DNA of 64,000 bases from Balanoglossus misakiensis. Its lineage: Eukaryota > Animalia > Hemichordata. The position numbers and the translations under genes were made by a program. Below are positions 1 through 64,000 of this stretch, piece after piece. The notes beneath the pieces were generated by a model. It saw nothing but the letters and a program-made list of their open reading frames with translations, was not told the DNA's origin and did not search any database. The stretch's first letter is position 1; each line of letters starts with the position of its first letter. The stretch spans positions 5,442,509 to 5,506,508 of the forward strand of contig CM082586.2 in the NCBI GenBank assembly GCA_040954595.2, in the 5' to 3' direction.

Positions 1-34
1 AAAAGGGTTAAAATATCTACAGTTGCAGACTCAC

Positions 35-982
35 CTGCCCAGGACCCAGAAGGATGTGAATAACCATGGCGATGGTCACAGCGATAGAGAAGGTAACCCC
101 GGCGATGATGACAGCCTTGAGGCCATCGCCGGCACACGGTGAACTTGACGATTTCTGATTGAGGTGCAGCGGTGATTTCTCAGAGTCTGTTGAGCCATGA
201 TGTAGTTGAGCTGAAACAGAAATACAATGGGGGTGTCTCTTTACATTATAGAATGCATTGTAATGACAGGATAAACCAAGACTCGGCAAAACGTAGCCTA
301 GAATATCTTTTTTGTGGGGGTGGGTGTAGTATATTGTCCTCATCAGCTGACAAGCTTTTGATCATTGCTAAAATAACTTATTGTAAGGTCACACCCAATA
401 GGGTTAGGTCACAGTGAAAATTCATGAGAAAATACTGATTTTAAACATTTTCTTTAGCCTTACCCAGGATCCAAACAACCAATCTGGATTCCTGTTTTAT
501 AATTAAATGTTTTCTTGTTTGAAAAAATAAATATGATTGCTGTATTAATTAATAATAATATGCATAGTCGTGTTTCTCTAGGTTACGTCACAACTATTGT
601 AAATTTCACACAATTTTTATAACCAATTTTTGCACTGTACAATGGTTGAGTCCCTTACATAATACGGTATACCAGCCTATTATACGGGGTTTTGACAAAG
701 GTTATGTTTTGTTAACATATGCATATTCTACAGGCGCCACGATCAGAAATAAATTCGACCAGCAGACCAACAGACAGCGGATTAAAATAGTATTTAAAAA
801 CATGACACACAAATCGACAGCCATGATAATATTCAGGGTCACTGCTATTGCTTACCTGATGAATCGATACTGCCGTTCTCTAAATGCAGATCGAGCACAG
901 GCGTGAGAGGTGAGCCGTCTTGGTGGTCTTCTAGTTTTGAATAAGTCGACACCGGTTTTTCGGTGTCGCCGGAATGGCTCAT
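35..982 (-). CDS. GGT7: Gamma-glutamyltransferase 7-like (glutathione hydrolase), first two coding exons; gene continues beyond the window start
   Basis: Exons 982-856 (MSHSGDTEKP...IDSS, donor GTAAGC) and 210-35 (acceptor TTTCAG, donor GTGAGT) join in frame (phase 1). They give a cytosolic tail plus TM segment DGLKAVIIAGVTFSIAVTIAMVIHILLGPGQ, resembling the GGT7 type II anchor as I recall it. The catalytic domain is not in the window. Confidence 0.6.
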
Positions 983-1447
983 TTTTATCTCAGAAACAAT
1001 CAATATTTCCAATATTTCTCTCACTCTCACTGCACGATATGAACACTGAGGGCGCCGGGCGTGTCCCTTTCACTTACACCCTAGGAGCGTGGTAATTTTC
1101 GAGAGCCCCTTAACCCAGTTTTCACTTTCAGAGTACTCAAGTCACGTGAGACGCAGTGTTCAGCGGACTGTAGTCAAAAGAGTTTCGGATTAATTATCAA
1201 AGATCATTATGTTGTTTTTGTGCGTATTTTTAATAAACAGCAAACACTGTGGGTTGAAATTTGTTGCTTATTACTCAGTACACAGACTGATATCAACGCG
1301 CAAAGTTGCATGGGAAATCGCAGACCGGAAGTGCGGAAAATGACCAGACGACATTATGTATATTACATGTTTTGCACGGAAAATGTTGAATTTTGCGTGC
1401 AAAACATCAAAAATAGGAAGGTGGATATGGTTTGAAAATAAAAAGAA

Positions 1448-1810
1448 ACCAAGTACAAGTTGATACTTTCACTGGTGAGTACCCCTATGTATGTTTTTAG
1501 ACTGTAAATTTGTATATCGGGAAGATATCATAGTTTTTCTTGTGCTTTAGCGACAAGCGACGTCGCACGGCGAGACTACGGCTACACGTACGCGGGCGGC
1601 CGGGCGCTGCTCTCTCGGCAGCCGATGACCCGACCCGTACGTTCACGTCCCGTTGTCCAAGTGACTAGTTGCGTCGGCTCGCCGCAAAAGCACAGGAAAA
1701 ACTACGATATGATACCAGGCTACGATATCTTCCTGATAATTATATAATATTGCAGTCTAAAAACGTACATGGTGGTTCTCACCAGTGAAAGAATCAACGG
1801 GTAACTTGGT
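1448..1810. mobile_element. Degenerate ~360-bp inverted-repeat (MITE-like) element
   Basis: Arm ~1448-1566 (ccaagtacaagttgatactttcactggtgag...gtttttagactg...gaagatatc...gtttttcttgtgcttt) is an imperfect reverse complement of ~1668-1810, around a GC-rich core. Confidence 0.7.
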
Positions 1811-1866
1811 GTGCCCCTCCACACACAGTACATTAGTGATATTAATTTAACAGGCAAAATAAGTTT

Positions 1867-2810
1867 GCCTAACCGTTCACCACTGTTTATGGTGGCATGT
1901 GATTTAGCCTAACCGTTCATCATTGGGCATGGGTAACTGCTTATGGTGGCATATGATTTTGCCTAACCGTTAACCATTGGGCATAGGTGACTGCTTATGG
2001 TGGCATATGATTTTGCCTAACCGTTAAACATTGGGCATGGGTGACTGTTTATGGTGGCATATGATTTTGCCTAACCGTTAACCATTGGGCATGGGTGACT
2101 GCTTATGGTGGCATATGATTTTGCCTAACCGTTAACCATTGGGCATGGGTGACTGCTTATGGTGGCATATGATTTTGCCTAACCGTTAACCATTGGGCAT
2201 GGGTGCCTGCTTATAGTGGCATATGATTTTGCCTAACCGTTCACCATTGGGCATGGGTGACTGCTTATGGTGGCATATGATTTTGCCTAACCGTTAACCA
2301 TTGGGCATGGGTGACTGCTTATGGTGGCATATGATTTTGCCTAACCGTTCACCATTGGGCATGGGTGACTGCTTATGGTGGCATATGATTTTGCCTAACC
2401 GTTAACCATTGGGCATGGATGACTGCTTATGGTGGCATATGATTTTGCCTAACCGTTAACCATTGGGCATGGGTGACTGTTTATGGTGGCATATGATTTT
2501 GCCTAACCGTTAACCATTGGACATGGATGACTGTTAATGGTGGCATATGATTTTGCCTAACCGTTAAACATTGGGCATGGGTGACTGTTTATGGTGGCAT
2601 ATGATTTTGCCTAACCGTTAACCATTGGGCATGGGTGACTGTTTATGGTGGCATATGATTTTGCCTAACCGTTAACCATTGGGCATTGATGACTGTTTAT
2701 GGTGGCATATGATTTTGCCTAACCGTTCATTATTTGGCATGGATGACTGTTTATGGTGGCATATGATTTAGCCTAACCGTTCACCATTGGGCATGGACGA
2801 CAGTTTATGG
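1867..2810 (+). repeat. Tandem array of a 54-bp unit (~17 copies)
   Basis: Unit gcctaaccgttaaccattgggcatgggtgactgcttatggtggcatatgatttt; outermost unit is a 40-bp variant. Confidence 0.95.
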
Positions 2811-3212
2811 TGCATTATTTATGGTTTCAAAGCTGGCAATACAATTATCATTTTTTGATGATTTTCACGAGCTATAACCCATGATTTTTTTTTTAAATTG
2901 AAAAATTTTGAAAATTCGCAAAGTGGAAAAAATGTCATTTTTTGATGATTTTCATGAGCTATATAACCCATACTTTTTGTTAAATGAAGAAATTTTGAAA
3001 ATTCGCAAGGTAGAAAAATTTTCATTTTTAATGATTTTCATCTAATGGTAGTAGACTTTGAAAAAAAAAATTCTGATAATTATCTCAGTTCATACATCTG
3101 TATGGGATAATGGTAGTAGAGTTTGAAAAAAAATCCTGATAATTATCCAAAAAATCATATCGCCTGTTAAATTAATATCACTCTATGTACTAAGTTAGGC
3201 AACAAATGTCTA

Positions 3213-4195
3213 GCCACCATAAACAGTCATCCATGTCCAATGGTTAACGGTTAGGCAAAATCATATGCCACCATAAACAGTCATCCATGCCCAATGGTGA
3301 ACGGTTAGGCAAAATCATATGCCACCATAAGCAGTCACCCATGCCCAATGGTTAACGGTTAGGCAAAATCATATGCCACCATAAGCAGTCATCCATGCCC
3401 AATGGTTAACGGTTAGGCAAAATCATATGCCACCATAAGCAGTCACCCATGCCCAATGGTTAACGGTTAGGCAAAATCATATGCCACCATAAGCAGTCAC
3501 CCATGCCCAATGGTTAACGGTTAGGCAAAATCATATGCCACCATAAGCAGTCACCCATGCCCAATGGTGAACGGTTAGGCAAAATCATATGCCACCATAA
3601 GCAGGCACCCATGCCCAATGGTTAACGGTTAGGCAAAATCATATGCCACCATAAACAGTCACCCATGCCCAATGTTTAACGGTTAGGCAAAATCATATGC
3701 CACCATAAGCAGTCACCCATGCCCAATGGTTAACGGTTAGGCAAAATCATATGCCACCATAAGCAGTCACCCATGCCCAATGGTTAACGGTTAGGCAAAA
3801 TCATATGCCACCATAAGCAGTCACCCATGCCCAATGGTTAACGGTTAGGCAAAATCATATGCCACCATAAACAGTCACCCATGCCCAATGGTTAACGGTT
3901 AGGCAAAATCATATGCCACCATAAGCAGTCATCCATGCCCAATGGTTAACGGTTAGGCAAAATCATATGCCACCATAAGCAGTCACCCATGCCCAATGGT
4001 TAACGGTTAGGCAAAATCATATGCCACCATAAACAGTCATCAATGCCCAATGGTGAAAGGTTAGGCTAAATCATATGCCACCATAAACAGTCATGAACGG
4101 TTAGGCTAAATCATATGCCACCATAAACAGTCATGAACGGTTAGGCTAAATCATATGCCACCATAAACAGTCATGAATGGTTAGGCTAAATCATA
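3213..4195 (-). repeat. Tandem array of the same 54-bp unit in reverse orientation (~16 copies plus three 40-bp variants)
   Basis: Unit aaaatcatatgccaccataagcagtcacccatgcccaatggttaacggttaggc is the reverse complement of the 1867-2810 unit. Confidence 0.95.
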
Positions 4196-4657
4196 TCGCC
4201 CGTTAAATAATATCATTCTGTGTACTGCGTTAGGCAACGGGTGTCTAGCACTGTGAACAAACAGCCACACATGCATGCTAAATGGTAGACAGTTGGGGGA
4301 TGGCGTGGAACTGGTTTATTGTCGACGTGCGCGACAGTTTAGGGTAGTCAGGCAAAATCATATCGCCTGTAAATATCTTGTCAGTCAGTCGCATGCCATG
4401 CCACTTCCCCGTCCGTCTACGTTGTTGGGACCGGGAAAACGCATAGTCGTAGTGGGGTATACCCACAGCATGGGGTATCAAATGCCGCGGCAATTTCGAA
4501 CGGTTACTTTTATTTCTGCCCAAAATTCTCATCAGGAACCAGTGTTTTGGTCCACGGGGAACCTACCCACTCAAGGATATCCGGCCATCGCACGATTTTC
4601 CACCGAAAATCGGCGTTTTGTTGACTTTAGTGAGGATTACAAGCCTTACAACGCGAC

Positions 4658-4870
4658 GGCCATCTTGACTATGACGTCATCTTCTCGCAAATAAAATACG
4701 ACCGCCCAGTTTTAGCTCATAAAACCAACATAGTTTAACATTTGGTACGTTTATTTTAAATTTAAAAGCCAGGAAATAAACGAAAGCCAGAAAACATGAA
4801 AAGACAGAAAAAGTTTTGAGTACTGACGAACGTGAAGTTGCGAGAAGATGACGTCGTGAGTCAAGATACA
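4658..4870. repeat. ~30-bp inverted repeat pair about 150 bp apart
   Basis: atcttgactatgacgtcatcttctcgcaa (~4662-4690) versus ttgcgagaagatgacgtcgtgagtcaagat (~4838-4867). Confidence 0.65.
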
Positions 4871-7746
4871 CGGCAAAGTGATATAGAGGGCGCTATATTA
4901 GTAAAGCTGAAGTTGCATGCTGGGAGATATTCAATGACAAAACACACCGCGTGGCACGATATTTTGGAAAACCAGGGTTTTGGATTACTTTATTGCAAAG
5001 ACAAACTTATCAAATATGAGATGAACAAAACCATGTATAAATACAATTAAGTAAGCTGTGCATGAACAAAACTGTTGGAAGAAATCCTGAACTGCATGTG
5101 AAGAGGCCTCAGTGAAAATTTGGATTTACACGTGGGAATGTTGAATGTGGTATCCATACCCACTCGTAAGCAACTTCCATAGTGCACATGAAGGTGGTGG
5201 AAATAGTGAATGAAGGAAACAAACAAACATAAGGGGCATCCCTTGGAAAACAAATGTAAAATACCTTTAGAACTGTTCATAAATATAATTCTAAAAATAT
5301 GTATGAATGGTGAATTACATAATGATATAAGCACTGGGCACTATGCATTGATAACGTCAACAAAGGCAAGAAAATGTTTGTTTTTGTTAAAAACCCTATA
5401 CTCTTAATCCAAGAAACAAGAGCACATTTGTTGCATGTACAGTACTAGTTATTGTTCAAACTGAGAAACTATGAAGGTGGCTTGTCTCACTATACAGACT
5501 AACATTTAAAATGAGATTCTTGTGTTTCTATTCAGATCTATAAAATTGCCACAAAGCACACTAAGAATCCTATCAAGAAAATACTGTCTATATACTGTAT
5601 AGTCTATGGTCAAAACAGTACAGCCCAGCTTAAAGTTCGAAGTTCATGCACATTCACACTATCCCATAATGCAACCAGCACAGCCATCTCGACATAGATC
5701 AAACTCAATCCAGTGTTGCATTCTGGGATAAACGGACCTCTGACAGCTGATTGATCTCACTCTTATATGCCAGAGCTTACCCAACATGCTTTCTTTCCCC
5801 AAGCAAAGGCCCTTCTGTCCACTTAAGGTACATTCCAGTTGACCATAACCAATCTTCACTAAATATCATAGACAGACACATCTTATCATGATAAATTAAA
5901 AACAGGCTGTATATTGTAAAACCTGCCACTACAGTACAATATATAACATATATATACATCCAATGTTTTTATCAGCATATAAATTAAGCTGCTTGCTTTG
6001 CAAAATTTCATACGAAAATTATAACCATGTGGAGATATATTGTTACAAATTATCTTGATGGGAAAGCCACAAAAAAATAACAATCAAGCATTCTAACCTT
6101 TATTGAAAAGGCATATTTTGTAAATTAAAAAGAATGGAATTTACCTAGGATTGAAGTTCTAAGAAAGTAAATATATATCTTTTATTGGTTTTGAAAACAA
6201 GGTTTCATAGCTAGTGTGTAAATCTATCAAGCGCTACACACTGGTAAGAGTGTCCACGCAACAAGTTTTCAAAAATCTGTTTCCTAGGAAACTGCAATGA
6301 CACTGAAAATACTTCGTGTGACCCAGAAAGACACATCGGAATTCTGTTATGACCTCAAACATAACAGCAAAATTGCTGTTATTTTTTTTATTTTTACATT
6401 CATTTCATAGTTTCCTATCAAACAAAAGTCAACAGAACAATTTTGAGAATCTTTTCCAGCGCTGTGTCCTAGCAGAGATATTTGAAAGCCGTTTGGTGGA
6501 GACTCGTCTCGGATTCAGTCATGTGATATGTGACTGAACGATATTTGAAATTCAAAACAATTTCTGGTGTAAAATATGCTGCTAGCCAATGTCGGTCACA
6601 TGACTATCACATGATTACCGCATGTAGCTCTATCTTGCTGTTTTTGTTTCTATTTGTATTTATTTTTATTCTTTTTCTCTTAATTGATTTTTTAAATATA
6701 ACAATCATAATTTTCTCTATCTAATTACACATACACAAGACCTAGGCCAGATAGATGGGCATTCAGAGTTCGAAAATGTGATGCGTCGAACACAGCACAG
6801 CACACTTGGTGAGATTTCTGTGTCACTTTTTAGAAAACTCTTCATACACCCCTGACCTCTGATACCTGACCCACAGATCAAAGGTCACTTGAACCACACA
6901 GGGATTCCAAAACAGCACTATAATGACCGTAATATGTGCAATATTTATACTTTTTCTACTCTCAGCCCTACTACAATACATTTATTTTTTTACAAAGAAG
7001 TTCTAAAATTCTAACTTTTTCTCTCCCCTAACATTTACTCGTACAAAGTTGCTATCTTTTAAAACTCTGACATCAAGGCATCTTTGCACTTTGTGCCATG
7101 GTCCAACATTATGGATTTTTTTTACCATAAAGCAAAAACTGAATATTAATGTTCTATTTCTGTCTTAGAGATTCCAGTACTACACTGTCACATAAGCCGC
7201 GACTTCTATGTGTCTGAAGGTTGGTGTGTTTTACTTGTTTCTTTGCAGTCTGTGTTTTTGTTGTCGGTGAGTGTGTTTTGGTATCATAAGGTGTTAAGGT
7301 GATTATCTGTGTTATCATCAATTCCTTGTCAAATGGAAATAATGTCAGTTCTGAACTCACTTTAGGGTCAAATCTGGTTGAACATCTATACTGTTAGTTG
7401 GTGCTAATATTGGCATGTTTCACACACCAATGGAAATCCCCACATCACAGAAATAAGACAAACAAAAAACCTGGCAAATCTGTCTCTTCAGTAGAGACAT
7501 TTCCCATCAATCATGATTATAGTCACACAAGTCAACGAATATTTACAAAATGACTGACCTACATCTCAGGGTTGTTGTGGTAAATACTATGTTTTCTATG
7601 TATATTCTATTTACAAATTGCTTATGCTCTGTGACAAATGGACTAATCCTTTATACCCAAAATAAAAATGGGCTATGCTGTAGAACTGGTGGATTATAGG
7701 AAGTACATGTATATCTGACCTTCACAACAGCCGTAGGGAAAGATCT

Positions 7747-7838
7747 TTAACCCTTTCACCCCTAGTTCCCTCTTTAGAGGTGGGGGTCCAACCTTACCAT
7801 ACAAAACAATGGGTTTGGAACAAATCATGGTGGTGAAA
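7747..7838 (+). mobile_element. piggyBac-type ~85-bp MITE, right end truncated
   Basis: TTAA|CCCTTTCACCCCTAGTTCCCTCT...CATGGTGGTGAAA; same family as 30018-30110 and 54703-54795. Confidence 0.7.
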
Positions 7839-8632
7839 AACAGCTGTGAAAATATATTAACAGTAGACATGGAAACTTTGTTTTACTTTGTGTATGTCAA
7901 GTCTACACACCTGTTGCTAATTATAAATTCATACTGCTTGTTGTCAGGGTCAGAGTTGACATTGTGGAAGCCATATTGGATTTTGTAATTTTATCGTTCC
8001 TGTAGTGAACACATACCTTCATAAGACACAAATGCTGATTACATATAAATGTCCATATTCTCATTTGCAATAGCCTATGAGCCAATCACTAACAGGCTTA
8101 TATATTCTCTACAGACTAAAGGTGTAAAAGGTGAAGCTCATTTTCAGTCACCATTTCATTAGTGAGTAGATAGCTTGGGTGAACCACTAACACGCACTTC
8201 AGTATTTTATACAATCACAGCCAAACTTACATGCAAAATCAACAAGAACTTGATCTTAGCATTAAAATATAACATTGTCTCCTTAACTATCTCCTAACTA
8301 AAATTGAGTATGCTGAATTTTCCAGAATATTCAATAAAAAAGTTGATTACTTTAATGAAAATAGATCATATCTGTTTTTGAATACTGCATGTGTTCCAAC
8401 ATTTTTTGGATACATTAGAATAATTATAAATAAATGTTTTATTTAACATCATAAAATACAAACAGGCCAATTTCCTACTCACTAATTAGCAAGGTAAATA
8501 TAAGGATGTTTTTGTTTAACCATTAATAACTCGTTTTGGGAGTGTCAGAGTCTTTTGCTGTGTAAATTTAACTTCAGGGCAATTTCAAGAAATAAAATAC
8601 AATTTTAAAACATTTTCTTACAAGCGTTTCTC

Positions 8633-11600
8633 TTACTGTCTTTTCTTGTCATCGTACATACTGTTGCCGTTTGAACTAAATCCATCGGGAAATGAATTTT
8701 GCATTAACTTGATTGTTTCACCGTCCTCGCTTATTTTCTTCCGTGGGGGCGATCTTATCGGGAAGAACAGCAGGATCAAGATGGCGGCAAAGTGGAGACA
8801 GTAGAACATGGATCTGTAAGGAAAGATTTTATACAAATAAAAAAAACATTATTTCTTACATCAATATCCCTGCTTAAATTGTGTGATTTCTTGAAAGAAA
8901 GATATTTTGCCATTTTAGAAATAATATAAGACTCGATAATTTGACAGAAAAGTTAACTTACCCAAAGTACTTAATGATGAGGTGATTCTGTAGCAGAGTA
9001 AATGGCAGAATGATGTAGGCTAGCACAATATGGGTAGAAAGTAAGGTCACAAAGTCATAGAAGAGCCTCATGAACTTTGACCCCTGGAAAAGTGGCCTGA
9101 CATTGTGTCGCACCTGGTAAAAAAAATAAAAAAATTACACAAATTTACAAAATGTACTCAAACATGTGAGTATTCTTTTTCAACTGTGAAGGTTATGGGA
9201 TGGAATGAAATATGCATTTTGAAGGAAAGATGTACCTGATGGTCTTATCAGAGAAGTTGGGCCAACCTGAATTCACTTTCTCAAAAATTAATAGAATGCG
9301 CTTTTATCAAGTGATCTAGGGTGGATGCAGCTAATCACATGTACATGTGACCACAGAAAACTCAATCAGGGTAGGAGGAGTATCACACTTCTCAGGCCGT
9401 GGACCCTCTAGGTTACTGCAACCAGACACAAACAGCAAAATTTATCGTTTATCATCCACTCTACCTTTCTGGCAGCCGCTGTCATGAACGCTGCAGATAT
9501 GAACGTCCAGAAATATCCCGGGTAGAAGCCATGCCAGATCGACGACAAAACAAAGGTGAAGAAGGTCCTCTGCAGTGGGACGCGGTCGTAGCAGACGTAA
9601 CGCAGCCAGACGTTGGTCTGGATGTTCCAGTTGTCAATCAGTACCTTGAGACTGGTGGCAGTCTGAAGTGATGAAACGACGAGGGGGGATAAATAAAATA
9701 TTAATTATTGATAAAAATCTTCATCCATATTCAAAACTGTGAATGGTAAAGTTACTTTCTCACACACCTGGCCACTGAGAGTGTGGGATACATCGATCCG
9801 CACATTCTCTTGGATTTGAAAAGCCTTATATAACATGAGTGCTGATTGGATCACAGATGTTCTTGGATTAACGCGCAAAATGTTATCCAGAGATGGGAGG
9901 AAACTACAATGCATCAGACAACATATATATAACCAATTTGTGGCTGTCTGAGAAATAGAATTTCACAAAACTACATGTTCTAAACACCCCACCAACATAC
10001 CAGGCAAAAATTTCTTGAACAAGACTACCATGTGCTGTGACAACATACCTCAAAATTTTTGACATTGATGTTGGTCACCAAATTCCACTTAGCATTTCCC
10101 TTGTCATCGTAACCGTTGAATCCCAGTCCGGATGCGTTGTTCACTGCATCAGCTGAAATGAGAGAAAGCATATATACAAGGAAATGAAATACACAAATAG
10201 CCTACAGTCTTCAGTTTTCTCCTAACAGAGTCAAGACTGGGTGCTAGTCGAAATTGTCCACATCATAATTGGCTAACTCATTAATGACTCAGAGAGTCCG
10301 AACATGCTAAATTACACCCACGTCATCTTTATATCTTGCTCACCATAGATCCATGCGTAGAAATACTTAGACTTAGCCACCTCCACAGATAGCCAAAGGA
10401 AGAAGAACTTACACAACAAACTTGATCGGTAAACCTCTTCATCGTCTGAAAACAAAAAATAAAAAATAATTGAATTATTATAATTGACAAAATTATATTA
10501 ACAGACTTATTTTATGCACATTTATTTCACCAATCAGTCCTGTTGCTTTAACTGCATGTGCCGAACGACATCCTTTGATGATATAATTTCATAATTTCTA
10601 ACATGCAGAGTATATTTCATTGACTATAAGACCTGCTAGCGTGTAAATATCAAACACAATACACTGGCAGTACTGTCATTTCTCCGAAAACTATAATTAT
10701 ATTAGCAGACTTTGACCTTTACCCTTTATGCATTTATCAACAACTACTCTACAAGAACTCCTTTTGAAAATATAAACTTACAAACGTTAGCCATCAGAGG
10801 AAACTTCGGCACCAGAACCACAAACGTGAAGACCATAGCAACACTGAATGCCAACTTCCCAAGAACCGCTCTCTGTAGGATGAAAAAGTAATCGAAAAAT
10901 CAACAAAACGAAACTATAAGCACTCAGTAACCTCACCTGCAAGGATTGCCACAAATGACTGCAACACTTCCTTCATGTCAAGGATAGGACTACACACGGC
11001 CAGATTGGTCCTGGCGACTTTTAATAAGTTTGATAAAATTACACGTCAAAGAAGTACATTTGAAAAAAAACACAACATCAACATGGATTCCATTCCCCTT
11101 GGCGTATCTTCTCGATGACGGAATAAAGAAATATTGATAGAACCTGTAAATGCTCACCAGGAAACACCCCTCCCACCACCCCCACCCCCACCAATGTGCC
11201 CTACGACACTTAGGCTTTCATTCTGATTTTGCTGAATGACTACACAGTCAAACACTGGTGTAGGGTCCAGACACTGCATTCACCCGGAAAAGAAAGGTGG
11301 GATCTAACAAGGTTCTCTTATGAAAAACGGGTGAATTGATAGGATGAAATATTTCAGTGAGTTGAAACGATATTCTGCATATGTCGCTAGACTTCACAAG
11401 ATGACATCTCAATCTTCACACACCAAGATATTTGTCCCTCTCTCCAAAGATAAACCTAACATCTACGGCAACCGACTTTTGTCTACTCACCCATACTGGA
11501 GGCTCTCTGTGAATGACAATTTCTTTACCGCCTTTAGTTTTAACTACGTAAGGAACCAGGTGTCTGCCCTCAATGAAATCTATGTAGTGATGGTAAAAAC

Positions 11601-14600
11601 AGACAGGGCCCACAACAAGAGCTTGAAAATAAAATATGTAGCTATAATACTCTAAAACAGTCGGCACCCGCCTGTAGAGGGAAAAAAATTAGAAGAGAGA
11701 AACAGAATGTCATATTCTGTGTGAAGCTCTGCTCTATGGGAGTTGGTTCTCTTCATCTCCATCTTCTAAGTCTTGAGCTTGTAATTTGACATAAACCATG
11801 AAATCTTGAAACTTCAGTAACTGTACTTGAATTGTAGTGAGCTTGTAATTTGACATAAACCATGAAATCTTGAAACTTCAGTAACTGTACTTGAATTGTA
11901 GTGAGCTTGTAATTTGACATAAACCATGAAATCTTGAAACTTCAGTAACTGTACTTGAACTGTTGCGAAGATCATCCTCTTGACGTAACACAGTCAGATT
12001 AAAACCTAAAAACCGTCTCCAACGTTGGGAGTTTTTGCAACCAACTGCAAACCAAAAACATTCACCATGATCTGACGAACTCTTCCTACCTCAGAGACGA
12101 CAGTATTTCAACAATTTCTCAATGAAAGTGACACCCCCTGGAAGGTGTATTTCTATAACATAAATACACTTACTTTGTCACCATTTCTTTCTGTTGTTTG
12201 TTCAACTCTTTATCATCTTTTGTCAAACCTGTGATTCAGAAAATTCAGAATTACATTCCGTTGAATGAGAAGGTAATCAAACTATAAAACCAGAGCAGGT
12301 GCGAATGAAACTTACCATCATGGAGACTGAAGGCCAAGCTTGTAACTTTCTCTGTCATTACCATCATTGGACTGTGAGGGGAAAAAATAAATGTATTAGT
12401 AAATTCCTCAAATGTAATCCTCTGGTCGTAAGATAGACAGAATTGCAGCACAGTTGTTATACTAAGGAGCAATGACCAGGTGTATGCGAAATAGTGCAAT
12501 TGCTGATTTTTGCGAGAACTTACCCAATGTGGTCCATCTTATAAATGTTGACATTTTTGATCTGTTGGCTGATGTGAACAGCCGACATGTAGACCATGGC
12601 GAAGGTGAGGACGAACTTGTGCACGACTCGCGGGTTCATGGTACGCATCATGATGTAGGGGACGGTGGCCTGCATCAAGAGATGCATGAATGACCTGGAA
12701 GGGAGAGAAGATGATTTGGAAGTGAAATAGATGAACATACATTTAAGATTACAGTCTCAAGAGTGATTATCCCCGAGCAATTAAAGTGTATAAGTCGTTT
12801 AAATTTAGGTAAAAACAAAAGGAACTTGTTATGTAAACTAGTCTACAGGAGAACACAAGTCTGAAAGTGATAAAGTTACCACATATCCACTGACACTCCC
12901 CATGCAAATTACCCAAGTCAAAATATGTGCACTGAACTAGTTCATCTCATCCATGCTCCAAAGCTTATCACGATACATGAAGAATTTTTTGATGTAACTG
13001 TTCACCTTTGACTGACAGTAATCCTTCAGATATTTAGTTGTGCTACTTGAAGCGCTTTCGTACAATTGTGAATTTTTTAGCTTCTAATATGTGACGGTCG
13101 CTTGGCAACTAAGCCACTATATCTAGTGGCTTGTCAGATTTTTCTCATGAAAATTGTAATAGTACAAGATCGATAACACATTTTTTTTATCCACGATGAA
13201 TAAGTAAATGTTGCACAGTGTCTCCAGCAGAAATGCATACATAAATTAGAATCAAACGTCCAACTTTCACAAAAAGAGAAAAATAAAATCTCTTCATGTT
13301 TGGAATTTTTTCTTTAAACCAATCAAATCATGACTGATGAATACCATTACAAGGAGATTTCCCCTGGTGATGTGAAAATTTGATATTCTCCGTCAATAAT
13401 TGCTGAAATTCTCCTTTTGCTAGCTTATCAATTCCAGAGCTTCAGGGCAAAAGTTGTGACTATAATGTAATGATGTACGACAGGCAAAGTTGACAATAAA
13501 ACATCGTATCATTTCTTTCAAAATTAGATATCTGAATTCTTCTCTACTACAAGCGCTGCTAATCAATACAGGGACACTGAACTAGTTTTCATAAAAGACT
13601 GTTGAAGAAATACCATCATCTCTAATTTATGTGATTTAATGTATCGCACAGCAGTGTGTTCGAATTTTTTAAATGCCAGACCATCACCGGTCAATCAGAG
13701 TTTCAACAACTGCCTGGACTTTAACTCGCTGATTTGCATGTTTAAACAAAAGTCAGCCAAACTTCTGACTTTCACACGATTGGAGTGGTGCCATCTATTC
13801 ACTTCAGGCGAACGTCTTGAAAGAAAAAAATAACCTTCGTTTGACCCTATTGTTGGCTTTTTGTAGTCGAATACAAAGGAGTGGCTGTGCTTGGAATAGT
13901 GGGCTCTTGTCGACAAAATACTACATGTACCTGTATGAACAAGAACATGTTATAGGACCACTGTTCTCCCCAGGAATTTCTGATGGAATATCGGCTAATT
14001 TACATAACATTATAATCAAAGTTATGATAACGAGTTTCAATTGTTTTTTTCAAATTAAAGGGTATTGGCCAATGCCCTTTAATTGTTCTGGGAGAATACT
14101 ACATGGTTAGGCAATCACTCCTGAAGTCATTGCTTAACCATATAACCTCACATAATGCTCTGCACAACATGTCAAATTACAAGTCTACCCAACCTAAACT
14201 ACCAATGGAATGTCCCACCCTCCACAGTAAACTTTACTGGGTAGGCTCCACCTCAAACATTATGAGGGGGGTTCAACAACTTACCACGTGTAGGAGTACC
14301 ATCCTATGTAAAGGCCGAACGACGTCGCGAATATGTGCCTGGTTCTTGGGGAGACTTTATGAGGGTGGAGGACCGTCCGGAAAACCACGGCTAGGATGAG
14401 ACTGGACACTTGGAAAAAGGCAAAATTGATCTGCAAGAGTGGATAACAGAAACAAGAGTTGTTTTAATGGAATTAAGCTTACATCATATGTATCTTTGGC
14501 CATTACAGGCTGACAAACTAAAAAAAAAAATTGAATAAAATCTTGATGGTGAGAATATGTAGAATGAAACAGATGTCATTTATTCCTTTACTCACTGTAT

Positions 14601-16735
14601 CTTTTCTTGTGTAAGTGGTAATCATTAATACTCAGTCATTTCACTGATAAATTGAAGAGAATTATTAAATTCACAATGGCATGTACAGAGGTCTTGTTGA
14701 AGGACCAGCCTCGGAAACAACATAGCAACTGATTCGCAACTATTCAGACAAAGTTGTCCTAAGTATTTATGTATGTTGCAGATTACATGACTGAAAACTA
14801 AGGTGGCATAACCAGTGCCACTCCTATAACAACCATGCCAGTCGTAAACTACCAAGTTCAAAGGTCATCCTAGCAATAAAGTCCTGTAAAGGACAACACA
14901 CCAATAAATTTGGAACAAAAAGAAATCTTTGAAATTTACATGAATGTCTAGTCGCCGAAACAAAAAGTTTAAGAAATCAAAGGTCACTGTCAATTGTACT
15001 GTTTTGATGCACTCCTATAAAACTACATGATCAATATGTAAAACTAAAACCTATTTGTCTACTTGCATAATCACTGCCCAAGACATGACCTATATCGATG
15101 CTACTTGTAATGTAATGGTGCTGTGAATGTCAGTCAAAAGACCATGTGAATATATTACTCATTACTGGTAGTGTTGTTGTCGAATAAGAGCATTTTTATT
15201 TTGTTGTAAAGTGAATTTCCAACCAACTGATTAATTTATGCAAAGGGTCAGATGGGAACTAAATATTCTGTGAGTAAATATTTGTTACTGGAAATCTCCA
15301 ACAAACCATGTCAAACATTTGCATAAAATTAAACCAGGCAACACTAATTTATTAAAAACCATGGTTTGTTTCTCTGATAAATAAGAATACACCCCAAAAA
15401 GATTATTATTAATCATAAAATTGTTTGCTAAAGGATATCCTATTAAAAGAAATAAATTCAATATTGCCAAAAGTTGTTACATTATGATATAATTCAGTCA
15501 TAAAGGTCATCTGAAGATGATTACATCATTTTAATGGGATGATTTCAATGTTCAAACACTGATTTCAAAACTAATGACGTTAACATTAGTCCTACAAATT
15601 ATGTCATCATTGATGTCTCTATCATTCATGTATCCAGACACCGACGAATCTCGCTTTGAATGTGAAGAGTTCATTTGATATAATGGTCAACTACCTTCGA
15701 AACATTAACCCCACTAGCTAAATAATGACCCTAAATGCAAACACAGTCTCATAGATAGCTGTTAAAGTTGGCTGGTGACATGACAGGTCGCTTTGATAGC
15801 GAACAGTCCATCCATGCAAACGCTTTTCCCCAAGGACACCAATAAAATAAATTGTCTGTAGCGACTGTCAGTTAAAAGTGAAATACAACCCACATATATT
15901 TCGGACTCGTTTGTCAAAGATCACAGAAATACCATCCATCCATCTGCCACACTCCCTCTTACTTGTAGCTCTGCAAGTCATCGCCGCAAGACACACAGCC
16001 CTAGGCCCTGCCACGCAGAGCTACCATGTTATTACATGTATATTACAATGTAAAGCGATCCACGCGTTGTCATCTCTCAAATTTACTTCAAACAAGGGAG
16101 GGGCACTAATCAGTATGCGTTTTGCAGTGAGACATCGGCACGCTTATAACAAATTCTGTGTCAAATTTCTTGCAGTTTATGTGTCAATGATTATTCTTAT
16201 ACGCGACAGTGCAGTGGCATCCTAGTCCTTCACTTGCGATCACTTCCTGTCTCAATGTTATCGACAACGCCTTTATTGACGTGACGCACGTGTATGGAGA
16301 TGCGCTACGCAAAAGTTTGTTGACCCTGGGCACGACACTGGCAATGTACGTGTTAGATCCGAAACATAGCGCATTTCACACAAACGCATTCACTAATTGT
16401 GCGGAATTGGTAACTGCGTGATGATGTGAATGATATCGGCATAAACATTTCCCTTCCAAAGCTCCCTAATCACCGAGATCGAAAACATCGCTTGTTGCTT
16501 AGGATTTGCAATGTTATTTTCTGTTTACATCGCTGACCCGGTCAATCACCGCTGCTATGTATTCTAGGTGTGTCACCTTGATCGGATCGCGACGAAAATC
16601 AGCAACTGTCTCACAATTCATTCGGATGTTCTCTTTCATTCGAGTATAAGGCAGAGCATTTCCGCTTACCTGATCCGTCGGCAATCCCGTTTTTCGGGAC
16701 GCAAGTTGAAGTAACGACCACAGTCCGGGCGCCAT
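8633..16735 (-). CDS. MBOAT1: Membrane-bound O-acyltransferase, lysophospholipid acyltransferase of the MBOAT1/MBOAT2 group
   Basis: 12 phase-consistent GT-AG exons: 16735-16670, 14430-14285, 12694-12524, 12371-12316, 12228-12174, 11671-11491, 10872-10782, 10445-10344, 10152-10049, 9662-9465, 9113-8962, 8813-8633. Motifs PMMVMTEKVTSLAFSLHDG, DAVNNASGLGFNG, WNIQTNVWLRYVCYDR and catalytic-His WHGFYPGY. Probably co-orthologous to vertebrate MBOAT1 and MBOAT2. Confidence 0.93.
11775..11959 (+). repeat. 64-bp tandem repeat, ~2.9 near-identical copies, in an MBOAT intron
   Basis: gagcttgtaatttgacataaaccatgaaatcttgaaacttcagtaactgtacttgaattgtagt starts at 11775, 11839 and 11903. Confidence 0.95.
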
Positions 16736-17230
16736 GTTGGGTGGTTTGGTCACCAACTGATCGTACGATATGCTATGTCCTGATTGGTTGATTGTGACCT
16801 GAAAATTAGCATCTTCTTTAAAAAAAACATTTTAACTATTGACGCTTCTTCGGCGTACATTCCACCATAAAGCGGCACCATTCATTATTATTTATTGATC
16901 TTGTGTCAAAATATATCACTCAAGAAATCACAAACTATGTACATGTACGTTTAAAATCAGTTTCTATGTTGTAGGAAATCCGGCAACAGGTAACGACCTG
17001 GCCGCTCTGCTGTCTCCAGCGGAATCAATGTTTTTCAGAGAGACTTGACAGTAAAGAGAAGGAAATACAATAATTCAGAAAGCTTGCTAACAATTACTAG
17101 TATTGAATCTGGTATGACGCCATCACTTTGATCGACGTGTCTTTGTTTTTGTTTGTTCCGCCATTGAATATGTATATTTCACATTTAAAATATACATGTG
17201 CTGGGGCCGGGCAAATTTGCCGGGTATTCC

Positions 17231-17284
17231 GCACGTGACCGAAGCTGGCGGGAAATATGATTTCGCGCGCTTTCACACTTCAAA
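17231..17284 (+). promoter_or_regulatory. E2F proximal promoter with E-box and two E2F sites, in the MBOAT/E2F divergent interval
   Basis: CACGTG (17232), TGGCGGGAAA (17246-17255; reverse complement TTTCCCGCCA), TTTCGCGCGC (17261-17270) and TTCAAA (CHR-like, 17279), ~270 bp upstream of the E2F ATG. Confidence 0.65.
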
Positions 17285-17540
17285 AGTTTAGACAACCCGA
17301 GTTGATTGCAGCTGCTTGGTGTCTAGCTATTCTCTCTGTCGACATCTGTTTAAATCCTGTGCCATCCTCACCCAATCGAAGGCTGCCTCTACCCAAATCC
17401 ACTGCTGCTAAGAAGCTGGTATTCTAGTCTGCCATCCTCGGTGGTTATTTCATGAATGGTGTTCCGATTTTGCTCGAAATTCCGGACATTTTCATTGTAA
17501 ACAATCGCTATCGTCCTCTGACAGCTGGAAAAAGTTCACT

Positions 17541-20500
17541 ATGCCAAGAGGCCAGTCCCTCCAAGCAGTTCGCCGTGTTGCAGTACCAACCTCCGTTCCG
17601 ATTCAAAAGAGGCCGCCTGCAACTACAGTGGTGACTAACTACAGACAGGTTTCTGGAATTCTTGCACAGGGGATAACACAAGTTCAAGACTCTGTAACTT
17701 TGGTGCAAAAAACAAAGACCCTGCAACAACAAGAACTTCTAACGCAGATCGGCTGCACCCCCGACTTGCAAACAAAGGTCATCAAACCACTCATAGGTCG
17801 ACCGCCTCAGGTACGTATTATTTTGCTTGCAAAACCTTGAAAGTAAAATATACTCGCAGAACACGAGTAAAATTGAAATGAACATAGAGTTACCATAACT
17901 TTGTCCAACTTGAAATGGGATCCAATATGGAGCATCTATTTCACTTTCATATGATATAATCGATTTCAGAACTTCTGGAGCCGTCAAAAATAATCGGCGT
18001 TTCAAGTAATCTCCCTCAAATTATCATCCTGGGCTAGATTTTTAAACGTCTTACCCCGATCCCTTTAAAAATGCAAATGTTTTACGTTTTAAAAAACTTG
18101 TGGAAATTTAAAACTTGCTGTGACATGCCCTGGCCACAGAAACTGGACCCCTCTTTGTCCCAATTCTTTGTTTTGAGGCTCTCTTCATACATGCATGTTT
18201 TGTGTCGCCGATTTTAATGTCTAAATTAATCCATTTCATTTTCCCAACCAGATTTTATCCATATTTTGGTTTTACGTTAGTAAAAATCGCGACGCGATCG
18301 CTGTTTTCCCTCGAAAAGTCGACTCATGTCCGGACTTGCTCGTTTAAAGAGTCTGTCCGTACATGCTGTAATTCCGCGCCGGTTGTTTATTCTGACGCAG
18401 TTATCTGGAGTGAGGGTCCAAACAAAGGGGGTACAGGCCGCGAAATGTTGCTTTGCCCCGCCCTGTTGCCACTCGTGTTGACAAAACCACGTTGCAAAAT
18501 CAAATCAGGGAGGAAGGGCCTATGGAAAAACCGCAAGAGTTTCCCGCGGTATGCTAATGAGTATCCCATAAAACAATTGGGAAAATGAACTTGTTACAGT
18601 TACTATGGCCAAGTGAATTGTTCCCATTGATAACCTGTTGGGTTTTAAACTCACTCTTATGAAATCTGTTTGAAAGGACGTTTTTTTGGGCATTTATTTT
18701 CAAGGACAAATATAACATTTCTTGACCACTATATCCTGCAGAGTAGACTTTTCTGTACCCATGTAAGATTAATAATTCAAAGAGCAACTACACTTAATTA
18801 AAGTTTTAATTTTAGAAATACTAAAAATCCCAACACTCAAATTGACAAAGTGAAATGCAGTACAGTGAAACATACGGCACTTTTTTTTAGTTTACTGGAA
18901 AAGTAGGTACAGAGATTAAAAAGATTTCACCCATAGACAGGTTTGCATTGATAAAACCAGGTTGCCAGGGACGATGATTGTTCAAGTTGCATGATTTCGT
19001 ATTCATGTCCTATTGCCCAAATCAATCCATCTTACATAATTATCTTTGCAAGGTCTTTTGTAATAGGGATGTATCTCCCCTCAAGCATCAATATCCATCA
19101 GTTGATCCTGACATGTGGTGTAATATACACAACACAGCACCTTTTCAATGTAATATACATTGTCCGTATGTAGATTTCTTGTCGTATTGTAATATTCTCA
19201 TCTTCCTCTGCATAAGGAAATGTTTCAGTCAAAAATACTAATTTATATTTTCATATGCGAACTGTGACACCTCAATAAAATATCTCCCCATGTGGAACGT
19301 GCACTCCATTCTTGTGCGCCGTTGATTGGCTGTTCCGTTGGAGGTCATTTCCCCTATCAGTAATGGTTTGACCCTGTGATCTGACATCATCTCCTGTTTC
19401 AGCAGTGGTTTCCATAAAACTGTCACTCTGTGCTCCACTGAGATAAAAAAGGGATGATGAAGTAAGGAGGTATTTGTATTGATCCCTTGCACGGCTACCC
19501 CTCTTACAAGTAACCCACCCCCCTCGTAGATTTATGACGTACACTGTTAATTTACGCATTTGACTTTCAAGGGCACTGGGGGAAAATAACAGCAACTGCA
19601 TCAAAATAGGATGCAGCAGAAATGAACACATGTTAGATGCTGCTATATCTGATCGCAAATAAAAGATCACTGCAGACATATAATCAACATGAACCTGAGA
19701 TTAAAACCCCATCTTGGTAAAAAAGAAGCAGGTTTTTCACCATTGGCTGCAGCGATGTTATACCAAACGAAACAATCAATGTGTTGATTTTTTTTCTTTC
19801 TGATTTGCAGGCAAAACGAAAACTAGACCTGGATGTGACGGCGGCCATGTTAGATGAGGGCTTTAAGAGTCCAAGGGGGAGTCGCAAGAAGCCAAGACCC
19901 AGCCCCAGGGGAGCAGGTAAGCAGCCCGGCACTTCCAGATATAAATCAGGAGACAGGCTTTTCTGACGTCACGCCCCACACAATTAAATTAGACCCCGGT
20001 AATCCTCTCAAGCCAGAGATCGGGAGATCAGTGCGTACATAGCTGCAGATCTATAGCCAGCATCTTCATTTCAATAACAGAGCAGAAATATTCCATGATT
20101 GTTGAAAGAAGACAATTTGGGAAGGGGGTAGAACAGGCAGACAATCTGGCGAGGCAGCGTTTTATAATTTGGTCACAAATAGCTTCATTGTCATGTAAAA
20201 TTTCACTCCGGCAATTTCACATTGAGGGAAAATGTGACCTACTGCTGGTGAAAATTGCATGTATTTGTGATAATTTGTTGATTATCAACGAAAGTGGGTA
20301 TTTCATGTGTGGTTTGTCGCTTGTGAAATTAAGCGTTTAGAAGTAATCGTAGCCATTAATCTGCATGTGTTCTTTTTTTTTTTTTTCTCGCAGTACGTTC
20401 TCCCTCAGAGAGAACCAGATACGACACATCCCTCGGGTTGCTGACAAAGAAATTCGTCGGTTTACTTCGCAACGCCCCGGAGGGAGTTCTCGATCTCAAT

Positions 20501-23500
20501 TATGCCGCCGAAGTGCTGGAAGTGCAGAAGAGGCGCATCTACGACATCACGAATGTACTCGAAGGGATTAACCTCATTGCGAAGAAATCGAAAAATAATA
20601 TAGAATGGAAGTAAGTTGATATTGCTGCATTTCTTAATTCTGTTGCTTTGTTAATTGATTTGCCTAGAAATAAACCAATTACGTATTGGACACAAAGTTA
20701 TGAAACCCACAGATTTTACTAATTGAGTTGGTTCACATGGATAAGAAATCTCATCTTGCTCTGTATGTAGATGAATTCAATTACACACAAGTTAGCCAGA
20801 GAAATGTCCGGATCATTCAACCATTGCAAACCAATACAATATGGTGATCACTTACGTGAGCGGATTGTCTTCAGAGATCCAGCACTCTGGTTCCAACAGT
20901 ACTCCAAATCTCAGTGAGCCCAGAGGTTTTTGACAGGAAAAATTTCCCTGTACCCATGCTACGATGTTATATATACAAACTGGAAAATTAAATGTCCTTG
21001 TTTTGAGCAAAACAAACATCTGCCAGGGCAAACAATTATAGTTCCTTATAAAAATGGCAATATTGTTGAAATTGTCCTTTAAAACAACATATGGCGTTGC
21101 AAATTGACCGTATTGTTTTGCAGAGTGGTGACCATACTTGAGGTTGTGAAGGCTTCAGTTTAATATAAATGAGTTTATTTTCAGTAGAGAAAAAGAAAAT
21201 CCATTTCTAAAGCTAGATTTATTGCAGACAAAATACAACCACAGGTTCTGAAGACAGTAAAGTGACCTTTTAGAAGTCTGACGAGTGGTCAGAAAGTCTA
21301 ACCCCATTCATTGAACCGAATGACTGCACAGGCAATTTCTGCGAACCTGGCATTTTTAGAAGTCCTGTCTTTTGTCCTGCATGGCCTTTGATCTCATTTA
21401 TCTACGTACAGCCATCATGCCACTGTAAATAGAGACCCTTGTCCCTACCCTTTTAAAACCAGCAGAGACCATGGAATGCCTTTATTTATTGCTTCCTGTA
21501 CTGAAGGTCTTCTGGAGGGTGAACCCTCCCCCAATACATTATTTAACACCCCCCCCCCCCCTATGTAACTATCCTTGGAGGAAGAGATTAAGGATGCGAT
21601 GATCATTTTAACTAATATCTGATGGATTTTTCTTTTATTACAGGGGCTCGGGAAACTCGTTAGCATCAAAAGGTAGTGAAGGCAAAATAACCACGGAAAC
21701 AGTTGATTTACATTCTGGTGAGTGGATCAGCACGAAGAGTTGCAATTCCAGATAATTTATAATTCCTTCCCAATCACAGTTTGTGTAGTTTTGGAACATG
21801 TTTCTCACACACACAATTCCAGGAAGACTCACTCAGCCTTACATACCGTCTGGATAAAGACGCAATTATCAATTCATCTTGAATACCGATTTTATTCAAT
21901 TTTTTTCTTCCCCAGAATTACTAGATCTTGAAGCCAAAGAAAATAGACTAGATGACCTAATCAAAAGCTGTACCCTTCAACTGAAAATGCTGACAGAAGA
22001 TGCAGGCAATGGCAGATATCCTTTCCATACATATTAAGCCCTTGCTCTGGCCTTGATACGTGAAATCCATCTCTAGCTTTTTTTTGCCTGGTTACTGTTC
22101 AATGTGGTGTAAATTTGCAATTCCTGTCAATATTTTGTGCACACAACATGTTTATTCCTTGACCATTCTTACGCATGCCTACGTAACTTATCAAGACATC
22201 AGGGGAATCAAAAGTTTTAACGAACAAACAGTCATTGCAATCAAAGCACCACCAGAGACCAGACTTGAAGTTCCTGACCCTACAGAGGTAAGTGTTTAGA
22301 AAATAATAATTTAGTGTTTACAAGACTCCAGTGAGCTTAAACCACTGTTACCGAGGTAACAACAGAAATGCGAGCAATGAGAGTCAGTTCAGTAGGACAG
22401 AACAAAACTGAGGAACCAAAAACACCCTTATGAGTCTATTTGCTGAATACAAACACACTTCTTTTTTCTTGTGTCCGACAGAGCATCCAAATATGGCTGA
22501 AGAGTACACGGGGCCCGATTGAAGTCTACTTGTGCCCGGAGGAGGCATCCGACAACGAAAGCAGTTGCAACAGCGGCAGTTGTTCCGAGTCGGACTCTGC
22601 AACATCATCACCGAACAGCTTTAAAGGTAAAGCTCCTAAGAAATTATTCAACCATGTTTCTCTCAGATGACCTCAATTTCGACATTCACAGAAATGTAGG
22701 TCAGGTTAGTCTTCTACGAAAGGGGATGTGTAATATCGGTCACTGAACTATAAACTTGTTCTTGCATTCATTCATTGATATTTTGTGTCTTTTGCCTAAT
22801 TGAACTCAAAGTGTAATACGAATAGAATCCCCTCTCTCTAATTCTCAAGAAAAGTAATTATCTTGGGTGTGTCCAACCAGGCTTTTACTTGCATGAAAAC
22901 TACACCCCTTACTCGTCACAGTTGATAATTCCAAACAGTGTCCGCGTTTATTTGGCTACCGTAAATGTATGTGTAAACGACAATCAGCACTTGCTGGGAG
23001 AGTGGGTGTCTGTAAAGGAAATGGGTTCTTTGAATCTTGATAACCCTTTCACAATCAGCTGATTACCAGTGGAATGGGTAAATGTTTGACTGTGCTTTAT
23101 GAAAAATATGACAATATGCCAGCCACTATTCAGAATTAAATCGGATTCGTGGATGAGTTTGATGTAGTTTTTCTTGTATACTTATGACTTTCTTTTATTG
23201 CCAAACTAGGTGACCCACCCCTGAAATCTGAGACCATCGACGAGGACGACATTTCACCTTTGAACTTAGAAAAAAGCCTCCTGTTACAAACGGAGGACCA
23301 GCATGCGAGTCAAGACGACATTGACATGCCGTTTGTGCAACTCTCTCCTCCAATTTTGGAGGACGACTACCCGTTCTCATTGGCTGATCACGAAGGACTG
23401 ATGGATCTCTTTGACGCCTACGATTTGTGGGGCGGCGGCGGCGATCAGGCTGCGGCGGGAGCTGCATCGGATGGCAGTGTCATTAACGTCGACGGTCCCA

Positions 23501-23511
23501 AGGTGCAGTAA
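17541..23511 (+). CDS. E2F3: Activator-type E2F transcription factor (E2F1/2/3 group)
   Basis: Exons 17541-17810, 19811-19916, 20394-20610, 21644-21717, 21916-22015, 22173-22287, 22482-22626, 23210-23511. Cyclin A-binding [10 protein letters not shown]-binding domain [13 protein letters not shown]...[14 protein letters not shown], marked box AYVTYQDI...IAIKAPPET, Rb-binding [18 protein letters not shown]. Confidence 0.95.
22016..22172 (+). other. U12-type (minor spliceosome) AT-AC intron in E2F
   Basis: 5' end ATATCCTTT, branch point TTCCTTGAC (22155-22163), terminal AC at 22171-22172; splicing restores [13 protein letters not shown]. Confidence 0.93.
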
Positions 23512-25382
23512 GGATACTACTATTGGTGTGTGTTTTTCGACTGGTTTCATCCAAGCTTTTTTTTCTGCACATCTGGGAGAGGCGGGTTGTTCCGGATGAA
23601 GTATGGAATGCATTACAGAAGACGGGCGAGCAATACAGGTGCTTTTCTGCACACAAGAGCTACTATCCCTAGTGCATTTTCGTTCCTCGTGGGGTACATG
23701 TATTTTGGTACAACATTTTCTAAGCAAAAGTACTAGCTTCTGGTCAAGATGTGGTTTTGGTTGTGAAGAAAGATTTTTACTTTCTGTTGTGCGTGTTTAT
23801 CCCATGCTGGAAGAAAATACCCCTGACTCAGTAACATGAAACAATGTCAAATGGGGTCATAAGTACCCACGAATTGAAATGTGAAAGTGTAGTTTAATTG
23901 GAAGGAAATAAGGTATGTACCTGTAGTATGTAAATTTTGAGAAAAAGTACATGCACATTTCTGTTGTTGGAAATTATTTCTGAAAAATGTTAATCCTTGT
24001 TTTCTACATTGATGGAGCAGTCAGAAATAAGCTATGTAATAAAAATATTCTATTTACAGCAAAAAATCTAATAAGTCATTGAAAAAAAATTGTTTAAATC
24101 TTTTTTTAAATGTGAAAACTGTTCTTGGACTGAGAAAGTGTGTGCCTATCTATTTGTGTTTCAAAATACTGTAATTTTATGATCTGAAATAAATTCTTGC
24201 CAGCAATGTTGTGATCTACAAAATACTGCAATATATTAAAGTCGTAAACTTTTCATCAACAATTAGCAAATGAAGAGGGTTCCCTAGCTTTTAGCAGCTG
24301 TGACTATCCCAGAATGCATCTGTTTAGTGGGGCAAATATTTGGGGCCATGGCCAGGGTAACATACGTATTCTAAGTCAATGGATATTCAGAAGTTTATGA
24401 TGAATCCAGTAATTCAGACTTGAATTTATCTTGGGTTTTGAGACTCTTGTTGGGAAACACTTTATTTATTTAACCCCTGCACAAAGAAATCTTTTGTGAT
24501 ATTGTCGTTTAGAATTTATGTTGTTACATAGGCAGAAAATTACTGCAATAAGTCTTGCAGCTTAAAATACTTATTTTGCCCAGTTGGCAAGTTATAGAGT
24601 GTATTTGTACAAAGTGTAAAAAGGAGCAACAGTTTCACTTACCTCCCCTGCATTTTTGATATCTGTGGAATAATCCAGGCTCTTGCTGTGCACTACCTGA
24701 GCTTGGATTGTTCCATTGGGAAATGTTAGGGGTGGGAAGAATGGAACTGATGGGCATGGCAAGTGCTATGTTGTAGCAGGCGCTGTTTTTTTGTTCTGAA
24801 AGTTTTGTTTTCCTTTGCTATTTAACATTATATTCATGTTATTATTAAAAAACTATATTGGAGAGAAAAATATATAAGAAAGTTATGTTTTTGATTAAAT
24901 GTAGTTGAACTTTTAGAGTAAAATATTAAAGTCTGCTTGTTCTTTTATCATAAGTTAAAAAACACGGAAACAGCATTCCCGTTTTAAAATTGTAAATTCC
25001 ATATCTTGATACAGTATGCCTTGTAGGTTTATGAAATATTCAATAAAAGATAATAAAAACTCTCAAATTGTCTTCAGTGTTGTGTCCTTTCAGAAATGTG
25101 TTTATTATCACAACTATTTGCTGCTGAACAAATCTTCACCCGTACTCAATGTGGACAGTCGCCAGTCAAAATGCCTGACTGAACACGACCTGGGACCCAT
25201 GTGTACAGTTTGTAAATGCCACAAATACATTTACATGCAATATGCTAAGGGCTGTGTCTGGCTGTCACAAATCATTTAAATCACTCTGACTTCTGAATAT
25301 CATGGGAGGGAATTTTAAAGTCATGATTTCCACTGGTGAATTACTGCAATTCCATTTTCCAGTATAGTGCAGAGTACATTCG

Positions 25383-26888
<1,506 letters not shown>

Positions 26889-27118
26889 GCTTGTTTGTTA
26901 TGGTCGGGCTAATGCAAGAAGCAAATCTATTGGTTCCTTTGGATGCGTTACCGCTTGGTGTCGATGAATCACAAGTACGGAGACAAATCAACTTGTATGC
27001 TGGTACTTCCGGGTTAGAGGTCACAGGTCAATCACAACAAGGAAGTAGAGAATCCTTACTGATTGTACTCATCCACGTCTAAAAAACGTTGTTCCTGACT
27101 TAAGGGGACGTCAAAAAC
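26889..27118. promoter_or_regulatory. Compact bidirectional promoter, ADAT2 / BLOC1S5
   Basis: Divergent ATGs only 230 bp apart; central ETS-type ACTTCCGG at ~27005. Confidence 0.7.
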
Positions 27119-28323
27119 ATGACAGCGGTCGATAATGTCATAAAAGGTAAGTTGCACATAATCATTTGGGTGATTTTGCGAGTCGCAACTGCACAGACGG
27201 CAACCAACGGGGGTGTGTCATCTTTTGGGATACACTGTTGTTGTTTGATGAAAGTGACATTATTTGCATCCTACAGATGCTGGACAGATCCACTCCCGAT
27301 TGCTGGATCACAGACCCATAATGCAGGGTGAGCTGAAATTCTTTGTCAGGGAATTTGAGGTGAGTTTAATTCTCCTACCTTCACTTGTGTCAAAATATAC
27401 ACTGGCCATCATGCTCCTTATTATAATCTGGATTGTTTACATTTGGCTGTGCTCAAGTGAACACATATTACCACATGTACTAATAGTTGCTATTTTTTGG
27501 TTTCAGACAAAACGAAATGACAGAGAATATGACAGACTCAAGAAAATATTGAATCAGTTGACTGACACAAATGAAAGATTTATTCCAGAAAATGTAGCTT
27601 TGATGGAAGAACAACTCCCAGATCTAAAGGAAAAATGTAAGTTGTAAAATGTCAGTATTTTCTCTGTACACAAATATGTCATTAGCAAGTATACATGGGC
27701 GAGCATGTACAAAGGAATATGTGCAATTCTATAGCCGTTATGGTACATTCAGATTCTGGGTTTCAATCTTAGATTTTTTTTCTTCTGTCAACAGTGAATG
27801 GTGTAAACAGAATGTGTAATAGAATCCTAGTCCGGGAAGAACAACGGAAAGCAGTAAGTACTATTTTTCTCCTGTTTTCTGTGTTACAACAGTGAAGATA
27901 TATTTTAATCTTAATCAGAAACCTCTGCCACATCCGATAGGTCATCAGGTCAGCGTGCAAGGTGTAAGTTTATGGTACATACGTTTCAGTTTTGAGTTAT
28001 ACAGTAGAGCTATAGTCTACATTATTGTATACAGGATGTGTGGTCAAGCACCATGATAAGGACAGAGGATATGTTTCTACAAGATAAATGTAGAATATAT
28101 AATGAAGTTTGTCCCCTCGAAGTAACCAGGTGTATTTTCTCCTTCCCAGTGTGATCCATTGAAAAAGAAGAAAGAAGACAGACAGAAGAAATGGTCAGAA
28201 TTCACAAAGTTACAGGGTGACAAGAGTTCCGCTGTCGACAAACAACACGAACAGAGGATGAAAGAAATTCGAGAACTTTATGCTGAAATGAACAAATCAT
28301 TAATGAAGAATTCACAGACATGA
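27119..28323 (+). CDS. BLOC1S5: BLOC-1 complex subunit 5 (Muted)
   Basis: Exons 27119-27146, 27277-27359, 27507-27636, 27795-27853, 28150-28323. IKDAGQIHSRLLDHRPIMQGELKFFVREFE matches the Muted N-terminal signature; coiled-coil C-terminus. Confidence 0.92.
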
Positions 28324-30017
28324 ACATAGATTACTTTTTATCGTAGACCAAAGTAGTGAGAAATTCTATCCATTATTTGGACCACAGTATAAACTGGTGT
28401 TCGTACCTCGGATTTGGTTATCTGCATGGACACTTTTGAAATCACAGCTGCTACTACTTGACTGTATTCTAGTAAAATGCAATATATTTAATGTACATTA
28501 AAAATAAATATGCACTTGGCACCAAGTAACACACAGAAACATTGTCAAGATCTCTTCAAATTAAATCTTTTATTGCAGAAAACACATGGAAGAAAAAAAA
28601 TACTTGTCCACAAAATGTAAAACCAAAGTACAGTATAAATATGTCTGTATCATGAAATTTCACCACCGAACGCATGGACTTCAGACATCATGAAAAACAC
28701 AACATCTACACTGATGAAGACAAAATCTTCAAAATTTACAATTTGTGATGCTGTGAAGTTTCCATAAAATTCTGCTGCGATCACCTGGCAGCCATGCACT
28801 AATCACATGGCGACCAGGTGCTGATCACATGATTGCATGCAATGATAGCCATACACAACACCCATGATAAAGAAGAGGCACCCAGTCAATCCTACATGAT
28901 ATGATGTTACCCCCCCCCCCCCCAAAAAAAAGTTCACAACACCCTATAAATCTATCTTTGCAGCAAAGACAGACATCAATATCTACACGACGGTGATGAA
29001 AACTAGAATATTCCTACTCACAATACAATTATCCCATTTATAGACTGATCCAGTCTATCATCCACCCCTCATTTTGTAAAGCTTGGTTTGACCCTATTCC
29101 ACACTATGACAGGATCATTCCACATTTTCAAAAAATGGGGGAGTGGTATCTGTAAAAATACAACTGGATACATTTGCAAATAAATTACAATAAAACACAA
29201 ATACACAACAGATGTACATTATGAAAATATGAGAATTTATAATATATGAATTCATGTTGAAATATAAGTAATGTATGCAGGTTGTGTGCAAATTTAAAGT
29301 CTTGAATTCCTTCATTTCCAGTAAATCTTTGGAAATGCAAATTTCAATATTTTTCCACTGAAAATGCACTGTCATCAGAGAGTAATTTTTCCTAATGTAA
29401 AGTACACCCCTAACGTAATACAAAGCTAATGGGTAATGATGTACAATTTACACAAATACAGTTTCTGTAACAACAAGGTAGAACTGTCCTAGAAGCAACA
29501 ATTTAGAAAGAATCACATCGGCTGATTTTGGCTATTTTAGTTCATTGCATACACAGTGCATATTATTCATTTTGCATACTTAACAGAGCAGGGATAAAAA
29601 TCGCAGTATACAACTAAACTTCCCATCAGAATAGTATGTCATTGTTTTATTAACATTGTTTAGCCTAAAGCAGTGAATAAGCACAGCTAACAATCATTCA
29701 GCATTTCAATCTTGCAGAATCATTTGAAAATATTAACCCACAACCCCAAATGCTCAACAACATAATCATGTCACTTTAAAGTGTAATATGCCAGAATTCT
29801 GGTTACTTGTTCAGCATTCTTTTAATACCAAGACCCTTGCTTATCCCAATTTTTACAAAAAATATATATGGCAACTGAAGGACTTCCTTTAAAAGGAACT
29901 TAAACTAAATACTTGACATTGAACATATTTTGCTGTTAGTGGTTCAACCAGAAAATTTTCTTGGGAAATAATTTATGTTCAAAAGGCCATCTTTCAATTT
30001 GAAGTAGGATCCTTCTT

Positions 30018-30110
30018 TTAACCCCTTCACCAACATGGTTTGGTCCAAATCTATTGTATCCTCTGGTAAAGTTGGATCTCTATAGAGTGAACTAGGGATG
30101 AAAGGGTTAA
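30018..30110 (-). mobile_element. piggyBac-type 85-bp MITE with TTAA target-site duplication
   Basis: TTAA|CCCCTTCA...TGAAAGGG|TTAA; interior is the reverse complement of the 54703 copy. Confidence 0.8.
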
Positions 30111-31924
30111 AGGGTGTTTTACACCTGATGGCAAAATACTAAGATTGAATATCTTGAAGTTGATCGGAGATGTGATACTTTTAAGCAAATGAGTTAGTAC
30201 TGACTGTAAAAAAATATAACAGTGCATTGATTCTGGCTAGAACTGGAGACTGCATTCTTCTGAAAATTTAGCCGAAAAAAAATTGTTAAATAAATTAAGT
30301 TTTTGCAGAGAGAATTTTGCTATTCTTAAATATCTTAGTTTATGCAGACTTTGCATGTACACATATTATGATTATCGCCACAATAAAGAAAAGTTTGCAT
30401 TGATGATGGTTATAAGTTTGAATCGACATAAAAATATGCAGGCAAATTATTCAGACCGGCTGGAATAAAGTCATTCAAAAATAAATATGATAAATCTTGC
30501 AGTTGAACATGCCTTAAAGCAGAATGGCACCGTCCCACTTTCTGTGGGGACTGCTCCATTTTATACATGGATGTTCGGGCTTGCATTGACACTAACAACT
30601 AAATAATTATGAGACAGAAATGTGTGTACAATGCTTAAATTTTGAATTATGTAGTACTGGACCAAACAACATATGAATGAGTACTTTTCACAAAGTCGCA
30701 CAAAAAATATCTACAAATAATAATTTTCTAAAGTACAACTTTTTAAATATTTAAATAAAATAAAAATAAATACAGCTGCCTACAATACTTGATTTTCCTA
30801 GGCTTGTTTTCAGAAATAATACAGTTCACAAACTTTCTCAGTACTTTTTCAAGGAGCATTTGCACCCAATGTCATTTTACAGTAGTGATTGCACAGCAAC
30901 AAATTGATTTTTGACTGTAATTATGCGGAGACAAAAAACGCAACAAAACTTAAAAGAGACTTTACAGTGTGGGGGAGTTTGGCAAAGTCGTCCAAATTTC
31001 ACAGCCTGCACTTTGCCATTTCCTGTTTCACAATTACAGAAATACTGTACAGCCAAAACTATCGGACAATATATAATAAACTATACAGATTCCTCTGACA
31101 AGACCTACATACAAATGGACAGAAAAGACTATGCTTCCACCGATAACATGTCAACGCAGCTTGTGTGTACAAATAAATCTTTCTCCCACCCTCTCTCTTT
31201 CTCGATCTCCATCTCTCACGATATTTTCTTCAGAATTCCAACTACCAAACACCGCACTAAAATAGCCTTCAATAGTGAGAAGAACCCAACAGAAGACTGA
31301 ACCCAAACAATATCATTACAACATTGGCACAGTATATACAGGCAGCCCATGTCTGATCTACTGTGATATGACATTTCATTCATATTACCACAACCAATTA
31401 GAAGGACTATAATATACACAAGTGGATGAGTGCACAGAAATATGCGAGAACTGCCTTTTAGAATATTTTTGCTCTATACCAATGCATACCAGTCTGTCCC
31501 TATAGTGATGACAACATGTTTACTACCTGAGAATGCTATACATACACATTGCAAAATTATCTATTGGATATTATGATGCATGGAGACTGAGTTTAATCTG
31601 TTGTCTTTATACCTAGCACATATGACTAATATTATCACAGACCAAAAGAAAAAATATGCTAACTGGACACCCCAGGTCTTCAGTACAACCATTGACCTGG
31701 CTATTTGGTGAAAATTCTCAGCTGTCATTTCATTTTTAAAAAAATACTGTGGCACACAATCCTCCACAAGCACCGACTTGCAACTTCCTGCGATGTACTG
31801 TGATTTTGAAACGAATACTGCCTCTTTGTGTTGAACACATAGGATGCACTTTTGGCTTTTCTACTGCTTCTGTACATGCGACCCATGTCAAAGGTCAGAG
31901 TTCACTGTCACATTGCCCGCTGAG

Positions 31925-34900
31925 CTAGAGATCAATGATCTTGTTGGCTTCTCTGATTCCACTGAGGTAGGCCCCTGTCACTGTCTGGGGAAACTGACGG
32001 TTTGTTGCCTGTGAAGTGAAGAGAATGTGTTCTTGTTTAGTGTACGTACAGCACAGGACATGAGACAGAACACAAATGATAAGAATCAGAACAAATCATT
32101 CAGCGGTCAATAAAGAATGGAAAACTTCCATGTCAAACATGCCACAGCACAACATTGCTCAAGATGTGAAAATGTGAAAACTGACCTCGCCAGCAAAGAA
32201 GAGTTTGTCATTAACCGACTCTGCCATTTCATCGTAGGCTTCACCTGTACATCCTAGCTTGACATAGCTGTATGCCATCTTCGCATATTTTTCTTCACTC
32301 CACCGAGTCACGAAATAGTGCGTGGGATCAGGAACGTCCTGGTAAGGACACAGAAAAAAGGTACTGGTTAGATACACAACCTACTTTAAACATTACTCAC
32401 TATGACAGTTACCTTCGATGTATAGAGGGTTAGGCGAGGGTTGCAGTAGATAAACCCAGAATTCAAACACTTTGATTGCACCCCGATATACTAACAAACC
32501 CATGTTGTATCACGACATTCGAATACAGCGCCCCCTATAGTCATACACAATAACTGCAGACACTGGATTTTGTATACCTACCTCCTGTGGAAACATAGCC
32601 CTGAGTACCTGCATACATTTCTCCCGTATTTCTTGATCCGTCATATCTTGTATTGTGTAGACAGAGTCTCCACTGATAACGCTCATCAATATGCTACTGC
32701 CATCTTTGTTACCCTGTATATGATAAGAGATGATGAATTGTAGGATATGCACGCATGTATCAAACGACAGCTGGGGATGTTAGACAGAAGATTAACTTTT
32801 ACGCCGTGTGTTACATGTATATACAGGATGTGAATTGAGCTGTTATAACTGGATAGAGCTGAACAATATTGATAATCTATCAAGAGAAACTACTAAAACC
32901 ATCTGAAATGTTGTTGAAATGTAGTTACTTATCCATTTTCTGCTATACAAATAAATGCCAATACACTTTACGCTAATATATCATCACACAGAGAAACACA
33001 TGATTTATGTATAAAAAAATATTATGTCAAATCTTTTAGAAAAAATGAAGCATGCCTCACCTTTGGCGTCATATCATAGAAGATCCCAAACAATCCTTTC
33101 TCCTTGGCATCTACTGGGATATGACCAAAGAAATCAGCTCCTTGTACTCGCTTATCCCAAAACCTTCTTGGGAATTTCAATGCAACCTGCAAACAATGCA
33201 TGACCACACAGTCATTAATTAAAAATCTACACAGTGTGGTCGTGAATAAAGGAAATATTTGTTTCCTATTGACTCACTGATTTAGGTTGTTGTTATTTTC
33301 ATTTCTGGGGTGTTTTGGTATTTTTAAGGGGTCTTAGACAGAGAACATAAACTGTAATGACCACTCTGTACCTTTTCAATAATTCCCGCCCCAAGACTGT
33401 TGATAGCTGATATTTTGTCCGGTGGCAAAGGTGGCTGGAAGTTGATCTTCTCTTTCTGAAGTACTGCCAATGGAACTGTCACTATCACCTGAAAAGAAAA
33501 ATGCTTGCCAGTTACTATTTTATTCCCACATTACTTTTTTCGTTGTTTATGATCAAATTCGGTACAGTTGTTCATGCCATACGGCTACATGTAAGTAATA
33601 AAATATTTATAATATATTCAAGGTCAGTCCCATTAAACCTCTCCATCAGAGAATAAATTAATTTAATGATCTATAAATGGGTGCTCCTGCTGTGCGTATA
33701 AGAATACAGGTTGTGCAGAAATTGCAGGAGGCAACATAATAAAAGATTCCCAGCTGCGTTCTATAACAATCAACTGTTTACTGGTAATATAATAAACATT
33801 AAAAATACTTTTATTACATTTTAGCCCCAACCCTTGCAAATACATTGTACATTGTAGAGGTAAATGGGGACATGACTTACTGTAAAAACGCATCTTTTTT
33901 TATAGCTAGCATGAGTGAATTGACCACTTTAAAGAATTCCCAACATGCACCATCAGTTAAATTAAGGTCCTCGCTGATCAGTTACAAATTTCAATTTGCA
34001 TGGAGCTAACATTTTGTCTGTCTGATGTGCAAGAGAAAGGAAAAACAATTTAAGAACATGGACATCCCCAAACTCCCCCCCCCCCCCTCCAATGGAAGAA
34101 AGTCAAGTTACCTTTGAGCATGACCATTTTTCCTCGTCCACAGTAGTGAGTATAACTTCATCACCGCTGTAACTAATGTCTGTGATTTCTGTGTTGAGTC
34201 TGATGTCAAGCCCCTCAGCCATTTTGTTCAGTAGCATCATGTATCCGTTGGGTAACATACAGTGATCACCTGCCAGTTGTGGGAACTCTTCATTTTGGTC
34301 CCAATTCAAAGCTGAAACCTGCAAAAAAAAAAAAGACAGTTGAAGTGTACATATGCCCAATATAAACTTCAATGACCCCTACATGACCTTACATCCTGGC
34401 TTTTTCATTGGTGGAGCCCACTGCTTGAGAGGGAACCATATTCACTGAATGAATGAATGAATGAATGAATGAATGAACGAACGAACGAACGAACGAACAA
34501 ACGAACGAATGAAAGAATGAATGAATGAATGAACAAACGAACAAATGAAAGAATGAAAAACTGACTAACTTACCTGAGATAGATCAGCACCACATGCATA
34601 TTCCAAGTTACTGATGTGAAACTGCAGAATTTTCATCTCATGTTCATTGAAAGTTAAATTCGTTTCATTCACAAAGATTTTGTGCATCTCTTGTAGTTTA
34701 TCTAGAAAAAGGGAAAAATAGAGGAGTATCATATAAGAGAATTTAAAAGACAAATGGACACAAACCAATGACCGATCAAAGTTTAGAGTTTTTTTTGCTA
34801 TTTTTAATATATTCATATATTGTTTCATATAAACTGAACAAACAATTCAATACAAAAAAAATTCAAACACTGCAGAGAAAATATTACCTCCAAGGTTGCT

Positions 34901-37900
34901 GTCCTCTGTGACATCTTTCCTCCACTCAGCCACAGCATCTAACATTGCATTGAAATGAAAGTCAACTCTTCGATCCAACCTCCTGTCTGTGACTTTGCCC
35001 GTCTCCTGGAACAGCTCACACTTATCAACCATCTTCCTCATCTCAGTTCCAGCCTGTAAATAATACAAATACTACTGTAAAACCATCTATACTGTGATTG
35101 TGAATGGTAGTATTATGCATACATACAAGGATAGAAGCAAGAAGGAAAAGATGTCATCAAAATGTTGTTCTGACATGAGACAATTAGCTCAATTTTTGAT
35201 CAGCATGAAAACCCCTCTGGACCTGTAACCGAATGTCCTCTCCAGAAAATTTTCTAGCAATCATATTTGTGCAGAGTCTGTTCTGTAGAAAAAAGCATTG
35301 CACCACACCTACATCACGCACATTCCTCGAACAGGCCCAGTCCATTCCATTCAGACAACAGGGGAAGTCGCCCCTCCAACTTACCTGATGGCACATGACC
35401 ATGATGGGATTATTGATGCACCCCGTCACTATCTGCGCCCCTTTGCCAATGCACTGTCCCAGAGAGTCATCATCCCACACTCTCCCACCTATTCTCTTAT
35501 TGGCTTCTAGGATTTGAACTTTGACCCCACAGTGTGCGAGTTGCCTAGCTGCAGCCAGGCCTGCGATCCCAGCTCCTATCACTATTACATTCTCCTGCAA
35601 TAAAAAAACAGAAAGCAGGAGTTTTATGTCAAATTAAAAATTGATAGAACTGGGAAGATGAATTTTGTGTCTAGTGACACATTACATCTTGGTAGTTGAT
35701 GAACATCTTACAACTAAATACACTGTACTGACCTGATTGCACTTCTGAGGTAATACAGCGTTAAGTGGTTGAGGTAGGTTGCCAACATTGACCAGGCCTT
35801 TCTTCGTTAGGGATTGTAAGATCATCTCCAGGTGGGCTATGTAGCGAATTCTGATCAGACCTCTTACTATGCAGTGCTGTGCACACTTGCCGACAGTCAA
35901 TACTTCCTGTAAACAGTTTCATAACACACTCTGTATAAAGTTGCCAATTGTCAAAAAATCCTGCAAATTTATAATTTCACCATCCAACATACATGTAACC
36001 TAATTGTGGAGAAACGGACACACCAATACGAGTTTCCAACAGACCTCAAAGATATATATGTCTTGGAAACTCACTTTGCAGTTTTGATTCCACAATGCAA
36101 GTACGATATTTCTGAGTCCAAGATACATCATACTGTATTTGGTCAGTTCGGGAAACTCCGCCAACTCCTCCTCTTCAATGACGTCAGGGCGTACACAGAA
36201 TGCTTTGCCGTCTTCATCTGGCTGGTAGAAAGGCTGGAAATAGGAATTTATACCTGGAGAACGGGAAAGGAAAGAATGTATCAGGAGAATGTTAAACGGG
36301 AAAAGAAAATAGATGCAGAGAAAAAAAAGATCCATAGCATATCTGCTGGAGCACACTGCTTAATTCTGAGCAGAGCAACTAGTGCTGAGTTTACTTATGG
36401 TAAAATGCAGTAACTGTGCATTAGGGTTAGGGATTTATAGAACATGACATCCCAAAGGTCTGTCTACAGCCTACCATGTGAATCTCCATTTTGTTCTGCT
36501 GTCTTCGGACAAGTCGGGGTCATTCCCACACCGTCTGGGTAATAGTTGGACAGGAAACATGCGGCTGGGCTCTTCTTGACAAGAGGTGTGTACGTCAAAC
36601 TCGCTAACCAGTCTGGAAGATTCAGAGCATCATCCACCCGGGGGTCCTCATGCACAGAGCATGATATAACACGGCTATTCTGAGAGATGACAATAGAACA
36701 ACATCGGTGGTTAGTCGTTGTCTTATGGTTGTGCCTTCTGTGCATAAAACACAGCAACATCAGGTGGAAATAAGTTACCTTACCTTTGTAGCAGCCATTC
36801 CACACTGATATCTACTGATCAAGTCTGGTGTGAGGCCTTTATCTTTACCAAGCTGTCGCCATTTCCTGCAGTTTGGCTTTGTACACTGTATCCAATACGG
36901 CAACTGCACGTCCGCCATGAACGCCCGGATTGTGGGTTCGCTCTTTCCGTTGGTCACCCATTGTTTCTTCCACATCTGGAAATGCCGATAGCCACTCTTA
37001 TGGCTAAACCAAAGAATGGAAGAAAAAAAATGCCAAACTTAGGATGAGGGTATATGTTCAGGGGGTGACTGTCCTATACACAACTCATGTTTGTTGACAA
37101 TGCTCACCTTCTGTAATAATGTTCAAAACACTCGTTGCAGTAGTGTTCTCCCCCTGAAAGATGGTACCATCTGGAGGTGTTGCCACTTTTCCCGGCACAT
37201 CTGCAACCAAGAGATAACAAGAATGAGACTATGATTTTTTTTTAGTTCAAGCTAGTTAGTTACATGGAAGTGCAACAGTGATGGAATGACAAAATACCAG
37301 TGTGTGCAGACTCACACACACACACCCGGCTTATATTCTCAAATGATGAGTAGCCTCCAGTAGGATGTTGCACGGTTGCTTGGCAACGCCCAGTCCAACC
37401 AGGCACCTACTGCAGACCTTCACATGTTCATCAAGAACACATGATTGGAGTTGCCTGCAAAAACACAGCCATTAGAAACAGAGGTCACTGTGACAAGAGA
37501 TCATTTGTGTGACTGATAAAAGGCGTGGTATTATCTCAATTGCAGCCAGGTCAAGTGGGTTACTGCCAGTTGTAAGTCACGTAACGAACGTAGCCTATGT
37601 TCATTACATCTACAATCTATGCTTACAGTAAACATACATTGTAGATGTTGTAATGGAGATTTACGTTGACAATACAGTACAAGAACACATTCAGGTATAC
37701 ATGACAAGGCAGGCTGATTTTGCTCAAAGACAACTCATATCAAATTCTCTCAAGGAATAGTACACCTACACAATTCACAACACATTACTTAAATCTCGCT
37801 GGTTAACTCAGAGAGTTTTACATGCAAAATAGAGTAAAACGCGTCAGAGAGATTTCATTTATCGTTAACGTGTATTACATGTACACACAGCTGCCACACC

Positions 37901-39175
37901 AAGCTCAGAAATAGCTGACAGCTATATCCTCTCTTTTATTTCAAAGAGATGCTACCATGTCAGTGCTAAGGAGATTTATTCATGTAAGCACATAGGTATT
38001 GATCAGTAGAGTGCATCACCTTATCATCAGACATGCCGCTATCTCGGACGTGCGAAAGACACTGAATGAGGCTCAATAGACTAGCTATGGTTCAGGTTCA
38101 ACAAAAGAATGAAGAGTGAATTGAGAACGTGTGTAACTGGGACGACTAATACATCTTGTAGAACAGCAAATGACTGGTCCAACGTGGCAATACCATTTAT
38201 TCATCTCTGTACAGTGTCATATTAGCATCATTCACTCTAATCCACTAAAGTATTCACATGGATTCAGACAGCTCAAAAGAGCCTGACTTATTCAATATGT
38301 GAACATCATAATCTGTTCATCCCTAGAGGCATTCCCACTATAATACCAGAATTGTATCATCATCTTCTGTTTTTATATCGCATTATAGATCCAGCAGACA
38401 CATAGCATTTAAATTTTGTAACAATTTATATTGTAAATAAAATTCTGTAAATACTATTATTCCATAGCGATTATTATTTCATACACATAATGCCACCATT
38501 TCCATGCAACAAGAAATGATGAGGTCATTTAATTTTCCACTTCTATCGATCTGAAGTGCCAGCATAATTCTAACAACTAACGTGCAAACCACACAAAAAC
38601 ATCTGTGAATATGATTAATATTCTACATGCATGAGAACATACTCTTGTAAAAAAAAAAAACCTGCACGCAACATTCTCAGCTCTCAACTGGTTCAAAGAT
38701 CAATTACATTATAACACGCAGGGCATCAAATTTGTTTATGACACCAGCAGGTCAAAGGTCAATTTCTAAGCGCTAAACAACTGTATTCAACAGAAACATG
38801 GCCTCGAAACCCCAAGCAGAGTAATAAATATGACAAAGGCAGTGACTGTGCTGTGATAAATTTGGGGCAGAGCCACAATATCGGCATTCAGCAACTTTGT
38901 CAGTCAACTTCTTGTTTTTGCAATGCAGGTTTGACTTCCTTGAAGAAAACCCAAGATCTAGTTGAGACTTACTTTTCCGTAACAGCCACGAAACACACTG
39001 GCCTTCTGGTGGGACAACTACTTTTATCGCATGACCTGAAGACCTTCTTGGCGGGCACCTCTTCCATGTCGTTTTCCTGCGTGTTGCTGTTGATGGAGCC
39101 CTCGGACGCCTTGCGTTTTGGCAGCTGTCTCTGTCCCAGTCTGGGAGACCTCAACGACTTGCCCCTTGCCGGCAT
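31925..39175 (-). CDS. KDM1B: Lysine-specific histone demethylase 2 (LSD2)
   Basis: Coding exons 39175-38973, 37200-37108, 37003-36784, 36679-36475, 36253-36075, 35906-35733, 35594-35385, 35053-34888, 34701-34574, 34318-34112, 33488-33372, 33186-33061, 32713-32582, 32338-32186, 32008-31925. Zinc finger ([17 protein letters not shown]), zf-CW ([18 protein letters not shown]), SWIRM, FAD-binding [10 protein letters not shown]-terminal [25 protein letters not shown]. An acceptor 7 nt before the ATG implies an upstream non-coding exon. Confidence 0.95.
34446..34557 (+). repeat. (TGAA)n/(CGAA)n compound microsatellite in a KDM1B intron
   Basis: Directly visible tetranucleotide repeats. Confidence 0.95.
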
Positions 39176-41104
39176 GGCTTCACTGCAATTAAAGATATAC
39201 GATAATTGACCATGGAAGAGAGAACAGCAGGTGATTACAAATAACATCTGGAAATGGCTGAAATACAACAAACATTACCCAGCATGGTAGAGAGTATACC
39301 AATGGAAGCCATTTTTTGGGGGGGGGGATTCCAATACAGTCCACAAACAGGATAATTATTAACCACAAGTGAAACCAAAAGTAAACGTTATGTTCCTACA
39401 AAATCTAATTTTGACAGTTAAGTAACGCACAACATAAATTTCATCATTTGAGGTATGTCCTTACCCTACCAGAATATTGAATTTTAAGTCTAATAGCAGG
39501 TGTTACACGTTCATAATCCCACTGACAATTGCAAACTGAGGTGGCAACATATATATAATACAAGCTAATAAAAAAATCAGTATATCAATTTAGGCTGGCA
39601 CCATTACATGTATGCTATGCTAATTCGATTATAATGAATGTTTGATGAATGCAATTGACACACTGTAAAATATACCCTGACAACATATCTTGGAATGATG
39701 GGCTTGAATCATTTATTACACCAAAAAAAATACATTCAGGGAACATGATTAGAGAACCTGGTAATCTAACATGCTCTTTATCTCAATGACCTGCCAACTG
39801 CTTTTGTACTGTAACAATAAGAGGCAAAAGCATATGTTGAATTTGTGAGAGGAAAATGCCTACCCTACTGTTCACACGTAACATCCATCATCACACAATG
39901 AGAGAGTTTAATTACAGATGGCATATGTCATGCACTGCAGGGAGTATATGTATACCCTTACCTACACTGCACATGCAACATTAACACAAAAGGGCAAAAT
40001 ATCTATATGGCTTCACAATTCTCCTTGGTAAATGAAGTACATTGCTTTGTTCGTCATTGCCGTGGAACAATCATCCTACTGTGATATTTCACAATGAAGT
40101 ATTATTGATCTTTTAAATTGACCTGGCATGCTGAAGAGGTAACTGAGCCAATTATTGACATTCTCAGGTTCTGAATATTCTATACGCTACTTCACACATC
40201 AGTAGACAGGATCACCACATGCTCTTTACCATTTACTGAGACACCTTCCAAAGATGCCCCGATAAACAACAATGCAGCAATTGTTTACGGACATAACAAA
40301 ACTAACATATGATACATTATTATACATGCTAGTAGGAATAATGACAGTATCAAACAATTACGGAAAGCATTCAAAATTCCTGATATTTGAAAATGTATTA
40401 AAATAGGTGTTTTGTAGGAGAACTGGCAGAATACTCTTCTGCAAGAATTTCCGGCCAACGAAAGAACTATATTAGGATAATTAGGCTGTTATTAAAGTTA
40501 ATAATTTTCTAGATCTAATGTTTGTTTTTTTTTTTTTCTATTAGTCAACTGGAAACTAAGAACTTGAAAACCAAGTAAGGGAAGCAATCAATACAGATAC
40601 AAGACAAACAGGAAGAGCAATCAATCAAAAACAATATTGACTACTAATAATGACTATCAATTGACCAATTGTCTATCAGATGTATTTCAATTCTCAAATA
40701 TCACTCTGGTTATATGATAAGAAACCTACATGTAGCTTAATACGCATTGACTGGCCTCCGTGAATTGGTTTTCCTGATCAAGCATATGCATTTCCATGGT
40801 CGGATTCCTCACAGTTCTTGTAAAAAGCCATATTTGACGCTTTAGGAATAGTAAAACAGCAACACCTTGGAATTACATGTAGTTACATGATAGGTCTTGG
40901 CCTTGGGAGCCACATACTTCCGCACATGCTCATAATAAAAACAGACCGGACTGTCTCCATCATGATCAAATTAAGTCAAACAGGCTGCCAAAAAATTGCG
41001 CATAAATGCAATTTGAGAGACAAATAATACATCATGGTCCTTTGTCACAACCGATCAATTCCATTATAGGGTGTTAAATACCTCTCTGTAAACAAAGCCG
41101 GTAT

Positions 41105-41810
41105 AGGGATAAACTGTGTTAACGCCATCTTGGAAATTTGCAGTGCATTGTGGGTCACTTGACTTCCGCATGGGGGGGAGTAACTCAGTCGAGTGTCAGC
41201 TGTTCACTGTGCAAGTCAATGACAACAAGCGTCTACAACCTATCCAATTTTCCAGCGGTTTAGTCAGATTTTCCTCAAGTAGCGTTAGTAGTAGTAGTAT
41301 AAGTAGTTATATTTTGTTCTGTTTTAGTGTTAGTTATAGTTATTTATAGTTATTTTTGAGTTTTTAGAACTGTTCTAGTTTTTAAGAACTGTTCTCTCTC
41401 GCCTGTTCGATCGACGACGGAAGCAAGAGTTCAACAATATCAGCGGTGAGTACTTGTATTAAGTTGTAAACTATCACTCTGCACTTACTTTACCACCTCT
41501 AGGGGCAAGAATGGACGTAAATCGACCATAAAAACTGATTTGGTGTACTTTTCATAATGCTTCAAGTTAGATTTCCAAAGCATTCGAAACAATGGTTTCA
41601 CAGCCATTTACAAAAACGTGTGAATGGGCGTCACATCATCACTTTCACTGCTGCATTGTGGCCCCTTGTTTAGTTGATCATTTGGCAGCCAATGTTCATT
41701 GTTTCTTGAAAGTCACTTGAATAAAGAATCGTGATGTTTGATTGAACCATTTTAATTCTTGTACATCCAAACCTACAGCCATCGAACGTCATGTTAAAAG
41801 AGGGCGTGGC
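41105..41810 (+). repeat. Left terminal inverted repeat (~705 bp)
   Basis: Reverse complement of 48139-48846. The ORF track gives the same 77-aa translation at 41116(+) and 48835(-). I found only a handful of differences by eye, all in the inner half. Confidence 0.95.
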
Positions 41811-42248
41811 TCTGGCTTTGAAACTTGTCCTTGTTTAGACTACTGTTCAAATTAGACTACTGTTCAAAACTGTCAACGTACGACCATCACTGAGTGAACA
41901 TTTCAAACTATCATCCATATCAGTTTCCAAATTATCTGAATAATGTGTAATTCAGTGCAATGCACCTTGGAAATTTGACAGAGGATTTGACTTACATGCA
42001 TGGCTTCATCATTCATGTTTAAGTTATGTTTGATTCTTTGCAATGTTTAAAGTTTGTTTTCTATTGTTTTCATTTATTTACCTTTTACTGCTAAATAGTA
42101 ATGACACATGGGAAATAATCTGTTCTTTAATCACCCCAAACAGACATTATGGTTAAAATATGGAAGTATAGTCAATATGTTATTGATATACACCCTTTAT
42201 GTGCCCATTTTAAACATTTTCCCACTTGTATACTTTATCAGATTAATC

Positions 42249-44551
42249 ATGCCAAGAGGAGGTCATCACTGCTGTGTCGTTGGCTGTAGCAGTAACAGCA
42301 AATGGTCTAAAGAAAAACACTCCTTCTTTCGAATACCATCTGCAAAAACAAGGGGGAAACTCAGGCAGCAATGGCTACAACGCATCAAGAGAGCCCCACC
42401 TTTCAAGGCTAGTGACAATACAAGGGTGTGTGATTTACATTTTATTGATGGTACTCCAAGCAAGTCAAATCCCCTCCCTGTGCTGAACATGGGCTACAAA
42501 GTCAAAGTAACCATTCCACGACGACCTATCATTAGATCAAGCCTTCCAGTTCCATCAAGAGTGAAAAAACGAAAACCACAAGCCATTTCCACAACCACTG
42601 CTGAAGAACCTATGGACACACATGGAGACTGTGCACTTCAGGTAGAAGCCAATCCAGTACAAATTGCTCAAAATGACAAGTCAATTAGATCAAGCCTTCC
42701 AGTTCCATCAAGAGTGACAAATCCAAAACCACAAGCCATTTCCACAACCACTGCTGAAGAACCTATGGACACACATGGAGACTGTGCACTTCAGGTAGAA
42801 GCCAATCCAGTACAAATTGCAAATGACCATGACTATGACAGACCAAATACTTCCTGTAGTCATGGCTTTGCAAATGACCATGACTACATAGTAGAAAATA
42901 TTGAACAGAGCCATGAAACTGTACAAATGCCTGAACGTGTAAGGGAAGACCAGTGTGAACTCCCAAAGAACTCCCATGGAACATCAATCTTGGACAACAG
43001 CCTGTCATCAAATGTATCCGTAGAGGATGGAGACTTAACAAGTGTTGTGAAGAAACTCTCAACAAAAGTCAAGATACTGAAAAGCAAGATAAGAAGGTTG
43101 CAGTCTTTGCAGAAACAGAAGCTAAAGTTCAGTATTGATGACATTTGCCACAGTGATAGGAAGATACTGTTTTATACTGGATTAACGTCGTACAAAGCCT
43201 TTGTCATTGTTTTAGGAAAAATAATGAAAAAGGGTGCTGAAAGGCTGTCTACCAACACAAGGCCCAGTCGAAGACCATGGTACAGAAAAGGGAGGAAACC
43301 TGGTCCTGTGCGCAAGCTAAAACTTGAAGACGAGTTCCTATTGGTTTTGATGAAGCTCAGGCTTGATCTGCTTGATGAAGATTTAGCAGACAGATTTGGA
43401 ATCAGTATCAATTTAGTGAGGCTGCTTATCCAGAGATGGGTACCATTGATGGCTAGATGCTTGAAGAAGTTAATTAACTGGCCCTCTAAAGACCAGGTTA
43501 GTGATGACATTCAGATTTGTTTGTTGGTAATCTGGAACCTGGGGCTGTATGTTTTGCAGTACTTTTTCCGTGTAGCAGAGTCATGTGATGTGAGAGCAAA
43601 CACATTGTCTAAAATCCTTGGTTATAATTTTGGGTTACAAGCATTACAGCTTTGTGTACACCTTGGTGGATATATTTTATTATGTCGGAAGATACACAAA
43701 TTTTGAGAAAGGGTTACAACCATGTCAAATCCCAAGTGCGAGTTTTGTTTTCAACTAAAATGTTTTATATTTTGAAATAAATTATTTTCAACTCCTATCA
43801 ATTTCAGGTAAAGGCACATCTTCCACGGCAGTTCAAAGCAACCTACCCCAAAACAACAGTAATTATTGACTGCACAGAAGTTTTTATTGAGCGGCCAAGT
43901 AACATCGTGGCAAGACAAGAGACCTACTCAAGCTACAAACACCACAACACTGCAAAGTTTCTTGTTGGTATCACACCTACTGGCGGTATATCATCATTGT
44001 CCAAAGTCTGGGGAGGAAGAGCTTCTGATCGGCACATTGTTGAACAAAGTGGTAAGTTTATTGCCAATTGTCAACACAGAATTCCAATTATGTGTGCATG
44101 GGTTGAGAAAAAGTAAAGATTTCAGAAAACTTTCAGAAAACTTTACTAAGTTATAGAGAAAACGTCATCGCTATTCAATTGATCCCCTTTTTTCGCAGAG
44201 ACTGAATTTTTGGATAAACTGGAGTATGGTGATCAGGTGATGGCTGACCGTGGATTTGACATTGGTGATGTACTAGCTCTGCGAGGTTGCACTCTTAACA
44301 TCCCTCCATTTACCAGAGGAAAGACACAGCTGAGTCAGAAAGAAGTCGAACAGAGCAGGCAGATTTCATCTCTGAGAATTCACGTGGAACGAGCAATAGA
44401 ACGTATTAAGAGATTCAGGATCCTTCAAGGAGTCTTCCCCTACCAAAGACTACATCTACTGGAAGACATAATTACTGTTTGTGCAGCATTAACTAATCTT
44501 TTGCCACCATTGGTAGTGGATCAGGCACAGTCTCAAATTGAAGACATGTAA
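42249..44551 (+). CDS. Transposase: THAP zinc finger + coiled coil + HTH + Harbinger/ISL2EU-type DDE domain (~614 aa)
   Basis: Exons 42249-43496, 43808-44051, 44199-44551 splice in frame (1845 nt). THAP C2CH (CCVVGC...FFRIP...W...RVCDLHF...P), HTH (LMKLRLDLLDEDLADRFGIS), catalytic motifs IIDCTE, MADRGF and RIHVERAIERIKRF, plus YSSYKHHNTAK. Confidence 0.93.
42531..42820 (+). repeat. In-frame 153-nt (51-aa) tandem duplication inside the transposase linker
   Basis: IRSSLPVPSRV..KPQAISTTTAEEPMDTHGDCALQVEANPVQIA occurs twice (nucleotide copies start at 42531 and 42684). Confidence 0.95.
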
Positions 44552-45344
44552 TTTTCCATTCTTGTAAAATGACAACAGCATACATTTTTTATAACAAACC
44601 AAGTTCAAGACATGAACACTTTATTTTCTCTTCTTGAAAGGGAGTTATCTTATGTCATTTCAGATTCATAAATTTACATTTGTTTTAAAAAAAAAATGTG
44701 CATACAATGAAATGGTAATTTATTCCTCTGGAAAACTGAAAGGAAAAGTTTACATTTTTTTACCTCTGCTGTCTGGGATGCGGAGCTAATCAGATTGGGT
44801 GATTTTCCTTTGAACATTGCCTTTCCTTATTGCTTTAAAATTTGTTATGCAATTCTGTAGAGGTGGCCTAATTCAGATTTGTCCAAACTGGTAAAATTTG
44901 CATGTTTTTGCCATTTTTAGTCAATGTCATCTAGAACAGGCAGTCTGACTTGCTGTAAACGTTAGTATCGGAGGTTCATATGAGTGAAGGGAGTAAAATA
45001 AAGTCAAAGATTGGAAATGTGCATATATATACACCCTAGGTCCTTGTTTAGTAATGTGTAAACTGTAGCATTTCAAGAAAACTATATAACAATACTACAA
45101 TCGTAATGTTAGCTTCTGTACCATTTTAATTCGGTAATAAATATGTAAATAACAATGTGTCTGTAAATGAGATTAATTAATCAGCAATCTGTGGTGTGCA
45201 CTAATTGAATTTGTAAATACAAAGCTTTTCGCTATCCAGATACATGCCGTCCCTATCTCATCTGCCATTGTTTATCATTTTCCTATCTTTGCACTTGCCT
45301 CCCCCCCCCCCCCCCCAATGTCATTTCATATATCCTCTGTCTTA

Positions 45345-47796
45345 TCACGCATCTCTGCAACCATTACAAAACCAGTCATCACTTTCTAGTCCCTTTTCTT
45401 TGCCCGTCAGGCCTACACACTTGAAGTGGTACCAAATGTCGCATCTATCACAGGCTACTCCACTTTTCTTGACATCCCGTCCGCAAGTACCGCATGGCCA
45501 CATACACTTTCGTTTGCCCTTTGTACTGGTCGTAGACGGTTTAATGGCTGGCAGATCAGTTGGGGCAGGCAACTCTGCTTGCAGACCTGTTGAAGCCACG
45601 TTGGCCAGAGTGGAGACATCAAGAGGGTCAGCAGTTGCATTAATGCAGTCTGATCCAGGCTGGTGACTTGGTGGGAATATCTCTTCCAGGACTGCTCGAA
45701 TGACATCAGGAACATGGCGGGCTGGCGATGAAGATCCTTGTGGTCGGATTTCATCCTTCATCATGATTGGAACCACATGTTGGAGATAGAATGAGTCAAC
45801 GTTGCCTTTGAGTCTGCCCCAGAAGGCTTCATCAAACAGAACTGGAATGACAAGTAAACCCAGCTTGGTAAACACAACAAAATCACACACTTGAATATTA
45901 AGAACACCCATCTGGGCTTGTACCTGTGTGTAATATTGATGTGTTTGAACCAAGCTGTAGTTTCCGTTACTGTGTCGTTGGATATACTTGATGGTATGTC
46001 CAACAGCCTGCTGGGGTGTGACATCTCTGGCACTGTACGGACATTTACATTCAACAACACGTGTCACACAGCAGTCGCAGCTAGCAATCCTGTCAGGGGA
46101 TACACCAATATGTGAGTCCCCTACAGGGACAGTCAACCCACATCTGGTGACAACCAGGTTTTTGTGGTGGGTAGACATGGCTGTCTCGTACATCTGAACT
46201 GCAGTGTCTTCTTTATCTCTCCCCCATCTGATGGCCATTGGTGTATTACCTCTTCTAAATGTAGTCTTGCCCTTTATCGACGCCATTACTGAACTGGACG
46301 GTTGACAACCATTTCTTTCCACAAAGCGGTGAATACTGTGCATTTTTGATGCTGTGATTCTGAACTTCCGATGAGCATGCCACTGTTCACTGTCACTTTG
46401 ATCTATGGTGGTCTTGTTTATTTCAGCTGTCTGTTCCTGAGTTATATTGTTCTTGATGTACTGGAATAACCCTTCATCTGTGATGTGTTGACTTTGAGTA
46501 ATGTACTGCTCGGCCGCTTCAATGGCAGTATTTGGATGGTTGATTGTGAGCGGTGTTATCACGGGCGTACTTTCTAATTCTACTTCTTCTGCAATGCCAT
46601 CAAAAAACACTTCATCCGTGTTTACACACTGACGTGGTTGAATCAAATGAAGGGCAACTGGAGTTCCTGGGATTTGACAGACAGCATCCCATATGTTGTC
46701 ATCAGAGTCAGATGTAATGCTTGGAATATGGGCTGGCCTGAAAGTTCTTGGTTGAGTGCTGTACTTTGGGTGCCTGAAGTCAATGTCCTTCAACAGTGCA
46801 GGGCGTGTTTTCGCACGGTAATTGTCATTCCAGGCACAGGGGACCTCTGTACATGTTGAATTCCGGTTCAGACCATTATCAGTAGCTGCTACTACCTTAA
46901 ACAATAATGCAGCAACGTGGGTGCAAGCTTCGCCTAACCTGGAATAATGTGGGAAAAATACAAGTACATGTTAAACTACAGTAAACAATTTTTTAAAAAT
47001 ATTTTATCCAAATGTAACTTTTGCATATGCCTGTAAAATAGATCATGTACACTTACCCTGCCATACACTGACAGCGAGCTCCCTTGACAGTCAAATCGTC
47101 AAAGTGTACAATCACCCACACGTGGTATGGGTCGGTGCTGGCTTGAGACCTTCTCACTGTAGTTTTTAGATAAACATATGGTTCCTCCGCAACTTTGTGA
47201 ACATACACTTTACTAACGAAGCCATTATAGAAAAACTGATATCCATCAAGAGACCGGTAGGCTTGCAGTGTGTCTGCTGTGTAGATCCCTATATGTGAGA
47301 GGTCAAAAACGAAAGTTTTGTACACGCTGTAGTTTCATAAATGATGGAAGGGAGACAATGCAAGATATTATTAATCTTCTTATTAATCACATAAAGCAGA
47401 ATTCTGTTTAGAGATGCATGAATAATATAAAGAAACTGCAAACTTAATACAAGTGGATATCATGTATAACATACCTGGAGTGTTGATAAGATAATTAAAA
47501 ATGTCTGCAAATGTCAGAGGAGGTGTTTTCCTTATGTCTGCATCCCATTCTTTAACTGTGTCTGGATGCGGCAATTGGTTGTCACCTGACAGTAAAATTT
47601 CTGTGAGCCGGATTTCACTTCTTCTTTGTGTTTCTACTTGGGATGGATTAACAGGAAGCTTCAATTTCCACGCCCAAAAGGCCAGCACTGCCAACTCTCC
47701 CTGGCGCCCATCAGCTCTAATTTTTCTCTGGCCTAGATATTGTTTTAGTTCTGCCACGGTGTGTCCTCGAAAGTGTTCGAGAGTAAGATCCGCCAT
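45345..47796 (-). CDS. Transposon accessory protein: SAP-like + SWIM zinc finger + YqaJ/lambda-type exonuclease + C-terminal PHD finger (~715 aa)
   Basis: Exons 47796-47475, 47288-47057, 46938-45345 splice in frame (2148 nt). SAP-like TVAELKQYLGQRKIRADGRQGEL; SWIM CQCMAGLGEACTHVAALL spans an intron; YqaJ motifs WHAHRKFRITAS, WGRDKEDTA, SPDR..VECKCP, YYTQVQAQM; PHD CGTC..CDRCDIWYHFKC..WFCNGC. Confidence 0.92.
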
Positions 47797-48138
47797 GATA
47801 ATTGCTGCAAAGAAGACAAGCTAAGTAATTAATTATCAAGGAAACAATATTTCAATAAAAGATGTGTAGAGTTACAAATTGAAAAATAGAAAATGATACA
47901 AAAACAGTAATGGTTATCCACATTTATCCCTAAAGAAACAGGGCCAGCTGAGAAGATTTCAACCAAACGAATTTGTCAAATCAGCAAGTCAAAATTCTTC
48001 CATTAAAATCTCCCAGTGGTTGGATTTAGTCAATAGCAACACAAATTGTTGAAAGCCAAAATTGCAGAGCATTATAGTGTGAATGGCCGAAGTGAACACA
48101 GATTTTAGCATTGCATTTGCTGCTAGTACCAGCTGGGT

Positions 48139-48846
48139 GCCACGCCCCCTTTTTTACACAACGTTCGATGGCTGTAGGTTTGGATGTACAAGAATAAAAA
48201 TGGTTCAATCAAACATCACGATTCTTTATTCAAGTGACTTTCAAGAAACAATGAACATTGGCTGCCAAATGATCAACTAAACAAGGGGCCACGATGCAGC
48301 AGTGAAAGCGATGATGTGACGCCCATTCACACGTTTTTGTAAATGGCTGTGAAACCATTGTTTCGAATGCTTTGGAAATCTAACTTGAAGCATTATGAAA
48401 AGTACACCAAATCAGTATTTTATGGTCGATTTACGTCCATTCTTGCCCCTAGAGGTGGTAAAGTAAGTGCAGAGTGATAGTTTACAACTTAATACAAGTA
48501 CTCACCGCTGATATTGTTGAACTCTTGCTTCCGTCGTCGATCGAACAGGCGAGAGAGAACAGTTCTTAAAAACTAGAACAGTTCTAAAAACTCAAAAATA
48601 ACTATAAATAACTATAACTAACACTAAAACAGAACAAAATATAACTACTTATACTACTACTACTAACGCTACTTGAGGAAAATCTGACTAAACCGCTGGA
48701 AAATTGGATAGGTTGTAGACGCTTGTTGTCATTGACTTGCACAGTGAACAGCTGACACTCGACTGAGTTACTCCCCCCCATGCGGAAGTCAAGTGACCCA
48801 CAATGCACTGCAAATTTCCAAGATGGCGTTAACACAGTTTATCCCT
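48139..48846 (-). repeat. Right terminal inverted repeat (~705 bp)
   Basis: Reverse complement of 41105-41810. Confidence 0.95.
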
Positions 48847-49299
48847 ATAGACGGCGTAATTGTGCCCCCTGCGGTAAACGTTGACTGACGCAAGTAATGT
48901 ACATGTGTACATGAAACATACATACCTTGACTATTTTTCTCGAACAGTTGTGTCAGACTCCCTGATTGGGCATTCAAGGCAAAAACTGTACCGCCACGAA
49001 GTAGCTGATGGCTAGCAGTTAGGTGACGTGGTGGGGAGTTGGCTATAAACCCATGAAAACAAAGCCTGTTTTGGCGAGTTTCGGTCACGCCGAATGTTTT
49101 ATGGCTTGAAATACACACAGTATTATGCACGCACGCTCGCTGACTCGCTAACAATCACGTACGCATGAAATTCTTCTTGGAGATCCCTGTCCACCGCTTC
49201 TCCGGCGCTTGATTTCGCTAAACGTGTTCACATGTCACACTGACAAACAGAATGCCGTGCTGTACCGTTCGATAAATCGCTAGAATCCTTGCATTTCAC

Positions 49300-49650
49300 G
49301 ATATAAACAGTCCTCAGCTGACACAAAAGACAAAGACAAGGTCGTCTGCGAATAAAAAAGTGTAAACCGGAAGTAATACGTAGGTTTATCAAGATTCGCG
49401 AGGTGGCAGTAGAGTTATAAATTTCCCCTAAAAGTTGTCAAATGCCAGAGAAAAAGTTCATCATGAAGTAAATGAATGATAAAATATATAGTTTGTATTT
49501 TTCTGCAATGAAGTTTCACGTAATGGGTACTTAATTCGAGAAAAGGTTAAATATGTTAATAATTGATATTTTTGGTCACCTAGAGGTCCTCGAATTACCA
49601 AAACAAGATCGCACGATCGTGATACTGATGGCGATCAAGGCAGGTAAGAT
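49300..49650. promoter_or_regulatory. Putative VPS13B promoter and non-coding first exon, possibly bidirectional with KDM1B
   Basis: CpG-richer segment with CCGGAAGT (49367) and TTCGCGAG (49395). Strong + strand donor CAG|GTAAGA at 49644 pairs plausibly with the acceptor at 50323 just upstream of the VPS13B ATG. Confidence 0.5.
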
Positions 49651-50165
49651 GATCTAATGTAACTTTCAGCAAGTGTGTACAGTGGCTTCTGTCCTTCATT
49701 TGAAAGGCCGTGCCGAGAAACTGAAGGCAAGTGTACGTCATAACACAAACATCGTGATCAAGCCTTTGTAAATGATGCTGTCACCTCCCGTCAGGTGACC
49801 GGTCAGGCCACGATCCCAATCCTTGCCACGTCGTCCGGATGGTGTCACTGTTGTGTTGGTACCCGAAATGTTTATGACAGGGCGAAAGCGCATATACCAT
49901 ATGTGTCTGAAAAGCAAATAGCATGAAACATTGTTTTATCTTTCAAAGCAATTATATTTTTTACCCTTAGTCGGAGATCCAAATATAAAAGCCACCCAAC
50001 ACTGCAGCAGATAGAGTATAAAACTCAGTCCTAATATTAATATTTTGTATATTAATCTGATTTCATATCAGCCGGAATCTACCACGCACGACACATCAGT
50101 GCACTGTAACAATTGTCAAGCAGTGTACACTTGACAATCGTTACAATAATGTAGCGTGCTTTAAT

Positions 50166-50221
50166 TTGATATGATATATGATATATGATATATGATATGA
50201 TATGATATGATATGATATGAT
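50166..50221 (+). repeat. (ATATG)n/(ATATATG)n microsatellite
   Basis: Directly visible. Confidence 0.9.
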
Positions 50222-50380
50222 TTAAATTATAAGGGACAATAACAGTGCTGCAGATGCCATTCATTGATTTTCATTTATCAATTAGTTCAGATGATAATCA
50301 TTTGTTTCCTTTCTTGTTTACAGGTTGAGAGTGGGTTGCAATGTGTTCTGGTCTGGTACAAGGTAGTGGTGTAGAGAAAC

Positions 50381-53300
50381 ATGTTTAAGATAGAGTCTTA
50401 CATCGCCCCTCTCTTGCTCAGCTATGTCGACAAATATATCAAGAACTTGAAACCAGAGGATCTGCAGCTCTCGTTATGGGGAGGCGATCTAGTTTTGAAC
50501 AAGCTAGATCTCAAGCTGGATGTCTTGGAGCATGATCTGAATTTGCCGATATCGTTCGTCAGTGGGAACATCCACGAGCTGCGAATCCACGTGCCGTGGC
50601 ATAAGCTGGTTTATGAGCCTGTCGTGGTTACCATCAACACAATAGAGTGCGTCTTGAAGCTCCGCGATGCCGCCGATAGCGATCATGGGAGTACCAGCTC
50701 AAAGTCAAGTTCGACGCAGAAAGGCCGAGCAGAGAAAAGGTCAAAGGCCATAAAATTCGAACAGGAAGATGTTCCCCCCAGTTACATCCAGACACTGGTG
50801 AACAGAGTCATCAATAATGTGAACATCGAGGTGAATAACCTCATACTGAAGTATGTCGAAGATGATATTGTGTTATCGGTGAACGTGAAATCGTTTGAGT
50901 CGTTCAGTGTGAACAGCAACTGGGAAAGAGCGTTTATAGAGCTCGCCCAGCCCGACCTCGTATTGCGACGAATCCTCCAGCTGTCCGATATAACGGTGTG
51001 TCTGGATAAACGGAACGCCAGTGGAAAGATCGAAATGTACCAAGAGCCGCTTCTGTACAAGTGTTCGGTCACCGGCCGTATGCACATGACTTTCGACGGC
51101 GTAAACGCAAAGCGCGCAAGCGTGATCAGGATCAACACCATATGCGAGAAGCTGGACATCTCCATCAGCGATACGCAACTACCCATGTACATTAGGCTGA
51201 ATATGTTACTGCTGGCCTTATACTACGGCGAAATTGAGGTGCCGGGGAAGGAAAATAAGGATGATGTGGAAAAGTCTAAAGATGTTGAGCAAGTGAAAGA
51301 GGACGGTGCAGTTGCAAGTGGTAAATTTTACCCCAATCTGATTAAAATCAGATGTAGGGTACGGCGACCTATTTTTAATATTTGCTATGCCCAGTATCCT
51401 CTTATGCTGTCATAGTGTGAGGCAACAGCATAAGAGAATACTGCGCAAGCAAAAGGTGTCACCATACCCTACATCTGATTTAATCACATTGGTTTTACCC
51501 TTATATCTGATTGATATCCCTTTTATCACTTGAAGCTAAATAATGTGCAATAACATCGAAGTTCCCTAAATTTTAGATCAGGTAACATACAGTGACAAAA
51601 TTCAGAATTTGAACCAAAATTGGATTTATTGTCAATTTTACACTTAGAATCGACAGATGCTCAGTTGGAAGAAATCGATCCAAACAACGAAGGTTGGGCA
51701 TCGTGGGCGTGGTCATACGTTCCTCAGCTGGTGATGGTGGAGGATGAAGAGGAACTAGAGAGCTACCAGCAAGGGAGACCCAGGAAGAAAATGGAGCCAC
51801 CAGTTTTGGTGCTGGGACTTTACTTTGTCAAGTCCAGGGTTACATTCAAGGTATTTTGTTCATCCAACAGGTGTTTGCCTCAGTATTGAAAACTTGGGAG
51901 ATGTCGCGTTGTAGACAAAGATTTGTTCTTGGCGGAGGGTGACCAATCGAATACTGTAAAACACTTTATTTTTGCGAGTTAAATTTTTCGCAATATCGAG
52001 AGAGGCCACTGTTTCGCGAGTATTAATTTTCGCGTTCTCTTATTTCATTCACTGCATCGTTATCTTCAAAAAACAATTTACGCGACTTTTTATTTTCACG
52101 CTATTTTGGCTCTCGCGTATTTAGCGAAAATTCACTGCTCGCGAAAATAAAGTGTTTTACAGTATATTTTATCTATCACATTTCCTCTTACAGCTGACAG
52201 ATGTAAGGCAAGACACTCCTTACTATGGACCGCAGAAGATTGTTTTCAACCCCTTCCTGTGTCTTCAAGTGGACGGTGCGGCCATTGAGGTTGTCTTCAA
52301 GGGGGATCCATTCTTCAATGCCCAGATTGGTTTCACTAATGTCACCATCTTTGGTCTGGGAAACTGTGCGTGTGAGCTGCCTGACCTCCAAGATGGCCAC
52401 CGCCAGCAGGTAATTTTGATCATATCTTGCATACTGTACCTATCAGTGACTGTTCCAGTCTGATTAAAATCAGATGCAGAGCCTAACATGTCATAACTGA
52501 ACCCTTAGCACCCTGGCCCCTGGTGACCTATTGGCATCCTTCAGAAGTTTCTTACAGGAAAACAGTAGCAAATTTCAAATAGTTAAGTACCATTTGAAGC
52601 GATATGAACTCCAAGCATCTGATAATTAGCTGCACACAGTCTACCCTAGGTAAGTGATAAAAAGCTTGATTGTTGACTTTGCTGTTTATATCTTCCTTCA
52701 GCCGTTTGTGAGCTGTGGTGACTTCAACATGGAAAGAAAACAGCAGAACTACATAACCGGGTCTCTGTTCGACGAGGAGAGCCCTGAGAACAACAGTCAA
52801 AGATCGCAGTTCATATTTGATGTGGAGGAACATCAGATGAAGTATTCAGAGACCTTGGCTTTGCAGAGATTTGGCGCATTCTGGTTGGATTATCTTTACA
52901 CCATGGAAGTCAGAGAAGATGAAGGTAAATGCTGTGTGGCATAATTTTAGATGCCTTCAGAAGTTCAGTAGTTATGTTTTTGTGGTTGAATTATTCTTAT
53001 AATTGTGTTAGAAGTGCTCAGTTCAAAACTGTTTTTACAGGCAGCAAGTCATCCAGACACAGTGAAGAATTGCAATACAATCACACCAAGGAGACGTCTT
53101 CGAAGAAATTCTTGTTTGGATCGTCGACTTGGAATATCAACAGCAGTGCAATACATAGACTGCAGAAGTTTCTATTCTGTGCAAATGACCATGAATATGA
53201 ACCATACAGTAAACCCAAAGAAGGTGAGTTTGGCATGTCTACTGAGATTGGATGTTAGATACCACACAACAGGGACGTGTGAATGTATGAAGTAAAACGT

Positions 53301-56300
53301 CACCTTTGGCGTATCCAAATATTACATTTGCAGTAGAATTGAGATGGAGTACCGTTAGTGCTGGAAATAAAGAAATACTGGCAGGACCTCAATCAATAAG
53401 AATAAACTAATTTCATATTTTGTTTACCATTCAGAGATTGTTGATGAGAATCGTCCCGTACCAAGCAAAGATGAAATTGCAGCGCTGGAGGAGTTCATAC
53501 CAATCCGATCGACTCATTTCACTGCCTTGGCCGTTACTGTCTTATTCTCAGCAGCTGAACACCCAGAGTGCAATGTCAAAAAGAAGAAAATTTTACCAAA
53601 CCAGAGAAAATCACCCAGAAGAGTATGTGGATAAAGTTTCATGTTATTTCAATGCAAACTCTGATCACGTTTTGCCATACCAAAATTTTGGCGACATTTT
53701 GGTAAATTACGTTGAATGTGCCTAGGCTACTGTTCTATGTATTAACGTAAGCATGCACTTGTGTTAGTAACGTCAATTGTTATCACGGACAGTTTATTCA
53801 ATTTCCAACAAAAACAATGCTGGTGTACACATATGGGTTGTGTTGATTAGATAAATACATATTCTAGGCATTCCTCCATGCTTTAGGTAGTCAAACAAAC
53901 AACTGAAGTTGCTACGGTGAAACAAAAATAATAAAAAAATGGACAGAAAATACAGCTGATGGATCTTGAAAAAATAGTACTGGAATAAAAGATATGATGA
54001 TGCTAACTTATATTTTTATTGCTTTTCATCAAATTATAATTTATAGGAAATGAGACGGAAACCAGAGACTGGTGTGTCGTATCAACCAATTTACCCACTG
54101 CCTGCTTGTCAGGTACAGGCAGACCGTGTCGACATACAGAACACTGTACCTATGTACGGCAGAAAGCTGGTTAAGTCTGTCAGCAAATTAGCAAAGCCCA
54201 GCGGAAACCTGCTGCATCACTGTTACTCACACATGTACATTAAGGTAAGGAAAGAAGTGAACATCTTTTTTGTGAATAGCCCATCACCCCCATTTTCCTG
54301 CAAAATGTATTCAACCATCCTGTTGCAGACAATGGCTTAGGTTGAAATTCGGTGGTGAGTGGATTATGCACATATGATTACATTGGGTATTGTTGCATAT
54401 AGGCCGTTGGCCTTAAAACGCAATAAACGTATTACACATATGGGAATTGCTAGAAAACCCACTTCTACTGTTTTCATTTTCATGAACTTATCCATATTGC
54501 TCATTCTGTTCATTCTGTCTGTTTGTCTGGCAGGTATTTGGGTGCCAGGTTGCCTTGACGACTATAGACCCTACAGTGGACTCCCCAGTGGTTCTGAATC
54601 TAATCCCATCATGCAGTGCAGCTATGTACAAGAAAACCATCAAGCTTCCTATGTACTGGTATGTAGTGGGTTACATAGAGATTTTAATTGGTGATACTGT
54701 ATTTAACCCTTTCAACCCCAGTTCCCTCTATAGATGTCCAAGTCTACCTGAGAAAACAATGGACTTGGGTCAAACCATGGTGGTGAAAGGGTTAATGTAA
54801 AACTTGTAACCTGTACGTCACAGACAAGTCAGTACTAGGAGCTCTTGTTCACAATCAACTTATGGACTGCTCTTTTTGAAATATATGTCACCTTGCTACG
54901 TTTGTTGGGGCAGTTTTGAATTTATTGTACATGTGTTTGACAACAGGACAAACCCTGCCTTAGTGAAGAAAGAAACCTTGATAGAAATTCCTCACCTTGG
55001 CGGCAATGCGACCAGAGCACAGTTGCTAATGTTGCAGTCAATACACCAAAGCTGGCTGCAGAGGTCGCCAGATCCCAGTCAGCTGTTGGCCAACACTCTG
55101 ATGGAAGACGTCTTCAAACCATCAGGTAATTGAAATGAGTGGTATAATCTATGGGCATTTTGATTTCCATTTTCAGCAAAAATAAATTCTAGCGAAAATA
55201 AAACATTCCACAGTGTATAGACATTTGACTTCTCCAGAATGTAGCCAAGCTAGAATTCATGACGATGTTTCTTAATCTTGTCATTGGATTTCACAGCAAA
55301 ATCTTTCGCTGGTGGTCAGCCGATATTGGAGGCTATGGTCACCAATGTGGAAGTGAAACAGTCCAAGAATTCAGTGGTCAAAGCTGTGTCTGGGACAATT
55401 GGATCAGTGATGGTTGCCATCCAGTCCCTAGGTAAGTTGAACGACTGTTGGTGACAGTTACATGTCAGGAAAGTTTGGTAAAGGCTGCCCTTGTGATCTG
55501 CTTCTTCACACTAGAGAACTGAGTTTCTGACATGCTTACCTCATTTCTTTTGGCAGAGTCTGGCAAAGCAAGCACAACACCACTGTTCTATGGCCCAGTG
55601 GATACCAACCAGGTTCACAGCACCAAGTATTACCATGGCGAAATGACAACATCTGGGTCAACGTACCAAGATGACTACAGCAATGATCTCATCACATTCA
55701 CTGTACAGACACCATTGGATACAGAGGACATCAGTGGTAAGGAATTTCTAAAGTTTGTCTTGAAACGTTGCATACTTTTGTGGGAAAAGTTCATCTCTGG
55801 GATTACATAGCAAAGAAACAACACAGTGAAAACAAATGTGAGAGTGGGAATTTTTTTTGTTCACAGCTTGTGGTGTGTGTCTGGTGGACATCAAAGGCAC
55901 ATCTGTGTGTCTGGATCCCATACTGTACACCTGGCTGCTGTACCAACCACGTGTCAAGACTGCACCCTTGATCAGCAAACAGGACAGCTACGTTACCCTG
56001 ACAACCGTGACAACAGCGGGGTCAAAATCACAGGAACAGGTGCAGACGTCGTCACAGGGTAAGATTTGTTAATTTTAAATACATTGTACATCCATAAAAA
56101 GAGCTGTGTTGTTTTGGATGATGGAAAGGTGTGTGGTATTATCAATAATGTCAAAAGCCTGCGACAAAATCAGGTGTGTTTTGTGAAGTATAAATGATTG
56201 TTTTTTCTGCCAAAAGGTTCAACCCATTCTGGCAGTTTAAGACTTGCCAAGCAATCAGAGAGTCATTCCCGGTCACAGCCATTGCAGTCTCCGTCTGAAA

Positions 56301-59300
56301 CAACACAGGAAGAAAAACCAAACACAAGAAAGAACGCATTGGACAGCATAATGGATGTGTGGACGGTCATCAAAGGGCTCTCGGTTCAGGTAAATATGAT
56401 AAAATGTTTCACTCTTTTGGTGGTACATGTACTTTTAACTAGTTTTGATTCTCTGTTCTTGAAGAAAATAGTCTACTGATGCATTTAATAAATGTTGAGA
56501 GTTGGTGGATGCAGGCTTATGAAAATAATAACAGAATTACATGTGACATTTTATTGCAGGTGGACGTATTTTGCACATACAAACATTTTTCATTTCTTTT
56601 TACATTTCTTTTTCATTGCAGGTTGAAGTTCAATGTTGTAGCATATACCTGCCCTCCACCCACATGCAATTCAACACAGACACACACCAGTATAACATTC
56701 CCCAGGCATTCCAAGCCACAGTGCAGGACCCAGATGCCAAGCTTCCCCAGACACTGGTTGTGTGTCTGCCAACAATGAAAGTAGTCAGCGCCGGGCACAA
56801 AGTGATGTCACCACTGCAGGAAATTCCTCTTGACAGAATGGATGTACCAGTAGAAACAGGCAAGTTGTAGGGTTAACATTTCTAGGTTTTAGTCATGTGA
56901 AATAATCACTTTTTATTTGGTATATTGTTGAGTAGTGTCATTCTGCTTCAATATGGATAACTATGCATATCCATTTGTTACCAACAGTTGGAGATAAACT
57001 TCCTTGGTCTACAAGTTTCACCAACTTCAGCTGTTGCACTCTACTTGATTCCAAGAGGGTGTACTACCTAGTCAAACCAATGGCAGTGACTTCTACAGTG
57101 GCTGTTAGCACAGTCGGCAGTGCTCCCTCCAGTGGTAAAGCATCTCTGGGTCTGTGTGTGCATGCTGACATGCAAGCAGTGGTATTGAACTGTTCTAACA
57201 AGCAGGTATGCAACTTAGTAGTATCTTTTGTTACTTCAAAATTTTATCTTAGGCCTTATGTATAATCATCTAAAAGCTGAGTTTCTCAAACTCTAAATCT
57301 GTCTTTTCTCACTGTTACAGGTGGCTTTACTACACGAATTAGCAATGACAGCCATTTCAACAGTCACAGCATTCAGCAAGAAAAAGAAAACACCGCCATC
57401 AACCAATCCTGGCACGATCAGTCCGTTGCCAGTCATCGCCACGTCGACCAAAACCAGAAGCAAGACTCCTCACAGTGCAACCTCTTCCAGTGCCGTGGAA
57501 GCTGACCCTGCAGCAGGTGCAGTCTTCTCCACAGGGGACACTGGGACATCTACAGGCCTTCAGACCGAGTCCTTGGAAGAGGACACAGATGGACACACCA
57601 GTCAGCAGTCAACTAAACTGTCGCTATGGTTACAGTGGACTGTGCCGAAACTGTCAGTGAACCTGTACGGCATAGACACTGAAAACCACAACAAAGGTAA
57701 TGTGATGTTTACTGTAGGTAAGCGATCGTGCAAATTCATGATACACCTCCAGAAGCTGCCTTTCACAACCAAGACACAATATGCTCAGTATTTCATACTT
57801 TCACTATTCAGTTTGTGAAGCACACTTTTGAAAAATATGTTTGGCTTTTCTATCATGCATCACAGAAGTTAAAGTCAGCTCAGAGCTGGAAGACCTGAGT
57901 ACCTCCATCGATATGCAGGACATCTATTCCAAGATCAAGTGTAAGATTGGGGCGGTCAATGTCAACCACTACAACAGAGGGTAAGCCACTGTCAATTTGT
58001 GAATATACTCTTTCGATAAACTCCAATTTATGTGGGATATAGTATAAGAGTAGAGTGATTTGCATTATGGGTACTCTTATGTCTTCTGTTGGAGTCGTTC
58101 ATTCAAGTTCTGATTTCTGTTGTTTTTTTTCAGGGATGACAGCAGCTGGGAACCAGGCATATTCAATGGGGTTATCCTCTCGTGTACTGAGAAAATCAGC
58201 CACAACACTGGAGTCATCAAGCAACCAACGGATGCTGAGCAAACTGACCTCTTCAAGAGCCCCTTTGCGACCACGCCACTGAAGTCACAAGACAGCACAG
58301 GATTTCTGTCTGTCACCTTCACCAGAGCTCTGGCCAAGTCGGTGAGGCAGAAAATGTTCGGCGGGAAATCCGAGGGTGGGAAGGCAGCGTTGAAGGCCAA
58401 GGCCAGGAAGAGCGTCAACGAGATCTGCGTGAATATGCAGCCGTACGACGTCGTCTTGTGGTGCCCCGTCATCAACACTGTGATGCAAGTCTTTGCAATG
58501 GAAAACGGCAGTCCACTAGGGGGACAGGCTGAGGAGGCCGCCAAGAGTCGAAGCGTCAAAGGTCAGAGGTCGGAGGTCAAAATCAGTGCCGTGAAGAGCG
58601 AATCGAGCGGAAGCAGGAGAGTGAGAAGGAAGAAGAAAAGTGCTGAGTTGGTGTCTTCCAGGACTTTGCCTCTCTTGTATCTGAACATGTGTGAGTTCAG
58701 GTTGTTTGTTCCGTGTGGGAAATCCAAACTGGCCCTGAAGAACAACTTTGACACCTTCCTAGTGCAGGTGAACGCCATAAACATCACCCCACACGCCGAC
58801 AACCCCCTCTCCAGGATGGTCCTGAAGAAGGATGTCTACCGGCACGCGGTGCATGCTGGGATCCTGCAGCAGCCGGGGTCCGAGGTGGAGGACCGGCAGT
58901 ACCAGTTGGATGTGAATGGGCTGAGTCTGTGCGTGGTGTCCTGGGAGGAACTGATCAGCAGTGATCAGGGTAAAGGTTTTGTGTCCAACGGAGCTCTGGT
59001 GGACGAGCTGACGATGGGGCAGAACCCAGCTTTGGAGTGGAACACTGCTGTGGCAAGGTGGGTTCAAGATTAAAATGTTACCATTGTGATTAATTGTAAT
59101 GTTTTGACCCAAACGCTGAACAGATGCACTGGTACATGTACTTACACTGATGGAGACTTCTTTCCGAATATGTACATGTAAAATGTAAATCTGTAAATCT
59201 TTAAGTCCTCATATTTCATCAAATATCATGTTTCATATTTGGTAAAAAAAAACACAAATTGAACATCAGGAGCTGTGCTGATATTACTGTCTTTCTCCAG

Positions 59301-62300
59301 AAACTAGTGAAGATTGATAACCAATAGTTTGGTTGATCTGTTGCAATTGTAGGAAAAGCCCTCAAGGTATTCACCTGAGTCCAATTGTCCTTGGCTTTGA
59401 CATCAGAACAGTGGCAGCACCAGCTATCGTCTGTGATAAACCCACTCCAGATGGCAGTAACACAGAGGTAAGAGGAAACATAGTTGAGTTGTGACATATT
59501 ACTGCTGTGGTTGTTTGTCTGATTTTCTATGTTCAGTGTATAGTTGTGAATTAATTCTTCATGAGTTGTTCTTGCTTGTTTCCTTTACAGACCATCACAG
59601 TGTGTGGGCATTCTCTGGAAGTGAATCTGACCAGCGACATGGAGGTGTACCTCAGCACAGAGCAGGTGCACCTGGCACAGGCCGTGTTCGAAACAAACCT
59701 GGCCACTGTGCTGAAATCAGCGGCACAGACGCAGCAGAGCGGGAAGAGCGCGACGTCGCCGGGGAAGAGGAGGAGAGTAAGCGAGGAAGTCAGAGCGTCT
59801 CAGGTGGAAGACAGCGGAGTCGGCAGCGAGAGCTCCACTGTCCTGAGGATGCCGGTCAGCGTGGGGAGGAAAGGTCGGCAGCAAGTGGTGTCGCAGATGG
59901 CCACCGTGCACGAGCGGCCCTGCAGCGGGAAGTCCGTCGCGTTCACGCCGTTCGACGTCCTCCTGACCGCCGGGAAGCTGTCGGTGATGCTGTATTCGGC
60001 GGAGGAATTGCCTCTGGACGCGATGAGCGATGGCTCGCCGCCCAGGAAGACGAGGACGAGAAAATCGAGCAGTGATGATAGTGGCGCGAAAGCCACCAGG
60101 CCTCCTGATCTGAAACTCGGGGTGACCCCGAATCCGAAAGTGCAGATTCCTCGAACAAGGTCGCCGATTCCGGGGGACAAACCACGCAGGGAACGGCACA
60201 GTTCTGGCAGCGGGGATGTGTCCGGGCAGATTGTCTGGCCGTTCTTGTACACAGTGTTTTCGCAACCGCACACAATAGTGTCCATGGAAGCCCACCAACA
60301 GAGGGTTGAATTGTCATGTTATGACATCACAGTCAAAGGGAGAGCTGCCAACTATGAAAATAAAGGTAAGAGTTCAGTGACCAGGAATTTGCAGTGTATG
60401 ATAATGGTGTTTCAACACTGTATGACTTAGGCTGCAGATGATCAAATCAATAATCGATAATCACAAATTGGGTTTGAAATCACGTATCATTATCATTATC
60501 GCAGTATAACGATGTAGGTTTTTAAAAGGAAAATAATGTTCGATTTTCGATCACAGATATCAGCAAGATACTCCCAGAGCCATCAGACTTTGGTGTTGAT
60601 TGGTTGGAGACATGCCACGGTGAACCAGACCCCAAGACTGGAATCTTGCCGTCACTTTACACACTTGTCATCAGAGATTTCCTTTTTAAGCCAGGTACAG
60701 TATAACTGAGTGTGAGAGAAAATAGTTTTCTGCGCATGCAGTGTCAAAATATGTCCACATTCTTCTCAACATTTGATAACTTGTAATCACCACAGTTTGG
60801 ATGTTTGATGTAGATTTGCAGGTATTCTTCGCTCATACACATGTATACGCTGTGTTTTCTTTGACAATATTTCATTTTCTTGCCATTTCCACAGCTGATG
60901 TGAAACTGAACATTGGAAGACCCTTGAAGCTGAACTTGAGCATCACCAAAATGCAGGAGGTGATGGAATTCGCCCGGAAGTTGTCACCGCCAAAATCAAC
61001 CCAAATTAAAGCCAAGCTGTCGCCAATGAGAGAAAGACCACCAGAGAGACTAGACGGTCATTCACTGGAAGTATCAAGTACGAATAGCAGTGGATTTTTC
61101 GATGCAGTGCCCTCACAGTCTGTAAACGAAGAAATGCCTGAAAATGCTCCCTCACAGCCTGGGTCAGGAGAGCCTGTAGACGCAGCACCACCACAGTCTA
61201 AAGTGGGTGCAGAATCAGCCTCTACCCCAGGTGTATTCCCACTTATCATTCCAATGCCAGGTGTGGCTGGTGCCTCCGATGTCGGTTCTCCGGAGACTTC
61301 TCCCGGGACTAGGACCAAGTCTCAGAGTCAAGATTCCACAAACACCCTCGAGATGGTGCTTGCCCAGCTGGACAAGGTGTCATTCCAGATGTGCGAGTTG
61401 GTGGTCGTCTGTGCCACCGTACCGGATCCCTTGTTACCTCAGGTGATTTGTTCCCTGAGTGGAATCGCAGGAGATATGGAAGTCAAGACAAGACCTAACG
61501 GTAAGAAAGGGATTTATACTGGTGATGTACTATGCCATCCAGTAGTTTTCTTCCGAGATGAGTTCAGTTTAACCAGAATGTGGAATAGAATGTGTTACAC
61601 CCAATGAGAGAAATCGCTCTCAACTTTTCTTGCCATAATCATCTGGGATGTAGATCCTACCTCAAGACACATGTGAAACCACACTACAGAAAGGACAGTA
61701 GTTGTTTATAAAGATAGACCTCAATGACAATGTTCTTATATTATTACACCCACAGGTCTAATCCAAGAAGTCTACATGGACCTGCACTTCCCCGACGCCA
61801 TGGTGAAGACGTCCTTGGACGGCAAAACACGGCCTCTCCTGGGTCCGTTCAGCACCATGGTTGTCACAAACGCCAACTGGTGCCATCACAGCGGTTCCGG
61901 TCAGCCTGCAGACCTGCCTCAGATAGGCGTGAATGTGGAGTGTGGCTTGATACAGGTTCATCTGGGACAGGGACATTTGAACTGTCTGGACTTGATGGGA
62001 GAACATGTGAAGAATTATCTGAAAGACAGCCACAAAGTAACCCATGTAAGTCTGTTCACATGACAGTGGATTTTTTATCATTACTAGACCAGTATTGACA
62101 AAAGAATGCATCATATACAATGTACTGTCAGAACGCTGTATTATTATTATGTTTCTTTGAATAAAAATGCTATCAATAACATCAGTCAAATACTGCTTGC
62201 TTCTCTCAGTTCCTACGCAGATATTGTACGTCTTTCAAGGACTTTTACTTGTGTTGTGTTAAAATTGTATAACTGAATTTATTATCAATTTTTTGCTATT

Positions 62301-63881
62301 TTGACAGGACAAGGAGCACAGAGAAAGAAGTCACAGCACTCCTGAGACACCATTGGAGAGTAGTGTGATGCAAAACATAGCTACGACTGATGAAATCATC
62401 ACAACAACAGATGACTTGAGAGTCGGTACATTCCAATACATCAGTGACAAAGGTAAAGACAACCCCCCCCCCCCCCTCTCTGCTGTGGAACATCACCAAA
62501 ATTGTCGTTTTGTTCCAGGTTTCACCTATTCCCCCGATTCTAAATTTTTGTCCTTCCTACAGATGGTATGGCCGTCCACCCCAAACCCAATGAGATTGTG
62601 TTCTGTAGCAACACCATAGACAGCTATGGCACAATGACGTGGTGCTACGATGAACCCAGAGTCTTGACCTTCGTGGCGGTCAACCCTGTGCCGTTTACCA
62701 CGTCTGTTGGCACCGATGTCCGGAAATCTGGTGTGGACACAAAGAAGGTAAATACTGTATATACAATGGTGCGAAGTTATGAGAATATGCTGCTTTTTAA
62801 TGAAGAATATTGATTGTTATGCACCAAAACTCGTCAATCACAGTTTTACAAGCGTTAGTGTCATGTGTTTATACAAACTTTGATTATTTGTAAAATCATA
62901 TGTGAGTTTTGGTCCTAATTTTTACAGATCCCCTGTACATTGGAATACTGGGACAACTTGAAGAAAGCCTTCATGGTGTACAGGGATCTGTACATCTCGG
63001 AAAGTTACTCCTATGAGGTGGATCTGCCAGATGTCAAGGAGGGTGCTATGGCCAATCAGATCGTAGCTGCTCATATCTGGAGGGTTGTGTTGAATGCTGG
63101 GAATCGGTACCAAGAGGATGATGGGTGAGTGACATCACAGGAATGGGGTAGTCTAATGCCTGGAGTGGGTCATGCATAAGGGAATTTACAAAGATATGCC
63201 TACTAATGCTACATAATCGAAATCTATTTCTCTCTTCGTCTCAGCACTGATGAGGACAATGATGACGATGATGCTGAGTCTGCAGAATTGATATCAGGCA
63301 CTGAGCCTCCCATCTCACCCATGGCGTTGGCTGCATGTATGAGAGTCGACTCTTGCTTTGCTGCGAAGTTTGTACCGGCATTGTCGATGTCTGTCAACGT
63401 CAGTCTGGTCCAAGTCAGGCTCAGTAATCATTTACAGTACACAGGGCATGGTGAGTGAACAGTTCTGTGATAAATCTGTCATATAGCTGACTTTTAACTT
63501 GTTTCTGATAGTGTGTCTTCGAAGCGGAATGGATGATACATTATGTATTGAGTTTAAATTCCGTAGGTCATTTGCATTGACTGATTGATTGATTAATTAA
63601 TTGGTTGATTGATAGGAAAACAGTGTAGAAATATGGTCAGCAGGTTAGGATGCTCTTTGCGATTATATGATCTTATCTGCCTGCAATCTCACCCTTATCA
63701 CAATAATGTAGTCATCGTATTTTGTTATGATGGTTTTTTTCCAGCGCAACCAAGGAAGCTCCATCCTTTCAAATTTGATGGCTCAGCTCCTGCCGATCAA
63801 GAGGTCATGACATTGACCTTGGAAGGTACCACCTTCTTCTTGACCTCTTGGAAAGGCACCAATAATAGGACCAATATACAG
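50381..63881 (+). CDS. VPS13B: Bridge-like lipid transfer protein VPS13B (COH1), 5' portion; continues past the window end
   Basis: Chorein-N start MFKIESYIAPLLLSYVDKYIKNLKPEDLQLSLWGGDLVL; GWASWAWSYVP; PGSEVEDRQYQLD; CGHSLEVN. Approximate exons: 50381-51320, 51648-51850, 52194-52409, 52702-52924, 53041-53223, 53435-53622, 54047-54244, 54534-54658, 54947-55125, 55297-55431, 55557-55736, 55867-56058, 56217-56389, 56622-56859, 56988-57205, 57321-57696, 57866-57980, 58134-59057, ~59353-59467, 59591-60365, ~60556-60694, 60895-61501, 61756-62045, ~62308-62451, 62563-62747, 62928-63124, 63245-63450, 63745-63881. Confidence 0.93.
51333..51492. repeat. ~160-bp imperfect palindrome (hairpin) at the start of a VPS13B intron
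   Basis: ccaatctgattaaaatcagatgtagggta...cagtatcctcttatgctgt [loop] acagcataagagaatactg...taccctacatctgatttaatcacattgg. Confidence 0.85.
51952..52164. mobile_element. TA-flanked MITE (~210 bp, Tc1/mariner-like ends)
   Basis: TA|CTGTAAAACACTTTATTTTTGCGAG ... CTCGCGAAAATAAAGTGTTTTACAG|TA, with internal TTTTCGCG sub-repeats. Confidence 0.85.
54703..54795 (+). mobile_element. piggyBac-type 85-bp MITE with TTAA target-site duplication
   Basis: TTAA|CCCTTTCA...TGAAAGGG|TTAA in a VPS13B intron. Confidence 0.85.
56860..56987 (+). other. GC-AG intron in VPS13B
   Basis: ACAG|GCAAGT donor in phase 1 joins acceptor CAACAG|TTGGAGAT to give ET-V-GDKLPW. The two GT dinucleotides between it and the in-frame TAG are in the wrong phase. 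Confidence 0.75.
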
Positions 63882-64000
63882 GTAAGCATTTTAGGGTGTG
63901 TGATAGGATTTGACAGGTTTCACTGCATAAGGTGAGCCAAGACTCATAATATGTATTTAATGCTAAGGGCATTGTCATATACAAAATGGTGAAACCAAGT

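What the first reader, a model, noticed from the sequence alone, without database searches (positions are those of the whole stretch)
41105..48846. Mirror-promoter transposon: both ~700-bp TIRs appear to supply an identical promoter and non-coding first exon to two inward-facing genes
Seen: each TIR has a YY1-like CGCCATCTT (41123), an ETS-like ACTTCCG (41162), an Inr-like TCAGTC (~41185) and a consensus donor CAGCG|GTGAGT (GT at 41446; mirror at 48505). Beyond each TIR there is an acceptor just before the gene's ATG: tttatcag|attaatcATG (42241/42249, transposase) and tctttgcag|caattatcATG (47805/47796, exonuclease). Known: ISL2EU elements encode a transposase plus a YqaJ protein, and DNA-transposon TIRs are normally treated as transposase-binding ends. 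Inference: here the long TIR doubles as a duplicated expression cassette (promoter, 5'UTR exon, first part of intron 1), which would co-regulate the two proteins and explain the TIR length. I am not aware of this having been described but cannot check the literature.
Basis: partly seen in the sequence, partly recalled or inferred. Interest (0 to 1): 0.88.

Follow-up and report, generated by a model that had tools for sequence, protein, structure and literature searches.

The report
Mirror-promoter ISL2EU transposon, MuDR-like design
An intact animal jumping gene has two near-identical 700-base ends that likely serve as the same promoter and same non-coding first exon for its two inward-facing genes; end-borne promoters are already known from maize MuDR, but this predicted shared exon, and the mirrored promoter-like ends seen across its family, were not found in my literature searches.

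Summary
The element is an intact 7,742-bp ISL2EU transposon (AT duplication, THAP-HTH-DDE transposase, convergent YqaJ-PHD gene) with 706/708-bp TIRs; the published range is 6-259 bp. All motifs sit at the stated coordinates. The TIR also carries a 14/16 ZNF143 match and is CpG-rich, unlike the unique leaders. The donor is the best GT upstream of both genes. The YqaJ acceptor is strong; the transposase acceptor is weak. No RNA data could be obtained, so transcription and splicing remain inferred.

The concept is not new: maize MuDR transcribes two convergent genes from promoters in its TIRs. Relatives support end-borne promoters. Of 20 elements with both ends resolved, 15 have both ATGs within 171 nt of the termini and 11 carry an inward GCCATNTT box at both ends (interior about 1%). 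One (L025) has its transposase ATG inside a 478-bp TIR, in frame with both genes. None of 7 relatives with TIRs over 60 nt shares a strong donor, so the shared exon is unreplicated. The mirrored box may instead be a transposase site.

Verdict: new variant of a known kind.

The parts
41105..48846 (.). Complete ISL2EU DNA transposon, 7,742 bp, AT on both flanks
41105..41810 (+). Left TIR (706 nt); predicted promoter, exon 1 and first 365 nt of intron 1 of the transposase gene
48139..48846 (-). Right TIR (708 nt); same predicted cassette for the YqaJ gene
41123..41131 (+). YY1-type box (label recalled); same core, same orientation at 24 of 40 ends of relatives; mirror 48820-48828
41141..41156 (-). 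ZNF143/Staf-like site, 14 of 16 to the JASPAR consensus; mirror 48795-48810
41162..41168 (-). ETS/GABP-like site (label recalled); mirror 48783-48789; a second ETS-like site at 41418
41185..41445 (+). Predicted shared non-coding exon 1 (start uncertain); one ATG in 261 nt (41219, 14-codon uORF); mirror 48766-48506
   Evidence: inferred, no transcript seen
41446..42241 (+). Predicted 5'UTR intron of the transposase gene, 796 nt; strong donor in the TIR, weak acceptor in unique DNA
47805..48505 (-). Predicted 5'UTR intron of the YqaJ gene, 701 nt; same donor, strong acceptor
42249..44551 (+). Transposase, 614 aa, coding exons 42249-43496, 43808-44051, 44199-44551; THAP, HTH_Tnp_4, DDE_Tnp_4; open frame
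45345..47796 (-). YqaJ-family protein, about 716 aa, coding exons 47796-47475, 47288-47057, 46938-45345; weak SAP hit, YqaJ, PHD; open frame
44552..45344 (.). Gap between the stop codons; poly(A) signals at 44997 and 45136 (+) and 45130, 44724, 44625 (-), so the 3' ends may overlap

Best explanation
This is an intact ISL2EU cut-and-paste transposon whose two near-identical 700-bp ends likely each act as the same housekeeping-type promoter and likely give the same spliced non-coding first exon to the transposase gene on one side and the YqaJ gene on the other. Shown: the element, TSD, two convergent open genes, TIR identity, motif positions and CpG contrast. Inferred: host factors of the YY1, ZNF143 and ETS type start transcription within the first 100 or so bases of each end; the donor at 41446/48505 joins the acceptors 7-8 nt before each ATG; both proteins are therefore made under one control. 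Inferred origin: mirrored short promoter ends are the family's ground state, and the long TIR arose when one end was copied over the other. The copy was tolerated because its inner edge fell inside a 5'UTR intron. The length is thus a tolerated extension rather than a need. The mirrored box probably doubles as a transposase site, which would give symmetrical feedback on both genes.
For: (1) YY1, ZNF143 (14/16) and ETS motifs lie within 46 nt; none of 500 shuffles held YY1+ETS. These factors mark bidirectional and housekeeping promoters in human (PMC3082894); ETS at -10/-30 and YY1 at +1 create start sites in reporter edits (bioRxiv 10.64898/2026.06.25.734173); YY1 motifs were mapped at ubiquitous amphioxus promoters (PMC6292497 legend). 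(2) CpG o/e is 0.92 in 41105-41445 against 0.19 and 0.20 in the unique leaders; the host promoter region has 1.1. (3) The donor is the top GT on both sides and as strong as the internal donors (9.0-10.5 bits); the YqaJ acceptor is the top AG. (4) An unspliced leader would carry 20 further ATGs before the transposase start. (5) Relatives: 62 of 89 loci show the convergent pair. Of 20 with both ends resolved, 15 have both ATGs 50-171 nt from the termini; GCCATNTT lies inward at 24 of 40 ends, reversed at 0 of 40, in 1 of 36 flanks and 17 of 1564 interior windows; CpG o/e is 1.09 at ends and 0.42 inside. In L096, L097 and L102 the 83-89-nt TIR ends 3-15 nt before the transposase ATG. In L025 the only in-frame transposase ATG lies inside a 478-bp TIR and is in frame with YqaJ too. 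(6) MuDR precedent.
Against: The transposase acceptor is weak (3.7 bits, about 15% by chance), and stronger AGs lie at 41501 and 41837. None of 7 relatives with TIRs over 60 nt has a donor of 8 bits or more in the TIR. Acceptors before ATGs in neighbouring lineages are mixed: L040 10.0/1.3 bits, L081 5.8/8.9, L074 0.2/3.4, L063 4.4, against 15% of random windows at 5 bits or more. The ATG shortage in exon 1 is significant against mononucleotide shuffles (P about 0.03) but not dinucleotide shuffles (P about 0.5). The TIR's CpG level ranks only 27 of 181 windows. Seven of 20 relatives lack the YY1 box; ETS and ZNF143 motifs are not family-wide. The box's distance from the terminus shows a roughly 10-bp spacing and differs by 10-11 nt between the ends of three elements, as expected of a transposase site. 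Motif function is extrapolated from vertebrates to an unidentified invertebrate.
Confidence: 0.62

Rival explanations
1. The mirrored boxes and long TIRs serve the transposition complex (THAP binding sites and a host DNA-bending helper), as in Galileo and P elements; each gene has its own start site in unique DNA, and the donor is incidental.
For: P-element THAP sites lie at bp 53-63 and 41-51 of the two ends, and Galileo's long TIRs hold several THAP sites (PMC3688188). The ISL2EU boxes lie at 21-69 nt with roughly 10-bp spacing (Rayleigh R 0.63, p about 0.003 over 16 distinct ends; p about 0.04 on left ends only; ends are not independent). The 10 nt after the core are shared within an element (9.2/10) but not between elements (3.5/10). 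A 10.4-bit donor arises by chance in about 14% of 700-nt stretches.
Against: The window's TIR has no tandem subrepeats beyond short low-complexity runs. The unique leaders are CpG-poor, hold none of the scanned motifs and have ATGs up to 50 nt (transposase) and 127 nt (YqaJ) before the start. In compact relatives there is no room for a promoter outside the mirrored end. Binding and promoter roles are not exclusive.
Confidence: 0.14
2. The TIR is the promoter of both genes, but the exon model is partly wrong: another start (at the YY1 box near 41126) or other acceptors (41501 inside the TIR, 41837, 47931) are used, or only the YqaJ gene splices as drawn.
For: The transposase acceptor is weak and better-scoring AGs exist. 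YY1 motifs sit at +1 in human promoters. An in-frame Met lies at 42177.
Against: Acceptors at 41501 or 41837 would leave many upstream ATGs. The AG at 42240 is preceded by 70 AG-free nt. Homologues start at MPRGG/MPKGG.
Confidence: 0.16
3. In this copy the genes are silent or driven by the host. The element lies in the 5' intron of a KDM1B gene transcribed in the YqaJ direction, so YqaJ RNA would come from the host promoter, and the TIR motifs would fire mainly outward.
For: KDM1B coding exons lie at 38972-39175 and 36781-36984 (-), a 9.0-bit minus-strand donor at 48925, and a CpG-rich region 48847-49900 shared with VPS13B. Mu TIRs also hold outward promoters (bioRxiv 2023.06.05.543741).
Against: It cannot explain the transposase (antisense to the host gene) or the family-wide pattern, which is independent of insertion site. 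The host exon at 48925 is itself only predicted.
Confidence: 0.08

Closest known systems
Maize MuDR (Mutator superfamily; PMC3440606, PMC10401008, bioRxiv 10.1101/2020.01.09.900282; passages seen)
   Same: Two convergent genes (transposase and helper); promoters and start sites inside near-identical TIRs; TIR also binds transposase; TIR symmetry regenerated by copying one end onto the other, sometimes over 1,100 bp.
   Different: Different superfamily and kingdom; TIR about 220 bp. The mudrA 5'UTR runs on into unique DNA, and the passages seen place no shared splice donor or whole first exon in the TIR (the primary 1995 paper was not held).
ISL2EU group of PHIS (PMC4482050 passages and 18 Table S2 rows; PMC4122938 and PMC9179366 passages)
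   Same: AT TSD, THAP-HTH-DDE transposase, YqaJ second ORF, animal host; closest proteins from Ptychodera flava (83% in the DDE region) and Glandiceps talaboti (adjacent loci LOC144438466/7).
   Different: TIR 706-708 bp against 6-259 bp published; 7.7 kb against a mean of about 4.8 kb. The word 'promoter' does not occur in the main text of the three papers.
Galileo and P element (THAP transposases; PMC3688188, passages)
   Same: THAP-domain transposase; subterminal sites 40-70 bp from the end; Galileo has long TIRs.
   Different: Single gene; Galileo TIR length comes with tandem binding repeats, absent here; no TIR promoter reported in the passages seen.
Spy group of PHIS (PMC4122938, passage)
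   Same: Related superfamily with TIRs from 9 to 1,474 bp and no subrepeats.
   Different: One ORF, no TSD; function of the long TIRs not addressed in the passage seen.

Membership tests
ISL2EU (PHIS) | AT target-site duplication | tested here: met
   AT at 41103-41104 and 48847-48848; no empty site was available, so the register within TATA is by analogy with relatives (18 of 20 left flanks and 19 of 20 right flanks read AT)
ISL2EU (PHIS) | Transposase with THAP, HTH and DDE_Tnp_4 | tested here: met
   PF05485, PF13613, PF13359 above cut-off; 614-aa open model
ISL2EU (PHIS) | Second ORF with YqaJ exonuclease domain | tested here: met
   PF09588 E 4e-15; about 716-aa open model
ISL2EU (PHIS) | TIR usually starting GG; target preference A|AT|T | tested here: inconclusive
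   End reads AGGG (GG from 41106); the flanks give T|AT|A here and in several relatives
ISL2EU (PHIS) | DDE phylogeny within ISL2EU | tested here: inconclusive
   Groups with P0012/P0013 (support 1.0) among YqaJ-paired loci; the tree had no Harbinger or Spy outgroups
MuDR-type TIR-promoter design (works-like) | Two convergent genes each beside a near-identical TIR | tested here: met
MuDR-type TIR-promoter design (works-like) | Transcripts of both genes start inside the TIRs | not testable with these tools
   No RNA run was listed; only motif, CpG and comparative evidence
Mutator superfamily (membership) | MULE transposase and 9-bp TSD | tested here: not met
   DDE_Tnp_4/THAP transposase and 2-bp flank duplication
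Galileo/Foldback-type long TIR | Tandem subrepeats in the TIR | tested here: not met
   Only short low-complexity repeats among 9-mers of the TIR

The most novel reading that the evidence does not exclude
ISL2EU transposons as a family run both genes from mirrored ends that fuse a host YY1-type start element with a lineage-specific transposase site, giving symmetrical feedback control. End-to-end copying repeatedly lengthens the TIR and survives only where both genes stay expressible: in the 5'UTR (L096, L097, L102), in a 5'UTR intron so that two genes share one first exon (this element), or in frame so that the two proteins share an N-terminus (L025, L088).
Probability: 0.35. Interest if true: 0.65.

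Novelty: new variant of a known kind. Interest (0 to 1): 0.45.

Why it matters
How ISL2EU elements express their two genes, and what YqaJ does, is stated as unknown (PMC4482050). If the ends are the promoters, the two proteins are co-expressed by construction, every non-autonomous copy carries two portable housekeeping-type promoters, and TIR length variation gets a testable rule. An intact, probably young element with known ends is a direct substrate for reporter and transposition assays. It would also show that the MuDR design arose again in an unrelated animal superfamily, here with a whole exon duplicated.

Tried and rejected
No whole genome is held, so copy number and empty sites could not be checked. 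No RNA holder was listed; this is no evidence either way, and no reads could be laid. The first metagenome scan with the single YqaJ protein gave 0 of 75 stretches. Viral-contig scans gave 15 YqaJ-only loci with no transposase (dropped) and no transposase hits. The window TIR had no blastn match in any fetched locus. Rfam gave no match in 40800-49500. Earlier-findings look-ups gave nothing bearing on the promoter claim. Rows dropped before the end counts: of 89 ISL2EU-transposase loci, 25 had no YqaJ hit, 2 had another arrangement and 62 were convergent; only 20 of the 62 had both ends resolved, partly by hand. L076, L083, L086 and L094 were dropped as copies of counted families; L088 is cut inside its TIR; L055 and L073 have mirror segments that are not clearly terminal; automatic terminus calls with low scores were rejected. 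Two counted pairs are 84-87% identical (L018/L030, L068/L069); collapsing them gives 9 of 18 with the strict box at both ends. The host species was not identified: VPS13B is 51-62% identical to listed vertebrates and invertebrates. A THAP-like TxxGGCA reading of the box's 3' half is recalled; the top 10 listed papers held no such string, so it is not used as evidence. PMC1310652 passages and the abstract of bioRxiv 2022.01.21.477252 added nothing decisive. Literature searches for a prior description: 'ISL2EU'+'YqaJ' (3 papers), 'ISL2EU'+'promoter'+'terminal inverted repeats' (4, listing only), 'terminal inverted repeats'+'promoter'+'convergently transcribed'+'transposon' (8), 'YY1'+'terminal inverted repeat'+'DNA transposon'+'promoter activity' (4). 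None listed describes ISL2EU TIR promoters; Repbase reports and subscription journals are not covered.
Full report
Observation. The element spans 41105-48846 with AT on both flanks. Its TIRs are 706 and 708 nt, identical for the first 429 nt, with 9 differences further in. Both genes are open. The transposase has 614 aa with THAP, HTH_Tnp_4 and DDE_Tnp_4 domains. The convergent gene has about 716 aa with YqaJ and PHD domains. Their ATGs agree with the starts of hemichordate homologues, which are also neighbours in Glandiceps. This is an ISL2EU element; published TIRs of the group are 6-259 bp (PMC4482050 passages; 18 Table S2 rows seen).

Is the TIR promoter-like? Within 41123-41168 lie a YY1-type box, a ZNF143/Staf-like site (14 of 16 to the consensus quoted in PMC8865105, best in the window) and an ETS-like site. 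None of 500 shuffles of the TIR gave YY1 plus ETS in the first 100 nt, though the motifs were picked after the fact and the YY1 and ETS labels are recalled. YY1, GABP/ETS and ZNF143 mark human bidirectional promoters (PMC3082894 passages). Inserted ETS (-10/-30) and YY1 (+1) motifs create start sites (bioRxiv 10.64898/2026.06.25.734173 passages). YY1 motifs were mapped at ubiquitous amphioxus promoters (PMC6292497 passages). CpG o/e is 0.92 in the outer 341 nt, 0.19-0.20 in the unique leaders and 1.1 at the neighbouring host promoter region; the whole TIR ranks 27 of 181 windows. The Inr-like hexamer is weak evidence (35 copies in the window), but it would place the ETS site at about -22.

Is the exon real? 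With recalled generic matrices the donor is the best of 87 and 76 GTs and matches the internal donors in strength. A donor this good arises in about 14% of 700-nt stretches. The YqaJ acceptor is the best of 53 (about 0.3% by chance). The transposase acceptor is weak (about 15%), though it follows 70 AG-free nt. The predicted exon has 1 ATG in 261 nt and the predicted transposase intron 20 in 796 nt; the shortage is not significant against dinucleotide shuffles. No RNA run was listed, so nothing about transcripts is shown.

Relatives. Alignments of homologues fetched 89 loci; 62 show the convergent pair, 25 lack a YqaJ hit and 2 differ. Twenty have both ends resolved. In 15 of 20, both ATGs lie 50-171 nt from the termini, so the promoters must lie in those ends or in the host. 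GCCATNTT occurs inward in the first 100 nt at 24 of 40 ends (both ends in 11 of 20; 9 of 18 after merging two close pairs), reversed at 0 of 40, in 1 of 36 flanks and in 17 of 1564 interior windows. CRE, E-box and KLF/SP-like motifs are also enriched at ends (14, 12 and 7 of 40; 0 of 36 flanks). ETS is not clearly enriched, and ZNF143-like motifs occur at only 2 of 40 ends. CpG o/e is 1.09 at ends and 0.42 inside. In L096, L097 and L102 an 83-89-nt TIR covers almost everything upstream of the transposase ATG. In L025 a 478-bp TIR contains the only in-frame transposase ATG, and the same 25 codons run in frame into YqaJ. In L088 the contig ends in an identical 55 nt that read in frame into both genes, and YqaJ has no other Met before its conserved part; the shared frame has a 1-in-3 chance each time. 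Against the specific exon model, 0 of 7 relatives with TIRs over 60 nt have a donor of 8 bits or more in the TIR. Acceptors just before ATGs in neighbouring lineages are present in some (L040, L081, L063) and absent in others. The closest relatives (P0012, P0013) could not be read as DNA.

A result that favours a second role. The ten bases after the box core are element-specific and shared by both ends (9.2 of 10 against 3.5 between elements). The box lies at 21-24, 38, 48-50, 59-61 or 68-69 nt from the terminus and differs by 10-11 nt between ends in three elements. P-element and Galileo THAP sites lie at similar distances (PMC3688188 passages). The box is therefore likely also a transposase site. 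Overlap with the start region would let the transposase damp both genes at once; this is inference.

Mechanism. Most likely each end is a housekeeping-type promoter, and the window's element has extended the family's short mirrored ends by copying one end over the other, as proposed for Mu homomorphs (PMC10401008 passages). The copy's inner edge lies inside a 5'UTR intron, 365 nt past the donor, which leaves both genes intact. My odds: promoter in the TIR for both genes about 0.8; shared donor used as drawn about 0.62; start within 30 nt of 41185 about 0.4.

Comparison and novelty. MuDR already has this logic: convergent mudrA and mudrB transcripts start inside the 220-bp TIRs (PMC3440606, PMC10401008 and bioRxiv 2020.01.09.900282, passages), and Mu TIRs also fire outward (bioRxiv 2023.06.05.543741 passages). 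The element works like MuDR but is not a Mutator. What I did not find in print ('promoter' absent from the main texts) is any account of ISL2EU end promoters or of a whole first exon shared through TIRs. Repbase entries, subscription papers and bioRxiv supplements were out of reach and could hold such an account.

Context. The insertion lies upstream of the coding exons of a KDM1B gene, about 80 nt from a predicted host donor at 48925, beside a CpG-rich region shared with VPS13B. Host read-through could add YqaJ transcripts and would carry both TIRs, so RNA tests must separate TIR-led from host-led reads.

Verdict: observation confirmed; interpretation partly supported and untested at RNA level; new variant of a known kind; interest 0.45.

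Noticed in passing
window 36781-50600: The element sits in the predicted 5' intron of a KDM1B gene (- strand) that is head to head with VPS13B (ATG 50381). A host pre-mRNA through it would hold both TIRs (a possible 700-bp duplex), and the host donor at 48925 could splice to the strong YqaJ acceptor.
   Followed up: partly
L025:331-808 and 4352-4829; L088:1-55 and 3128-3182: TIRs run into coding sequence in frame with both genes, so transposase and YqaJ protein would share an N-terminal peptide.
   Followed up: partly
ends of L018, L040, L048, L061, L067, L068, L079, L080, L090, L096, L097: A composite box (constant CCATNTT core plus an element-specific 3' half) lies at roughly 10-bp steps from the terminus.
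   Followed up: partly
L028:1-15 and 4765-4779: The contig's left end matches the right end 209 nt in, suggesting a collapsed TIR of over 220 nt that ends 40-50 nt before both ATGs.
   Followed up: partly
window 42531-42836: Recent in-frame 153-nt tandem duplication (98% over 137 nt) in the transposase linker.
   Followed up: partly
window 44552-45344: Poly(A) signals allow the two 3'UTRs to overlap by up to about 400 nt, a possible source of antisense RNA.
   Followed up: no
window 1774-4214: Foldback-like element: two inverted arrays of 54-nt tandem repeats about 450 nt apart.
   Followed up: no
L096, L097, L102, L103: ISL2EU elements lie in long contigs of prokaryotic genome bins; mis-binned host DNA is the likely cause.
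   Followed up: no
window 41488 (- strand): A 7.9-bit donor on the outward strand inside the TIR; with the bidirectional-type motifs, outward transcription into KDM1B is possible.
   Followed up: no
window 42249-44551: The DDE region is 83% identical to a Ptychodera flava protein; if the host is not a hemichordate this would point to horizontal transfer. Host not identified.
   Followed up: partly
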